Of a stretch of DNA of 64,000 nt, positions 1 through 64,000 are shown piece after piece. The notes beneath the pieces are model-generated. The model was not told the origin of the DNA. It saw only the letters and a program-made list of their open reading frames with translations, and did no database searches. The stretch's first letter is position 1. Every line of letters starts with the position of its first letter. Origin of the DNA: Thermoplasmatota archaeon (lineage in GTDB: Archaea > Thermoplasmatota > Thermoplasmata > UBA10834); the NCBI GenBank assembly GCA_040751795.1, contig JBFMHR010000002.1, forward strand, positions 128,001-192,000. Direction: 5' to 3'. The translations under genes and the position numbers were made by a program.

Positions 1-385
1 TCTTCGCCCCCCAGGTCCTCAGGAACACGTCCCCCGCGTCCAGGTCGCCTATCGGGACGCTCGGGTCGGGGACGTTGGGTATGTTGAGCAGGAGGTCGTC
101 CCTCTCGCCCTCGATCCTCTTGACCTCCGCCTCCGTGAGCTTGATCTTCTCGGCGATGCCCTTCATCTCCGCGATCTTGGCCTGCTTCTCCTCCTTGGGG
201 AGCTTGGGCACCAGCTCGGAGACCTCGTTCCTGTGGCGCCTGAGGGCGTTCCCCTCCTCGGTGAGCGAGCGCCACCTCGAGTCGAGCTCCACGAACCTGT
301 CGAGGACGGACTCGTCGGACCTCCTGTTCTTCAGCGCCTGCCTGACGGCCTCCTCGTTCTCGCGGATGTACCTAGCGTCTAGCAT
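1..385 (-). CDS. serS: Seryl-tRNA synthetase, N-terminal part (runs off window edge)
   Basis: Manual translation MLDARYIRENEEAVRQALKNRR...LLLNIPNVPDPSVP matches the SerRS coiled-coil arm and PN motif; GGAGGTG SD upstream. Confidence 0.92.
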   Translation of the reverse strand, partial: MLDARYIRENEEAVRQALKNRRSDESVLDRFVELDSRWRSLTEEGNALRRHRNEVSELVPKLPKEEKQAKIAEMKGIAEKIKLTEAEVKRIEGERDDLLLNIPNVPDPSVPIGDLDAGDVFLRTWGAK

Positions 386-448
386 GCCTGGACACCTCCG
401 GACCGGTTGTCAACGTGCGTGTCCGTATTTAAACCCTGAGCAGGGCGC

Positions 449-706
449 TCACTCCTTGGCCAGCACCGCGGTCCTGCCGCGGACCTCCACGAGCACCGCG
501 GACGCCCTGGACGCGAGCGCCTCGGCCGCCCCGTGCCTGTCCTGCTCGACCGATGGCAGGAGGCGGACCTTCACGAGGCGCTTCGCCTTCAGCTGCTTCG
601 CCACCTCGGCCACGACGTCGTCCGTGACGCCGTCCTTCCCCACGTGCACGGTCGCCTCGATGTGCTGCGCGGCGCCCTTGAGCTGCGCCCTCCTCCTCTT
701 GTCCAT
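449..706 (-). CDS. yhbY: YhbY/CRM-domain RNA-binding protein
   Basis: VHVGKDGVT...LVKVR...VEVRGRTAVL; adjacent to Rpp21 as often seen in archaea. Confidence 0.9.
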   Translation of the reverse strand: MDKRRRAQLKGAAQHIEATVHVGKDGVTDDVVAEVAKQLKAKRLVKVRLLPSVEQDRHGAAEALASRASAVLVEVRGRTAVLAKE

Positions 707-710
707 CTCC

Positions 711-1031
711 TCACGCCCTCCCCTTCGCCCTCAGCGGGTACCTCTGGACATGGCCGCACATGAGGCACGTCATCGAGACCCTGCCGGAGCCGGTCCTGAC
801 CCTCACGTTCCTCGGGGGGACGAAGTAGGCGTGGCACTCGGGGCAGTAGGTCCTCTTGTGCGTCGCCCTCACCTTGTGCCTCTCGCTCATCCTCAGGGCC
901 AGGCCGACGTACCTCCTCGCCCTCGCGTCGTCGCCCCTCTTGGCCTCGACGGCCGCTTCGTAGAAGAGGATGTCCACCCTCTCCTCCGCGATGTCCTTCG
1001 CCCCTCTCTTGCTGACGTGTCTCCGGGCCAT
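711..1031 (-). CDS. rnp4: Ribonuclease P protein component 4 (Rpp21)
   Basis: IAEERVDILF, RRYV, zinc ribbon CPEC...CLMCGHVQRYP. Confidence 0.92.
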   Translation of the reverse strand: MARRHVSKRGAKDIAEERVDILFYEAAVEAKRGDDARARRYVGLALRMSERHKVRATHKRTYCPECHAYFVPPRNVRVRTGSGRVSMTCLMCGHVQRYPLRAKGRA

Positions 1032-1197
1032 CCGCCATTGTCAAGGGCTTGGTGATAGATATACCCCTGCCCCGGGCGCCGCGGTGCCAGATGGTGGCAG
1101 GGCGTGTCCCCGCGAATCCCCACGGGTCAGTGAGTTTTATATACGACTAGCCTTATCACGCAGACCTGGTATCAGTCTTACCACCAGGTGTCGGTCC

Positions 1198-1725
1198 ATG
1201 ACGCGGAAACCCGGGAGCATGTACAGGGAGATCAAGGGGCAGGCCTACTGCCGCAGGGAGTACATGGGAGGGGTTCCCGCCACGAGGATCACCCAGTTCG
1301 AGCACGGGGTCAAGGCGGACTACCCTGTCCGCATGACGCTCAGGGCCGTCGAGCAGTGCCAGATACGCCACATAGCCCTCGAGGCGGCCCGTATCTCGGC
1401 GAACAGGCTGCTGGCCAAGAAGATCGGCACCACGGGCTACCACCTCAAGATCAGGGTCTATCCCCACAACGTCCTCCGCGAGAACAAGATCGCGACGGGC
1501 GCGGGCGCTGACCGTATATCCGAGGGCATGAGGGCCGCGTTCGGCAAGCCCATCGGCACGGCCGCGAGGATCAAGCCCGACCAGGGGCTCATCACCCTCG
1601 AGACCACGGCCACGCACATCGCCACCGCGAAGCAGGCCCTGAAGAGGGCCGCCATCAAGCTCCCGACGCCGTGCTACATCGACGTCGAGAGGAGCCCGAA
1701 GAGCGTCGCGGCACCGGTCGCCTGA
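1198..1725 (+). CDS. rpl10e: 50S ribosomal protein L10e/uL16
   Basis: MTRKPGSMYR, ALEAARISANR, ENKIATGAGADRISEGMRAAFGKP; start taken at ATG 1198 after AGGTG SD. Confidence 0.97.
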   Translation: MTRKPGSMYREIKGQAYCRREYMGGVPATRITQFEHGVKADYPVRMTLRAVEQCQIRHIALEAARISANRLLAKKIGTTGYHLKIRVYPHNVLRENKIATGAGADRISEGMRAAFGKPIGTAARIKPDQGLITLETTATHIATAKQALKRAAIKLPTPCYIDVERSPKSVAAPVA

Positions 1726-1840
1726 GCCGCGGACGGCCTAGGAGCGCACAACGTTTTTTACAGGGGGCCACTTTACACCCTCTTGTCCACCCGGGCGGTG
1801 CGCGCCGAATCCCCCGCGCGGGCGGAGGGGGGCGAAGCAG

Positions 1841-2836
1841 TTGTTCGATGTTGACCTCGCTGCCGCGATATCGGAGCTGAAGAGGATCAAGGCGAGGGTC
1901 GTCGCCCTGCAGGTCCCCGAGGGCCTGAAGAGGCGCGCATACCAGTACGCCGAGGACATCGAGAAGAAGTCCGGCTCCGAGGTGGTCGTCGTGGCCGAGC
2001 CGTGCTTCGGCGCGTGCGACGTCCCCAGCTCGCTGTTCGAGATGGTCGACGCGGTCGTGCACATAGGCCACTCGCCCATCCCGTCGCTGAGGTTCGGCAA
2101 GCCCGTCATATTCGTCTCGGCGCTGTCCAAGGCCCCCATGGGGGACCAGCTCAAGAAGTCCGTGGACCTCCTCAAGGAGCCGGTCGGGGTCCTTTCCACT
2201 ACGCCGCACCTCGCGGAGCTCGACTCGGTGGTCGAGGGGCTCGAGAGCCTGGGCCTCAAGGTCCGCCTGGGCGAGGGGGACGGGAGGATCTCCCACGCGG
2301 GGGAGGTCCTGGGCTGCAACTACTCGTCCGCGCACTCGGTGGCCAAGGAGGTCAACTCCTACCTGCTCATAGGCAGCGGGACCTTCCACGCGCTCGGGGT
2401 CCACCTCGCGACCGGGAAGAAGGTCGTCGTCCTGGACCCGCACCTGGAGGACCCTGTCGAGATCGACCAGGTCAAGGACAAGATACTCCGCCAGAGGCAC
2501 GCGGTCATAGAGAGGGCGCAGAGGGCCAGGACGTTCGGGATCATCATAGGCGAGAAGGTCGGCCAGAGGAGGCTTCAGAGGGCCAGGGAGCTCAGGAAGC
2601 TCCTCCGGTGGAAGCGCAGGGATGCGGTCCTCATAATGATGGACAAGTTCGACCCCGAGAAGCTCAAGTCCCTGGGCTTCGACGCCTATGTCTCCACCGC
2701 GTGCCCGAGGATCGCGATCGACGACGTGATGATGTACGACAAGCCGCTCCTGACGCCGCAGGAGCTCGAGATCGTCCTGGGAGTGAGGAACTGGGAGAAC
2801 TACGTCTTCGACCAGATGACCGAGGACGAGGTATAG
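1841..2836 (+). CDS. dph2: Diphthamide biosynthesis radical-SAM-like enzyme Dph2
   Basis: LQVPEGLK, CFGACD, VLGCN, STACPRIAIDD (three Fe-S cysteines). Confidence 0.95.
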   Translation: MFDVDLAAAISELKRIKARVVALQVPEGLKRRAYQYAEDIEKKSGSEVVVVAEPCFGACDVPSSLFEMVDAVVHIGHSPIPSLRFGKPVIFVSALSKAPMGDQLKKSVDLLKEPVGVLSTTPHLAELDSVVEGLESLGLKVRLGEGDGRISHAGEVLGCNYSSAHSVAKEVNSYLLIGSGTFHALGVHLATGKKVVVLDPHLEDPVEIDQVKDKILRQRHAVIERAQRARTFGIIIGEKVGQRRLQRARELRKLLRWKRRDAVLIMMDKFDPEKLKSLGFDAYVSTACPRIAIDDVMMYDKPLLTPQELEIVLGVRNWENYVFDQMTEDEV

Positions 2837-2850
2837 GCGGTGCCCTCCAG

Positions 2851-3618
2851 ATGGATGTCCCGGGTCTGATGTCCTGCGGGTGCTCGAGCGGGTCGACCGT
2901 GGGCATAGGCGTGCCCGAGGCCCAGCTCACCGCGACCGCGGCGAGGCTGCGCGGGCTGGGGTGCGCCGTGAGGCTGGAGCGTTTCGACTCCGCGGGCGCC
3001 CTCGTCCGCGCCCTCCGCGACGGCTCGGTCGACGCGGCGGTGAGGGGGACCCTGTCCTCCTCCGACTCGGTCCGGGAGCTGAAGGGCGCCTTCGGCCTCG
3101 GGGAGGTCATGCGCGTCGCGGTGCTGGCCGACAGGACCCGCAGGCCGTTCCTCCTCGCGCCCGTGGGCATAGACGAGGGGAGGGACCTCCAGGGCAGGCT
3201 CAGGCTGGCCATGGCAGCGTCCGCCTACTTCGGGCAGGCCGGCTGGAGCCTCTCGGCGGGGGTCCTCTCCAGGGGGAGGCCCGAGGACGCGGGAAGGGGC
3301 GAGGACATCCGCCGGAGCCTGGAGGAGGGGGAGGCGCTCGCGTCTGAGCTCACCGGGTCGGGGATGGACGCGCGGCACTACGCGATACTCGTGGAGCAGG
3401 CCGTCTCGGAGAGGGACCTGGTCATCGCCCCCGACGGCGTGTCGGGCAACCTGATGTTCAGGACGCTCCACCTGGTCGGCGGGTGCGAGGCGTACGGCGC
3501 CCCCGTGGTGAACATCCCCAGGGTGTTCGTGGACACCACGAGGGCCAAGGCGGACTTCTCGGACGCTGTCATGCTCGCGGCGGGCCTGGCACTGCGCATC
3601 GGCAGGGGCCGGCCGTGA
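2851..3618 (+). CDS. mtxX: MtxX / methanogenesis marker 4 family protein (phosphotransacetylase-like fold)
   Basis: DAAVRGTLSS, LLAPVGIDEG, APDGVSGNLMFRTL, VFVDTTRA; start at ATG 2851, not the 2002 shadow extension. Confidence 0.8.
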   Translation: MDVPGLMSCGCSSGSTVGIGVPEAQLTATAARLRGLGCAVRLERFDSAGALVRALRDGSVDAAVRGTLSSSDSVRELKGAFGLGEVMRVAVLADRTRRPFLLAPVGIDEGRDLQGRLRLAMAASAYFGQAGWSLSAGVLSRGRPEDAGRGEDIRRSLEEGEALASELTGSGMDARHYAILVEQAVSERDLVIAPDGVSGNLMFRTLHLVGGCEAYGAPVVNIPRVFVDTTRAKADFSDAVMLAAGLALRIGRGRP

Positions 3619-3653
3619 AACTATTTTAAGGGCCCCCGAGCTATCCCAGTCCG

Positions 3654-4121
3654 ATGAGGCTGGAGATAAACGGCTGGGTCTCGAAGATAACCTTCTCCGC
3701 GACCCACCTGATCGCCGGGCACTCCAAGTGCGGCAGGCTGCACGGCCACGACTACGCCATCAACGCGGTCATAGAGGGCGAGGTCGGCGGGGACGGCGTC
3801 ATAATGGACTTCATAGACGTCAAGGAGTTCCTAAGGGGCGTGGCGTCGGAGCTCGACCACAAGGTCCTGGTCCCGGGGAACGACCGGTCCGTCGTGGTGA
3901 GCGGCGAGTCCGTCAGGTATTCGGCGGGGGGGAAGTCCTACGAGTTCCCGCGGTCCGACTGCGTCCTGCTGGACGTGTCCGTGACATCGGCCGAGGAGCT
4001 GTCGGAGTGGGTCATCAGGCGGCTCCTCGAGAAGGTCGAGTTCCCGGGGAACGTCAAGAGGGTCGAGGTCGGCGTGGACGAGGGGAGGGGCCAGGGCGTC
4101 TGGACCTCCAGGGACCTCTGA
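3654..4121 (+). CDS. queD: 6-carboxytetrahydropterin synthase
   Basis: FSATH...KCGRLHGHDY...MDF...LDHK...TSAEEL; in operon with queC and queE. Confidence 0.9.
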   Translation: MRLEINGWVSKITFSATHLIAGHSKCGRLHGHDYAINAVIEGEVGGDGVIMDFIDVKEFLRGVASELDHKVLVPGNDRSVVVSGESVRYSAGGKSYEFPRSDCVLLDVSVTSAEELSEWVIRRLLEKVEFPGNVKRVEVGVDEGRGQGVWTSRDL

Positions 4122-4128
4122 CCGGGGG

Positions 4129-4824
4129 ATGGCTGAATTGTCCAAGGCTGTCGTTCTGCTCTCTGGCGGGCTCGATTCCTCCACGGTGCTGGCCATCGCC
4201 CGGGAGAGGGGCCACGAGGCCGTGGCGCTCACATTCGACTACGGGCAGAGGCACGACAGGGAGATACGCTGCGCGAGGGAGGTGGCCAAGGCGCTGGGCG
4301 CGGTCGAGCACATAGTGCTCCAGATCCCCCTGGGGCCTCTGATGGACAGCTCGTTGACGCACGCAGACCGTGCCGTGCCGGAGGGCCGTTCGAGGGAGGA
4401 CATCGCCGGGGGCATCCCGAACACATATGTCCCGTCGAGGAACATCATATTCCTGAGCATCGCGGCCTCGGTCGCGGAGAGCATGGGCGCCGAGTCGGTG
4501 TTCATCGCGGCGAACGCTGTCGACTTCAGCGGGTACCCCGACTGCACCCCTGAGTTCATCCAGGCGTTCCAGAGGGTCATGGACGTCGGGACCAAGGCGG
4601 GCAAGGGGGGCCGGCCTGTGAGGATCGAGGCCCCGGTCATCCGCATGACGAAGGCCGGGATCGTGAAGGAGGCCGTCAGGCTGGGCGTCCCGCTGGAGCT
4701 CACCTGGAGCTGCTACAAGGGGGGCGAGAGAGCATGTGGAGCGTGCGACTCGTGCCTCCTCAGGCTTGAGGGGTTCAGGCAGGCGGGAGAGGTGGACCCG
4801 CTGGACTACGAGGTGAGGCCATGA
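4129..4824 (+). CDS. queC: 7-cyano-7-deazaguanine synthase
   Basis: SGGLDS, YGQRH, TYVPSRN, YPDC, TWSCY, CGACDSC. Confidence 0.97.
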   Translation: MAELSKAVVLLSGGLDSSTVLAIARERGHEAVALTFDYGQRHDREIRCAREVAKALGAVEHIVLQIPLGPLMDSSLTHADRAVPEGRSREDIAGGIPNTYVPSRNIIFLSIAASVAESMGAESVFIAANAVDFSGYPDCTPEFIQAFQRVMDVGTKAGKGGRPVRIEAPVIRMTKAGIVKEAVRLGVPLELTWSCYKGGERACGACDSCLLRLEGFRQAGEVDPLDYEVRP

Positions 4825-5450
4825 AGGTGTACTCGATATTCAGGTCGATCCAGGGGGAGGGCAGGACCATGGGGGCGCCCACGGTGTTCGTGAGGACCTC
4901 CGGCTGCCCTCTCAGGTGCACTTACTGCGACACGAAGCAGGCCTACGAGGAGGGCTCGGTGATGAGCATCGAGTCCATCATGAAGGAGGTGCGGAAGCAC
5001 AAGGCCCGCCACGTCTGCCTCACAGGCGGGGAGCCCCTCATGCAGAGGGACGCCCCTGCCCTGATAAGGAAGCTGCTGGAGGCGGGCTACAGGGTGGTCG
5101 TGGAGACCAACGGGGCGATGCCGCTGGACGACATGCCCTGCGACGACAACCTCTCAATCAGCATGGACATCAAGTGCCCATCATCGGGCGAGGCCGAGAA
5201 GATGCTCTTCGAGAACATGGAGATGCTCGGCCCGATGGACCAGCTGAAGTTCGTCGTCTCGGACAAGGCGGACTACGAGTACGCGAAGGAGGTCATCCGG
5301 GAGCACCCGCCCAAGTGCGACGTGATACTCACCCCGGTCGGCGGGAAGGACCTCCGTTGGCTCGCGGAGAGCGCCTTGAAGGACGGCCTGGACGTGCGCG
5401 TCATGCCCCAGCTGCACAAGATCATATGGGGCGAAGAGGACAACCGGTGA
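4821..5450 (+). CDS. queE: 7-carboxy-7-deazaguanine synthase (radical SAM)
   Basis: SIQGEG, FVRTSGCPLRCTYCDT, TGGEP, ETNG, PQLHK; ATGA overlap with queC. Confidence 0.95.
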   Translation: MKVYSIFRSIQGEGRTMGAPTVFVRTSGCPLRCTYCDTKQAYEEGSVMSIESIMKEVRKHKARHVCLTGGEPLMQRDAPALIRKLLEAGYRVVVETNGAMPLDDMPCDDNLSISMDIKCPSSGEAEKMLFENMEMLGPMDQLKFVVSDKADYEYAKEVIREHPPKCDVILTPVGGKDLRWLAESALKDGLDVRVMPQLHKIIWGEEDNR

Positions 5451-5459
5451 CGCCCATCC

Positions 5460-7298
5460 TCAGCCCCTGAACACGGGCCTCTTGGACAGCAGCCTCGGGA
5501 GGGGGAGCCTGGCGCCTGGATAGCCCTTGGTGAGCCTCTCCATCTCCGACCTGATGTCCTCCCTCGACATTTCCTTGACCTCGCCGGAGCGGAGCCTCGC
5601 GGGTATCCTCCCCGACGCCCTCTCCTTCTCGCCCAGCACCACGATCATCGGGATCCACTCCATCTCCGCGTTCCGGATCTTCTTCCCGACCTTGTCGTCG
5701 GTGTCGTCTATGTCGACCCTGCCGGGCAGGGAGTCGGCGAGCGTCGCGCAGTCCGCGACGAAGTCCTTGCTCACGGGTATGAGCCTCACCTGCGTCGGCG
5801 AGAGCCAGAAAGGCAGGCTCGGCTTCTCGTGCTTGAGCGCCTCCTCGAGCAGGACGTACATCCAGCGCTCTATCGACCCTATCGAAGAGTGGGTGATGAT
5901 GCAGCCGCGCTTCTTCCCCTCGGAGTCGGCGTAGACGATCCCGTACCTCTCGGCGTCGGCGACGTCCAGCTGGACCGTGCTGAGCTGGACGGAGCCGCCC
6001 ACGGAGTCGATTCCCTGGAACTCGTGCTTGACGGCCCAGTAGTGCTTCATCTCGGAGAGGACCTCTATCAGCGCGGGCTTGCCCGAGTACTTCAGCAGCT
6101 CGACTATGTTCTGCTTGTACTTGTCGTAGAACTCCTTGACGACCCTGAACGCCACTGCGTACTCCACGCCCGTCGCGTCGGCCAGCTCCCCGTAGCTCCG
6201 GTACAGGAGCATGTACTCCTTCCAGCCCTCGTCTATGTCGGCCACGAAGCAGTGCACGTCCGGCATGTGGAAGGCCCGCAGCCTCTTGAGCCCCGTCAGC
6301 TCGCCCCTCTGCTCGAGCCTGAAGCTCTTGGAGAACTCGTACACCCTGAGGGGCAGGTTCCTGTAGCTCAGGGTGGCGCCCTTCAGCATCCTGAAGAGGC
6401 CGAAGTCCCCGGCGAACCTGAGGACGAACTCCCTCTTCTCGTCGGTCCTGAGGGTGTAGTGCCTCTCGTGGAAGGACATCCCCTGGCTCCTGATGTCCGG
6501 CATGGACCAGTCGTAGAGGATGGGCGTGTCTATCTGGACGGCCCCGATCCTGTCGAGGGCGATCTCCTCGGCCCACCTCTCCAGGAGCTTGAATATCAGG
6601 TGCCCCTTGGGGAACATCCTGAAGTGGCCCCGGTCGCTCGCCTCCTCGTAGTCGACCAGCTCGAGCCTCTGCATCGCCTTGATGGACGGCGGCTCGACGC
6701 CCTTCGACCTCCCGATCTCCTCGGATATGATGAACGTCTTGAGGGACGGGTACTTGTCAAGGAACCCAAGCGAGTCGGCGTCCTCGAGGTCCACCGGGAT
6801 CTCCTCCCCCTCCGGCGTCAGGACGAAGAACTCGCTCCTGATCTTCTCCACGACCTCCTCCCTCGTCTTGGCCGGCCCGGCCCCGAACTCCCTCGAGAGC
6901 TCGGACAGGGGGTGCCCCTTGCACCTGATGTCGAACGCCTTGTACCAGCCGAAGGGGGACCTGTGGACGTCGATGCCCTTCGAGGAGATCGCGGCCTCGG
7001 TCGCCTTGAGGACGGCTATGGCCTGCTCCGGCCCGGCCAGTTCGGAGCTGAGGTGCGCGTACGGGTAGAGGACCACGCTCCTCGCCTCCACCTTGCCGAA
7101 GACCTCCGCGACGTCGGCCGCGGCGACCTCGGCCACCGCCTCCGCGTCGTCGTCCGAGGACTCGACCGTCGTGAACACGACCAGAGGCTCCTTGAACGCG
7201 TGCTTCCTGGGGGCGCCCTCCGGCAGCTCCTCCGCCATCTTGGTCGGGTCCTTGACCTCGTACTCGAAACTGTCCGCGTGAATGAGGAGTACCCTCAT
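5460..7298 (-). CDS. thrS: Threonyl-tRNA synthetase, archaeal type with N-terminal editing domain
   Basis: LYPYAHLS, PFGWYK, CKGHPLSELS, FRLEQRGE, RLRAFHMPDVH, GSIER. Confidence 0.96.
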   Translation of the reverse strand: MRVLLIHADSFEYEVKDPTKMAEELPEGAPRKHAFKEPLVVFTTVESSDDDAEAVAEVAAADVAEVFGKVEARSVVLYPYAHLSSELAGPEQAIAVLKATEAAISSKGIDVHRSPFGWYKAFDIRCKGHPLSELSREFGAGPAKTREEVVEKIRSEFFVLTPEGEEIPVDLEDADSLGFLDKYPSLKTFIISEEIGRSKGVEPPSIKAMQRLELVDYEEASDRGHFRMFPKGHLIFKLLERWAEEIALDRIGAVQIDTPILYDWSMPDIRSQGMSFHERHYTLRTDEKREFVLRFAGDFGLFRMLKGATLSYRNLPLRVYEFSKSFRLEQRGELTGLKRLRAFHMPDVHCFVADIDEGWKEYMLLYRSYGELADATGVEYAVAFRVVKEFYDKYKQNIVELLKYSGKPALIEVLSEMKHYWAVKHEFQGIDSVGGSVQLSTVQLDVADAERYGIVYADSEGKKRGCIITHSSIGSIERWMYVLLEEALKHEKPSLPFWLSPTQVRLIPVSKDFVADCATLADSLPGRVDIDDTDDKVGKKIRNAEMEWIPMIVVLGEKERASGRIPARLRSGEVKEMSREDIRSEMERLTKGYPGARLPLPRLLSKRPVFRG

Positions 7299-7423
7299 CT
7301 GTACCGCCTAACCGCCGATGAAATGACGAGGACCGTATTAAAAGGATGCACAGGCCCCAGACCGCCCAGGGGGCGAAATATACATGGGCGTGGGGCGATA
7401 CGGGTTTCAACATCGGACACGAG

Positions 7424-8554
7424 ATGGGAGGCACTCAGTTGCAGGACGGCGGCGCTTCGGGGGCGGACGTCGGGACGGCCGACCCCAGGAACCATGGGCA
7501 CGACGAGGTGGGGAAGGCCAAGGCCTTCAAGGGGATATGCGTCGCCCTCCCCCACAAGGGCAAGCCCGTGAAGATCTACGGCAACAGCCCCGCGGAGTTC
7601 ATCTCGACCCTCCAGGGCTCGAGCCTGGGCTGGGTCAACTTCACGGTCTCCGACCTGGCCTCGGAGGGCACCGAGGTCGCTGTGAAGTTCGGCTTCAGCG
7701 CCTCGCTGGTTCCGACGCTCCTGAAGGGGTACTACGCGTCCTTCGAGGACCTCGACACGGAGATGGGAATCATGGTCCCCGCCGTGAAGGTGTCCGGCCT
7801 CGAGGTCGAGGCGTTCCCGCTCATACTGCTGGTCAGGAAGGACCTCATCGTCACCCTCCACAGCAAGGACGTGGAGAGGCTGGTCCTGTTCTCCAGGTAC
7901 GCCGACTCTTTCCTGAGGAAGCTGCCGGAGGGGATGTCGCTCGGCGACCGGCTCACCATGATGCTGGTGAGGATACTCGACGAGAACAACTCGCACAACT
8001 TCGAGCACGTCAGGGAGATAGAGGAGCAGGCCGACGCGATGAGCGAGCTGCTGCTGGACCCGGAATCCCCGAGGATGGAGATCGGAAGGAAGATATACGA
8101 GCTGAAGCACGCCCTCATCACCTACCTCAACACCCTCTGGAGGACCATGGACGTCCTCCACTCCCTGAGGTACGGCGACGCGGAGCTCATAGCCGACAAC
8201 CCCAAGACTCTCGCCAAGGTCGGCCTCCTGGTGGAGGACGTGAACAGGCAGATCTCCCTGAGCGAGCACATGTCCGAGGTCCTCGCGTCCGGGCTGGAGG
8301 TCCTCCAGGCGCTCTACAACAACCAGCTCCAGACCCTCAACAACCGCATGGCGCTCACGATGACCTGGCTCACGATCCTCGGCACGGCCGTACTCGTCCC
8401 GAACACCATCGCGACGGTGGTCGGTTCCCTGGGTGGCATGGACAGCACGATGCTGTTCTGGTACGGCACGGTGCTCGTCCTGGCGACCCTCAACTCGACA
8501 TACCTGGCATACTGGTGGGTCAAGCGCTGGGTCCACCTCCCCCGGGGCGGATGA
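7424..8554 (+). CDS. CorA/ZntB-family divalent cation transporter (start uncertain; ATG 7424 or TTG 7439)
   Basis: Large soluble domain, long helix ending LNNRM, two C-terminal TM helices. Confidence 0.8.
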   Translation: MGGTQLQDGGASGADVGTADPRNHGHDEVGKAKAFKGICVALPHKGKPVKIYGNSPAEFISTLQGSSLGWVNFTVSDLASEGTEVAVKFGFSASLVPTLLKGYYASFEDLDTEMGIMVPAVKVSGLEVEAFPLILLVRKDLIVTLHSKDVERLVLFSRYADSFLRKLPEGMSLGDRLTMMLVRILDENNSHNFEHVREIEEQADAMSELLLDPESPRMEIGRKIYELKHALITYLNTLWRTMDVLHSLRYGDAELIADNPKTLAKVGLLVEDVNRQISLSEHMSEVLASGLEVLQALYNNQLQTLNNRMALTMTWLTILGTAVLVPNTIATVVGSLGGMDSTMLFWYGTVLVLATLNSTYLAYWWVKRWVHLPRGG

Positions 8555-8612
8555 GCCCGGGCCCCTCCGGACACTTCGCCGGAACCCTTTTCAACTAGCT
8601 CGGGGCATAGGT

Positions 8613-9008
8613 ATGCCGAGGACTGGAAACTTGAAGGAATTCGATGTCTTCGTCCAGGACAAGCCAGGGGAGCTGGCCAAGGTGTGCGAGATCCTCGGCA
8701 ACAACGGGGTGAACATCAAGGGGATCGCGAGCGAGAGGAACAACTCCCGCCCCCTGATCAGGGTCGTGACCGACGACGAGGCCACCGCGAAGGCCGCCCT
8801 GACACGGTCCGGGATAGGCTTCGATCTCAGGGACGTCATCCCCATAAGGCTCCCCGACAAGCCCGGCGAGCTGGGGAAGGTCGCCAAGAAGCTGGCCAGG
8901 GCGATGGTGAACGTCGATTCCATATTCATCCTCGGGAAGGACAGCGGCCACACCGAGATGGTGCTCACGGTCGACAACAAGAAGAAGGCCGAAGAGGCGC
9001 TGAAGTAG
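8613..9008 (+). CDS. Tandem ACT-domain protein
   Basis: Two DKPGEL.KV...L...VN repeats. Confidence 0.85.
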   Translation: MPRTGNLKEFDVFVQDKPGELAKVCEILGNNGVNIKGIASERNNSRPLIRVVTDDEATAKAALTRSGIGFDLRDVIPIRLPDKPGELGKVAKKLARAMVNVDSIFILGKDSGHTEMVLTVDNKKKAEEALK

Positions 9009-9048
9009 CCCCGCCGCCGCTTCGTTGAATCCCATCCGCCCAGACGCA

Positions 9049-9444
9049 TCACTCGAGGCTCTTCCCTCGCCTCACGAGGATCTCCTCGAGCAGGTTCCTG
9101 GCCTCCCTCACCTTGGCCAGTTCCTCGTGCGACAGGTCCAGCCTCAGCAGGTGGGACCACACCTTTGAGAGGGAGTGATAGGATTCCTTAATCAGCTCGA
9201 GGTCCTCGTCCATGGGGGACGGGGCCTCAGCTGGCTTCTCCTCGGTGAGCCTGTAGATCGCGTTCCTCCCGACCTTCGTCCTCCTCACCACCCCCTTCCT
9301 CTCGAGCTTCTGGAGCGCCTGGGTCGCGCCGGACTGGGTTATCCTCAGCTCCGACGCCAGCAGGGTCGGCGAGTTGATGCCGCGGCCCAGTATCTCCACG
9401 ATGTGCCTCTCCCGGTCGGTCAGAGTCATGTTCACACCATCCAT
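9049..9444 (-). CDS. Winged-helix (MarR/ArsR-like) DNA-binding protein with C-terminal helical extension
   Basis: LTDRERHIVEIL...SPTLLASELRITQSGATQALQKLERKGVVRR...YRL. Confidence 0.85.
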   Translation of the reverse strand: MDGVNMTLTDRERHIVEILGRGINSPTLLASELRITQSGATQALQKLERKGVVRRTKVGRNAIYRLTEEKPAEAPSPMDEDLELIKESYHSLSKVWSHLLRLDLSHEELAKVREARNLLEEILVRRGKSLE

Positions 9445-9642
9445 AAGTGAAATATTAGTCGTGACTTATGCGTGCTTAATCGGGCTTATGCTTCGCACTC
9501 CGTCCTCCTAATTGCTGACGGCATACAATACTGTTTCGGACCTTGGCCAGATAGGGCGATGCTGGCCGCTTAACGGAATCCGTGAAGCGTAAGTGATCCT
9601 TCCGCAGGCCCTGCACCACCGCCGGGGCCCGGAGGAGCTCGC

Positions 9643-11103
9643 TCACTCCGATGCCTTGCCCTGCTGCTTGTCGATCTCCGAGATCTCCTCTTCGGGGGTC
9701 CTCTTCCTCGGCTTCTTGATCGAGCCAGGTATCATGAGGTTCATGAACCTCTCGAAGTACATCTTCTCCCTGAGGACCTCCTCCCTCTCGTTCTCGAGGT
9801 TGGCCACGGCCCCGAGCGACTCCGCGCCGAGCCCGAAGGACTCCATCCTGAGCTTGTCCAGGTCCCCCGCCAGTGCGGCCTCGTGCACCTCGAGCCTCTT
9901 GCCTATGCGCTCCATCGCGAGCCCCAGGAGCATCTTCTCGAGGAGCGCGACCTGCTCCTCCTTGGTCTTCTTGGAGAGGAGCATCTTCGCTGCCTCGTCC
10001 TTGAACTGGAGCCTCGCGCCGGCGTGCTCCTCGTCGGTCCTCATGACCCATAGCATCGGGTGCTCGGGGGAGTTGAACGTCACCTTCTCGGGCACGAGCG
10101 TCTCGGCGGAGATCTTCGTGGCCGGGTCCCCCGAGGAGTGGTATATCGCGTAGAAGCTCATGCGCTCGAGGAAGTTCACCTCGAGGAACTCCCTCCTGTT
10201 CTTCTCGAGGATGGTCAGCTCCCCCTTCGCCATCTCCTCGAGTATGGCCGCGGGGGTGGCGTTGGGCTTCGAGTCCCCGAGGTACCTGGACGCGCCCATG
10301 ATGCACCTCAGCGGCTCGTAGGACCTCGTCATCCAGAAGGACGGAGGGTAGGTGGTCCACGGCCTCCTCTTGTCCGGCTCGTCCTCCTTCTTCACCTTCA
10401 GCTTGGAGAAGGAGAACTCGGAGAACTGGTAGCGTATCCTGCCGTCGGCCCTCTCGAGCACGCCGCTCGGGACGCCCTCCTTCGAGACTATCCTGTCCGC
10501 CCAGAAGCCGAGGTCCTTCCTCAGCTGCGGCCTCGTGACCTCGCCATGGCGCCCGATGTAGCTGAGGACCTTCCTCCTCGTGGGGGTGACGAGCCAGCTG
10601 AGCCAGAGGACGAATGTCTTGGGCGAGTCGATGTACGGCACGGGCAGGATGGTGTGGTCGGCCGCGGTCCCCCACGCCGGCAGGACCGCCTGTCCGGGCG
10701 TGTGGGCGAAGGTCCTGTCCAGGAAGACGTTCAGGGCGACCTCGTCCTCCTCCTCGGAGAAGTCCCGCACCGGCGAGGGCTCGATCCTCAGGTCCGAGTT
10801 GAGGAAGTAGTAGTTCTGCCTCTTCGAGGTGACGGGGAGGAGGACGCCGCAGTCGACCCCCTTCGCGAGCAGGGTCCTCATCTGGACTTTCGACTTGTCC
10901 TTGAGGGACCTCGTCTGGGCGCTGAGGGACAGCCTCCTCATGGAGTCGGTCATCGGGCTGCGCTCGATCTCCCTCCTGGTGAGCGGCTGCCTGTGCAGCA
11001 GCGCGTACACGACGGCCCTCGAGACGTTGTTGGTCAGGAACTCTCCGATCTCTGTAGCCTTCTGCTTCTGAACAGGCAAGACCTGCGGTGACATCCCATC
11101 CAC
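9643..11103 (-). CDS. Hypothetical protein; two putative winged-helix segments and a C-terminal coiled coil
   Basis: 486-aa ORF with normal coding composition; segments VSRAVVYALLHRQPLTRREI and PTRRKVLSYIGRHGEVTRPQL look wHTH-like. Confidence 0.65.
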   Translation of the reverse strand: MDGMSPQVLPVQKQKATEIGEFLTNNVSRAVVYALLHRQPLTRREIERSPMTDSMRRLSLSAQTRSLKDKSKVQMRTLLAKGVDCGVLLPVTSKRQNYYFLNSDLRIEPSPVRDFSEEEDEVALNVFLDRTFAHTPGQAVLPAWGTAADHTILPVPYIDSPKTFVLWLSWLVTPTRRKVLSYIGRHGEVTRPQLRKDLGFWADRIVSKEGVPSGVLERADGRIRYQFSEFSFSKLKVKKEDEPDKRRPWTTYPPSFWMTRSYEPLRCIMGASRYLGDSKPNATPAAILEEMAKGELTILEKNRREFLEVNFLERMSFYAIYHSSGDPATKISAETLVPEKVTFNSPEHPMLWVMRTDEEHAGARLQFKDEAAKMLLSKKTKEEQVALLEKMLLGLAMERIGKRLEVHEAALAGDLDKLRMESFGLGAESLGAVANLENEREEVLREKMYFERFMNLMIPGSIKKPRKRTPEEEISEIDKQQGKASE

Positions 11104-11199
11104 CTCTACTGCCCTTTTTAATTCAAAACGAGTTATGGCTATTTAGAAGTATGCTCAGAATGGTATGAACATGGGGCTGGAACCCATTCCGCCATCGCA

Positions 11200-12378
11200 T
11201 CAGTAGAACCGGCGTGAGGCCTGCGCCTCCTCCTCCACCAGGATCTTGCGCTTCCCGAGCTCCCGGAAGAACGGCTCCGGCTCTATGCACGCCTCGGGGG
11301 GCAGTGTGCCCCTCTCCTTGATTCTCCCGTTGGCGAGCCAGTCAGCCGTTATCGAGGGCGGGACGGCCGTGTCCCTCCCCGAGGGGGCTCCGGTCTCCCT
11401 GTCGTTCCAGGTCCTCACGAAGTATGTGGCCTGCGCGGGCGCCCCGTCCCTCTGGCCGGTGACGTCCACCCTGAAGAAGTCGTACTCGTCCACGCCCTCG
11501 GACGAGTCCCTGGACGAGGCCACGGCGTCGAGGTACATGGATGTTATGAACTCCTTCGGCGACACCCTCTTCCCGCGAACGTCTATCTCCCTCTCGCTGC
11601 CGAACCCGAGCTGGGCCAGGGTCTTGAAGGTCGCGAAGTCGTTCGGGGGGAAGCCGATCCTGAAGCTCACGTTCCTCGTCCCCTTGCCTATGAAGTCGGC
11701 CATCGTGGCCGGCTCCGAGTGCTTGATGTAGTACGCGACGACCTTCCCCGCTGGCTCCGGCATCCAGACCTCCGTCCTGCCTGACAGCACCGGCATCCTG
11801 GTCTTCACGCCGTCCTTCACCACGGGCGGCTCCTGGGTCAGCTCGTCCAGAACGGTCCTCACCGAGTAAGACGGCATCGACGCCCTGTCGCTCCCCGCCT
11901 TCGTGCCCCAGGTGCAGTAGATGTCGATCGTGTCGACCTTGTCCATCCTCCTGGCGCCGGCCGCCCCGCATATGTTCGTGATGCCTGGCGAGGAGCCGAT
12001 CCCGAGGACGCAGGTCACACCCGCGTCCTTCGCCTTCCTGTCGTACTTGAGCTGCTGGAACGTGAAGTCGTAGAACCCGCCGAGGTCGCCGTAGTGTGCG
12101 CCCAGGTCTATGGCCACGGGCATGACCTTGATGTTCAGCTCGTACCAGGCGGAGTTGAGGACCACGTCGGCCCCCTTCGCCGCCCTCCTCAGCTCGTCCT
12201 TGTCGGCCGCGTCCAGCTTGACCGGCGTGACATGCTCCTTGGACACGGACTCGGCGACCTTCTTCGCCCTCTCCAGGCTCAGGTCGCCGGCGACCACGTC
12301 GGCGCCGTACGACTCTACGAGGTCCCTGACGGTCATCGCGCCCATCTGTCCGGATGCGCCTACGACAAGCACCTTCAT
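11200..12378 (-). CDS. Saccharopine dehydrogenase / lysine 6-dehydrogenase family oxidoreductase
   Basis: Rossmann GASGQMG, HYGDLGG, GIGSSPGITN, HSE, GTLPPE. Confidence 0.85.
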   Translation of the reverse strand: MKVLVVGASGQMGAMTVRDLVESYGADVVAGDLSLERAKKVAESVSKEHVTPVKLDAADKDELRRAAKGADVVLNSAWYELNIKVMPVAIDLGAHYGDLGGFYDFTFQQLKYDRKAKDAGVTCVLGIGSSPGITNICGAAGARRMDKVDTIDIYCTWGTKAGSDRASMPSYSVRTVLDELTQEPPVVKDGVKTRMPVLSGRTEVWMPEPAGKVVAYYIKHSEPATMADFIGKGTRNVSFRIGFPPNDFATFKTLAQLGFGSEREIDVRGKRVSPKEFITSMYLDAVASSRDSSEGVDEYDFFRVDVTGQRDGAPAQATYFVRTWNDRETGAPSGRDTAVPPSITADWLANGRIKERGTLPPEACIEPEPFFRELGKRKILVEEEAQASRRFY

Positions 12379-12449
12379 GCTACCTCTCCCCACGCTGCTG
12401 ACCGTTAGAGCGAACGCTTACTTAGCGTTGTCCCTGGGCGGGGCCCCGG

Positions 12450-13571
12450 TCACATGGACCGCAGCCTTGACGCGACCGCGTCCCCCACGGCCGATGTGGA
12501 CGCGCTCCCTCCGATGTCGGCCGTCATGTGCCTCCCGCCCGCGAGGACGTCCCGGACCGCGCGCTCCATGTCCCTCGCGGCCTCGGGGTGCCCGAGGGCC
12601 TTCATCATGAGCGCCGAGGACAGTATCGCGCCGACGGGGTTCGCCAGGCCCTTGCCGGCGATGTCCGGGGCGGAGCCGTGGACGGGCTCGAACATGCTCA
12701 CGCCCCCGGGGTTGATGTTCCCCGAGGGGGCGAAGCCGAGGCCGCCCTGGAGCGCCGCGCCGAGGTCCGTGAGTATGTCGCCGAAGAGATTCGGCGTCAC
12801 GAGGACGCCGAACCGCTCGGGGCTCCTGACCATGTGGAGGGCGACCGCGTCGACGTACAGGAACTCCCTGTCCATCCCGTGCCGCTTGGACGCGCGCTCG
12901 ACCGCCTCGCGCCAGAGCCCGTACACCTCCGTGAGGACGTTCGCCTTGTCGACCGACGTCACCATGCGCAGGCCCTTCTCCTTGGCCAGCCCGAAGGCGA
13001 AGTCGACCACCCGGTCGGCGCCGCCCTTGGTGACCACGCCGATCTGGAAGGCCAGCTCGTCCTCGTCCCTGAGGTCGATGCCGACGTCGAACTTGGCCTC
13101 GTAGGCCCTCCTCACGAGGTCGAGGTCCGCGCGCGACCTCCCGCGCCCGACCCTCCCGCCCAGGCCGACGTAGAAGTCCTCCGTGTTCTCCCTCACGAAG
13201 GTCATGTCGACCTTCCTGTCCCTCCCGGCCAGCGGGCCGGGCACGCCCTCGAAGAGCTGGACGGGCCTGAGGTTGACGTACTGGTCGAAGTGGAACCTGA
13301 GCCTGAGAAGCACACCCTTCTCGAGCACCCCCGGCTTCACCCTGGGGTCGCCCATGGCACCGAGCAGTAGGGCGTGCTTCTCCCCGAGCCTGGAGACGGT
13401 CTCGTCGGAGAGGACCTCTCCGGTCCTGAGGTAGTGGGCCGCCCCGAGGGGGAACTCCTCGAAGTCGATGGACGCGCCGCACCTCTCGCATGCGACGTCC
13501 AGCACCCTCCGCGCCTCCCTGACCACCTCCGGGCCGATGCCGTCGCCCGGTATGACGCCTACCTTCTGCAA
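12450..13571 (-). CDS. leuB: 3-isopropylmalate dehydrogenase
   Basis: IPGDGIGPEV, YVNLRP, RENTED, VDKANVL, NLFGDILTD, MFEPVHGSAPDIAG; probable TTG start. Confidence 0.88.
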   Translation of the reverse strand: MQKVGVIPGDGIGPEVVREARRVLDVACERCGASIDFEEFPLGAAHYLRTGEVLSDETVSRLGEKHALLLGAMGDPRVKPGVLEKGVLLRLRFHFDQYVNLRPVQLFEGVPGPLAGRDRKVDMTFVRENTEDFYVGLGGRVGRGRSRADLDLVRRAYEAKFDVGIDLRDEDELAFQIGVVTKGGADRVVDFAFGLAKEKGLRMVTSVDKANVLTEVYGLWREAVERASKRHGMDREFLYVDAVALHMVRSPERFGVLVTPNLFGDILTDLGAALQGGLGFAPSGNINPGGVSMFEPVHGSAPDIAGKGLANPVGAILSSALMMKALGHPEAARDMERAVRDVLAGGRHMTADIGGSASTSAVGDAVASRLRSM

Positions 13572-14056
13572 CCCAACATCTCCTTGGTGTAGGGGACGAG
13601 GCCCCCCTTCTCGATGAGCATCATCACGAACGGCGGGTAGCTGGCGAAGGTGGTCTCCTCGCCTGTGGACTCGTTCCTGACGACCCCCTTCCCGAGGTCG
13701 ACCGACACGACGTCGCCCCTCTTCGCCGCCAGCCTCGCCTCTACTAGCGGGAGTCCTATGTTGATCGAGTTCCTGAAGAATATCCGCGCGAAGGACTCCG
13801 CGACGACGCACGAGACGCCCGCCCCCATCAGCGCCCTCGGGGCGTGCTCCCTGCTCGACCCGCAGCCGAAGTTCCTGCCGGCCACGACGATGTCGCCGGT
13901 CCTGACCTCCGCCGGGAACTCCGGCGCGACCTTGGAGAACGCGAACTTCGCGAGCTCCCTGTTGTCCATGGTCACCAGGTGCTCGGCCGGGATTATCTGG
14001 TCGGTGTCGACGTTGTCGCCGAATGTCCATGCGCCGCCCCTGAGGGTCCCCTTCAT
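13559..14056 (-). CDS. leuD: 3-isopropylmalate dehydratase small subunit
   Basis: GDNVDTDQIIP, NFGCGSSREHA, SFARIFFRN. Confidence 0.92.
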   Translation of the reverse strand: MKGTLRGGAWTFGDNVDTDQIIPAEHLVTMDNRELAKFAFSKVAPEFPAEVRTGDIVVAGRNFGCGSSREHAPRALMGAGVSCVVAESFARIFFRNSINIGLPLVEARLAAKRGDVVSVDLGKGVVRNESTGEETTFASYPPFVMMLIEKGGLVPYTKEMLGCRR

Positions 14057-15306
14057 CCGACCACCTCCGACGGGTCGACGATCCTGCCGGCGACCGCGCT
14101 GGCTGCGACGACAGCGGGGCTGGCCAGGTACACCTCTGAGTCCTTGTGGCCCATCCTCCCGACGAAGTTCCTGTTGGTGGTGCTGACGCACCTCTCGCCA
14201 GGTGCGAGGACGCCCATGTACCCGCCGAGGCACGCGCCGCAGGTCGGGCCGGAGATGTACGCGCCCGCCTCGGAGAAGACCTTGAACAGCCCTTCGGCCG
14301 AGGCCTGGTCGAACACCTGCTTGCTGGCCGGGACGACGAGGAGCCTCACACCCTCCTTGACCTTCCTGCCCCTGAGTATCGCGGCCGCGACCCTCAGGTC
14401 CTCTATCCTCCCGTTGGTGCACGAGCCGAGGTACGCCTGGTCTATCTCCACGCCGACCTCGCTGGCCGGCGCCACGTTGCTCGGGAGGTAGGGCTTCGCG
14501 ACCACGGGGACGATGTCCTCGGCCGCGTACTCCTGCGATTCGGCGTAAGCCGCCTCCGGGTCGGCCAGGACCTTCGAGTACGGCCCCCTGACCCTCCCCT
14601 TGAGGTACTCGTCCACCTTCGCATCGGGGGGGACGATGCACGCCTTCGCCCCTGCCTCGATGCCCATGTTGGAGATCGTGACCCGGTCGGAGACGGAGAG
14701 CCCTGACACCGCGGTGCCCTGGACCTCCATCGACCTGTAGAGGGCGCCCTCGACGCCAATGTCTCCGATTATGGTGAGTATGACGTCCTTGCCCATGACG
14801 TGCCTGCCCAGCTGGCCGTCGACCGTGAACCTCATCGACTCCGGGACCTTGAACCAGAGCACGCCCCTGGCGAATACGGTCGCAGCCTCGGTGCTGCCCA
14901 TCCCCGTGGCGAAGGCGCCCAGCGCGCCGTACGAGCAGGTGTGCGAGTCGGCCCCGACTATGAGCCTCCCGGGGGCGACGAACCCCGCCTCGATCATGAC
15001 CTGGTGGCATACCCCGCCGGAGCCGACCTCGAAGTAGTTGCGTACCCCGTGCCTCTTGGCGAAGGAGCGCATCTTCTTCGCCTGGACCGCGGATGCGACG
15101 TCCTTGTTGGGGACGTAGTGGTCCGGGATGAGCACGACCTTCTTCTCTAGCATCGGCGTGCACATCCCCTCGAACTCGTCGATGGCGGCAGGCGCGGTGA
15201 TGTCGTTGACCATCACGTAGTCGACCTCGGCCTCCACTATCTCCCCGGGGGAGACGTCCCTCTGGGCCTTGGCGGACAGTATCTTCTCAGCAATCGTCCT
15301 GGGCAT
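14053..15306 (-). CDS. leuC: 3-isopropylmalate dehydratase large subunit
   Basis: TIAEKIL, GADSHTCSYGA, GSCTNGR, CGACLG, STTNRNF. Confidence 0.92.
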   Translation of the reverse strand: MPRTIAEKILSAKAQRDVSPGEIVEAEVDYVMVNDITAPAAIDEFEGMCTPMLEKKVVLIPDHYVPNKDVASAVQAKKMRSFAKRHGVRNYFEVGSGGVCHQVMIEAGFVAPGRLIVGADSHTCSYGALGAFATGMGSTEAATVFARGVLWFKVPESMRFTVDGQLGRHVMGKDVILTIIGDIGVEGALYRSMEVQGTAVSGLSVSDRVTISNMGIEAGAKACIVPPDAKVDEYLKGRVRGPYSKVLADPEAAYAESQEYAAEDIVPVVAKPYLPSNVAPASEVGVEIDQAYLGSCTNGRIEDLRVAAAILRGRKVKEGVRLLVVPASKQVFDQASAEGLFKVFSEAGAYISGPTCGACLGGYMGVLAPGERCVSTTNRNFVGRMGHKDSEVYLASPAVVAASAVAGRIVDPSEVVG

Positions 15307-15337
15307 CCCTAGACCTCCATCGATGGTCATCCCCGAT

Positions 15338-16978
15338 TCAGTAGGCCTTCCTCTTAGTCTTGTCGCCATTGCACCTGAGCTTGTGGGCCCAGAGTCTGTT
15401 CAGCCCCTCGATGGTCGCGTCCACGCTGGTCGTGACGATGTCGGAGCCGACGCTCTTCCCCAGGGCCAGCAGCTGCGCGTCCTCGCAGTCCCCCAGCTTC
15501 ACGGTGACCTCGCAGAGCGCGTTGGAGCCGCCGGTTATGGCCTCGAGCCTGAACTGCTTGAGGACGATGTTCTTCGACACCGCGGTGCGTATCGCGCTGA
15601 GGCTGGCGTCGATCGGGCCCACGCCGGTCTCCGACGCCCTCCTCACCTCGCCGTCGATGTTGAGCACCACGGTCGCGGTCGGCGTGAAGTTGAGGCCGGT
15701 GAACACGGTGAACTCCTCGAGCCTGATCACCGGCTCCATCTCCTGGCCCATGACGTCGTATGCGACCGCCAGCAGCTCCGCGTCGTCCAGCTTCTTCCCC
15801 GACTCCGCGTACTTCTTCACCCTGACGACGACCTCCTTCATCTGCTCCGGGGCGAGGTCGAGGCCGTACTCCTTGAGCTTGTTCTGTACCGCATGGACGC
15901 CCGAGTGCTTCCCGACGACGAGCGTCCTCTCCTTGCCCACTATCTCGGGGCGCATCGGCTCGTAGGTCGACGACTCGCTCAGCACGCCGTGCACATGTAT
16001 CCCCGCCTCGTGCGAGAACGCGTTCTCGCCGACTATGGCCTTGTTCGGCTGGACCGCGATGCCCGTGAGCTGCGACACCAGCCTCGACACGAAGGCCATC
16101 TTGCGGGTGTTGATCCTCGTCCTGAGGCCGTAGAACGCCTGGAGGCCCATGACGACCTCCTCCATGGCGGCGTTGCCGGCCCTCTCGCCGAGCCCGTTGA
16201 CGGTCACGTGGACCTCCTCCGCCCCCCCGAGCACCCCCGCCAGGGAGTTGGCCACGGAGAGGCCGAAGTCGTCGTGGCAGTGGACAGCGAGCGGGACCTT
16301 CGTGCCCTTCCTGACCTCGGCCACGAACTGCATCATCGCCTGTGGCGTCATGACGCCCACGGTATCCGGGATGTCGATCCTGTCGACCCCCGCGCCCTCG
16401 ACGGCCTTGTGCACGACGCCGAGGAAAGAGAGGTCGGTCCTGGTCGCGTCCTCGCAGCTGAACTCGACGACGAGGCCGTGCTGCTTGGCGTACTGGACGG
16501 CGGCCACGGCCTTCTCGACCGCCTCCTGCTGGGTGATCTTCAGCTTCTTCTCGAGGTGGACCTTGGACGTCGCGAGGAATATGTGGACCGAGTCGACGTC
16601 GCAGGCGAGGGCCGCGTCTATGTCCTGCGGGGCGGCCCTGCACAGGCTGCACACCTCGCTCTTCAGGCCGGCGCCCGCGATCCTCTTGACCGCCTCCGCC
16701 TCCCCCTCCGAGTTGACGGCGAAGCCAGCCTCGATGATGTCCGCCCCGAGCTCGTCCAGCGCCTGGGCGATCTTCAGCTTGTCGTCCACCGACAGCGCGA
16801 CGTTGGGCGTCTGCTCCCCGTCCCTCAGGGTCGTGTCGAGTATCTTGACCCTCTCAGGCATCCTGGTCGCCTGGAAGATCTGCTTGTTGTACTCGCTCAC
16901 GAACACGCCGGCATCGGGTACCCTGAACCCGGCCTCTTCGCCCGGTCTAGCACTCTCACTCGGAGCTTGTGTTGGCAT
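15338..16978 (-). CDS. leuA: 2-isopropylmalate synthase (LeuA/CimA family, with regulatory domain)
   Basis: DTTLRDGEQ, HCHDD, GLGERAGNA, HEAGIH, GPID; first gene of leuCDB operon. Confidence 0.82.
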   Translation of the reverse strand: MPTQAPSESARPGEEAGFRVPDAGVFVSEYNKQIFQATRMPERVKILDTTLRDGEQTPNVALSVDDKLKIAQALDELGADIIEAGFAVNSEGEAEAVKRIAGAGLKSEVCSLCRAAPQDIDAALACDVDSVHIFLATSKVHLEKKLKITQQEAVEKAVAAVQYAKQHGLVVEFSCEDATRTDLSFLGVVHKAVEGAGVDRIDIPDTVGVMTPQAMMQFVAEVRKGTKVPLAVHCHDDFGLSVANSLAGVLGGAEEVHVTVNGLGERAGNAAMEEVVMGLQAFYGLRTRINTRKMAFVSRLVSQLTGIAVQPNKAIVGENAFSHEAGIHVHGVLSESSTYEPMRPEIVGKERTLVVGKHSGVHAVQNKLKEYGLDLAPEQMKEVVVRVKKYAESGKKLDDAELLAVAYDVMGQEMEPVIRLEEFTVFTGLNFTPTATVVLNIDGEVRRASETGVGPIDASLSAIRTAVSKNIVLKQFRLEAITGGSNALCEVTVKLGDCEDAQLLALGKSVGSDIVTTSVDATIEGLNRLWAHKLRCNGDKTKRKAY

Positions 16979-17012
16979 CAAAACACTCTCCAAAAAACCC
17001 TCACTGCAGCAC

Positions 17013-17072
17013 TTAGGCTAGGAGAAGCAGCCCCAAGGGCAGAATAAGCGGCGCGTTGCTCTGTGGTGCCAT
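17013..17072 (-). CDS. Putative Leu-rich leader peptide MAPQSNAPLILPLGLLLLA
   Basis: ATG at 17072 six nt after GGAGG; 7 Leu codons including consecutive CTG CTT CTC CTA; TAA ends 34 nt before the leuA ATG. Confidence 0.75.
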   Translation of the reverse strand: MAPQSNAPLILPLGLLLLA

Positions 17073-17138
17073 TCCTTGCCTCCGTGTTCAGCGGGTCCAC
17101 GCCTTCTGGGCGTGACAGAGTTCCTCATGGTCTCGACC

Positions 17139-17146
17139 AATATAAA
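17139..17146 (-). promoter_or_regulatory. TATA box of leu leader/operon
   Basis: TTTATATT on minus strand in a GC-rich background, upstream of the leader ORF. Confidence 0.6.
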
Positions 17147-17273
17147 TGTTTGGAGTTCGCGGGGCCAGCCAGGCGCCCCCGCACGGTGGACATTTCTGTG
17201 CAACCGCGCGCGCTGGCCCTGCCGTCCCGGACCCTGCAAGACTAGAAATAGGCTGACCTTTGTACAGCGGTCG

Positions 17274-18101
17274 ATGGCCAAGGCCAAGCGCTCTGTGGCT
17301 TTCCAGGGCGAGAGGGGCGCGTACTCGGAGGACGCGTGCATCATGTACTTCGGCGCCAGGGTCGACGCGAGGCCCTACCCGGACTTCCACTCCGCGTTCG
17401 TGGCGGTGGAGAGGGACGAGGTGTCGCACGCCGTCGTGCCCATCGAGAACTCCATCGAGGGGAGCGTCACCCAGGTCAACGACCTCCTCCTGGACCACGA
17501 CCTCACGATCGTCGGGGAGGTGATCGTCCCCGTGAAGCACTGCCTCATGGCGCGCGAAGGGGCGACCCTGGAGTCGATCAAGGAGGTCTTCAGCCACCCC
17601 CAGGCCCTGGGCCAGTGCAGGAAGTTCCTCCAGAACCACCCTGGTTGGAGGACGATAGCCTCCTACGACACCGCCGGCAGCGCCCGGATGGTCGCGGAGT
17701 CGAAGAGGACGGACGTCGCCGCCATTGCGAGCAGGCGGGCCGCGGCCGTGTACGGGCTCAAGGTCCTCAAGGAGGACATCCAGAGCGAGGACGCGAACTT
17801 CACCCGGTTCTTCGTCCTCGAGAAGAACCCCGGGCCCGTCGAGGGCGCGAACAAGACGTCAATAGTGTTCGCGACGAAGAACGCACCCGGGGCGCTGCAC
17901 AGGTGCCTGGGCGAGTTCGCGTCGCGGGGAGTCAACCTCTCGAAGCTCGAGTCCAGGCCCAGGCGGAACAAGCCGTGGGTCTACGTCTTCTACGCGGACA
18001 TCGACGGGAGCATGGACGACCCCGACTGCCACGCCGCAGTCGGCGGGCTGCTGAAGACCGGGGCGTTCGTGAAGGTGCTCGGCTCGTACAAGAAGGCCTG
18101 A
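17274..18101 (+). CDS. pheA: Prephenate dehydratase
   Basis: FQGERGAYSE, VPIENSIEGSV, SHPQALGQC, NFTRF, PGAL, LSKLESRP. Confidence 0.95.
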   Translation: MAKAKRSVAFQGERGAYSEDACIMYFGARVDARPYPDFHSAFVAVERDEVSHAVVPIENSIEGSVTQVNDLLLDHDLTIVGEVIVPVKHCLMAREGATLESIKEVFSHPQALGQCRKFLQNHPGWRTIASYDTAGSARMVAESKRTDVAAIASRRAAAVYGLKVLKEDIQSEDANFTRFFVLEKNPGPVEGANKTSIVFATKNAPGALHRCLGEFASRGVNLSKLESRPRRNKPWVYVFYADIDGSMDDPDCHAAVGGLLKTGAFVKVLGSYKKA

Positions 18102-18156
18102 ACGAGAAACGGGGAATGGGTTTTCGGAAGGGGTTTGCGGTCCCGCTCGTCCGGCG

Positions 18157-19374
18157 TCAGGCCACCTTGACGGGCTCGTCCAGGCCCCAAGTCCTCCCGT
18201 AGAAGTGGGAGAAGGCCTCGACGAAGTCGTACCAGCTCGTCTCGGTCGCGAAGGGCACGTCGATGTAGTCGTCCTTGAGGTGGTGCATGCCCTCGTTGGT
18301 CGTCGGCAGGTATATCGCCATCCCGCTGGACTTGTAGTTGTGGTCCCCGTTGATGCAGGCGAATATCCCGTCGTCGATGGCCCGGCTCATCATCGCGGCA
18401 GCCTCCTTGATTCCCTCGTCGTCTATGACCGCGTCGCCGAACAGGTTGTCCGCGAAGCCCTTGAGGTCGATGTTGTACGGGTAGTAGTACTCCTGGGCCA
18501 GGATCGCGTCCCTCTGGATGTTGTTCATGTAGGTGAACAGCCCGTCGAGGAGCTCGGTCCCGAGGTAGTCCACGGCCGCCTTGACGTCGTCCATGTACTC
18601 CATGTCGAAGGCGCTGATTGTGACGTCCTTCACGTTCAGCTCCGCGTAGAACCCGGCGTACTCCTCGACTATGACGGTCGAGAGGTCCCTGCCGTCCATT
18701 TCGGCGTCGTCGACCAGTGCCCGCGCGATGTCGTTGTACGGGTAGCCCTGTCCGGGGACGGTCTCCTCGCTGAAGACGACGTAGTCGGCGTAGTCCCTCA
18801 CCTGGTACGCGACCTCGGGCATCGCCATCAGGCAGAGGTCGAACCCGACGACGTCCATCACCTCGCCGGCGCCCGCGACGGCGTCCCGGAGCTCGGCCAT
18901 CGTGATGCAGTCGTCGACGCCGGTCTCGTCCAGCGTGGTGTCGTCCCAGCAGAGGCCCCTCCAGCCGCCGCCGTGGTCCCACAGGACGAGCGCGTACTTC
19001 TCGGCGGGGTATTCATCGCAGCATATCTCGATGAACTCCTCAAGGATGGTCGGGTCGGCCATGTTGACCTCCTTCGGGTAGCCGTAGGAGGCCCCGACCG
19101 AGATCGAATCGCCCTGCTCCACGTAGAGGAGGTCCGCGTCCTCCCCGTAGGTGTCGATGAGCACCACGAAGTTCACCTCGCCGTTCGAGCCGACCTCCTC
19201 GAGCCAGCCCAGGTTGAGCAACCCGTACGTCTCGAGGTTGTTGTCGGCGTCCAGGTACACCATGAAAGTCCATTTCGCGTCCGCATCTCCGGCCGAGGAC
19301 GACGCTGGCGTCATGAGGATCGCCATCATCGCGACCGCGGCCACAGCTCCGTATCTCAAGGATTCCCTATTCAC
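18157..19374 (-). CDS. Secreted clostripain-related cysteine peptidase (C11)
   Basis: Signal peptide, WTFMVYLDADNNL, LVLWDHGGGW (His), GFDLCLMA (Cys), SEE; probable GTG start. Confidence 0.88.
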   Translation of the reverse strand: MNRESLRYGAVAAVAMMAILMTPASSSAGDADAKWTFMVYLDADNNLETYGLLNLGWLEEVGSNGEVNFVVLIDTYGEDADLLYVEQGDSISVGASYGYPKEVNMADPTILEEFIEICCDEYPAEKYALVLWDHGGGWRGLCWDDTTLDETGVDDCITMAELRDAVAGAGEVMDVVGFDLCLMAMPEVAYQVRDYADYVVFSEETVPGQGYPYNDIARALVDDAEMDGRDLSTVIVEEYAGFYAELNVKDVTISAFDMEYMDDVKAAVDYLGTELLDGLFTYMNNIQRDAILAQEYYYPYNIDLKGFADNLFGDAVIDDEGIKEAAAMMSRAIDDGIFACINGDHNYKSSGMAIYLPTTNEGMHHLKDDYIDVPFATETSWYDFVEAFSHFYGRTWGLDEPVKVA

Positions 19375-19497
19375 ACCTCTCCCCCTCTCACTCGGCTGGC
19401 GACTCCATCCGCCCCGCACGCGCAAGGGCCAGCAGAGTCGCACCTAGCGCCTTAAACCCGCTCGCGCTATTAATGACTTGCTGAGGGCCCACTGCAC

Positions 19498-20871
19498 CTA
19501 GGCGGGGGCCTGGGGGGCCCCGCCGGACGCCACCTTGGAGGTCTTCCTGAGCTGCTCGATGCCGTCGTCCCCCCTCACGACCCTCCTGTCCCGCTCGAGG
19601 AGGGCCAGCTCCTTCTCGTCGTACGCCTTGGGGTTGATGGCGATCAGCAGCCTCGCCTTGGTCATCCAGGTGGTCTCGTTGAGCGAGTCGAGGTACCTCA
19701 GCACCTTCTTGAACTCGTTGAACGTGATGAGGTACTCCACGCCCTCCAGGAGGACTATGCTGTTGGGGTTGCTCTCCATGAACCTGATGACGGTGTCCGT
19801 GAGGACCGCGAGGCTAGTGGGGGCGACGCGCCTCTCGCCCGGCATCTCCGTGAGCCATATGATGGGCGTGACCTGGATGTTGTGGAGCTGCCTGATGTTC
19901 TCGGGGTACTCCCGCGTGACTATGAGGCCCCTGGGGATCAGGAACTCCAGCGTCGCCGAGGCCGACTCGCCGACCGCGGGGAGGTCGGCGTCGGGCCTCA
20001 GGGGCAGGGACACCAGCTCTGAGAAGAGCTTCGCCGCGCTGTCCTGCCTGTCGCTCTCGATGAGGTATGGGCCCCTGGGTATGTCGTAGGCCCTGAAGCC
20101 CGAGCGCTTGGCGCTCTCCACCTCCGGGTCGACGATCAGGGCCGTGAACCTCGTGTCGATGACCGTCCCGAGTATGGCCGCGAACAGGCCGACCATGATC
20201 CACGAGTAGGGGTCCGGCCCCTCGTAGTCCACCATGTCCCTGAGGACGATGTCGAAGGCGAACTCCGTCACGGGCATGGCTGTCCACGCCAGGACCATCC
20301 CCCTCATACCCCCGAACATCTCGAGCCCCTTCTCGGGTGCGAGGCCGGCGTCCCCCTTCATGAGCGGGAGCAGCAGGTTGACCGCGACCGACGCCACGAT
20401 GTACCCTATCACTAGCCCGAGGAGCGCCGGCTCGCCGGATATCTCGTCCCCCGAGGGGTTGACGGCCCACGAATAGACGATGACGAAGAGGCCGGCGGCC
20501 CCCCACACGGTCAGGATGTTGGCGGGGTGCCTCTTCATCCACCCGGAGAAGTGGTCCAGGGTGCTGAATGTCCTGTAGCGCGTGTTGAGCGCGACGAGGC
20601 AGACCGAGAGCCATATGGCGATGACGATGAACGTGACGTCGCCCGCGACATGGGTCTGCTCCGGCCAGCTCCCGAGGTGGTCCTCCATGATCTCGAGGGA
20701 CCACAGGAGGACCAGCGACGCCAGGAAGAGCGCGAATATCCAGCCGCGTATCACGGTGAAGAAGTCCGCCCTCACGCGCCTGATGTGCATGACGGAGTAG
20801 AGGACGAGGAAGAGGCCGAGGACGCTGGGAACGATGTCGAAGGCAATCCTCTCAGCGTCCATCTGCACCAC
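19498..20871 (-). CDS. Multi-pass membrane protein with C-terminal DUF835 (KaiC-like) domain
   Basis: About 7 hydrophobic segments, then GLIVTR.YP, IIWLT, VLLEGVEYLITFN.F, LALLER. Confidence 0.82.
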   Translation of the reverse strand: MVQMDAERIAFDIVPSVLGLFLVLYSVMHIRRVRADFFTVIRGWIFALFLASLVLLWSLEIMEDHLGSWPEQTHVAGDVTFIVIAIWLSVCLVALNTRYRTFSTLDHFSGWMKRHPANILTVWGAAGLFVIVYSWAVNPSGDEISGEPALLGLVIGYIVASVAVNLLLPLMKGDAGLAPEKGLEMFGGMRGMVLAWTAMPVTEFAFDIVLRDMVDYEGPDPYSWIMVGLFAAILGTVIDTRFTALIVDPEVESAKRSGFRAYDIPRGPYLIESDRQDSAAKLFSELVSLPLRPDADLPAVGESASATLEFLIPRGLIVTREYPENIRQLHNIQVTPIIWLTEMPGERRVAPTSLAVLTDTVIRFMESNPNSIVLLEGVEYLITFNEFKKVLRYLDSLNETTWMTKARLLIAINPKAYDEKELALLERDRRVVRGDDGIEQLRKTSKVASGGAPQAPA

Positions 20872-20919
20872 GCCCGCCTGCTCCAGGCCCGATTAGTGCT
20901 GTGGACGATAATAGTTCTG

Positions 20920-22620
20920 TCATCGGGGGACCTGACCAAAGCCAGTGGCGGCCATCACGGCCCCGGTGCTCGCGGAGCTCACTTCCTCCCTGTACCTGGC
21001 GAGGTATCCGGAGACGGCGCCCTTCGGCGCCTTCCTCTCCCTGAGCCTCGACTTGACCTCCTTCTGGGAGAGCAGGACCTCGATCTCCCTCGCGTCGAGG
21101 TCTATGCGGACTATGTCCTTGCTCCTGACCGCCGCGATAGTGCCGCCGACGTACGCCTCGGGGGAGACGTGGCCGATCGACAGCCCCCTCGTCCCTCCGG
21201 AGAATCTCCCGTCCGTGATGAGGGCGACCGAGTCCACCAGCCCCAGCCCAGCCAGTATCGAAGTCGGCCCGAGCATCTCGGGCATCCCCGGGGCCCCCTT
21301 CGGGCCCTGGTACCTTATCACGACCGCGTCCCCCGGCATTATCCTGCCCTTCAGCATCGCGTCGGTCGCGGCCCTCTCCGAGTCGAAGACCTTCGCCGGC
21401 CCCTCGAACTTCCTGAGGCTGGCTGGCAGGGCCGACTGCTTGATCACGCACCCCTCCTCCGCGAGGTTCCCGAAGAGCACTGCGATGCCCCCCTCCTCGT
21501 GGTATGCGTTCTCGAGGGACCGGACGACGTCGTCGTCCAGGACATTCGCCTCCGCCGCGATGGCGCGCACGGACCGCCCCGAGACGGTCCCCTCGTCGCT
21601 CAGCGCTCCGGAGAGCCTCGACATGACCGCGGGGATCCCCCCGGCGCGGTCGAGGTCGTCCATGAAGTGGCTCCCGCCCGGCTTCAGGGCGACGATGTGC
21701 TTCGTCTCCCTGGACAGGCGGTCGAACGCGGTCAGCTCGAGGTCGATGCCGAACTCCCTGGCGATCGCGATGAGGTGCAGCGTCGTGTTGGTGGACCCGC
21801 CTATCGCGTTCTCGACCCTGATGGCGTTCTCGAAGCTCCCCCTAGTGACGAAGTCCTTCGGGCGCCTGTTCTTCCTGGCCAGCTCCACCGCGAGGGCCCC
21901 TGTCTTCCGGGCCGTCTCCCTCTTCTCCTTGGACACGGCGTGCTGGGTCGCGCAGCCAGGGAGGCTCAGGCCGAGCGCCTCGGTGAGGCAGGCCATGGTG
22001 TTGGCGGTGAAGAGCCCCGAGCACGAGCCCGGGCCCGGGCAGGCCCTCCTCTCGATCTCCTGGAAGTCCTGCTCGGAGATCTTCCCGGCCGTCAGCTCGC
22101 CGACGGCCTCGAATATGGATATCACGTCGAGCCGCCTGGCCTTGTAGGCCCCGGGGACCATCGGTCCGCCCGTGAGCATGACCGACGGCACGTTGAGGCG
22201 GCCGCAGGCCATGAGCATGCCCGGGGTGATCTTGTCGCAGTTGGTCACGCCCACCCAGCTGTCCGCGACGTGCGCCTCGACCATCGATTCGACCGTGTCG
22301 GCGACGATCTCCCTCGACGGGAGGGAGTACCTCATGCCGTCGAGGCCCATGGCGATCCCGTCGCAGATGCCCATCACCCCGAACTCGAAGCAAGAGCCTC
22401 CGGCCTCCTCGGCCCCCTTCCTCACCTCCGCGGTGAGCTCGTTGAGGTGTATGTGGCCCGGCACTATGGTGTTGTAGGAGTTCGCGATGGCCACCAGGGG
22501 CTTGTCGAAGTCCTCGTCCTTCATCCCGACGGCCCGCATGAGCCCCCTCGCGGCCGCCCTGGACATGCCCTTCTTGACCGAATCGCTCCTGAGTGTCTCC
22601 GCCTTCTGAGCCATCTTCAT
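20920..22620 (-). CDS. ilvD: Dihydroxy-acid dehydratase
   Basis: [51 protein letters not shown]. Confidence 0.96.
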
Positions 22621-24020
22621 CCGCCCAGCCTGAAGTCGTCGTGCAGCGCTCGCACCGCCTTCTCGGTGTCCTTCTTCTTGATCATGAACGATATGTTGAG
22701 CTCGGACGAGCCCTGGGCGATCGCGCGGATGTTGATGCCCTCCCTAGCCATGGTCGTGAACACCCTCGCCGCGACGCCGGGCGTACCCTTCATGCCCGCC
22801 CCGACGACCGCCACGATGCTGAGGCCCGCCTCGATGGCCACCTCCCGCACCTGCTTCGAGCCCAGGAGGGAGAGCTCCAGCGCGTTCTGCGCCTTCGAGC
22901 CGCCCTCCTTCGGTATCGCCAGGGTGATGCTCTCCTCGGAGGAGCTCTGCGATATCATCAGGACGTCTATCTCCTCGTCCGTGAGTATCTGGAGGACCTT
23001 GGCGGGGAGCCTCGGGGTCCCGACCATGCTCGCCCCGCTGACGGTGATGAGGTCGACGTCGTTGATGTTGGTGATCGCCTTGACGACGTCGCCGTCCTTG
23101 ACCTTCGCCTCGCTCACTATGGACGTGCCCGGCCTGTCCGGGGCGGCGAGGCTCTTGACCCTGAACGGGAGCTGGTACTTGGCGGCGCACTCGAGCGCCT
23201 TGGGGTGCACGACCTCGGCGCCGAAGTGGGCCAGCTCCATCGCCTCGGCGAACGATATGGACTCGATCATCTTCGCGTCCTTCACCATCTTGGGGTTGGC
23301 CGTCATGAGCCCGTCGACGTCCTTCCAGACCCACACCTCGTCGGAGCGGACCGACGCCCCGATTATGGACGCGGTGAAGTCGGAGCCGCCCCTGCCTATG
23401 GTCGTCTGGATGCCCTCCTGGGTCTGGGCGATGAACCCGCTGATCACCGGCGTGACCCCCTCCTCGAGCAGCGGGTCCAGGTTCTGCCTCACCTGCAGGG
23501 TGGTCACGTTCATCAGGGGCTGCGCCGCCCCGTAGTTGTCGTCCGTGACTATCCCCGCCTCGCCGCCTGTGAACGCCGCCGACTTCATCCCCAGGTCCTC
23601 GAGCACCGCAGCCAGGAGAGGGGCCGACAGCCTCTCCCCGAAGCCCACGACGTAGTCCTTGGAGCGCGGCGTCAGCTCGCCGATGTGCGCTATGCCCAGC
23701 AGGACGTTCCTCAGGTCGTCGCAGGTCGCCTTGAGCGACTCGAGCGTCCTCGCGAGTATCTCCTTGTCGCGTATGGCGTCCTCCGCGGCCTTGATGTGCC
23801 TCTCAGCGAGGTCGTCCGCCGCCTTGCGGACGAGGTCCTTCTTCTTCCTGCTCGCCTGGTTGGCCGCTTCCACGAGGGTGTTGGTGACGCTGTGCATGGC
23901 CGAGGTCACGACGGCGACCTGGTCCCCCTTGCCGGCGAACCTGTGCACTATCGTGCCCACCATCCTGAACTTCGCGCCGTCCGCGACGCTCACGCCTCCG
24001 AACTTCATCACCAGCCTCAT
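22617..24020 (-). CDS. lysC: Aspartate kinase with two ACT domains
   Basis: [37 protein letters not shown]. Confidence 0.93.
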
Positions 24021-24037
24021 GGCCTCATCATCCTCCT

Positions 24038-25051
24038 CTACCTGGCGAACGACCTCCGGATCTCTATGAGGTCCCTTACCACCGAGGTGGCCGTCTCCGG
24101 CCCTCCGGCCCCCTTGCCCACGAGGGTGACCTCCCCGGACGGGTGCGTGTCGAAGCAGATGGCGTTGAAGGTGCCGGAGACGTTGAGCGGGTGCGTGAGC
24201 CCGATGCTCTCTGGCGACACCTTGGCCCTGCTGCCGACGCTGCCGATGAGCTTGACCGCCTCGCTCCTGGCCGCTGCCTGGGCGATGTCCTCTCTGGACA
24301 CCTTGGTTATCCCCCGCATGTCCACGTCCTTGATGGACAGGGACGTGCCGAGGACGTAGTTGGAAGTGATGACCAGCTTGCAGGCCGTGTCGAACCCCTC
24401 GATGTCGTAGGTGGGGTCGGCCTCCGCGTAGCCGAGGCGCTGTGCATCGGCGAGGGCGTCCTCCATGCTCGCGCCCTCGGACGACATCCTGGTGAGGATG
24501 TAGTTGGAGGTCCCGTTGAGGATCCCCCTGATGCTCCTGATCTCGCTGCCCTCGAGGCACTTCTTGGCGAAGTCCAGCACGGGGGTCCCGCCTCCGACCG
24601 TGCCGCTGAACTTGAACACCACCCCGTTGTGCTGCGCGAGCTCCATCAGGGCGGGCATGGCCAGGGCCAGGGGCCCCTTGTTGGTGCACACGACGTGCCT
24701 CCCGCTCATCATGGACGCCTTGACGTGGCTGAGGCCTGGCTCCCCCTTCCTTATCTCGGTCGGGGTGGTCTCCACGGCGACCTCGCACTCGGTCTCCCTC
24801 ACGGCGTGGACGCCGTCCATCGCCTCGTGGTAGGAGCCGCCCATGCCTGAGAGGTCCCCGCGCGACTTCTTGGAGTCCAGCGCCTTGCGCAGGTCCAGCC
24901 CGTCCTTGTCGAGCGCCGCGCCGTGGCTGTCGACTATGCCGACGATCCTGGGCTTGAGGCCGTACTCCCTCGCGAGCTTGGGCCCCTCGGAGATGACCAC
25001 CTCGGCGAAGCTCCGCGCGACGACGCCGAAGCCGAGCAGGACGATTCTCAT
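24038..25051 (-). CDS. hom: Homoserine dehydrogenase
   Basis: GFGVV, TNKGPLA, TVGGGTP, GILNGTSNYIL, GYAEADP, GAGGPETA. Confidence 0.95.
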   Translation of the reverse strand: MRIVLLGFGVVARSFAEVVISEGPKLAREYGLKPRIVGIVDSHGAALDKDGLDLRKALDSKKSRGDLSGMGGSYHEAMDGVHAVRETECEVAVETTPTEIRKGEPGLSHVKASMMSGRHVVCTNKGPLALAMPALMELAQHNGVVFKFSGTVGGGTPVLDFAKKCLEGSEIRSIRGILNGTSNYILTRMSSEGASMEDALADAQRLGYAEADPTYDIEGFDTACKLVITSNYVLGTSLSIKDVDMRGITKVSREDIAQAAARSEAVKLIGSVGSRAKVSPESIGLTHPLNVSGTFNAICFDTHPSGEVTLVGKGAGGPETATSVVRDLIEIRRSFAR

Positions 25052-25052
25052 C

Positions 25053-26282
25053 TCAGAGCCCCTCCACGACCTTGCGCAGCGCCTCGACGGACGCCTCCAC
25101 GACGGTCGGTCTCTCCGAGCGGGCCACGGCCACATCTGGGTCCTTGAGCCCGTGCCCGGTCGAGACGCACACTATCCTCGATGAGCGGTCCAACTTGCCG
25201 GAGGAGACGTCCTTGGCCAGCCCCGCGACCGCGGCCGCCCCGGCCGGCTCCGCGAAGATGCCCTCGAGTCCGGCCATCAGGCTCTGGGCCCTGAGTATCT
25301 CCTCGTCCGAGACGGTGGAGCAGGTACCTCCGGAGTCCCTGATGGCCTTGACGGTCTTCCTCCAGTTGGCCGGGTTCCCGATCCTTATCGCCGTCGCCAC
25401 GGTGTCGGGCCTGGCAACGGGCACCAGCGACTGCGAGCCATCGGCGAACATGGCTGCGACGGGCGCCGATCCCGCGGCCTGGACGCCCATCACCTTCGGG
25501 TGGGTGCCGACCACGCCGAGTTCCTCGTACTCCCTGAAGCCCTTCCAGTATGCGGCGGAGTTGCCGCCGTTGCCCACCGGTATGTAGAGGTAGTCGGGAG
25601 CAGAGCCGCCGAGCTGGTCGCAGACCTCGTATGCGGCGGTCTTCTGCCCCTCGACCCTGAACGGGTTGACCGAGTTGAGGACGTACATGTCCAGGGGCCC
25701 GGAGGCCTTCATCACCATGTCCAGCGCCTGGTCGAAGTTGCCCTTGACCGACACGACCTTCGCCCCGTGCATCATCGCCTGGGCCAGCTTCCCCAGCGCG
25801 ACCTTCCCCTCGGGTATCAGGACGACGCACCTGAGGCCGGCCAGCCCTGCGTAGGCGGCGAGCGACGCGGACGTGTTGCCGGTCGACGCGCACACCACGA
25901 CCCGCATCCCGAGCTCCTTGGCCTTCGAGATCCCCACGGTCATCCCCCGGTCCTTGAAGGAGCCCGTCGGGTTCATGCCGTCGAACTTGATCCAGAGGTC
26001 GTCCAGGCCGAGGTGTCTCCCCAGATTCTCGCACCTCATCAGTGGGGTGCCGCCCTCGCCCCTCGTGAACACCGGTGTGCCTTCGGCGACGGGGATCAGT
26101 TCACGGTACCTCCAGACGGAGAGCGGGCGGCCCTTCCACGCGCCGCTTGAGAGCCTGCGCTGGGCCGACGGGATGTCCATCGAGACCTCGAGCAGGTTGC
26201 CGCACGAGGAGCACGCGTAGGCGGGCCGGGCCATGTCGTGGACCTTGCCGCACCCGATGCACCTCATCTCGAATGGCGCCAT
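25053..26282 (-). CDS. thrC: Threonine synthase
   Basis: N-terminal zinc ribbon, GEGGTPL, NPTGSFKDRG, ASTGNTSAS, TGHGLKDP. Confidence 0.96.
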   Translation of the reverse strand: MAPFEMRCIGCGKVHDMARPAYACSSCGNLLEVSMDIPSAQRRLSSGAWKGRPLSVWRYRELIPVAEGTPVFTRGEGGTPLMRCENLGRHLGLDDLWIKFDGMNPTGSFKDRGMTVGISKAKELGMRVVVCASTGNTSASLAAYAGLAGLRCVVLIPEGKVALGKLAQAMMHGAKVVSVKGNFDQALDMVMKASGPLDMYVLNSVNPFRVEGQKTAAYEVCDQLGGSAPDYLYIPVGNGGNSAAYWKGFREYEELGVVGTHPKVMGVQAAGSAPVAAMFADGSQSLVPVARPDTVATAIRIGNPANWRKTVKAIRDSGGTCSTVSDEEILRAQSLMAGLEGIFAEPAGAAAVAGLAKDVSSGKLDRSSRIVCVSTGHGLKDPDVAVARSERPTVVEASVEALRKVVEGL

Positions 26283-26475
26283 TTGACCTCCCCACTGGGG
26301 TGCGCCTGCTATGTGTAGAGAAAATATAAGCCCTTCGGACTTCTGGACGCGACGCGGCCGGCCTCTGGCCGAGCGCTGGCCCGGGTCTGTTGCACATATG
26401 TGTCCATGCGGTGCTGAGCCCGCGCCTCAATGGGTTTAATACCCACGGTGTCTGATGCCCTGCCAGGGACCACAG

Positions 26476-27405
26476 ATGAGATACAGCAGGGCCGTCGTCT
26501 CTTCGCCGGCCTCCATCGCCAACTTCGGGCCGGGCTTCGACTCCTTCGGGCTGTGTCTGGACACGCCCAGGGACCTCGTCACCGTCAAGAGGGCCCCGGC
26601 CGGCTCTTTCGAGGTCAAGGTCGTCGGCTCCGGCTCGGTGCCGACGGACCCGATGAGGAACACCGCCTCCTACTCGGCGATCAAGCTGGCGGAGGCCTGC
26701 GGCTGCGAGGACGCCGGCTTCTCCATGACGGTCAAGAAGGGCATGAAGCCAGGCAGCGGGATAGGGAGCAGCGCCGCCTCGTCAGTCGGCGGGGCGCTCG
26801 CCATGGCCGCGCTCCTTGGCGTCAAGGACAAGAAGGCAGTGCTGGAGGCGGCTGCCATGGGTGAGGAGCTCATCTCCGGGGCGATGCACTTCGACAACGT
26901 CGCGGCGGCCCTCTACGGGGGCTTCACCGTCGTGTCCGACGCGCGGACGAGGACGATACTCCAGATCAGGCCACCGAAGTTCGAGGTCGTCGTCGTGGTC
27001 CCCGATGTCACCGTGGAGACGAGGAAGGCGCGCGCGGTCCTTCCTGAGAAGGTCCACATGAGGGACGCGGTCAGCAACCTATCGCTCGCGTCCGGCATGG
27101 TCCATGCGATGATGAAGCGGGACGTGAGGGCGATCGCCTCGCACCTCGACGACTCGCTCGCCATCCCCTACAGGAAGTCGCTGGTGCCGGGCTACGACGC
27201 GGTCCGCGAGAGCGCGCTGGCCGCGGGGGCCCTCGGTGTCTCGCTCGGAGGCTCCGGACCCGCGGTCTTCGCGATCGCCATCCGCGGCGCCTCGAGGATC
27301 AGGTCCGCCATGGCCGATGCGTTCAGGGAGTCGGCCGGCCTGGACTCGGAGTCCTTCGTGACCCACCCCGGCGAGGGCGCGAGGATCGAGAGCGTCTCGA
27401 AGTGA
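26476..27405 (+). CDS. thrB: Homoserine kinase
   Basis: PASIANFGPGFD, PGSGIGSSAAS (GHMP), HFDNVA, GSGP. Confidence 0.93.
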   Translation: MRYSRAVVSSPASIANFGPGFDSFGLCLDTPRDLVTVKRAPAGSFEVKVVGSGSVPTDPMRNTASYSAIKLAEACGCEDAGFSMTVKKGMKPGSGIGSSAASSVGGALAMAALLGVKDKKAVLEAAAMGEELISGAMHFDNVAAALYGGFTVVSDARTRTILQIRPPKFEVVVVVPDVTVETRKARAVLPEKVHMRDAVSNLSLASGMVHAMMKRDVRAIASHLDDSLAIPYRKSLVPGYDAVRESALAAGALGVSLGGSGPAVFAIAIRGASRIRSAMADAFRESAGLDSESFVTHPGEGARIESVSK

Positions 27406-27407
27406 TG

Positions 27408-28337
27408 CTAGAACGCTATCCGCTCGCCAGGGACCCTGGGGAACAGCGACACGTCCCGCACGTGCTTCTGGCCAGTCAGGAACCTCACCATGCGCTCTAT
27501 GCCCAGGCCCCCGCCCACGGTCTGCGGGATGAGGCCGCTGCTGGCGACCTCGAGGTACCTCTTGAACGCGGCGGGGTCGGTCCTCCTCTCCCCCATCTTG
27601 CGCAGTATCTCCTGGTGCTCCCACTCCCTCTCGCCGCCCGAGAGCGCCTCGCCGTAGCCCTCCGGCCAGAAGACGTCGTAGTTGTGGTAGTAGCCCCTGC
27701 GCTCCTTGTCCTCGCGGTCGTAGAACTCCCTGCGGAAGTTGAGTATCCAGAACGGGTCCCTCTCGCTCTCGGAGGCGACCCTCTCGAAGTCGTCGCCGTA
27801 CCTGGCCCTGAGGTCGTCGGACTCGTGGACCTTCAGGGGGAGCTCCGGCGTCCGCAGCCTCCTGCCGAGCGCCCTCAGGTCGTCCTTGCACTCCCTCTGG
27901 ACGAAAGAGAACACGCTGCCGATCATCCCGTCGATGAAGCAGATGAAGTCCTTCTTGGTCGCGTCCTTGAGCTCGATGTCCACCTGGGTGAACTCGAAGA
28001 GGTGCCGGCCCGTCTCGCCCAGGCTCCCCTGCTCCAGCCGCACGTTCGGGGACATGATGTAGATCTTGTCGAACCCATCGTTGAGCAGGGCCAGCTGCTT
28101 GTGCATGATCATGCTCTTGGTGAGGTGAAGCCTCTGGCCGTAGTACTCGACCGAGGCGTCGAAGTGCGGGTGGTTGAGCGGGTCCGTCTCGGGGGAGAGG
28201 ATCACGGGCATCGACTGGACCACGCCGTTGTCGTACATGTAGTCGTGGAGCGCCTTGAGGGCCGCGCTCTGCACCCTGAGTATGTGGGCCATCTTAGTCT
28301 CGCGGAGGTGTAGCACCGTGTCCTGCATGCTTATCAT
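27408..28337 (-). CDS. asnA: Archaeal-type asparagine synthetase A (AsnRS/AspRS paralog without anticodon domain)
   Basis: ILSPETDPL, LTKSMIMHKQL, SPNVRLE, HLFEFTQVDIE, SGGERE, GLGIER, FPRVPG. Confidence 0.85.
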   Translation of the reverse strand: MISMQDTVLHLRETKMAHILRVQSAALKALHDYMYDNGVVQSMPVILSPETDPLNHPHFDASVEYYGQRLHLTKSMIMHKQLALLNDGFDKIYIMSPNVRLEQGSLGETGRHLFEFTQVDIELKDATKKDFICFIDGMIGSVFSFVQRECKDDLRALGRRLRTPELPLKVHESDDLRARYGDDFERVASESERDPFWILNFRREFYDREDKERRGYYHNYDVFWPEGYGEALSGGEREWEHQEILRKMGERRTDPAAFKRYLEVASSGLIPQTVGGGLGIERMVRFLTGQKHVRDVSLFPRVPGERIAF

Positions 28338-28374
28338 CGACGAATAGACGACAACACGGGATTCTATTTGACTA

Positions 28375-28446
28375 TTTCCTCCAAATTGGCGGAAAATGGC
28401 CAAAAAGAGGCAATTATAATATATGATTCCCGTCATATTGCCGGAA
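28375..28446. promoter_or_regulatory. Two related palindromic operators between asnA and lrp
   Basis: TTCCTCCAAATTGGCGGAA (28376-28394) and TCCCGTCATATTGCCGGAA (28428-28446) flank an AT-rich TATA region. Confidence 0.6.
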
Positions 28447-28447
28447 C

Positions 28448-28885
28448 ATGTTGGACGAGAAGGACACGGCGATACTCGAGAAGCTCATCGAGGACTCGCG
28501 CAGGACGACCAAGGCGATAGCCAAGGAGCTCGACATACCGAGGGCCACCGTCCACGACCGCATAACGAAGATGGAACAGAAGGGCGTCATAAGGAGGTAC
28601 ACCGCGGTCCCCGACTACGTCCAGCTCGGCGCAGGAGTCTCCGCCTTCATACTGGTTCAGTTCGGGCCGGAGAGCGGCATCTCCCAGCGCGACACCGCCG
28701 AGGAGATATCCACGATCCAGGGGATATTCGAGGTCCACATGATATCGGGGGAATACGACATGCTCCTGAAGGTCCGCGGGGCCAGCATGGAGGAGATCGG
28801 CAGGCTGGTCATAGACAAGCTGAGGGACGTCAAGGGCGTGGCGCGCACGCTGACCTGCGCGGTCTTCACCACGGTGAAGGAGTGA
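28448..28885 (+). CDS. Lrp/AsnC family transcriptional regulator
   Basis: LDEKDTAILEKL..DSR, HTH, RITKMEQKGVI, SGEYD RAM domain. Confidence 0.93.
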   Translation: MLDEKDTAILEKLIEDSRRTTKAIAKELDIPRATVHDRITKMEQKGVIRRYTAVPDYVQLGAGVSAFILVQFGPESGISQRDTAEEISTIQGIFEVHMISGEYDMLLKVRGASMEEIGRLVIDKLRDVKGVARTLTCAVFTTVKE

Positions 28886-28891
28886 CAGCGT

Positions 28892-30334
28892 CTACCTGGC
28901 CCTCTTCTTCAGCAGCCTCGCCGCGGTCTCGCCGACCTCGCTCCTCACCGGCTCGACGGTGTGCTCCTTGAATATCCGCCTGACCTCGTCGCCGGCCCGG
29001 TCGAGTATGCTCCTGGAGCCCTTCTGGACCCACGCGTCCCACGACGACCTGTCGGCGACGGCGGGGATGAAGTGCTCCGTCCTGAACCTCTCCATCGTGT
29101 GCCTCTGTCCGAGGTAGTCCTTGCCTATCCCGACCCTCCGGATGACGTCGAGGGCGATGCTGTCCTCGGTGACGTCCATGCCCCTCGCCATCCTCCCGAT
29201 CATCTGGGACATCTCGGAGTCGATCACGAGCTGCTCGAGCCAGATCGTCCTGCAGTCCTCGAGGAGGCCTATCCCGGCGATCATGTCCGCCCCGGCCAGG
29301 ATCGGCGGCACGGCGCTCGCGTACTTCTCGAACGCGGCCTGCTCGTCCGGCTCCTTGGAGGTGGTGACGAACCCGCCGACGAGCGCGGGGAAGCCCAGGT
29401 CGTGGGCCATCTGCGCGTAGGCGGCGGAGGTCAGCCCCTGCTCGGCGCACCCTCCGGCCCTGGTCGACGCCTTCATGTCGAGCACGGCCATGCCGGCCGC
29501 GAACACGAAGGACGTGCCGGGGCTGCTGAGCTGGAACAGGGTGTTGCCCGCGAGCGCCTCCGCGACGGCGACTGTCACCGCGCCCGCGAGGGTGGCGGGG
29601 CCCGTGGCCCCAGGCCCTGGCATGACGTAGAAGCATATGGGTATCCCGGCCTCGGCCGCGACGAAGCCGGCCTCGAGCCCCTCGCCGTCGATCTGCAGCG
29701 GGGACGAGCTGGTGTGTATCGACGAGATGAGGGGCCTCTTCCTGAGCTCCTCCCTCCCGCCGGCGGCGGCGGACGCGAGCTCTATGACGTCCTCGACCTC
29801 CCAGGCCGTGGTGTCCGTGGCTATGGTGATGTGCTTCTCGGTGTTCTCCAGGGACGCCTGGAGGTCGTGGATGTGCCTCGTCCCCTGGGGGACGTCCTGC
29901 GACGTGACGTTGGGCCAGTTGATCCCGTGCCCCTTCAGGGCGTCGGCGACGAAGGCGCTCCTTGCGACGTCGGACTTCCTCGACTCGCGCCTCTGCCTCG
30001 TCTCGAAGTCCATCGCCATGGTGCCGTTGCCGTCGCTCGTGACGTAGGTGTGGGCCCCGTCGAGGCGGGCGTCGTGCCTCCTCGTGCGGCCGTAGAACGT
30101 GACCGCGCGGTTGGCCTTCCTCACGCACTCGTTGACCAGTCCGTCGGGGAACCTGACCACTGCGCTTTTCCTGTCCACTTCGCAGCCTGCCTTCTGTAGC
30201 ATCAGCTGCGCTTTTTCGCTCCTGACCGCGACGCCGGTCCCCTCGAGCACCTCGAGGGCTGCCTGCCGTATCATCCTCATGTCGTCGTTCGTCAGGACGT
30301 CCCTCTTGTGTCTGACGGTTATGCTGTTGGCCAT
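28892..30334 (-). CDS. MttB-superfamily methylamine:corrinoid methyltransferase (non-pyrrolysine)
   Basis: LEVLEGTGV, SSPLQ.D, GATGPATLAG, SKEPDEQA, EQLVID.E, ALDVI..VG. Confidence 0.9.
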   Translation of the reverse strand: MANSITVRHKRDVLTNDDMRMIRQAALEVLEGTGVAVRSEKAQLMLQKAGCEVDRKSAVVRFPDGLVNECVRKANRAVTFYGRTRRHDARLDGAHTYVTSDGNGTMAMDFETRQRRESRKSDVARSAFVADALKGHGINWPNVTSQDVPQGTRHIHDLQASLENTEKHITIATDTTAWEVEDVIELASAAAGGREELRKRPLISSIHTSSSPLQIDGEGLEAGFVAAEAGIPICFYVMPGPGATGPATLAGAVTVAVAEALAGNTLFQLSSPGTSFVFAAGMAVLDMKASTRAGGCAEQGLTSAAYAQMAHDLGFPALVGGFVTTSKEPDEQAAFEKYASAVPPILAGADMIAGIGLLEDCRTIWLEQLVIDSEMSQMIGRMARGMDVTEDSIALDVIRRVGIGKDYLGQRHTMERFRTEHFIPAVADRSSWDAWVQKGSRSILDRAGDEVRRIFKEHTVEPVRSEVGETAARLLKKRAR

Positions 30335-30393
30335 TCCTGTCCCCCCGGTTACGGGTCTCCTCTCTTCGGTATCGTCGATGATCGGGAAATGTG

Positions 30394-30439
30394 AAAAATG
30401 GATTTAGGCGGCCGGGCGGTCTCCCGCGCCGGCCCCTAA
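30394..30439 (-). terminator. Hairpin with GAGA tetraloop followed by a U-run between the two MttB genes
   Basis: TTAGGGGCCGGCGCGG-GAGA-CCGCCCGGCCGCCTAA then CCATTTTT on minus strand. Confidence 0.5.
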
Positions 30440-30451
30440 CAGGTTTCTCAT

Positions 30452-31921
30452 CTAGTGGACCTTCGACTCGCCGCCCCACATGGGCTTCTTGGCCTTCTCG
30501 ATCACGCCGGTCAATGCCTTCTGCTTGTCCGCCGGGATCGGGGCGACCTTGTGCTCGGCCAGGATCTTCTTGACCCTGTCCCTCGCGGCGTCCCTGAGGG
30601 TCTTCGAGCCGGTCTGCGACCAAGCGTCGTAGGAGCGCCTGTCGATGAGCGTCGGCCTGAAGTGCTCGCTCTTGAGGTGGTCTACCGTGTGCCTCTGGGC
30701 GAGGAAGTTCTTCCCCACGCCGACCTTCTCAATCACGTCGAGCGCGAGCGTGTCCTCGTCCGCCCACTCGCCCCTGATGAGCCTCGCGATGGCGCCGATT
30801 ATCTCGTTGTCCATCACGATCTCCTCGTAGTGCAGGCAGCTCGAGTCCTCGAGCAGCCCGACGCCGCACATCAGGTCCGCGCCCGCCAGCAGCGGCCCGA
30901 CGCAGCCGGTGTAGTACTCCAGGACCGACTGGTCGCCGGGCACCTTGGCCGTCGCAGAGACGCCCACGCAGCTCGGCATCCCGTAGTAGTGCGCGAGCTC
31001 CGTGGCCATGGCCGAGGAGATCGCGTGCTCCGGGCTGCCTCCCGCCCTGACGGTCGTCCTCATGTCCAGCGGGGCGTTCCCCATGCCGTATATGACGGAC
31101 GCGCCAGGCGTGTCGAGCTGGATCATGGTCAGCGCGCTCAGTACCTCGGCGTTGCCGACCGCGAGTGACCCGACGAGGGTCGCAGGGCCGGTGGCGCCGG
31201 GCTGCGGCATCCCGAAGAACACCAGCGGCACGCCCGCCTTGGCGAAGTAGAGGCTCGCGTCCATGACTCCGGCGTCGTGCTGGAGCGGTGCGTACGTGCA
31301 CTGCAGGCAGGAGGTCAGAGGCCTCTGCCTGTACTCCTTCTCGCCGCCCGCCGCGATGTATCCCATCTCGGTCAGGTCCTTGGCGTCGGAGAGCGTCACG
31401 CCCGTCTCGTACATGACGTGCTTCTCCGTGTTGTTCAGGGAAGCGTCGAGGTCGTGCAGGTGCACGACCGACGGGTGCTGGTCCGTCGAGCTGACCATCG
31501 GCCAGTGGATGTGGACGTTCTCGAGGGCGTCGATGATCCTCGAGGAGTTGGCGACGTCCTTCTTGGTCGAGCCCCTCCTCTCGCCGGTCTCGAAGTCCAC
31601 GGCGACCGCGCCGTTGCCGTTCGCGGTCATGTAGCTGTGGTTCAGGTCCAGCTTCGCGTCGTACTTCGGATTCCTCCCGGCCAGGGTGAAAGCGCCCTTC
31701 TTCTTGATGAGCGCCTCCTCGACCAGGTGGGACGGGATCTTGGCGACCCTCGTCTTCTCGTCGACGTCGCAGCCGTTGTCCTTCAACAGCTTCCTGCACG
31801 TCGGGCTGTCGACCTGCACACCGATCTTGTCGAGTATGTGTAGTGTGCTCCAGTGAATCCTGTCCAGGTCCTCATCGCTGAGGATCTGGAACCGGATGCC
31901 CCTCTTGATTCCGTAGGCCAT
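30452..31921 (-). CDS. MttB-superfamily methylamine:corrinoid methyltransferase (non-pyrrolysine)
   Basis: LSDEDLDRIH..TL.IL..IGV, GATGPATLVG, NAEVLS, DMRT, AKVPG.Q, EEIVMDNE. Confidence 0.9.
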   Translation of the reverse strand: MAYGIKRGIRFQILSDEDLDRIHWSTLHILDKIGVQVDSPTCRKLLKDNGCDVDEKTRVAKIPSHLVEEALIKKKGAFTLAGRNPKYDAKLDLNHSYMTANGNGAVAVDFETGERRGSTKKDVANSSRIIDALENVHIHWPMVSSTDQHPSVVHLHDLDASLNNTEKHVMYETGVTLSDAKDLTEMGYIAAGGEKEYRQRPLTSCLQCTYAPLQHDAGVMDASLYFAKAGVPLVFFGMPQPGATGPATLVGSLAVGNAEVLSALTMIQLDTPGASVIYGMGNAPLDMRTTVRAGGSPEHAISSAMATELAHYYGMPSCVGVSATAKVPGDQSVLEYYTGCVGPLLAGADLMCGVGLLEDSSCLHYEEIVMDNEIIGAIARLIRGEWADEDTLALDVIEKVGVGKNFLAQRHTVDHLKSEHFRPTLIDRRSYDAWSQTGSKTLRDAARDRVKKILAEHKVAPIPADKQKALTGVIEKAKKPMWGGESKVH

Positions 31922-31927
31922 TGGACC

Positions 31928-32560
31928 TCACCCGACGAGCCTCTTGGCGACCTCTACCGCGCTGGAGGCGTCGCCGCTGTACCCCTCGGCTCCGATCTCC
32001 TTCGCGTAGGTGTCCGTGACCGGTGCGCCGCCCACGAGGGCCTTCACACCGAGCTTCTTCTGCTTCATCGGGCCTATGACCTCCGCCATCCTGGGCATCG
32101 TGGTGGTCATGAGGGCCGACATAGCGACGATCTTGGGCTTGACCTCCTCCGCCTTCTTGACGAAGTCGTTGGAGGCGACGTTCACGCCGAGGTCGACGAC
32201 CTCGAAGCCGTTCGAGGAGAGCATCGTCGAGACGAGGTTCTTCCCGATCTCGTGGATGTCGTCCTGGACGGTGCCGATGACGACCTTGCCGACGCTCGCC
32301 CTGTGCTGCCCCGACGGTACGGCGGGCTCGAGCACGGCCAACGCAGCCTTCATCGCCTCTGCGCCCATGACGAGCTCGGGTAGGAAGATCTCTCCCTTGC
32401 CGAACTTCTCGCCGACGGTCTTGATTCCCTCCGCAAGGCCCTTCTCTATGGCGACAAGCGGGTCAACGCCTCCCTTCAGCGCCTCCTTTGCGAGGTCGGC
32501 GATGGTCTCCATCTCGTAGTTTATCACTGCGTTCCTAAGCCGTGTCACTGCATCTTCCAT
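31928..32560 (-). CDS. Methyltransferase cognate corrinoid protein (MttC/MtbC type)
   Basis: FLPELV, GTVQDDIHEIGKNLV, DLG, SALMTTT, VGGAPV. Confidence 0.93.
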   Translation of the reverse strand: MEDAVTRLRNAVINYEMETIADLAKEALKGGVDPLVAIEKGLAEGIKTVGEKFGKGEIFLPELVMGAEAMKAALAVLEPAVPSGQHRASVGKVVIGTVQDDIHEIGKNLVSTMLSSNGFEVVDLGVNVASNDFVKKAEEVKPKIVAMSALMTTTMPRMAEVIGPMKQKKLGVKALVGGAPVTDTYAKEIGAEGYSGDASSAVEVAKRLVG

Positions 32561-32573
32561 TGGTGTAAACCCC

Positions 32574-32665
32574 CAATCGGTGTCCTTCCAGGACTCGCGT
32601 CCCGAAGGGCTCTTTCTGTCGGTCCTAGGGTGGTTCATCCGGAGACGAATCCCCTACTCCGATTG
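32574..32665 (-). ncRNA. Structured 5' leader (riboswitch-like candidate) of the corrinoid/MttB operon
   Basis: CAATCGG/CCGATTG closing stem, long inner hairpin and GNRA hairpin; lies between TATA (32692-32686) and start codon. Confidence 0.45.
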
Positions 32666-32862
32666 AACCGGCATACTCGATACCCTAATTAAGGTTTCTG
32701 TTGGGTGAGGGTCGCCCCACGGGACCGGCATGAAATGAAATGCGTCGTCTAATATATTAATCGCAACATGCCACTCAGTGGGCGCGAGCAAGCCCGGCCG
32801 ACGCCCAACCCAAACGTTTTTCTCAGAGGAGGCGTTCACCCCCCTCTGAGGAGGCGAGTTCA

Positions 32863-33753
32863 ATGCCTTGTTCGGTCGTGCCAGTGATTGAGCTTAAGGG
32901 TACCGCGAAGACGGTGAAGATAGGCGGCGGGATGACGCCGGTGCTCGTCGGGGAGAGGATCAACCCGACGAACAGGAAGGACCTCATCGCCAAGCTGAAG
33001 GCGGGCGAGTTCCAGGTGCTGGAGTTCGAGGCCAAGCGGCAGGTCGAGAACGGCGCGGACGTCCTGGATGTCAACGTCGGAGTCCCCGGCATCGACGAGA
33101 AGCACGCGATGCAGGAGGCCCTCAGGATAGTGCAGGACGCGGTGGACGTCCCCCTGTGGATCGACACGTCGGACCCGGCGGTGCTCGAGCTGGCCCTGAA
33201 GAACGTCAGGGGCCGCGTGGGCATCAACTCGACGACCGGCGAGGAGAAGCGCATGGACGCCGTCATACCTCTCGCGGCCCAGTACGACGCGGCCCTTGTG
33301 GGCCTGTGCATCGACGACGCGGGCATCCCCCAGACGGCCGAGAAGAGGGTCGAGATCGCGAAGAGGATAATCGACCGCGCCGAGAAGGAGGGCATGGACA
33401 GGAAGAACCTCATAATCGACTGCGTCGCCCTCGCCTGCGGCACATCGACCACGGGCGCGAAGGCCACCCTGGACACCATAAGGATCTGCACCGAGGAGCT
33501 CGGAGTCAACACGACCGTGGGCCTGAGCAACGTCTCGTTCGGCCTCCCCGACAGGCCGAGGCTCAACGCCGCGTTCATGCTGATGTGCGCCGGCCAGGGG
33601 ATGACCTGCTTCATCGGCAACCCGCTGGACCCGAACATGCAGTTCTCGCTGAAGGCCTCGAAGCTCTTCTGGGGCGAGGACAAGTTCGGGATGGGCTACC
33701 TCACCTACTTCAGGAAGATGCAGGCCGCCCAGCCCGCGCCCGAGAAGAAGTGA
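32863..33753 (+). CDS. Methyl-corrinoid:tetrahydrofolate (pterin-binding) methyltransferase, AcsE/MtgA-like
   Basis: VGERINPT, GADVLDVN, PLWIDTS, INS, IID, GLSNVSFGLP.R. Confidence 0.9.
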   Translation: MPCSVVPVIELKGTAKTVKIGGGMTPVLVGERINPTNRKDLIAKLKAGEFQVLEFEAKRQVENGADVLDVNVGVPGIDEKHAMQEALRIVQDAVDVPLWIDTSDPAVLELALKNVRGRVGINSTTGEEKRMDAVIPLAAQYDAALVGLCIDDAGIPQTAEKRVEIAKRIIDRAEKEGMDRKNLIIDCVALACGTSTTGAKATLDTIRICTEELGVNTTVGLSNVSFGLPDRPRLNAAFMLMCAGQGMTCFIGNPLDPNMQFSLKASKLFWGEDKFGMGYLTYFRKMQAAQPAPEKK

Positions 33754-33862
33754 GCCGGGGCCCCGGCCGAAACGCTCCAAACCCCTTGTTCTCTGCCACC
33801 CGCTGCGCAGCCATGGCTCACGCCGCTGTGAACGGACCCGGGAACGGTGCCAGTCCCCGGCC

Positions 33863-35569
33863 TCAGCGCTTCCGCAGCTTCGGGTTGAGCACGTCGTCGA
33901 GGGCGTACCCGACCAGCGAGAAGGACAGGACCATTATGATGATGGACAGTCCGGGCATGAGGATCCACCACCACGCCCCCATGCTGAAGGCGCTGTAGTC
34001 GTAGGCCCCCTCGAGCATCGCGCCCCAGCTGATGACGTCCGGGTCGCCCAGGCCGAAGAAGGTGAGGAACGCCTCGGAGAATATCGCGAGCGCGATGAGC
34101 AGAACGGTGTTGGCGAATATGAGCGGCATGACGTTGGGCAGGATGTGCACGCTGATGATGTGCGCGTCGCCAGCGCCGACGGCCCTGGCCCTCTCGATGA
34201 ACTGCCTCTCCTTGATTGTCAGGACCTGCGACCTCACTATCCTCGCGGTGGAGGGCCAGCCGGTTATGCCTATGACCACTATGACCCAGATGAACTCCTG
34301 GCCCAGGATGGCCATCATCACGATCATCAGTGGGAACCAGGGCAGCACCAGGAAGAAGTCGGTGACCCTCATCAGGACCTCCGACGTCACGCGGCCGAAG
34401 TACCCGGCCGCAAGGCCTATCGACGCGCCCAGGACCACCGATATGAGCGTGGCGACGAGGCCCACCATCAGGCTGGCCCTGGCGCCGAAGACCGTGAGGC
34501 TGTATATGTCGCGCCCGGAGGTGTCCGTCCCGAACGGGTGTATCATCCCTGTGTAGGGCGACTCGTCGAAGGTCGGAGGCAGCGGGTTGACCCAGTCGGG
34601 CCTTATGGATGGTTCGACGTAGTCGATGCTCGTCGGGTCGGGGGCCACCGATATCCAGGGGGCGAACAGCGCCATCCCGACGAATATCAGCAGCACTATG
34701 AAGCCGGAGAAGCCGAGCCTGTTCTGCTTGAATATCCTCCAGGTCTTCTTCGACGACTTCACCCTCAGGCGGAGCTTGTCGATGTCCGTCTTGGTCACCA
34801 GGGCGTGGTCCCGCCTGAGCTTTGTGACGACGAACCATGTCGCGAGCGACACCGTTATTGCCGTGAGCAGGACCTTCCCCCAGTTCTCGTCGAGCCATGT
34901 GGGCGGGGCGTAGACGTCCATGTACGTGGCTGTCTCGTTCTCGAGGCCGCCGACGTCCGTCACCCTCAGCGTTATGGTGAAGTTGCCGGTCTCGTTGAAG
35001 TAGTACAGGTGGACGGGCCCGACGAGCTCGGCCACCGTCTCCCCGTCCTTGGATATGGTCCACTCGAAGAGGACGATGGCTGCGTTGTCCGTGGAGCCGG
35101 AGCCGTTGAGGGTTATCAGCGTGGACTGGAGTATCCTCAGGCCGCGGTTCGCCTTGGCGACCGGGGGCTCGTCGTCCACCCTCGCGGTCATGATCACATA
35201 GTCGACGCCCGAGTTGCCGTCCCCGTCGTGCACTGTCAGGGTGACGTTGTGCGCCCCGACCGTGGCGAACATGTAGACCGGGCTCGCCCCGTAGAGGACG
35301 CGGGAGCCCCCGTCGTAGAAAGTCCACGTGTGGTTGACGACGGCGACGTCGTCGGTCGAGCCGCTCCCGTCGAATGTGATGTTGAGCCCGAGGTAGACGG
35401 TCCTGTCCGGCCCGGCGTCCGCGACCGGGTGGGTCGGGTCCTGCAGCGCCGAGGCGAGCGGGAGCGCCATCAGCACGAGCACTGCGCACGCGATGACTGC
35501 GGAGACCACCTCCGTGAGGGGTGGTATCGTCCTGTCACCGGCATCGGTCATGCTGTTCGAGACAGACAC
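33863..35569 (-). CDS. Oligopeptide ABC permease (OppC/DppC) with N-terminal TM and two PKD domains
   Basis: PVADAGPD...FDGSGSTD...W PKD repeats, then HPFGTD..GRD, ERARAVGA (EAA), HILPN, SWGAML; start uncertain. Confidence 0.88.
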   Translation of the reverse strand: MSVSNSMTDAGDRTIPPLTEVVSAVIACAVLVLMALPLASALQDPTHPVADAGPDRTVYLGLNITFDGSGSTDDVAVVNHTWTFYDGGSRVLYGASPVYMFATVGAHNVTLTVHDGDGNSGVDYVIMTARVDDEPPVAKANRGLRILQSTLITLNGSGSTDNAAIVLFEWTISKDGETVAELVGPVHLYYFNETGNFTITLRVTDVGGLENETATYMDVYAPPTWLDENWGKVLLTAITVSLATWFVVTKLRRDHALVTKTDIDKLRLRVKSSKKTWRIFKQNRLGFSGFIVLLIFVGMALFAPWISVAPDPTSIDYVEPSIRPDWVNPLPPTFDESPYTGMIHPFGTDTSGRDIYSLTVFGARASLMVGLVATLISVVLGASIGLAAGYFGRVTSEVLMRVTDFFLVLPWFPLMIVMMAILGQEFIWVIVVIGITGWPSTARIVRSQVLTIKERQFIERARAVGAGDAHIISVHILPNVMPLIFANTVLLIALAIFSEAFLTFFGLGDPDVISWGAMLEGAYDYSAFSMGAWWWILMPGLSIIIMVLSFSLVGYALDDVLNPKLRKR

Positions 35570-35579
35570 ATCATCACCC

Positions 35580-36557
35580 TCAGATCTTGACCCTCGGGTC
35601 AAGGTAGAAGTACACCATATCGGCGATCAGGTTCGCCACGAGCACGGCTATGGCCATGAGCAGGAACAGGGCCTGGAGGAGTGGGTAGTCGAGGTTCACG
35701 ACCGCCTCCCAGGTGAGCAGCCCGAGCCCGTCGTACGAGAACACCATCTCCACCATTATCGTCCCGCCAAGCACCCAGCCGACGCTTATGGCGAGGACGG
35801 TGACGACAGGGAGCAGGGCGTTCTTCATCGCGTGGTCGTTGAGGATGCTCTTGTTCGAGACCCCCTTGGCGCGCGCCGTGGTTATGTAGTCCTCGGTGAG
35901 CACGTCCGTGAGCGAGTTCCTCATGATGAGCGCGAACTCGGCCATTATCTCGAGGGTGAACGCGATGACAGGCAGGACCAGGTGATACCCGCGGTCCATG
36001 ACCTTCCCGAAGAGGTTCATGTCCGCGTAATCGGTCGGGCTGTAGGCGCCCTGTAAGGGGAACCACTGGAGCTCCCCGGCGAACAGCATGAGCAGTATGA
36101 GCGCGAACAGGAACGTGGGCATCGAGTAGAACACGAGGGCGAAGGCCATGCCGAGGGTGTCGGCCGGCCTCCCCCTCCTCCAGGCCGCGTACTTGCCCAG
36201 GGCGACCCCGAGCCACACCGCGAGGGCGGTGCCGATCCCCACGAGGAGGACCGTGTTGAATATCTTGGGGCCGATGGCGTCCTGGATGTCGCTGCCCTTC
36301 CAGACGCCGGTGCTGACGCCCAGGTCCCCCGTGAACACCTGTATTATGTAGTAGTACAGCTGGGTCAGCAGGGGGTCGTTGAGGTGGTACTCCTCCCTGA
36401 TGAGGTCCTTCAGCTCCTCGGACCCGGACTTGGGCACGATGACGGCCGCTGGGTCGCCGGGCATGATCCTGAACAGGAAGAAGTTGAAGGCGATTATGGC
36501 GAAGAGCGTGATCACTAGGTAGATCAGCTTCCTGGTGAAGTACGTCCGCATGTCCAT
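35580..36557 (-). CDS. Oligopeptide ABC permease (OppB/DppB)
   Basis: MPGDPA, GDLGVS, HLVLP, EDYITTARAKG, HAMKNALLP, DPRVK. Confidence 0.93.
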   Translation of the reverse strand: MDMRTYFTRKLIYLVITLFAIIAFNFFLFRIMPGDPAAVIVPKSGSEELKDLIREEYHLNDPLLTQLYYYIIQVFTGDLGVSTGVWKGSDIQDAIGPKIFNTVLLVGIGTALAVWLGVALGKYAAWRRGRPADTLGMAFALVFYSMPTFLFALILLMLFAGELQWFPLQGAYSPTDYADMNLFGKVMDRGYHLVLPVIAFTLEIMAEFALIMRNSLTDVLTEDYITTARAKGVSNKSILNDHAMKNALLPVVTVLAISVGWVLGGTIMVEMVFSYDGLGLLTWEAVVNLDYPLLQALFLLMAIAVLVANLIADMVYFYLDPRVKI

Positions 36558-36673
36558 GTCAGCGCTCCCCCCTCTCGGCCGGTCTGACTTTCACTGGATC
36601 GTATCCCCTTTGCTCAGGCCACGCCTCGTCTCTTGCTCCCATCTTCTCGGCGCTATATGATGAAACGTATCAT

Positions 36674-36695
36674 GGCCCGGGCTCGCGCCCGGGCC
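36674..36695 (-). terminator. Perfect 9-bp GC hairpin with GCGA loop just after the binding-protein gene
   Basis: GGCCCGGGC-GCGA-GCCCGGGCC on minus strand; terminator or mRNA stabiliser. Confidence 0.5.
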
Positions 36696-36705
36696 GGTAT
36701 GGTTT

Positions 36706-38673
36706 TCACTCCCCGAGGGGGCTCTCGCCCTCCTCCTTCTTCCCGCCCTTCTTCTTCATGAGGAGCAGGGCCACGACCGCGACGACGGCCGCGACCGCCA
36801 CCCCCGCGGCGACGAACACCATGATGTCGACATCAGGGTCGGTCACGGGCGGCGTGGTGTCGTCAGGCACCAGGTCGAAGAACAGCGGGTTCCCGGTCCA
36901 GAAGGCGTCCATGCTCCTTCCGGGGTCGCCCTCCCAGTCGCCCCACCCGGTGAAGGTGTCGGTCCTCCATGCGTAGGTCTGGTACGGGTAGGCGAGTATG
37001 ATGTACGCCGCGTCCAGGTAGTTGACGCGCTGGCAGGCGTCGGTGTACTGCTTCCTGGTCTCGTAGTCGAACTCGGAGATGGACTTGCTGTAGTTCTCCT
37101 CGTACGCCTCGGAGGTGTACATGTTGTCGTTCCATCCCGCCCATGACCACTCGGACTGGCAGAAGAGCATGAAGTTCGGGTCGGGGTCCGCGCTCCAGTA
37201 CCATATCATGGTGTCGTAGGCGTAGGAGTAGGCCTCGGTGCTCAGCTTCGCCTCGGTCATCACGGTGTACGTCAGGGCGACGCCGATGTCCGCCCAGACC
37301 TCCACGAGGTACGCGGCAATCTCCTTCTCCTCCGGGAACTCGATCCTGATCATCATGTCGAAGGCCAGGGGAGTGTCCGGCGGGACCCAGCCCTCCTGGA
37401 CCGCAAGGCTGTCCACTGTGGCGACCCTCACGTTGGGGCTCGCCACGGTGTACTTGTACCCGTTGTCCTCGAGGTGCTGCTCCGCTGCGGCGAGGTCGAA
37501 GTCGTAGAGCTCGTCCGCCGTGGGCTCGTAGTGCCAGAGCTCGTTCACGGGGGATATGAGCGTCGAACCTTCCTCCGCGTACCCGAGGTAGTACTGGTCC
37601 ACTATCCACTGCTTGTTCGTGGCCATCGCCAGGGCCTCCCTGACAGCCGGGTCGAGCCTGGCCGGGTTGGGGCCCTGGTCGTTCATGTTGAATGCGATCT
37701 CGGTCCAGTACTGGGTGCACTTCAGCCCATCGAAGACCTCGATGTCCGTCACGTCGCCGCTCTCCACGTCCGACTTCAGCGCGTCGTACTCGGATGGCGG
37801 GAACTGGGCTATGTCGAGCTCCCCGTTCTGGAGCGCCAGGTTCATGGCGACGGAGTCGTCGTAGAAGTACATGACCAGCTTGTCGAACTGGACCTCCTTG
37901 CCCTCCTCGGCCCAGTGGTGGTTCGGGTTCTTCAGGAGCGTGATGTGGTTGCCCTCGAAGTACTCGTCCTCTATGTCCGGACCGGCCATGAACGGCCCGG
38001 TGCCGACTATCGGCGGGCCCCCGTCGTCGAACAGACCGTTCCAGGTGAACGCGATGTCGAACGGCGTCATGGACTCGAGCTTGTGCCTCGGGATCATGGG
38101 GATGCAGATGAGCTCTGCGTATGCGGCAGGCGTCGGCTCCCCGCTCTCCCTCTCGTAGAAGTGGATCCTTATCGTGTCATCGTCCACCCGGTCGGCGTAG
38201 TGCATGAAGTAGGCGTACGGCTGGTACGCCCACCAGGTCTCGTAGAACTCGCCGTTCATGTCGATGACCCACTCAGCGTCCTCCGCCGTGAACGGCTCCC
38301 CGTCATGCCATCGGACATCAGGGTTGAGGTCGAACTCCCAGACGGAACCGTAGGGCTCCTCCGAGGCCACCAATTCCGGATCGGTGACGGGGACGATCGA
38401 CCAGTTGGTGGCGATGTTGCCAACCGTCTCGAAGTCGTTCCCCACGGAGTGCAGGGCGTCGTAGACCAGGCCGTAGAACACGTACGCGGCGTCGGTCAGC
38501 CCAACCATCGGGTTGAGGCTGTCGACCTTCTGCATGAACCCGACCCTGAGTACGGTCTCGGTCTCCTCGTCCTGCGCGGCGACGGAGCTCACCACTCCGA
38601 ACAGCCCACCTATCGGCATGCACAGGACCGTAGCTATCGTCACAATGGCACACAATGAGATTACCTTGCTCAA
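36706..38673 (-). CDS. ABC transporter substrate-binding protein family 5 (OppA/DppA) with C-terminal membrane anchor
   Basis: Signal peptide, SLNP, WHDGEPFTAED, VGTGPF, VREAL, C-terminal TM and KKK; probable TTG start after GGGAG. Confidence 0.92.
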   Translation of the reverse strand: MSKVISLCAIVTIATVLCMPIGGLFGVVSSVAAQDEETETVLRVGFMQKVDSLNPMVGLTDAAYVFYGLVYDALHSVGNDFETVGNIATNWSIVPVTDPELVASEEPYGSVWEFDLNPDVRWHDGEPFTAEDAEWVIDMNGEFYETWWAYQPYAYFMHYADRVDDDTIRIHFYERESGEPTPAAYAELICIPMIPRHKLESMTPFDIAFTWNGLFDDGGPPIVGTGPFMAGPDIEDEYFEGNHITLLKNPNHHWAEEGKEVQFDKLVMYFYDDSVAMNLALQNGELDIAQFPPSEYDALKSDVESGDVTDIEVFDGLKCTQYWTEIAFNMNDQGPNPARLDPAVREALAMATNKQWIVDQYYLGYAEEGSTLISPVNELWHYEPTADELYDFDLAAAEQHLEDNGYKYTVASPNVRVATVDSLAVQEGWVPPDTPLAFDMMIRIEFPEEKEIAAYLVEVWADIGVALTYTVMTEAKLSTEAYSYAYDTMIWYWSADPDPNFMLFCQSEWSWAGWNDNMYTSEAYEENYSKSISEFDYETRKQYTDACQRVNYLDAAYIILAYPYQTYAWRTDTFTGWGDWEGDPGRSMDAFWTGNPLFFDLVPDDTTPPVTDPDVDIMVFVAAGVAVAAVVAVVALLLMKKKGGKKEEGESPLGE

Positions 38674-38963
38674 TCTCCCTACCAAAGTCGTATCCCCCAC
38701 ACTTCCGTTGCGTTGGATCCTTCCCTAGGGACATCGCCAGGCAGGCGGCCCAGCCATCCCCCATGGCGCCGCTTTCCCCGCTGAGGCCCGTGACCCGGTG
38801 AAACTCCTCAGCCGGCGCTCAGGCACGTTGAATGTCCACTTTGGTATAAGAAGATTGTCACAATGAACGTGTTGATTCCCACAGCGTTCGACGCTTGAAG
38901 CAAAAATCGAAACGAAATTGCAAAAACACATGATAATTTACTATTTTCGTTGTCCGGCGTGTG

Positions 38964-39089
38964 AATCACTAGCGCACCGAGCAAGCGGCAGAGCGGATTC
39001 TGCCGCGATTCGACGGCGTGATCAGCTCTTGCGGGCTGAAGAGAGACGGGCGCCTGCGTCCTCATCTTGCTCCGCGCATTCTCGTGATT
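38964..39089. ncRNA. Candidate multi-branched structured RNA in long intergenic region
   Basis: Nested stems AATCAC/GTGATT and GAGCAAG/CTTGCTC enclosing three hairpins. Confidence 0.35.
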
Positions 39090-39173
39090 AGGCCGCGCGC
39101 ATCTTCCTTGCCGTCTGTGAGTTCGGCTTGATGACAACACTTACTCCTGGACGTCTAGAATCCAACTATCTGG

Positions 39174-39200
39174 CTGTCACGAAGTGACAGGGTATTTATA
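39174..39200 (+). promoter_or_regulatory. Palindrome plus TATA box of the large surface protein gene
   Basis: CTGTCAC-GAA-GTGACAG (39174-39190), then TTTATA (39195-39200). Confidence 0.6.
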
Positions 39201-39246
39201 GTGGCGAGTCCTTTTCGAGCGCTAGGCGGCAAGTTGAGCCCACGAC

Positions 39247-42200
39247 ATGGGGGAAGTTGCTAACATGTCTGAACAAGTGAATACTAGTGTACCTGCTAGT
39301 GAGCCTGCACAGCCGGCTTCGTCGTCCCCGCCGAAGAAGGACAACAAGAAGAAGCTATGGCTGATGATTGTGGCGGTGATTGTGGCGATATTGCTGATCA
39401 GCACCGCCGTGTATGTCCTCGTGATAAGCGACGGCGACGAGGAGGAGGCGATCGGTCTCGAGCTCGAGTCCGAGATCCTCCCCTCAGATGACATCACGAT
39501 GGAAGCGCTGGGGATGGTGGAGCTAAGCGTAACAAGCATGCTTGTCAACGACACCGAAGACATATCGTATGAGATAGACGACTGGACCAATGTCACCTAC
39601 TCGTGGTCGAGGACCCCGTACGAGCTCGGCTCGTTCGACCTCCTGGCACGGAGGGAGGTGCAATTCACTGCCACCAACATATCGATGTCTGGGACAGTGA
39701 CATGCACCGTCGAGTGGGAGGACGAGATCGTCCAGGTCACAGCTGATGTGTACATCAACCCGCCGTACCTGGACTCGGTCCTGGTCACCCCGGACTCGTG
39801 GCAGCTCGCGCCCGAGGAACCCCACGATTTCACGGCGACCGCGCTCAACTCCGTGGGCGACGTTATGACGGGTGTGACATTCGCGTGGACCGTGTCTGGC
39901 ATGGACGCCGCTGATTACACCCTCAGCTCTACGACCGGTTCGACCGTGACTTTCACCGGTCTGACCGAGGGCAATGCGACGCTCAACGCGACATGCACGG
40001 CCGGCCTCATCACGAAGGAGGGCGGCGCGGAGATCCAGGTGGGCGGGGCACCGATGAGGACGGTGGACTACCTCTACTACGACCTGTTCAACGTGCCCTT
40101 CGGCGAGTGGTGGGACTGGAGATGGACCTACTACGGCACCGAAGAGGTCGTGACCAGGGAGTACCCGTACATATTCAAGTGGTACGGGAACGCGACCAAC
40201 GTGTGGCTATACGCCAACCAGCGGCTGAACCTCACAGGCAGGAACATGCCAGAGCTCAACATGAACGAGAGGCCCGAGTTCCTTCCGTTCCTGGGCGAGG
40301 CCAGGGGCGGCACCGCAAAGATCGACTGGTACATGCAGTACCTGACCGAGGAGGACATGGCGCGCTACCCTGACAACACTGCTGCTTGGCTCGATGGCTG
40401 GGTCATAGCCCTCAATGGGACAGTCACACTCGACCGGACGGCCGCGATGGCCGTGATGGGCATAACGAGCGAAGGATTCGACGACTTCGACACCTGGTGG
40501 GCGGCGAACGACGACATCTTCCTCAACGACTACATCGACTGGATACTCTACGAGGGCAACGACCGGCTGGACATCTTCTGTGCCTACGAGTACCCGCTGA
40601 CTCCTCTGAGCTTCAACATATTCGCGGAGAAGGTCGGCGACGAGATCGTGCTCACCTACGACACGGTCACCTGGGGCATGGAGTCGATGATGTTCAGGTG
40701 GCTGAAGGATGCGTTCATGCCCGTCGAGTGGTACTACGAGGACATGTACTTCCGCGCGACCATAGGGCCGCAGTACACCGACATCGACATGGACACCGCG
40801 GTTGTCTACGCCGCCTATGCGTACGAGACCACACTAGACAAGGCGCCATGCTGGATGTGGGAGGCCCTGATGCAGGACTACGTCCCATCGACCGGTGCGC
40901 ACCCGTATTCGCTGTTCGACGTCTACGAGGACCTCGAGTACTACAACTACGCCCCGGGCAGCCCGTGGTACGGCACCATGATGCCATACGACTACGCCCC
41001 TGGCGCACACAACCTGTCTGAGAACGAGACCATGGTCCTCGAGTGGCCTGGGGAGGACAACCTCCTGTTCTACACGCATGACGAACCCTACAAGACCTTC
41101 AACTGGACCGGCGCCATGACATGCAACTACTCCGAGCCGGACTGGGTGGAGTTCCCGGGACAGATCGCGCTTGACAAGGACGCGAGGACGCTGTCCTTCG
41201 AGGGGCCGATAGACTTCTGGACATGGTCGAAACTCCAGGCAGACACGTATCCGGGCGACACGAGGTACGAGAACCTGGGCTCGGAGTGGGACAGGCTGGG
41301 AGGAGTGCTTCCATACGGCTGCCCCACCATCGAATTCAGGCTGGCATCCGACGAGGACCCCGTCCCGTACACTCTCCGCGTGGAAGGCATAGAGAGCCCG
41401 ATAGAGGAGGACACCCTGACCGGTGTTACGGTGACCGTGCTGGACCAGTTCGGCACGTTGTACACGACCTACACGGGCACGATCGAGTTCTCGTCCAACG
41501 ACACAGGTGCGACTCTGCCTGCGCAGTACACCTTCCAGGCTGCGGACCTCGGGACGAAGGCGTTCCCAGACTCGGTCATGTTCAGCACCGCGGGGATCTA
41601 CTACGTCATGGCGGAGGATGTGAGCAACTCGGCGCTGTTCGGTTCGCAGGAGAACATCGATGTGTATTCGTCCTCGATGCCGACCACCCTGCTCGTGGAG
41701 GGCGTCACAAGCCCGATAACGGCGGGAGTGGCCTCCGGGTTCACCGTGACCGTGCTCGACCAGGCGGGACTTCCGTACACGGGCCCGTATGAGGGGACGA
41801 TAGAGTTCTCCTCCAACGACTCCGCTGCGGACCTGCCCCTCGACTACACGTTCACCCTGGCGGACGCAGGTACGCACACATGGGACGCGGCTGACGGCGT
41901 GACCTTCAACACTGCAGGGACGCGCGACCTGACGGCCGCGGACACCTCCGACCCGACGATCTCCGGCTCGCAGCTGGGCATCGTCGTGACGGAGGCGCCC
42001 AGGATGGATTCCTTCGAGGTCGCCCTGTCTGCGGACACGGCCATAGCTAACGACACGCTGCTGGACGTGACCGTCACGGCCATGGACCAGTTCGGGAACC
42101 CGTACACGGACTACGTCGGGACGGTCGTGTTCAGCTCGGACGACACCGTCGCCTCGCTGCCAATGGCCGACCTGACCTTCCTGGCAGGCGACCTGGGCGT

Positions 42201-44820
42201 CAAGACCTGGACAGGCCAGATCATGATGGGGACGCCCGGCGTGCGCACGGTGACCGTGACGGACTCCGTCGACGGGGCCATAACCGGCTCCGACGATGTG
42301 ACGGTGACCGCGGAGCGCACGGCGACGTACTTCGTGATCACGGACATGGCCCCGACCGTGCAGATCAATGTGGCCGAGGCGTTCACCGTGACGGTGTACG
42401 ACCAGTACGACGATGTGTTCGTGGCATACGACGGGATCGCCACGTTCAGCACGAACCGGAGCGGCGAGGTCACGCTCCCGTCCGACTACGACTTCGACCC
42501 GGCCGACCTAGGCACGGCAGACTTCAGCGCCACGTTCACCGTGGAAGGTTACTTCACGGTGACTGTGAGCGACCTGGCCGATGCATCCGTCACCGGCGAG
42601 GTGACGGACATCCGCGTGACCGCCACGGCACCTGTGCTGGACCACTTCGTCGTCGAGGGCATAACCAGCCCGATGTGGGAGGACAACTACTCCGACGTCA
42701 CCGTGACCGCGTACGACCAGTTCGGCGGCATGTTCGTCGCATATGTGGGCACCATCGAGTTCACGACGGATGCGGCCGCAGGCACATACACGTTGCCGGC
42801 CGACTACACCTTCCTCGTTGCGGACGACGGGACCAAGACCTTCCCGCTCGGCGTGATGTTCGAGGAGGGCGGCACGTACTATGTCGCCGCGACCGACACC
42901 GGAGGCGGAAGCGAGACGGGCTCGCAGACTGGCATAGTGATCGTCGAGCTCGAGCCCACGACACTGGTGATATCCGGTGAGCCGACCGGAGTGGTCGCAC
43001 CCAGCGAGACGTTCTCGCTGACTGTGAGCGTCTACCACCAGTTCGACGAGCTCTGCTACGAGTACGACGGCACGGTCGAGTTCTCGACAGGCGACGCCGA
43101 CGCAGGGGTAGTCCTGCCAGCCCCGTACACGTTCACCGAGGCCGACGCGGGGACGCACGACTTCACGGACGAGTTCGCCCTCGTGACTCCGGGTGCCCAG
43201 ACGGTCACCGCGGAGGACCAGGCCGACGCGGCCCTCACGGACACAGTGACCGTGACGGTCGAAGCGCCCCCGGAGAGGACGGTGGACTACAGGGTCTACG
43301 ATATGCTGGCCGAGCCATTCGGAGCATGGTGGGCCGACAGGTGGGAGGGATACTCGTCGGACATAATCGTGAGCACCGGAACCAATGCCAACGCCGCCCT
43401 CTACTACATCGAGGGCGCTGACGGTGGGGCCGACGTCGACACGCAGGGCATCATATACGCCCCGTACAGGTACAACATCAGCGCGAAGAACCTGGACGCG
43501 ATCAGCGTGCACTCGCCGGAGTTCCTCCCGAGGTACAACGCCGCGCCCGTCGTCGGTGCAGAGGCGACGATGAACCTGTACTACCAGTACATGTACGAGG
43601 ACTGGTACGTGAACACGGTGTTCCCGGACTGGACAGGGACCCTCGGATTCCCGGGGAGCCAGTACTGGCGCCAGCAGGACGGTTACATCACGACGACGCT
43701 GTACACCGTCACCATGAACCGCGAGGCCGCCTACGAGTGGATCAACCTCCCGCTCTCAGAGACGGACCCGGAGGCCTGGTACGCGACCCAGCAGGCCGCG
43801 ATGAACACGTGGTACGGCGACTGGTTCCTGTACGAGGGGGACACGAGGCTCGACATCGCCTTCGGCTACGAGGACAACTACTACAGCGAGTACACGTCCT
43901 CACGGGTGGCCTACGACTCCGGCACCGGAGAGGTCACCCTCGAGATCGCGCACTTCAGCTGGGGCTACGAGGTCCTGCTGACCCGGTGGCTCACGGAGAT
44001 CGGCGTCTCGTCCAACCACGAGCCGTGGTACGAGGACTTCACCATGGACGTCTACTACGGGGAGGAGTACACCGACCTGTGGATGGACGCGGTGTGCCAG
44101 TACAGCCTGCACGCGGTGAAGTCGAACGGGACGGCGGGCGGCTCGGCGTGGGCGTGGGAGCCTGCCCACATCGACTACATCATCGAGAGCGAGCTGCCGA
44201 CGTGGTACGCTGGCACGCCCGATCTGCCGAGCGAGTACGAGCCCTACTTCCCGCTCACCTACCAGAGCTGGAATTCCGGGGACAACCTGTTCAGCGACGA
44301 GGTGACCTACGAGTACACGCCGTACTGGTTCAACCTCACGGACGGGGAGACCCTGACCTTCGAGATGCCCGCGGCATCCATCATGGGCTATGAAGGGGTG
44401 GGCCTGGACTACACGGACTACATCCTGGCCGAGGGCGGCGACCTCTCTTCGTTCGAGGCGATAGAGACGACCGGCGATGTCACGCTCGGGCACTATGTGA
44501 CCGGCGGTGCGGACCTCAGCGCCATGGTGAGCGGGTCCACCCTGACGATCGCGGGCCCGGTATCGTTCGACAACGTGAGGCACACGCCCGACGGCCCGCT
44601 GTACCACGGGGCGCCGTGGATAGAGTTCGATGTCGGCGCGGTGAAGCTGGCGGCGATGGACTCCGGTGAGGTCCTCGAGCCGTCGGCCCCCGCCTCGTCC
44701 GCGTCGGCCGCAGCGGCCGGAGCCAGCTCGGCCTCGGGCGCCATATCCATGATGGCGGTCGTGTGCGCGGCGATGGTCGCCGTGGCCGCCCTCGGGGCGG
44801 GCCGCAGGGTCTCAGCATAG
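39247..44820 (+). CDS. Large acidic cell-surface protein (S-layer/adhesin-like) with Ig-like repeats and a duplicated unknown domain
   Basis: N- and C-terminal TM segments; six TVT..DQ....Y.G...FS repeats; two copies of an RTVDY..YD...PFG.WW..RW domain; many NxS/T sequons. Confidence 0.85.
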   Translation: MGEVANMSEQVNTSVPASEPAQPASSSPPKKDNKKKLWLMIVAVIVAILLISTAVYVLVISDGDEEEAIGLELESEILPSDDITMEALGMVELSVTSMLVNDTEDISYEIDDWTNVTYSWSRTPYELGSFDLLARREVQFTATNISMSGTVTCTVEWEDEIVQVTADVYINPPYLDSVLVTPDSWQLAPEEPHDFTATALNSVGDVMTGVTFAWTVSGMDAADYTLSSTTGSTVTFTGLTEGNATLNATCTAGLITKEGGAEIQVGGAPMRTVDYLYYDLFNVPFGEWWDWRWTYYGTEEVVTREYPYIFKWYGNATNVWLYANQRLNLTGRNMPELNMNERPEFLPFLGEARGGTAKIDWYMQYLTEEDMARYPDNTAAWLDGWVIALNGTVTLDRTAAMAVMGITSEGFDDFDTWWAANDDIFLNDYIDWILYEGNDRLDIFCAYEYPLTPLSFNIFAEKVGDEIVLTYDTVTWGMESMMFRWLKDAFMPVEWYYEDMYFRATIGPQYTDIDMDTAVVYAAYAYETTLDKAPCWMWEALMQDYVPSTGAHPYSLFDVYEDLEYYNYAPGSPWYGTMMPYDYAPGAHNLSENETMVLEWPGEDNLLFYTHDEPYKTFNWTGAMTCNYSEPDWVEFPGQIALDKDARTLSFEGPIDFWTWSKLQADTYPGDTRYENLGSEWDRLGGVLPYGCPTIEFRLASDEDPVPYTLRVEGIESPIEEDTLTGVTVTVLDQFGTLYTTYTGTIEFSSNDTGATLPAQYTFQAADLGTKAFPDSVMFSTAGIYYVMAEDVSNSALFGSQENIDVYSSSMPTTLLVEGVTSPITAGVASGFTVTVLDQAGLPYTGPYEGTIEFSSNDSAADLPLDYTFTLADAGTHTWDAADGVTFNTAGTRDLTAADTSDPTISGSQLGIVVTEAPRMDSFEVALSADTAIANDTLLDVTVTAMDQFGNPYTDYVGTVVFSSDDTVASLPMADLTFLAGDLGVKTWTGQIMMGTPGVRTVTVTDSVDGAITGSDDVTVTAERTATYFVITDMAPTVQINVAEAFTVTVYDQYDDVFVAYDGIATFSTNRSGEVTLPSDYDFDPADLGTADFSATFTVEGYFTVTVSDLADASVTGEVTDIRVTATAPVLDHFVVEGITSPMWEDNYSDVTVTAYDQFGGMFVAYVGTIEFTTDAAAGTYTLPADYTFLVADDGTKTFPLGVMFEEGGTYYVAATDTGGGSETGSQTGIVIVELEPTTLVISGEPTGVVAPSETFSLTVSVYHQFDELCYEYDGTVEFSTGDADAGVVLPAPYTFTEADAGTHDFTDEFALVTPGAQTVTAEDQADAALTDTVTVTVEAPPERTVDYRVYDMLAEPFGAWWADRWEGYSSDIIVSTGTNANAALYYIEGADGGADVDTQGIIYAPYRYNISAKNLDAISVHSPEFLPRYNAAPVVGAEATMNLYYQYMYEDWYVNTVFPDWTGTLGFPGSQYWRQQDGYITTTLYTVTMNREAAYEWINLPLSETDPEAWYATQQAAMNTWYGDWFLYEGDTRLDIAFGYEDNYYSEYTSSRVAYDSGTGEVTLEIAHFSWGYEVLLTRWLTEIGVSSNHEPWYEDFTMDVYYGEEYTDLWMDAVCQYSLHAVKSNGTAGGSAWAWEPAHIDYIIESELPTWYAGTPDLPSEYEPYFPLTYQSWNSGDNLFSDEVTYEYTPYWFNLTDGETLTFEMPAASIMGYEGVGLDYTDYILAEGGDLSSFEAIETTGDVTLGHYVTGGADLSAMVSGSTLTIAGPVSFDNVRHTPDGPLYHGAPWIEFDVGAVKLAAMDSGEVLEPSAPASSASAAAAGASSASGAISMMAVVCAAMVAVAALGAGRRVSA

Positions 44821-44900
44821 GTCTGGACGGAACCAGAAACCCCAAAACCTCTTACATTCTTCTTATTCCTTCCATGACGGGCGGAGCGTGGACGCCGGCT

Positions 44901-47000
44901 CTACGCGTGAGGGTGCCTCTCGGCCGGGAAGACGATGCAGAACCTCGCACCGAGGTCGCTCTTGCCGGGGACCCTGTCCTCGACCCATATCCTGCCCGAG
45001 AACTTGTCCGCCAGCGCCCTGCATATCGACAGGCCGAGGCCGCTCCCGGAGATCTTCGTGTCGTGCTTGAGCCTGACGTACTTCTGGAAGAGCATGGCCT
45101 TCTTGTCGTCCGGGACCCCGTAGCCGTTGTCGGAGACGCAGACCTTCCAGGCCGGGTGCTCGCGGTCGAGGACCTTGTTCACCGTCACGTCGATCTCGAC
45201 CTCCTCGTGGGGGTCGTACTTGACCGCGTTGTTGAGGAGGTTCACGAAGAGCTCCTCGACCAGGGGGTTAGCCCTGATGTAGGCCTCCTCGGGCGCCTCC
45301 AGCTTGATGCCGACCCTCTTGGGGGAGGAGGTCGTTATGCCGGAGACGACCTTCCTCAGGACGTCGCTGAGGTTGACGAGGACGAAGTCCTTCGAGTCCA
45401 TGCTGCCGATCTTGGTGAGCTTCTTGACGTTCTCTATGAGCCTCGCGTTCTCCCTGATCAGGTGCAGCGACTTCTCGAGGGAGGCCTTGGCCGCGTGGGG
45501 GAGGTCCTTCTCCTTGTGGACCATCTCGACGTAGTTCAGGGTCGCGAAGTTGTAGTTGTTGATGTCGTGGAACATGAGGTCGTTGAGCATCTCAATCTCC
45601 CTGTTCGCGTCCTGGAGCTTCGAGACGAGCTGCGCGTTCTCGAGGGCGATCGACGCCTGCTGGGCGAAGAGGAGGCCCGCCTCGAGGTCGTTCTGGGTGA
45701 ACACCTGCCCCCGGTCCCTGTAGAGCTCCAGCACGCCTATCACGCCGTGGGAGCCCGTGAGCGGTATCGCCAGCATCGAGTTGTGCTCGAGCGGCACGCC
45801 CGGGATGTCCGCAGACCTGGGGTCCGCGTCGACGTCGTCAACGAACTCCGCCTTCCCGGTCCTCGCCACGAGCCCGACTATCCCCTCGTCGAGGCCGCCG
45901 GGGTCGCCGAGAATCTCGTCCGAGTACCCGCCCACGGCGTACACGGGCTTCACCAACTGGTTCTGCCAGTCCACGACGTAGAACGAGAGGTCCTTGTACC
46001 TGACCACGTCCATGATGTGCGACGCGATGGCCGCGTAGATCTGCTCGGTGCTGATGGCCCTCTGGAGCTCCACGCTCGACCTGACCAGGGCCTCCTGGAG
46101 GCCCACCTTCCCCTCCAGGGAGGAGAACAGGACCATGTTGTCTATCATGCCGCCGAGCAGGTCGGCGACCATCTGCAGCGCCTCGGCGCTGTTCCAGTCG
46201 TACTCAGCCTGCTTCGAGTCGAGGAGGTTGAGGGAGCCGAGCACCCTGCCCCTGGAGGTCAGGGGGACCGCTATCATCGAGCTCGCCCTGTTCACCTCGA
46301 GGAGCCCGAACTCGGTGAAGAGCTTCCTGCCGGCCTCCTTCTCGACTATGATCGCCTTGCCCCCGAACCTGAGCTTCTCCACGATGCTGCCCTCGAAGGG
46401 GACCTTGCCCAGGGAGACGGCCTTCTCGCCGTGCCTCGGGTCGGGGACGAAGACCTCGACGTGCCTGCCCTTCTCCTCGGTGATGCCGGCGCAGATGTAG
46501 TCGAACTCCAGGAGCTTCTGCAGCTCCTCCGACACCTTCAGCAGCACCGTCCTGATGTCCTTGTGGGTGCCGGCCAGCTTCGCGATGCGGTTCATTATGT
46601 CGGTCCTGAAGGCCTTCTCGCGGAGCTCGTTCTCGACGCCCTTCCGCGTGCTGATGTCCCGGGCGACCGCCGCGATCCCGAGGGCGGTCCCGTCCATCTC
46701 CCTTATCGCGCATGCCGTGAGCGAGGCGACGAGCACCATCCCGTCGCTGCGCCTGAACTTGATCTCGTAGTCGTGGATGGGGCTGCCCTGCTCGAGGAGC
46801 GACACGAGCGCCTTCCACTCGAGGTCCCTGTCGACGACCTCCTTGGCCACGTTCCTCGAGCCCATCGACTCGTGCCTGTAGCCCAGCATCCTCGCGAACG
46901 CGGGGTTCGAGAATAGTATCTCTCCCGACTTCCTGCAGACGAATATGCCGTCCAGGAGCTCGGAGGTCAATAGCCCAACGTCTAGCTTCTCAGCGCTCAT
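44901..47000 (-). CDS. Cytoplasmic PAS-GAF-GAF sensor histidine kinase
   Basis: NPAFARMLGY...ARDISTRK (PAS/PAC), two GAF, HDINN H-box, NLLNNAVKY, DNGYG, GSGLGL. Confidence 0.92.
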   Translation of the reverse strand: MSAEKLDVGLLTSELLDGIFVCRKSGEILFSNPAFARMLGYRHESMGSRNVAKEVVDRDLEWKALVSLLEQGSPIHDYEIKFRRSDGMVLVASLTACAIREMDGTALGIAAVARDISTRKGVENELREKAFRTDIMNRIAKLAGTHKDIRTVLLKVSEELQKLLEFDYICAGITEEKGRHVEVFVPDPRHGEKAVSLGKVPFEGSIVEKLRFGGKAIIVEKEAGRKLFTEFGLLEVNRASSMIAVPLTSRGRVLGSLNLLDSKQAEYDWNSAEALQMVADLLGGMIDNMVLFSSLEGKVGLQEALVRSSVELQRAISTEQIYAAIASHIMDVVRYKDLSFYVVDWQNQLVKPVYAVGGYSDEILGDPGGLDEGIVGLVARTGKAEFVDDVDADPRSADIPGVPLEHNSMLAIPLTGSHGVIGVLELYRDRGQVFTQNDLEAGLLFAQQASIALENAQLVSKLQDANREIEMLNDLMFHDINNYNFATLNYVEMVHKEKDLPHAAKASLEKSLHLIRENARLIENVKKLTKIGSMDSKDFVLVNLSDVLRKVVSGITTSSPKRVGIKLEAPEEAYIRANPLVEELFVNLLNNAVKYDPHEEVEIDVTVNKVLDREHPAWKVCVSDNGYGVPDDKKAMLFQKYVRLKHDTKISGSGLGLSICRALADKFSGRIWVEDRVPGKSDLGARFCIVFPAERHPHA

Positions 47001-47218
47001 CGATGCCCCACCGGATGGAGCTGGATGGCTCCAGTCGGCAACCAGGCCGCGCACGGGGGTACGCGTCCTTCTCACCTTAAGCAGTTGTTCCCGATAAAAA
47101 GGTTACCGGGAGGTTCGCACTTTTGACGTTGACGCGGCCGCCCCCTGCCAGGGGCCTCCGGGCGCCGGTCCATGGCAAAGGCTATCAGGCGAGTGGTCGA
47201 TTTCCCCGCGGCCTGCAG

Positions 47219-47485
47219 ATGGACGCGAAGATGCACAAGCTCTTCCTGACCCGGTGCGACGTCCGCCCGGAGGGCAGGATGGTCAGCGCCGCCGACTGCA
47301 GCGCCTGCCCTCACGGCAGCGTCGTGGACAACAGGGCGCGGGTCCTCTGCTACGGCGCCACGAAGTTCTTCACGGCGCCGTGCTTCTACGACATGCGGGC
47401 GTCGGCCACCGTGGCCGATTGCGAGGCGTGCCACTACGGCAAGGTCTCCGAGGACCGCATGAGGGTCTTCTGCGGCAGGATGTGA
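47219..47485 (+). CDS. Small Cys-rich protein with internal duplication
   Basis: Two ~42-aa units C...ADCxxC..G.V..-R.RV.C. Confidence 0.7.
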   Translation: MDAKMHKLFLTRCDVRPEGRMVSAADCSACPHGSVVDNRARVLCYGATKFFTAPCFYDMRASATVADCEACHYGKVSEDRMRVFCGRM

Positions 47486-47584
47486 GGCGGCGGCCTCCGC
47501 CGGATCATTTCGCGCGGCGCGGAGCCTGGCCAACAGTATTATATAAAGCGTCGCTACAATACATAACCTGGATGGGATGCGTCG

Positions 47585-48160
47585 ATGGGCTCAGCAATGG
47601 CTTCAGGTGCCACCTTTTCTCCTGACGTGAGGCCGGGCAACGTCTACCTGGTCGAGGAGAGGAGGCCGAGGTCCAGCTACGAGATGCTGGAGCACGCCCT
47701 ATCCTCCGGGTGCGCAGGCCTGGTGATGACCCGCGACTTCCCGAAGAAGCTCCTCAGCGAGAAGGACATCGACAGCTGCAGGATCGTATGGCTGACCAAC
47801 CTCGTGGGCGAGGGAAGGGTCAACCCGACCGCGATAGGCATACTGATGAGCCAGGTGCGGGCCTTCATAGAGTCGCAGAAGAGGGCCGTCGTCCTCATCG
47901 ACGGCCTCGAGTACCTCGTCTCGCTCAACACCTACGACCGGATGCTGCAGTTCATGCACCAGCTGAGGGACCTGGTCGTCACGAACGATTGCGTCCTCAT
48001 AGTCCCGGTCGACCCGAGGACCATGTCCGAGAGGGAGATGGCCCTGCTCGAGAGGAGCATGGAGGTCGTCGTGCCGAGGCCCGAGGCGGAGCTCGCGGAC
48101 GAGCCGATCCTGAACCCAGGGACGGGCGAGATACGCCTGATGGACGTCGGGCCGAGATAG
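47585..48160 (+). CDS. Stand-alone DUF835 domain protein
   Basis: YLVEE, GLVMTR.FP, IVWLT, VLIDGLEYL...N, LALLER-like C-terminus. Confidence 0.85.
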   Translation: MGSAMASGATFSPDVRPGNVYLVEERRPRSSYEMLEHALSSGCAGLVMTRDFPKKLLSEKDIDSCRIVWLTNLVGEGRVNPTAIGILMSQVRAFIESQKRAVVLIDGLEYLVSLNTYDRMLQFMHQLRDLVVTNDCVLIVPVDPRTMSEREMALLERSMEVVVPRPEAELADEPILNPGTGEIRLMDVGPR

Positions 48161-48213
48161 CCTTTTCTGAGCAATAGAACTGTCCGAGCCTGATTCTACA
48201 GCCCTTTTGAGGT

Positions 48214-48939
48214 TCAGCTGTCGAGGGCCCGCTCGAAGAATCCCGCGAGCCCGCCCACATCCTCCACGACGATGGCGCTGCCGGCCTTGACCAGGACCTC
48301 CTCGGGGACATCGCCCGTCATCACGCCGATGAACGGGACGCCCGCGTTGGCGGCGCACTGCGCGTCTATGGGGTGGTCCCCGACGAACACGGTCTCGTCC
48401 TTGTCCACGGCGAGCGCGTCCACGAGGCGAAGGTAGGAGTCGGGGAATGGCTTAGGCCTCGTGTGGGAGTTGCGGCACTCCATGGCGTCCACGAGGCAGG
48501 CCAGCCCAGTCAGGGACAGCGCCCTGGACGCGTACTCCTCGCACCCCCTGGTCAGCACCCCCACCTTGACCCCCCTCGCCCTAAGCGCCTCCAGGACCTC
48601 CCTCGCCCCGGGGAGGGCTGAGGTCCCCTCCACCCTCTCCATCTCCACCGAGTCCATGATCCGGTCGAGCTCGGCGAGCATCCTCCGAACCTCGGGCCCG
48701 GGGACCCCCCTCCGGGCCATGCGCCCCTCGAACCTCTCGAGGATGGCGACTATCGTCTCCGAGAGGCTGTAATCCCCGGGGTCGTCCCCGAACTCGCCCA
48801 TCCTCCTGATCACCAGGGACTTGAACTTGGGGAAGTCGACGGTCGACTCCACGAGGGTGTCGTCGAGGTCGAACACGACGGCCCTCAGCCTCCTGCCGGG
48901 CCTCAGGTCGCGCCATTCGGGCTGGGAGTGCGGCTGCAT
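48214..48939 (-). CDS. HAD-family phosphatase
   Basis: FDLDDTLV, GVLTR, KPFP, FVGDHPID. Confidence 0.9.
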   Translation of the reverse strand: MQPHSQPEWRDLRPGRRLRAVVFDLDDTLVESTVDFPKFKSLVIRRMGEFGDDPGDYSLSETIVAILERFEGRMARRGVPGPEVRRMLAELDRIMDSVEMERVEGTSALPGAREVLEALRARGVKVGVLTRGCEEYASRALSLTGLACLVDAMECRNSHTRPKPFPDSYLRLVDALAVDKDETVFVGDHPIDAQCAANAGVPFIGVMTGDVPEEVLVKAGSAIVVEDVGGLAGFFERALDS

Positions 48940-49051
48940 CCGCCCGATGAACCGCCCGGGCCCACTTAAACCCTTTGCGCCAGGCGGCGCCGGGGGGATG
49001 TTATCAGCGGTGATTCCCTGGGGGTAGGCTATATTAGGCGCGCTCGCCCCT

Positions 49052-49167
49052 CGGAGTGTCAAGAGACAGGAAGAGGGAAGACAAGGATTTTCCTTCTGGC
49101 CCGGGATCAGCCACTCTCCTCCCCCCAAACCCCCCAACCGGGCCGACAACCCCCTCTTCCTTCTCCG
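49052..49167 (-). ncRNA. Candidate structured non-coding element with purine/pyrimidine-skewed long hairpin
   Basis: AGGAAGAGGG/CCCTCTTCCT and GGCCCGG/CCGGGCC nested stems. Confidence 0.35.
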
Positions 49168-49372
49168 TTCCCCCTTCTCGGCCAAGCTCCCCCCAAGGCT
49201 CGTGCTGGAGGCGCCTCGAACCAAATCGAAGCGGATAAATAGGCATATCCCACTCTTTGGCCGAGGGGGCGCGTCACCGCGGGGTCCCCGCGCGGCGCGC
49301 CACAGCGCAGACCGGAAGGTGCAACGATTGACCGCATCGAAGAAGGCAGCCCCTCCGCCGGAGGACCCGGAC

Positions 49373-50371
49373 ATGGGCCAGCTCAGGGCGGAGATACTCA
49401 AGGTCGCGAAGGAGGCCAAGGGGCAGCTCGGCCTCTACGTGAAGCACGTCGAGACCGGGAGGGAGCTCGCCATCGAGGCGGACAAGATCTTCCCCCTCGC
49501 CAGCGTCTTCAAGCTGGGGGTGATGGTGGAGACCTTCCGGCAGGTGGCGGAGGGCTCGATATCCCTGGACGAGAGGATAGAGCTCGAGCCGAAGCACTAC
49601 TGCATCGGGGAGGGCGTGCTGCAGTACCTCTCCCCGGGGCTGAAGCCGACCGTCTCGGACCTCCTCGCCCTGATGATCATATCCACGGACAACACGGCGT
49701 CGGAGATGCTCTGGAAGCGGATAGGGCTCCAGAGGGTCAACATGATGATGAGGGAGATCGGCCTCGCCAAGACCTCCATATACATACCCTACAGGGAGAG
49801 CTTCCTGATGTCCATGGGGTACGGCCCGTTCAAGGCGCTGACCATCCCTGAGGCGGCCCGGAAGTGGAAGGGGATGTCCGACATCGAGAGGATGAAGGCG
49901 CTGAACGAGACGGAGCGGGACTCGGCCGGCCTCTCCGTCGAGGAGTTCAGGCGGAAGTACGAGCGCATCTACGGCCTCAAGGCCGAGAAGAAGTTCAAGA
50001 CCCAGAGGGTCTACGACGAGGTCTTCGACAACCTAGGGACGCCCAGGGAGATAGGCATGCTCCTGGAGAAGATACTCAAGAACGAGGTCGTGTCCCCTCA
50101 GGCGTGCAAGGAGATGCTCAGGCTGCTGATGATGCAGAAGGACGAGACCGCCTCGTCCTACCTGCTGGCGCCGGACATCCCGGTCGCGCTCAAGTCCGGC
50201 ACGACGGCCGCCTCCCTCACCAACGCCGCGATCATATTCATGTCCTCGACATCGCACGTGGTGCTCTGCACCTTCTTCAAGAAGATCGAGGAGAGCCACT
50301 TCGAGAAGGCGCTGGAGGCCGAGGCCAAGATCGCCCGGCTGGTGTACGACCACTTCTCGAGGATACGCTGA
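49373..50371 (+). CDS. Class A beta-lactamase-like serine hydrolase (start uncertain)
   Basis: FPLASVFK (SxxK), MIISTDN (SDN-like), KSG triad motifs. Confidence 0.85.
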   Translation: MGQLRAEILKVAKEAKGQLGLYVKHVETGRELAIEADKIFPLASVFKLGVMVETFRQVAEGSISLDERIELEPKHYCIGEGVLQYLSPGLKPTVSDLLALMIISTDNTASEMLWKRIGLQRVNMMMREIGLAKTSIYIPYRESFLMSMGYGPFKALTIPEAARKWKGMSDIERMKALNETERDSAGLSVEEFRRKYERIYGLKAEKKFKTQRVYDEVFDNLGTPREIGMLLEKILKNEVVSPQACKEMLRLLMMQKDETASSYLLAPDIPVALKSGTTAASLTNAAIIFMSSTSHVVLCTFFKKIEESHFEKALEAEAKIARLVYDHFSRIR

Positions 50372-50377
50372 CCCAGC

Positions 50378-50974
50378 CTACCTGCCGGGCCTGCGCGCCC
50401 AGACGGTCTCCTTGTCCCTGAGCTCCGCCGCGAGGCCTCCTCTCCGCCCCATCTCCCTGCTGGAGACGCACAGGGGAGCTATGGTCACGTTGGTCCTCTG
50501 CCGCACCGCCTCCGCGGCCTCCGCCGCGGCGGCCTTGGCCTGCTCCTCTGGGACGGAGTCGTCGTAGACGACGGCCACGTCGACCTCCTCCCCGGGCCTG
50601 TGGTCGCCCCTCCCGACCGTGCCGAAGAGCCTGCACTCCGAGACCCACTCGTGCCGGGAGAGCGCCTCCGCGAACCCCCTGGCGGCCGCCCTCTGCGGGT
50701 CGGTGTCGGGGATGGTCCTGAGCGTCCTCAGCTTCCCAGGGTCGTCGGTCATCCAGACCGCCACCGCGTTCCCCACCTTGCGCGTCTGGAGCAGTCCGGC
50801 CTTCTTGAGGTCCCTCACCGCCCTCCAGGTCGTCATCACGGGGACCTGCGACGCCCTCGCGAGCTCGTTGATGGTGAACTGCCGGTCGTGGTAGGCCCTG
50901 AGGGTGCGGAGCACCTCAATCCTCCCGGCCCTGGCCAGCGTACTTATGAGTTCCCTCGAGAGCATGTCAATCAT
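50378..50974 (-). CDS. wHTH fused to minimal nucleotidyltransferase (MNT) domain
   Basis: FTINELAR...TTWRAVRDL...GLL HTH; LFGTVGRG...EVDVAVV Pol-beta-like motif. Confidence 0.82.
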   Translation of the reverse strand: MIDMLSRELISTLARAGRIEVLRTLRAYHDRQFTINELARASQVPVMTTWRAVRDLKKAGLLQTRKVGNAVAVWMTDDPGKLRTLRTIPDTDPQRAAARGFAEALSRHEWVSECRLFGTVGRGDHRPGEEVDVAVVYDDSVPEEQAKAAAAEAAEAVRQRTNVTIAPLCVSSREMGRRGGLAAELRDKETVWARRPGR

Positions 50975-51012
50975 ACCACTGTTGGTATGGATATACCTTC
51001 ATTGGTATAAAA
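50972..51012 (-). promoter_or_regulatory. Tandem inverted-repeat operators overlapping TATA and start of wHTH-MNT gene
   Basis: CATACCA-N4-TGGTATG and TATACC-N6-GGTATA, centres 20 bp apart. Confidence 0.7.
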
Positions 51013-51074
51013 TGGCGACGCATAAGCACAGCCAGTCGATGCTAGGGATGTCGCATAAGTCGTGTCGGGAGGCG

Positions 51075-52031
51075 TCAGTCGACTATCGGCTCGAGGACGG
51101 CGACCTCCCTCTCGGTGGCGTCGACCGCGACCTTGGCGTTCAGGGGCAGCATGCCGTTGAACTTGCCGTGGCCCGCGCAGAGGCCCCATATGGCGGGCCT
51201 GCCCGCCCCTCCGACCCTCTCCCTCACGATCTCCTCCACGCTGGGGTACGGGTTGTCGGGCTTGAGGGTCTCGGAGATCTCCCCCATGATGACCGCCCTG
51301 GCCTGCTCCAGCTTCCTGCACAACCTCAGCTGGGTCAGGTGGAACTCGATGTAGTAGTAGGACTCCCTGACCTCCTCTATGAGGAGGACCTTGTCCTTGG
51401 TGTCGATCTCGTACCTGCTGCCGAGGGTCCCGGTCATGAGGGTGAGGTTCCCGCCGCAGAGCCTCCCGGCCGCCTTCCCGTCGTTTATGGTCATGAGCAT
51501 CATGCCGCCGGGAGGGTTGGAGACCTCGTGCAGCTCATCCTGGCCCATGAGCAGCCTGATGGCCCTCTTCAGGTCCTCGGTCTGCGTCTTGATGAACTCC
51601 TCGCCCTTGGACGGGTCGATGTCCACCAGGGGGCCGTGGAACGTGACCATCCCGCACAGCTGGTTCAGGGCGATGTGGTAGCCCGTGATGTCGCTGAAGC
51701 CCATGAAGGGCTTGGGGTGGTCCTTGATCATGTCGAAGTCCAGGAGGTCAAGTATCCTCATGGAGCCGTAGCCGCCCGTCGCGCACAGCACCCCGTCGAC
51801 GGTGTCGTCCTCGAAGGCCCAGTTGAAGTCGTCGGCCCTGGCCCTGTCCTCCGCCGCCAGCGTGCCGACGGTCATCAGCTTCCGGGTCGTGTCCCCGAGC
51901 TCGACCTTCAGCCCCGCCTTCTTCAGGACCTCCAGTCCCATCTTGATCCCGACGTGGTCGGGGTTGCTGGACGGCGATATCACCGCTACCTTCGAGCCCT
52001 TCCTCAGCCTCGGCGGCCTCTGGACCTTCAT
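51075..52031 (-). CDS. S66 family peptidase (LD-carboxypeptidase/MccF-like)
   Basis: VAVISPSS, GGYGS.R, GFSDIT (Ser), FHGP, GGNL, EEV.E (Glu), GH (His). Confidence 0.92.
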   Translation of the reverse strand: MKVQRPPRLRKGSKVAVISPSSNPDHVGIKMGLEVLKKAGLKVELGDTTRKLMTVGTLAAEDRARADDFNWAFEDDTVDGVLCATGGYGSMRILDLLDFDMIKDHPKPFMGFSDITGYHIALNQLCGMVTFHGPLVDIDPSKGEEFIKTQTEDLKRAIRLLMGQDELHEVSNPPGGMMLMTINDGKAAGRLCGGNLTLMTGTLGSRYEIDTKDKVLLIEEVRESYYYIEFHLTQLRLCRKLEQARAVIMGEISETLKPDNPYPSVEEIVRERVGGAGRPAIWGLCAGHGKFNGMLPLNAKVAVDATEREVAVLEPIVD

Positions 52032-52145
52032 GCTTGAGTCCCCCTGACGCCCGAACGGCGAACCGGCATAAAAGCCCGTCGCGCCCCCCCCTCCAAACCT
52101 ATATTCATCCGGTGGGGGATTTGGAGGCGGCCACGGGAGGAGCCG

Positions 52146-55870
<3,725 letters not shown>

Positions 55871-55971
55871 GCCCGGATTCTTACACCCTCTGATAGCCAT
55901 GGAACGTCATTCAAATAGCCGCCCGTGACAAGTTAGTATGTGCAGAGGTTGCACCAAGGAGTGCGAACGAG

Positions 55972-56910
55972 ATGCACAGGCAGAACGGACGGGAGACCAC
56001 GGGGCCGCGCGCCGCGGGCGGGGGCCCGAAGGACGGCAAGCAGTCCAGCGGAGGCCGGAGGCGCCTCCAGAGGATCGTGCGCGACCCCGGCGTCCAGATC
56101 CGCGATGTCTCCTCTGCGCCATCCCGTCCCGCTCCCCCGAGGCAGGCCGCCCAGGAGAGGCCTGCGCAGCTGGCACCCGAGCTGGTGAACCCCGCCGCCG
56201 CATCCCGGGATGAGGGCGTCCGATTCCAGTGCACGGAGTGCGACATGATGGTGAGGGAGTCCGACCCGTACTGCCCGTTCTGCGGGGTCATCTTCGCCGA
56301 CGGCCCCATGTCTCAGCGTGAGGAGCCCGCCGAGGCGGGCGAGGAGCCCGAGCCACCGAGGCCTCCCAGGCCGCAGGAGCGGGAGGAGACGGTCAGGCCG
56401 GGCAAGTTCGACGTGTTCGGCATGATGAACTCGCGGGGGAAGGCCCGCGACCTCCTCTACCAGGAGGCGATGAAGGGCTTCGCAGGCTCGGCCCGGCTGC
56501 TCGAGGAGATCGAGCACCAGATATCGGACGTGAGCGCCCTCGGCAACGACACAACGAGGCCCCGCAGGCTCATGAGCAGCGCTTGGGAGGCGTGCAGGGA
56601 CGGGGACTGGAACCTGGTGTCCGCCCTAGCGAGGCAGACCGAGGACTCGATGGCCCCGAGCATCCCGGCCCTCGTCAGGTCCGAGCTCTCCAAGGCCAGG
56701 GAGTGCCTGATGGAGGCGAAGCTCGCGGGACGCGACACATCCGACTACCTCCTCCGCATGAAGGCCGCGATGCACTGCCTCAAGGCGGGCGACGACGACG
56801 AGGCCCTCAGGCTCACCAAGGAGCTGATGGACCTCCTCAGGGAGGACTCTGTCTCGTGGCGCGAGGGCAGGCCGCCAGCGCCCAGGGACCCGCTCCGTTC
56901 TGGCACCTGA
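55972..56910 (+). CDS. Hypothetical protein with zinc ribbon and helical C-terminal domain (start uncertain)
   Basis: FQCTECD...CPFCGVIF flanked by low-complexity linkers. Confidence 0.7.
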   Translation: MHRQNGRETTGPRAAGGGPKDGKQSSGGRRRLQRIVRDPGVQIRDVSSAPSRPAPPRQAAQERPAQLAPELVNPAAASRDEGVRFQCTECDMMVRESDPYCPFCGVIFADGPMSQREEPAEAGEEPEPPRPPRPQEREETVRPGKFDVFGMMNSRGKARDLLYQEAMKGFAGSARLLEEIEHQISDVSALGNDTTRPRRLMSSAWEACRDGDWNLVSALARQTEDSMAPSIPALVRSELSKARECLMEAKLAGRDTSDYLLRMKAAMHCLKAGDDDEALRLTKELMDLLREDSVSWREGRPPAPRDPLRSGT

Positions 56911-56957
56911 GCGCCGTGGCAAAGGATTCTTATCGTCGGAGGTTCGTAGAGTCAGCG

Positions 56958-57689
56958 ATGTCCTCGGACCTCACGGCCATGGATGTATCCGGGTGGGACA
57001 TCCTGAAGAAGGCCCTCAACCAGCGGGTCGTCGTCGTGCGCTCCTCGCTCGTCCCGAGCAACAGGAACCGGGTGTGGTTCGTGGAGACGGACGTCAGGCC
57101 GGTGGTGGTGAAGAGGTCCCTGTCCGGGCTGTCCCCGGTGGAGTTCGAGACCATGCTGCTGGCCAAGAAGGCCGGCCTGTCGGTGCCATACCCCCTCTAC
57201 ATGGACAGGAGCTACCTCGTCACGGAGTACATCTCGGGCGACCCGTGCGACGCGCTGATAAACGCGATGTTCAGCTCGCGCGCGGCCGAGGGCATAGGTA
57301 GGTGGCTGGGGGCGTTCCACGAGTCGATGGAGAGCTTCGGCAGGCCCCTGGCCATGTCCGACGCCGTCATGGACAACTTCGTGATGCACGACGGTGACGT
57401 GTACGGCGTAGACCTCGAGGACGCGAAGCCGGGGGAGCCGATGGACGACCTCGGCCAGATGGCCTCGTCGATCCTCGGCAACGAGCCGTTCTTCACCCCG
57501 ATCAAGTTCGACCTGTGCTTCAGCATGATAGAGTCCTACGAGCAGAGGACGGGGATGGAGGCCCGGGAGAGCGTGCGCCCGTTCGTGGTGAAGCACCTGC
57601 GCCGGTCGGTCAGGGCGAGGCCGCTGTACAGGAGGCCTTTCGAACAGGTCGCCAGGGTGCTCGAGAAGAGCTGGCCGGACCTCGCGTGA
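56958..57689 (+). CDS. Protein-kinase-like superfamily enzyme (APH/RIO/Kdo kinase-like)
   Basis: VVVK, LVTEYISG, L..FH, SD...DN catalytic loop, VDLE, DDLG. Confidence 0.72.
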   Translation: MSSDLTAMDVSGWDILKKALNQRVVVVRSSLVPSNRNRVWFVETDVRPVVVKRSLSGLSPVEFETMLLAKKAGLSVPYPLYMDRSYLVTEYISGDPCDALINAMFSSRAAEGIGRWLGAFHESMESFGRPLAMSDAVMDNFVMHDGDVYGVDLEDAKPGEPMDDLGQMASSILGNEPFFTPIKFDLCFSMIESYEQRTGMEARESVRPFVVKHLRRSVRARPLYRRPFEQVARVLEKSWPDLA

Positions 57690-59942
57690 TCAATCCTTCT
57701 TCTCCCCGGACGGGGCGGATGAGGCCGCATCTCCGGGGGCGCCCTCCTCGGGCTTCCTCTTGCTGCGTGCGCGTATCTCCTCGAGCCTCTTGGTGATGTC
57801 CGAGAGCGAGTCGACCTGCTCCTTCTGGACCTGCCTGCGCCTCTCGATGTGCTCGCGCATCTTGTCTATCTTCGTCTTCTCGAGGGCGAGCTTGTCCATC
57901 TCCTTCGCCATGTTCTCGCGGCGTCTGTCCATCTCGGCCATCTTCTCATCGAACGCGGTCTCGCGGGCGGCCAGGTCGCTCTCCGTCTTGGCGAGCGCCT
58001 CCGCCTTAGCGCGCAGCTCCTGGTCGCGCGCCTCCGCCTCGGCCTGCTTCGCCGCCGCGTGCTTCCTCTCGGCGTCCAGGCGTGCCATCTCCTCGTCTAG
58101 CTTGGCCCTCGTCGCCGCGACCTCCCCGTGCAGGGCCCTGTCGCGCTCCGAGAGGACCTTCAGCCTCTCCTCCAGCTCCGCCTTGGCCGCGTCGTTGGCC
58201 GCCTTCGCCTTCTCGACGCGCTCCTCCTTCGCGGAGATGTTCCTCTCCCTCTCGTCGAAGGTGGCGCCCTGCTCGGCCAGCGCGGCGCTCCTCTTGTCCA
58301 GGCCCTTCTGGGCCGCCTCGAGGTCCGCCTTCTGCCGGGAGAGGCCCCTCGCCTGCTCCTCCAGCCTCGCCCCGAGCTCGGTGAGCTCCCCCTCCCTCGC
58401 CTTGAGGGCCTGCTCCTTCGAGGCGGCGGAGGCCTCTCGCTCCATCACCGTCTGGACCGCCAGCGCCTGGTTGGCCATCGTCTCCTTCAGCGAGACCTCG
58501 CGCTTCTGCGCCTCCTTCTCCCGCCTGTCAAGGTCCCTCAGCAGCGCCTCGACCTTGTGCTCGGAGTCGTCGACGGCCTGCTCGCGGCCTGCCAGCGCCC
58601 TCTCGCGCCCGTCGGCCGCGGAGGTCCTCCTCTGGAGGTCGTCGTTGTCGCGCCCGATCTTCGCTATGAGCGCGGAGAGCTCCGCCTGCTGGGCCTCTGC
58701 GTTGGCGTTGACCTCGGCCCGCCTGCGCTCCAGCTCCTCGGCCTCGGAGCCGAGCGCCCTCTCGCGCTCGTCGAGGCCTTTGATCGTGAGAGTCATCGAG
58801 TTCGCCCTGTCCTCGAGGTCCCTGCTCTGCCTCTCCAGCTCCCCCAGGGCGGCCTGCATCTCCTCCTGCCTCTTCTTCAGGTCGGACTCGACCGCGGCGA
58901 CGGCCGTCTCGCGGTCCTTGAGCTCCCTGGCGATCGTGTCCAGCTCGGACCTCGTGGCCTCCCTCTCAGTCTCGAAGGCGCCCCTGTCCGCGTCGAGCGT
59001 GGTCAGAGCATCGTCCAGGGCCTTCCTCTTGGCCTCGAGCTGGGCCTGGGCCTCGTTCAGGTCGTTCTCCCAGGACCCCATGTCCGCCCTGTCGGCGTCG
59101 AGCTGCCTCCTGTCCGCCTCGAAGGTCGCCAGCTTGGCCCTGGTCTCCTCGACCTCCCTCTCCCAGGCGGCCCTGTCCCCGCGGTACCTCTCGACCTCCG
59201 CCCTGTGCTTCTCCTCGCCCATGGAGAGCTCCTTCCTCTGCCGGGCGAGCTTGGCGTAGCCGGCCTCGTACTCGGCGACCGACCTCGCGAGCCCCTCCTG
59301 GAGGTTCCTCACGAGGGTGCGCTTCGCGTCGGTGGCCGCCTCGAAGGCCTGCTTGTTCCTGTTGAGGCTCTGCTCCCTCTCGAGCAGCAGCGTCACCCTC
59401 TCGTTGATCTGGTTGTGCCTGTCGGAGACCTCCGCCTCGAACTCCTCGAGCTCCTTCTGCCAGGCCTCGGTGTCCTGCCTCAGCCTGTCGAGCTCGTTCC
59501 TCAGGTTCTCGAGCTCGGCGGCCTCCTGGGCGCAAGAGGCCCTCTCGGCCTCCATCTCCTTGACCGCCAGCTGGGCCTTCTCCTGCTCCTCCTTGGCGCT
59601 CTCCGCGGCCCCCTTCGCCGAGGCGGTCTTCGCCTCCAGGGCGGACTCGAAGCTCGCCTCGACGGAGGAGATCATGTCCTTGACGAAGGCGACGTCCTCG
59701 TCCTCGACGACGTCCTTCCCTACGAGCACCATGTGCATCCTCTTGCCGCGCACGACGGTGCCGACCATCTTGTCGACCTCGAAGGCGCCGAGGAGCCCGA
59801 TGTCGCCCTTCCCCGCCACGGCGCGCTTGACCTCGTCGTAGCCCACGTCCCCCTTCGGGTTGAAGACGAACTCCTTCAGGAGGCGGCCGTCGGGTTCTAC
59901 CAGGAAGCCTTTGAACACCTTCTTGCCGAACATCTGCACCAA
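57690..59942 (-). CDS. Long coiled-coil protein with small N-terminal alpha/beta domain
   Basis: About 100-aa globular start, then more than 600 aa of E/A/R/L/K-rich helix nearly free of Pro. Confidence 0.8.
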   Translation of the reverse strand: MVQMFGKKVFKGFLVEPDGRLLKEFVFNPKGDVGYDEVKRAVAGKGDIGLLGAFEVDKMVGTVVRGKRMHMVLVGKDVVEDEDVAFVKDMISSVEASFESALEAKTASAKGAAESAKEEQEKAQLAVKEMEAERASCAQEAAELENLRNELDRLRQDTEAWQKELEEFEAEVSDRHNQINERVTLLLEREQSLNRNKQAFEAATDAKRTLVRNLQEGLARSVAEYEAGYAKLARQRKELSMGEEKHRAEVERYRGDRAAWEREVEETRAKLATFEADRRQLDADRADMGSWENDLNEAQAQLEAKRKALDDALTTLDADRGAFETEREATRSELDTIARELKDRETAVAAVESDLKKRQEEMQAALGELERQSRDLEDRANSMTLTIKGLDERERALGSEAEELERRRAEVNANAEAQQAELSALIAKIGRDNDDLQRRTSAADGRERALAGREQAVDDSEHKVEALLRDLDRREKEAQKREVSLKETMANQALAVQTVMEREASAASKEQALKAREGELTELGARLEEQARGLSRQKADLEAAQKGLDKRSAALAEQGATFDERERNISAKEERVEKAKAANDAAKAELEERLKVLSERDRALHGEVAATRAKLDEEMARLDAERKHAAAKQAEAEARDQELRAKAEALAKTESDLAARETAFDEKMAEMDRRRENMAKEMDKLALEKTKIDKMREHIERRRQVQKEQVDSLSDITKRLEEIRARSKRKPEEGAPGDAASSAPSGEKKD

Positions 59943-60077
59943 ATCCTACCGGGGGGGCTTCGTGATACGGTGACGGCCTGCGCGGGGCGGGGCCGTGCCT
60001 CCCAGGCGCGCGCATGCCAGGACTGTTGCGGTTGTTATCGGATAGCCTGATGATAACCTTTTCTCTGGAGGTCGTGG

Positions 60078-62522
60078 CTATAGCTCGAACCTGCGCAGGA
60101 GCGAGGCGTTGGTCACCACCGATACCGAGCTGAAGGCCATCGCCCCCGCGGCGATCATGGGGCTCAGGAGCCAATCGGTGAAGGGGTACAGGACCCCCGC
60201 CGCTATCGGTATCGAGGCGGTGTTGTAGAACAGTGCCCAGAACAGGTTCTCCCTGATCTTCCTGAACGTCCTGCGGCTCAGCCTAATGGCGGATGGGACG
60301 CCCTTGAGGTCGCCGCCGACCAGGACGATGTTCCCGGACTCGAGGGCTATGTCCGTGCCGCTCCCGAGGGCGATGCCTATGTCTGCCTGGGCCAGGGCGG
60401 GCGCGTCGTTTATCCCGTCGCCGACCATGGCCACGACCTCACCCTCCTCCTGGAACGCCTTGACCGCCCCCGCCTTGTCGGCCGGGAGCACCTGGGCGCG
60501 GAACTCGGGGATGCCCGCCTGGGCGGATATCGCCCTCGCGGTCCTCTCGTTGTCCCCGGTCATCATGACCACCTTGAGCCCCATCGCGAGGAGGTCGGAG
60601 ACCGCCTCCCTTGCGCCTGGCTTCAGCGTGTCGGCCACACCTATGAGGCCTGCCGCCTTGCCGTCCGCGACGCAGGCCATGACCGTCATGCCCTGGTCCT
60701 GCAGGGCGTCCATCTCCGCCCCGAGGGGACCGAGGTCCGCCCCGAGCCTGTCGACCATCCTCCGGTTGCCCACGGAGACGTCCCTGCCGGACACGCGCGA
60801 AGTGACCCCCTCGCCGGGGAACACGGTCGACGACTCCGGGGCCTCGAGCCGCAGGCCCGCGGCCTCGGCCGCAGCCAGCACCGCCCTGGAGAGGACGTGC
60901 TCGGAGCCCTTCTCCGCGCTCCCCGCGAGGGAGAGCAGCTCGCGCTCGCTCTCGGCCGAGCCGAGTCGCATGGCGACCACCCTCGGCTCCCCCTCGGTGA
61001 GAGTCCCGGTCTTGTCGAGGATGACCGTGGTGAGGCCCCTGGCCCTCTCGAGGGCCGCCGCGTCCTTGATGAGTATCCCCAGCTGCGCCCCGCGGCCGGT
61101 CCCGACCACGATGGCGGTGGGGGTGGCGAGCCCGAGGGCGCACGGGCACGCTATCACCAGGACCGCGACGAAGGCGGTGAGGGAGAACGTCAGGGCGTCG
61201 CCGACGTCCCAGATGCCGGAGCCGACGAAGTACCAGAAGAGGAAGGTCGCGACGCTGACCGCGAGGACGGCGGGCACGAAGTACCCGGCGACCGTGTCGG
61301 CGAACCTCTCGATCGGGGCCTTGGTGCTCTGTGCCTCCTCGACGAGCCTCACGATCTGGGCCAGGGTGGTGTTCCTGCCCACCCTGGTCGCCCTCACCGT
61401 GAGCAGCCCCGAGATGTTGACCGTGCCGCCGGTGACCTGCGCCCCCGGGCCCTTCTCCTGCGGGATCGACTCCCCGGTGACGAGAGACTCGTCGACGGTG
61501 GACGCGCCTCCCACAACCTCACCGTCCACGGGGAGCCGCTCACCAGGCCTGACGATGACGGTGTCTCCCTCGGCCAGCTCCTCGGCCGGGACCACGGTCT
61601 CGATCCCATCCCTGACGCGCGCGGCCGTCGGCGGCTGGAGGTCCATCAGCCTCAGGATGGCCTCGGAGGTGGCCCCGCGGGACCTCAGCTCGAGGTACTT
61701 GCCCGCGAGCACGAGGGTGATTATGACGGCGGAGGTGTCGAAGTAGACGTCGTGCGAGCCCATGTGGCCCGGGGTCAGGGTGACTGCCAGGCTGTAGAGG
61801 AAGGCCGCGGAGGTGCCTATCACCACCAGCGTGTCCATGTTCGCCCTCCTGTTCCTCAGGGCGCGGTACGTCCCTCTGTAGTACCTCAGCCCCGCGTAGA
61901 ACTGGACAGGGAGCGTCAGCATCAGCAGCAGGTAGTTCCTCGCCTCCTCGGAGAGGACGCCCTCCGGCCAAAGCATGTGGGTCATTGAGATGACCGCCAC
62001 GGGCACGGCGAACACGAGGGCGACCGCGAGGTCCCGGAGCCCCTCGTCCAGCTCCTTCTGCCTCGCGATCTTCTCGGCCAGGACGCCCTCGACCTCGAGC
62101 ACGGTGTACCCGGACCTCTCGACGGCGGCCCTCAGCTGCCCCGGGGTCGCGAGGGAGGAGTCGTACTCGACGGACGCCCGGCCCAGGGCGAAGTTCACGT
62201 TCGCATCGACGACGCCCGGCACCTTCATGAGCGCGTCATGCACGGTGGTGGAGCATGTGGCGCAGTGCATCCCGCCCACGGTCATGGTGAGCTCGTCCTT
62301 AGCCACGTCGTACCCCGCGGACCTGACCGCGGCCTCGATGTCCTCCATGGAGGCGCGCTTGGGGTCGTAGCTCATGACGGCCTTCTCGGTCGCGAGGTTC
62401 ACCCTGGGGTCGAAGACCCCGTCGACCCCGCTGAGCGATTGGCGAACGGCGTCGGCGCACGTCGCGCAGTGCATGCCCTTGATCCTGACGGCCGCCTCCC
62501 GCCTGCCCTTCTGCCTCTCCAA
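60078..62522 (-). CDS. copA: Cu(I)-translocating P1B-type ATPase
   Basis: Two GMHCATC HMA domains, TGES, CPC, DKTGT, GDGINDAP, YN, MAFSS. Confidence 0.95.
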   Translation of the reverse strand: MERQKGRREAAVRIKGMHCATCADAVRQSLSGVDGVFDPRVNLATEKAVMSYDPKRASMEDIEAAVRSAGYDVAKDELTMTVGGMHCATCSTTVHDALMKVPGVVDANVNFALGRASVEYDSSLATPGQLRAAVERSGYTVLEVEGVLAEKIARQKELDEGLRDLAVALVFAVPVAVISMTHMLWPEGVLSEEARNYLLLMLTLPVQFYAGLRYYRGTYRALRNRRANMDTLVVIGTSAAFLYSLAVTLTPGHMGSHDVYFDTSAVIITLVLAGKYLELRSRGATSEAILRLMDLQPPTAARVRDGIETVVPAEELAEGDTVIVRPGERLPVDGEVVGGASTVDESLVTGESIPQEKGPGAQVTGGTVNISGLLTVRATRVGRNTTLAQIVRLVEEAQSTKAPIERFADTVAGYFVPAVLAVSVATFLFWYFVGSGIWDVGDALTFSLTAFVAVLVIACPCALGLATPTAIVVGTGRGAQLGILIKDAAALERARGLTTVILDKTGTLTEGEPRVVAMRLGSAESERELLSLAGSAEKGSEHVLSRAVLAAAEAAGLRLEAPESSTVFPGEGVTSRVSGRDVSVGNRRMVDRLGADLGPLGAEMDALQDQGMTVMACVADGKAAGLIGVADTLKPGAREAVSDLLAMGLKVVMMTGDNERTARAISAQAGIPEFRAQVLPADKAGAVKAFQEEGEVVAMVGDGINDAPALAQADIGIALGSGTDIALESGNIVLVGGDLKGVPSAIRLSRRTFRKIRENLFWALFYNTASIPIAAGVLYPFTDWLLSPMIAAGAMAFSSVSVVTNASLLRRFEL

Positions 62523-62940
62523 GCCGAGATCCTCCGGGGCCCCCCGAGGACCGTTACCCCTCCGGGCGGTTTATCTGTTGCGCCTGTCGCGCGCTCCAGG
62601 GCGCGCGATCAGCCGCATGGCGAGGGCGATGCGAACCGTAGTTGGTTTAAAAAAGTCTGTATCTGTATGTGACCATGAAGGGCATTGGTCTAAATGCGGA
62701 GTCACAGGTCTCGGTCCTGCTCATGTGCCCGGACGCCCTTCCGGGCCCCCGTGCCCTCTCCCCTCTGCCCGCGCCCTCGGTCCCGTTGCCGCCCCTCGTC
62801 CTTGCCCCGCTCGTGAGCCTCATGCGTGTCACTAGGCGCGGTCACGGTAGTAGTCGGGAGCGGTCACGGGTGGCCGACGGACGGGCACGTCCCATCGGTT
62901 AAGTACGCCGGTGTCCCTCGAGGTCCGTGAGGTGTCCGGT

Positions 62941-63210
62941 ATGGCCAGGGTGACGGTCAGGATGTTCGCGACGTTCCGCGAGGTCGCCGGGTGCGCGGAG
63001 ACGTCCGAGGAGGCGGGGGACGTGTCCGGCCTGCTCGACGCGCTGGCCGCAAGGTACGGCGAGGCATTCGGGCGCCTCGTCCGCGGCGGCTCTGCGGAGG
63101 GGTTCGTGGTCCTCGTCAACGGGCGCAACATCGGCCAGCTGCAGTCCCTCACCACTCCCCTGGCGGACGGCGACGAGGTCTCCCTCTTCCCCCCGATATC
63201 TGGCGGGTGA
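62941..63210 (+). CDS. Ubiquitin-like SAMP/MoaD family protein
   Basis: V.MFATFRE, VLVNGRNI, L.DGDEVSLFPPISGG C-terminal diglycine. Confidence 0.9.
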   Translation: MARVTVRMFATFREVAGCAETSEEAGDVSGLLDALAARYGEAFGRLVRGGSAEGFVVLVNGRNIGQLQSLTTPLADGDEVSLFPPISGG

Positions 63211-63276
63211 GGCGTGCCCGCGGGGCCCGGCAATCTTTATATCGGGTCAGGCCATAACCGCGGCTCAGGGCCTAAG

Positions 63277-64000
63277 ATGGAGAGCGAACCCAAGGCGCGC
63301 GAGGAGAGGGACCCGCTCAAGACGGTCGTCACCGTCATGACCGCCCTCATATTCCTGACGTTCGGACTCATAGGATACGTCATCTACGACAACTCTCTGA
63401 GGAGCGAGACGGAGTCCAGGGTGGTCGTCGACGGGAGCACCGTGCTCATGAACTACGTCGGGATGTTCGAGGACGGGAGGGTCTTCGACACCAGCGTCCT
63501 CGAGGTGGCCGAGGACAACGCCCTCTACCCGAAGTCCTTCACGTTCTCGATGCGCGAGGCGAGCGGCTACACCCCCTTCGAGATGACGGCCGGCCTGTAC
63601 GGCGAGTCTGGCGGGACGATCAAGGGCTTCGCCCTCGGCGTCATAGGCATGGAGCTCAACGAGAAGGGCATCATAGTGGTGCAGCCGGAGGACGGCTACG
63701 CCGTCGACCCCGCCATGCTCGAGACCGTGGACCTCCTCGAGGAGGTACCCGCGGTCGAGACGGTGACGGAGTCGGAGTTCTCGTCGCTGTTCGGCGCCTC
63801 CGCGACGCTCATGACCCTGGTGCCCCACTACAAGTGGGGCTGGGACGTGCTGGTCGTGCAGATCGCCTCCGGGTACGTCACATTCAAGAACATGCCGACC
63901 GTCGGCGAGGTCGTGACGCCCTACGGGGACCCTGACGATCCCGACTTCCCCCTGGGCTGGGAGTGCGTGGTCGAGTCGTACGACGCCTCCGCCGACGACG
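63277..64000 (+). CDS. Membrane-anchored FKBP-type peptidyl-prolyl isomerase (runs off window edge)
   Basis: Manual translation: N-terminal TM, then NYVGMFEDGRVFDTS, IKGF...GM, PEDGY. Confidence 0.85.
   Translation, partial: MESEPKAREERDPLKTVVTVMTALIFLTFGLIGYVIYDNSLRSETESRVVVDGSTVLMNYVGMFEDGRVFDTSVLEVAEDNALYPKSFTFSMREASGYTPFEMTAGLYGESGGTIKGFALGVIGMELNEKGIIVVQPEDGYAVDPAMLETVDLLEEVPAVETVTESEFSSLFGASATLMTLVPHYKWGWDVLVVQIASGYVTFKNMPTVGEVVTPYGDPDDPDFPLGWECVVESYDASADD

What the first reader, a model, noticed from the sequence alone, without database searches (positions are those of the whole stretch)
16986..17146. Candidate leucine attenuator (Leu-rich leader peptide) controlling an archaeal leuA-C-D-B operon
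Seen on the minus strand: TATA (17146-17139); a 5' hairpin CACGCC/GGCGTG; SD GGAGG; then ATG GCA CCA CAG AGC AAC GCG CCG CTT ATT CTG CCC TTG GGG CTG CTT CTC CTA GCC TAA = MAPQSNAPLILPLGLLLLA. Seven of the last 11 residues are Leu, including four in a row that use each CUN codon once; CTT and CTA look uncommon in the surrounding GC-rich genes. The Leu-codon region can pair with downstream RNA. GCCCUUG (17040-17034) pairs with UGAGGGU (17003-16997) and CUGC with GCAG, directly before a U6 run (16997-16992). Alternatively UUCUCC pairs with the leuA SD GGAGAG (16991-16986). Known: enterobacterial leuL has four tandem Leu codons, actinobacterial leuA uses a Leu-leader/SD-sequestering element, and archaea couple transcription and translation. 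To my knowledge leader-peptide attenuation is not experimentally established in archaea. Inference: a ribosome stalled on Leu codons blocks the terminator or anti-SD and switches the operon on.
Basis: partly seen in the sequence, partly recalled or inferred. Interest (0 to 1): 0.92.

Follow-up and report, generated by a model that had tools for sequence, protein, structure and literature searches.

The report
Archaeal leucine leader-peptide attenuator candidate
A tiny leucine-rich reading frame sits just ahead of the leucine-synthesis genes of this uncultured archaeon and of many relatives, and it looks like the ribosome-based amino-acid sensors long known in bacteria but, as far as I could find, not yet described in archaea.

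Summary
On the minus strand lie a TATA box (17146-17139), a 5' hairpin, GGAGG, a 19-codon ORF (17072-17013, MAPQSNAPLILPLGLLLLA), a T6 run (16997-16992) and the leuA ribosome site, followed by leuA-leuC-leuD-leuB.

It is not chance. Of 1516 comparable short ORFs in this genome, it is the only one with 5 or more Leu in 7 residues. A Leu-rich short ORF precedes long-form leuA in 72 of 77 related loci from 8 families of Thermoplasmatota; controls gave 3 of 77 and about 12 of 77. Indels keep the reading frame. Four of its 7 Leu codons are of types that make up 6.5% of genomic Leu codons.

A second conserved leader, rich in Leu, Val and Ile, precedes ilvB.

Folding instead places the ORF inside a long hairpin that ends at the U run.

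Best reading: a leucine-sensing leader peptide. The read-out is unproven; U-run termination is favoured over masking of the ribosome site. Nine literature searches found no archaeal precedent.

The parts
17139..17146 (-). TATA box (TTTATATT) of the leu operon promoter. The predicted transcript start is near 17116, using a recalled rule of about 26 nt from the TATA centre.
   Evidence: The TTTATA core is present in 30 of 35 family-f1 upstream regions (three have TTTATAC or TTTTATA, and two rows begin inside it). The start site itself was not measured.
17098..17114 (-). 5' hairpin at the start of the leader RNA (CACGCC / GGCGTG).
   Evidence: RNAalifold keeps it, with changes on both sides in 4 of its 5 pairs.
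17079..17083 (-). Shine-Dalgarno-like GGAGG, 6 nt before the leader ATG.
   Evidence: Conserved in most f1 rows as GGAGG or GGAGA.
17013..17072 (-). Leader ORF of 19 codons plus TAA: MAPQSNAPLILPLGLLLLA.
   Evidence: The region length is 60, 63 or 66 nt in 33 of 34 f1 sequences, while the flanks vary by single bases.
17019..17048 (-). Leu-codon block: codons 9-18, 7 Leu and 1 Ile; the last four are CTG CTT CTC CTA.
   Evidence: Nucleotide identity is 0.91-0.97 in codons 9-19 against 0.65-0.74 in codons 2-8.
17084..17097 (-). 5' strand of the predicted closing helix (P1) of the hairpin that encloses the leader ORF.
   Evidence: MFE: 17097-17093 pairs with 17000-16996, 17092-17089 with 17006-17003, and 17086-17084 with 17012-17010. 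MFE folds give 5 or more such pairs in 26 of 34 f1 and 27 of 28 f6 sequences. This was not significant for single sequences.
16996..17012 (-). 3' strand of P1, between the leader stop and the U run.
   Evidence: In family f6 the equivalent 7-bp helix has 6 or more pairs in 27 of 27 sequences, with compensatory changes at 2 positions.
16992..16997 (-). U6 run directly after the hairpin and directly before the leuA ribosome site; candidate termination or pause signal.
   Evidence: T runs of 4 or more lie between the leader stop and leuA in 61 of 72 unique leaders, and of 5 or more in 34 of 72. T5+ runs are rare in this genome and are enriched just after stop codons.
16959..16994 (-). Hairpin over the leuA start region (UUUGGAG / CUCCGAG plus an inner stem). 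It holds the SD GGAGAG 16991-16986, with the ATG at 16978 in its loop.
   Evidence: GGAG/CUCC is kept in the f1 consensus fold. An analogous helix of different sequence (ACGGUUUG / CAAACC.GU) is the consensus fold in f6.
15338..16978 (-). leuA, 2-isopropylmalate synthase, long form with C-terminal domain.
   Evidence: NF002085, 645.2 bits, cut-off 517.
12450..15369 (-). leuC (14053-15369), leuD (13559-14056) and leuB-like (12450 to about 13562).

Best explanation
The 19-codon ORF is a leucine-sensing leader peptide of the leuACDB operon. Its product probably has no function of its own; what matters is how long a ribosome takes to cross the Leu codons.

Shown directly or by comparison:
- The ORF has its own ribosome site.
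- Its reading frame and its C-terminal Leu run are conserved across at least 8 families, while its N-terminal residues drift.
- Leu identity is kept even where the codons change (CUN in one lineage, UUR in another).
- The sister operon ilvB carries a leader rich in Leu, Val and Ile instead.

Inferred:
- The leader RNA folds into one long imperfect hairpin (about 17097-16996) with the ORF inside it.
- In that fold the leader's own ribosome site pairs with its last Leu codons, so mainly a ribosome that loads during transcription can translate it.
- The 3' foot of the hairpin abuts a U6 run and then the leuA ribosome site.

Proposed logic, an occupancy timer:
- The hairpin cannot close while a ribosome sits anywhere in the ORF.
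- With ample Leu-tRNA the ribosome clears the ORF quickly, the hairpin closes behind RNA polymerase pausing on the U run, and transcription ends.
- With scarce Leu-tRNA the ribosome lingers on the seven Leu codons, four of them rare. The hairpin stays open and polymerase runs on into leuA.

My odds are about 0.8 that it is a Leu-sensing leader peptide of some kind, and about 0.5 that termination at the U run is the regulated step.
For: Uniqueness in the genome: 1 of 1516 candidate short ORFs.

Conservation: 72 of 77 long-form leuA loci pass the rule. By family: f1 34/34, f2 3/3, f6 27/30, f25 3/3, f26 2/4, f30 1/1, f33 1/1, f41 1/1. Controls gave 3 of 77 (reverse complement) and a mean of 12 of 77 (shuffles). 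The f41 locus lies in another class of the phylum. Short-form leuA-like genes of f8 and f19 also carry Leu-rich leaders.

Coding signature: 4 of 5 gap blocks inside the ORF are 3 nt long, against 1 of 10 upstream and 2 of 7 downstream.

Leu codon types differ between families (f1 mainly CTG/CTT/CTA/TTG; f6 CTT; f33 and f30 TTG) while Leu is kept.

Rare-codon bias in the window's leader.

Pathway-matched second leader: 25 of 26 f1/f2 ilvB loci have a short ORF with 6 or more of 8 residues Leu/Ile/Val (controls 1 of 26 and 0.4 of 26). Val makes up 13.4% of ilvB leaders but 1.1% of leuA leaders.

Hairpin and U run: MFE structure with coordinates; closing helix in f6; T-run statistics.

Literature: passages of a 2026 review (PMC13675443) state that archaeal RNA polymerase terminates at oligo-T and that a hairpin can enhance this.

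RNA libraries: metatranscriptome contigs of relatives bridge the leader and the leuA 5' end, for example 16954-17103. This is weak, because contigs do not prove transcription.
Against: There are no expression, start-site or 3'-end data for this organism.

The long-range helices in f1 rest on single-sequence folds. In 0 of 34 f1 sequences did the upstream/post-stop pairing beat 95 of 100 shuffles. The leader's MFE z-score is only -1.73. The f1 consensus fold keeps only local helices.

Only 19 nt separate the stop codon from the U run, so there is no room for a classical antiterminator. The timer model needs a long polymerase pause and fast ribosome release, neither of which is shown.

The U run is short or missing in some families. 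It is T3 in 6 of 28 f6 leaders, and none of T3 or longer was found in f26 (though mis-set the f26 gene start and scanned only the first 24 nt after the stop) or in 3 of 34 f1 leaders.

The ilvB leader has a hairpin but no U run.

Only 31 of 1517 predicted genes have a T5+ run within 80 nt after their stop, so oligo-T is not this organism's general terminator.

A conserved Lrp-type operator-like motif lies upstream of the promoter, so leucine control could be exerted there as well.
Confidence: 0.6

Rival explanations
1. The sensor is the same, but the read-out is translational. The leader structure masks the leuA ribosome site, or competes with the structure that masks it, and a ribosome stalled on the Leu codons frees that site. 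This is how the actinobacterial LEU element and erm-type leaders are thought to work.

In family f6 the closing helix P1 and the leuA start-region hairpin share the bases ACGGU, so they exclude each other. The 5' arm of P1 also lies within reach of a ribosome initiating on the leader.
For: A hairpin over the leuA SD and start is predicted in both f1 and f6 with different sequences, and shows one compensatory change in f6.

The P1/P4 overlap is visible.

Some families lack a U run, and the ilvB leader has none, while its CUU CUU codons can pair with the ilvB SD in the fold.

In the window UUCUCC can pair with GGAGAG.
Against: Equilibrium folding with the ribosome footprint masked gives the same unpaired probability for the leuA start region in every state. 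Means were 0.35 free, 0.36 stalled and 0.38 at the stop over 72 leaders. With a ribosome initiating on the leader versus one stalled, f1 gave 0.40 versus 0.43 and f6 gave 0.39 versus 0.37.

The Leu-codon/SD pairing shows no covariation, and its middle pairs are broken in 13 and 20 of 34 f1 sequences.
Confidence: 0.22
2. The conserved leader is a structured RNA bound by a protein or a small ligand, and the Leu-rich ORF is a by-product of pyrimidine-rich strands pairing with purine-rich ribosome-site-like strands. The authors of the actinobacterial LEU element paper favoured a protein-binding reading of that element.
For: Codons 9-19 are conserved at all three codon positions (0.91-0.97), which shows constraint at the RNA level.

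Passages of PMC1262725 report that mutations in the Leu codons did not affect regulation in that bacterial case.
Against: Leu is kept while the codon types change between families, including G-rich UUG/CUG runs in f33 and UUA in f6.

The start codon, ribosome site, frame and in-frame stop are kept.

The ilvB leader shifts to Leu, Val and Ile.

No Rfam family matched at E up to 10.
Confidence: 0.07
3. The ORF encodes a small hydrophobic peptide with a function of its own, for example membrane-associated, that merely shares a transcript with leuA. Alternatively the ORF has no role and the operon is controlled only by the upstream Lrp-type operator.
For: The peptide is hydrophobic.

A conserved motif, TGYACA-N4-TGTCC, lies at 17187-17202. 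It recurs before thrB/thrC, hisG and an Lrp/AsnC-family gene.
Against: In f6 the peptides are only 12-14 residues long, too short to span a membrane.

The N-terminal halves and the last residues vary freely.

The ORF is tied to leuA at a nearly fixed distance, 32-37 nt in f1.

No Pfam or NCBIfam family matched the two leaders long enough to scan.
Confidence: 0.06

Closest known systems
Ribosome-mediated attenuators of enterobacterial amino-acid operons (leu, trp, his, ilv leaders)
   Same: A short ORF in the 5' leader of a biosynthetic operon. It has a run of codons for the pathway's own amino acid, uses rare codons, and is followed by a hairpin and a U run before the first enzyme gene. The composition is pathway-matched: Leu only before leuA, and Leu/Val/Ile before ilvB.
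   Different: The organism is an archaeon with a TATA-box promoter.

The ORF lies inside the candidate terminator hairpin instead of upstream of a separate 2:3/3:4 switch, and only 19 nt separate the stop from the U run.

There is no match to the Rfam leader families or to curated leader-peptide protein families.

No response to leucine has been shown.
Actinobacterial LEU element upstream of leuA (PMC1262725; passages read)
   Same: A leader ORF with a Leu run upstream of leuA, set within a compact structure that has a stem at its base next to the leuA ribosome site.
   Different: The defining base stem, between the Leu codons and the leuA SD, is not conserved here. No pseudoknot was identified. 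The host domain and the sequence are different.
pyrBI-type attenuators of enteric bacteria
   Same: The leader ORF overlaps the terminator hairpin, so the ribosome blocks the terminator directly, without an antiterminator.
   Different: There the signal is polymerase speed, set by UTP. Here the signal would be ribosome speed on the Leu codons.
Leaderless polycysteine short ORFs of mycobacteria (bioRxiv 10.1101/834739; only the search listing and the start of the abstract were seen)
   Same: Cognate-codon-rich short ORFs acting as the first cistron and as an amino-acid-responsive attenuator. The ilvB leader here starts about 27 nt after a TATA-like box, with no SD, so it is probably leaderless.
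   Different: That system is bacterial and senses cysteine. The window's leuA leader has a 5' UTR and an SD.

Membership tests
Leader-peptide transcription attenuators (enterobacterial leu/trp/his type) | Short ORF in the 5' leader of the biosynthetic operon, on the same strand, ending shortly before the first gene. | tested here: met
   ORF 17072-17013, 34 nt before the leuA ATG. Present in 72 of 77 related loci.
Leader-peptide transcription attenuators (enterobacterial leu/trp/his type) | Enrichment of codons for the pathway's end product. | tested here: met
   7 Leu in 19 codons. It is the only one of 1516 candidate ORFs with 5 or more Leu in 7 residues. The ilvB leader carries Leu, Val and Ile instead.
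Leader-peptide transcription attenuators (enterobacterial leu/trp/his type) | The leader ORF is translated. | tested here: inconclusive
   The SD, the start codon and frame-preserving indels support coding. No ribosome profiling or proteomic data were available.
Leader-peptide transcription attenuators (enterobacterial leu/trp/his type) | Terminator hairpin followed by a U run before the first structural gene. | tested here: inconclusive
   The U6 run is present and a hairpin is predicted, but covariation is weak. The local helix has 3 pairs with compensatory changes, reached by 5 of 500 shuffles. The long-range helix was not significant per sequence. A simple terminator scan did not flag the site.
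Leader-peptide transcription attenuators (enterobacterial leu/trp/his type) | A mutually exclusive antiterminator between the leader stop and the terminator. | tested here: not met
   Only 19 nt lie between the stop and the U run in the window. A four-region layout is suggested only in family f25, and its terminator is not canonical.
Leader-peptide transcription attenuators (enterobacterial leu/trp/his type) | Read-through rises when the amino acid is scarce. | not testable with these tools
   Only metatranscriptome contigs of relatives were available.
Actinobacterial LEU element | Base stem formed by the Leu-codon run and the leuA Shine-Dalgarno box. | tested here: not met
   82.8% of cells paired, no compensatory change, and the middle pairs broken in 13 and 20 of 34 sequences.
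Rfam leader and leuA-associated RNA families (Leu leader, Leu/Phe leader, and the haloarchaeal leuA motif, whose name is recalled) | Match to the covariance model. | tested here: not met
   cmscan of 16500-17700 at E up to 10 gave six unrelated weak matches and none to a leader family for Leu.
Curated leader-peptide protein families (NCBIfam, Pfam) | Match to a family profile. | tested here: not met
   The 28-aa ilvB leader and the 29-aa leuA leader of L100 gave 0 families at E up to 10. The window's 19-aa peptide is below the tool's 20-residue minimum and was not scanned.

The most novel reading that the evidence does not exclude
Archaea use true ribosome-mediated transcription attenuation. 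In Thermoplasmatota a family of leader peptides (Leu before leuA, Leu/Val/Ile before ilvB) gates termination by the archaeal RNA polymerase at a short U run.

The architecture is not known from bacteria. The sensor ORF sits inside the terminator hairpin, so ribosome dwell time itself, rather than an antiterminator, sets read-through.

This would be direct regulatory use of transcription-translation coupling in archaea. It occurs in cultivable methanogen relatives as well as in uncultured lineages.
Probability: 0.4. Interest if true: 0.92.

Novelty: new variant of a known kind. Interest (0 to 1): 0.86.

Why it matters
Leader-peptide attenuation is a textbook bacterial mechanism that depends on coupled transcription and translation. 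Archaea couple the two processes but use a eukaryote-like polymerase and different termination signals. Whether they exploit coupling for regulation is an open question.

Nine full-text searches found no report of an archaeal amino-acid leader peptide. A 2026 review of termination across domains does not contain the word stem 'attenuat'.

This element is conserved across at least ten families of one phylum, including mcrA-bearing lineages with complete genomes. It has a pathway-matched sibling at ilvB. That makes the question directly testable with start-site and 3'-end mapping, ribosome profiling and reporters.

It also flags short ORFs that current archaeal annotation omits.

Tried and rejected
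I counted both on the 34-sequence f1 alignment. Neither has a compensatory change, and shuffles do as well. I reject them as conserved structures. The anti-SD pairing remains possible in the window's own sequence.

Consensus folding. RNAalifold on f1 and f6 returns only local helices. The long-range helices could not be confirmed this way because the arms shift register between genera.

Per-sequence shuffle test of the closing helix. Mean pairs were 7.3 against 5.1 shuffled in f1, and 8.7 against 3.4 in f6. Only 0 of 34 (f1) and 2 of 28 (f6) sequences beat 95 of 100 shuffles. A permutation of partner arms in f6 gave 462 of 5000, which is not significant.

Equilibrium ribosome-masking models showed no consistent change in leuA start-site accessibility. 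In one search the script took a TTG upstream of the true ATG as the start in several f1 rows; one search used the ATG.

Simple terminator and promoter scan. The site was not flagged, because the loop is too long for the rule.

Rfam and NCBIfam/Pfam on the leaders: nothing.

Other amino-acid leaders in G000.
- The SD-requiring scan found none that was convincing for Trp, His, Phe, Thr, Ile or Val. It also missed the SD-less ilvB leader, so it is not exhaustive.
- A T5 run followed by GGGAGGTG at C50:15923 precedes an ORF that I did not scan against any family library; by recalled resemblance it looks like an iron-type alcohol or glycerol dehydrogenase. It has no cognate-rich ORF, and I dropped it.

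AmoA search to place the class. It rang nowhere, not even in the controls, so it is uninformative. Taxon placement rests on record titles and on mcrA.

RNA runs.
- Three metatranscriptome runs held 5-8% of the sampled words.
- Laid contigs cover the leader and the leuA start.
- One contig also covers the promoter region, so DNA carry-over or pervasive transcription cannot be excluded.
- Two contigs end at 16995, inside the U run, but a one-base length difference of that run between strains (place 16992) explains an assembly break.
- I make no claim about habitat, expression level or 3' ends.

f25 'classical' four-region layout. Alternative pairings exist, but the terminator-like hairpin is only 4 bp, is lost in one of the three sequences, and sits 5 nt from the U run. 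I treat it as suggestive only.

Rows dropped before counts.
- One search left out L029 and L030 (short-form paralogs), L081 (gene truncated at its 5' end), L006 (contig ends 83 nt upstream) and any locus with under 160 nt of upstream sequence.
- Loci L082-L099 (named MAG records, largely the same genomes as the G handles) and L101-L129 (re-fetches) were not counted.
- In f26, two of the four loci pass the rule only through an upstream-extended ORF variant. The conserved f26 leader has just two Leu plus an Ile/Val run.
- Relatives are not independent, so count families, not rows.

Supplementary files of papers were not opened.
Full report
WHAT IS THERE

Reading the minus strand gives, in order:
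- TTTATATT at 17146-17139.
- A 6-bp hairpin, CACGCC 17114-17109 with GGCGTG 17103-17098.
- GGAGG at 17083-17079.
- ATG at 17072.
- A 19-codon ORF, MAPQSNAPLILPLGLLLLA, with stop TAA at 17015-17013.
- T6 at 16997-16992.
- GGAGAG at 16991-16986.
- The leuA ATG at 16978.

The genes that follow are leuA (NF002085, 645 bits), leuC, leuD and a leuB-like gene. A prephenate dehydratase gene (NF008865, 262.9 bits, cut-off 219) diverges from about 17274 on the plus strand.

WHO CARRIES IT

The window is contig C12 of a 2.05 Mb, 64.7% G+C assembly. Close relatives are public records titled uncultured Thermoplasmata or Thermoplasmatota MAGs. The genome has no mcrA. Genomes of three other families of the same class do have it, in 4 of the 5 genomes tested. 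An AmoA search rang nowhere and says nothing.

IS IT CHANCE?

- Genome-wide, I listed 1516 ATG/GTG ORFs of 8-40 codons that have an SD-like motif and a 200-aa or longer ORF starting within 95 nt. Only this one has 5 or more Leu in a 7-residue window.
- Genomic Leu codons are 93% CTC plus CTG. The leader uses CTT twice, CTA once and TTG once among its 7 Leu codons.
- T runs of 6 or more occur 35 times in the genome. T5+ runs are almost absent from coding sequence (2 in the 200 nt before 1517 stop codons). They are enriched in the 80 nt after stops (31 genes) and in TATA-like TTTTTA boxes.

CONSERVATION

I searched leuA in 41 relatives, in 301 genomes of the class and in 301 genomes of the phylum, and fetched the upstream DNA.

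One fixed rule was applied: an ATG/GTG ORF of 8-40 codons with 3 or more Leu in 6 residues, inside the 200 nt before the gene. It is met by 72 of 77 long-form leuA loci: f1 34/34, f2 3/3, f6 27/30, f25 3/3, f26 2/4, f30 1/1, f33 1/1 and f41 1/1. The reverse-complement control gives 3 of 77, and 20 shuffles give a mean of 12.

Example peptides:
- f1: ...LLILPLGLLILA
- f2: ...LDLLLLLLG
- f25: MEPRFRKPLLLTLRLLPLA
- f33: MNAQRLGLLLLLRLVPAPLL
- f6: MIFAQHVGLLLIE and MICNAFIGLLLLLE
- f41, another class: MKNVELATRIGCESLLVLGLVVLVSLISH, followed by a T5 run and GGAGGTG

The misses are two f6 loci with no leader, one f6 locus with GLFFL, and f26, whose conserved leader has two Leu plus an Ile/Val run. 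Short-form leuA-like genes of f8 (...ALLLLS...MLLLA...ALLLSA) and f19 (MLTLVLHEVLLLNESTLSPVVL, followed by a T5 run and GGGTGA) also carry such ORFs. Three other short-form loci do not.

EVIDENCE THAT THE FRAME IS READ

In the 34-sequence f1 alignment, the ORF region is 60, 63 or 66 nt long in 33 of 34 rows, and 4 of its 5 gap blocks are 3 nt. The flanks vary in single-base steps: 1 of 10 gap blocks upstream and 2 of 7 downstream are multiples of three.

Codons 2-8 drift (identity 0.65-0.74), whereas codons 9-19 are conserved at all three positions (0.91-0.97). So the Leu block is under both coding and RNA-level constraint. Across families, Leu persists while the codon type changes.

A SECOND, PATHWAY-MATCHED LEADER

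A second leader lies upstream of ilvB (TIGR00118, 738 bits; contig C1). About 27 nt after a TATA-like box, and with no SD, sits MDAAAGHAATLLLVVTLGVPVDLRIEGL.

Of 26 f1/f2 ilvB loci, 25 have a short ORF with 6 or more of 8 residues Leu/Ile/Val. The controls were 1 of 26 (reverse complement) and 0.4 of 26 (shuffles).

Unique leuA leaders of f1 and f2 are 38.4% Leu and 1.1% Val. Unique ilvB leaders are 21.7% Leu and 13.4% Val. Leucine only before the leucine-specific enzyme, and all three branched-chain residues before the shared enzyme, is the pattern expected of amino-acid sensors. It is hard to explain by RNA structure or by a generic hydrophobic peptide.

RNA STRUCTURE

The minimum-energy fold of the window's leader puts the whole ORF inside one long imperfect hairpin.
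- A closing helix: 17097-17093 with 17000-16996, 17092-17089 with 17006-17003, and 17086-17084 with 17012-17010.
- Then the leader's own SD/ATG region pairs with its last codons: 17081-17078 with 17018-17015, 17076-17073 with 17023-17020, and 17070-17067 with 17029-17026.
- The hairpin ends at the U run.
- A separate hairpin, 16994-16959, holds the leuA SD and start.

Similar closing helices appear in most MFE folds (26 of 34 f1 sequences, 27 of 28 f6). Per-sequence shuffles are not significant, and the f1 consensus fold keeps only local helices.

In f6 the closing helix is clear. It is 7 bp, with 6 or more pairs in 27 of 27 sequences and two positions with compensatory changes. It shares ACGGU with the leuA start hairpin, which is the consensus fold there.

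A local alternative in f1, the last Leu/Ile codons pairing with the bases just before the U run, has 3 pairs with compensatory changes, a level reached by 5 of 500 shuffles.

MECHANISM

Two read-outs fit the anatomy.

Termination. An ORF-enclosing hairpin followed by a U run would act as a hairpin-enhanced oligo-U terminator. Archaeal polymerase is reported to respond to such signals (passages of PMC13675443). Any ribosome inside the ORF keeps the hairpin open, so ribosome dwell time on the Leu codons would set read-through. This explains several features:
- the U run, which is exceptional in a 65% G+C genome;
- the rare Leu codons;
- the short ORF;
- the pairing of the leader's ribosome site with its own Leu codons, which would restrict translation to a ribosome that loads during transcription.

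Translational control. A stalled ribosome would change the fold so that the leuA ribosome site opens. This fits f6 (the P1/P4 overlap), f26 and the ilvB leader, which lack a U run. However, equilibrium models with masked ribosome footprints show no consistent change in accessibility.

I therefore favour termination in the window's family, at about even odds overall. Both versions share the same sensor.

OTHER REGULATION NEARBY

A motif TGYACA-N4-TGTCC at 17187-17202 is conserved in f1. It occurs 5 times in the genome, all outside real genes:
- between leuA and pheA;
- between thrC and thrB (window 26391-26405);
- upstream of hisG;
- 34 nt upstream of an Lrp/AsnC-family gene;
- in one gene-poor stretch.

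It is probably an operator of an amino-acid regulon, so the leu operon may be under dual control.

EXPRESSION DATA

Only contigs from three metatranscriptome runs of relatives were available. Some bridge the leader and the leuA 5' end. They cannot show starts, ends or strand.

PRIOR KNOWLEDGE

Nine full-text searches returned bacterial attenuators, but no archaeal leader-peptide attenuator.
- The Haloferax ribosome-profiling paper mentions upstream small ORFs without assigning such a role (passages).
- The actinobacterial LEU element paper is the nearest described leuA leader, and is a warning that Leu codons in a leader need not be the sensor (passages).
- Supplements were not seen. Subscription journals are not in the library.

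VERDICT

This is a real, conserved, lineage-wide feature. It is best read as a leucine-sensing leader peptide with a hairpin-plus-U-run read-out. It is a new variant of a known bacterial mechanism in a domain where that mechanism has not been described, and its mechanism is still unproven.

Noticed in passing
G000 contig C1, locus L141 1349-1435 (+); relatives L145-L168 and L171: A second conserved leader ORF lies upstream of ilvB. It is rich in Leu, Val and Ile; the window genome's copy is MDAAAGHAATLLLVVTLGVPVDLRIEGL. It is probably leaderless, starting about 27 nt after a TATA-like box with no SD. Its stop codon lies in the 5' arm of a long covarying hairpin, and no U run follows. Present in 25 of 26 f1/f2 loci under the 6-of-8 Leu/Ile/Val rule.
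   Followed up: partly
window 17187-17202; window 26391-26405; G000 C23:248882-248896; C34:6663-6677; C1:419893-419907: The motif TGYACA-N4-TGTCC occurs 5 times in the genome, all outside real genes. The sites are between leuA and pheA, between thrC and thrB, 221 nt upstream of hisG, 34 nt upstream of an Lrp/AsnC-family (LysM-like) regulator gene, and in one gene-poor stretch. It is likely the operator of an amino-acid regulon. Its first hexamer is the one I recall as the TrpY 'TRP box' (recalled, not checked).
   Followed up: partly
G000 C45, locus L144 about 1392-1442 (+); relatives L174, L176, L178, L180-L182, L186: A short ORF with a single Trp codon in a conserved R-R-(G)-D-x-[FL]-W context overlaps or just precedes the trpE start; the window genome's copy is MTRRDPFWPRRRRHVA. 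The promoter is flanked by TGTACA-like hexamers. It was seen in 8 of the 14 loci that matched the trpE query. Three f1 loci of other genera, L173, L175 and the f8 locus L184 did not show it by the rule.
   Followed up: partly
L130 (G074), L131 (G083), L029 (G033): upstream of short-form leuA-like genes of family f8: The Leu-run leaders (...ALLLLS...ALLLSA...MLLLA) are followed 3-4 nt after the stop by a hairpin whose arms covary between genomes (GAACAUG/CAUGUUC in one, GAACAGU/ACUGUUC in another), and then by a U-rich stretch and GGTGA.
   Followed up: no
L042-L044 (family f25), between the leader stop and leuA: The spacer is longer, 61-64 nt. Leu codons, a GGGAGG box right after the stop, a CCCUCCUC box and a GC hairpin before GCAUUUU can pair in alternative ways, reminiscent of a four-region attenuator.
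   Followed up: partly
window 16940-16978 and the f6 loci: The first 8-10 codons of leuA are unusually conserved at the nucleotide level within families. They form the 3' strand of the hairpin over the leuA start.
   Followed up: partly
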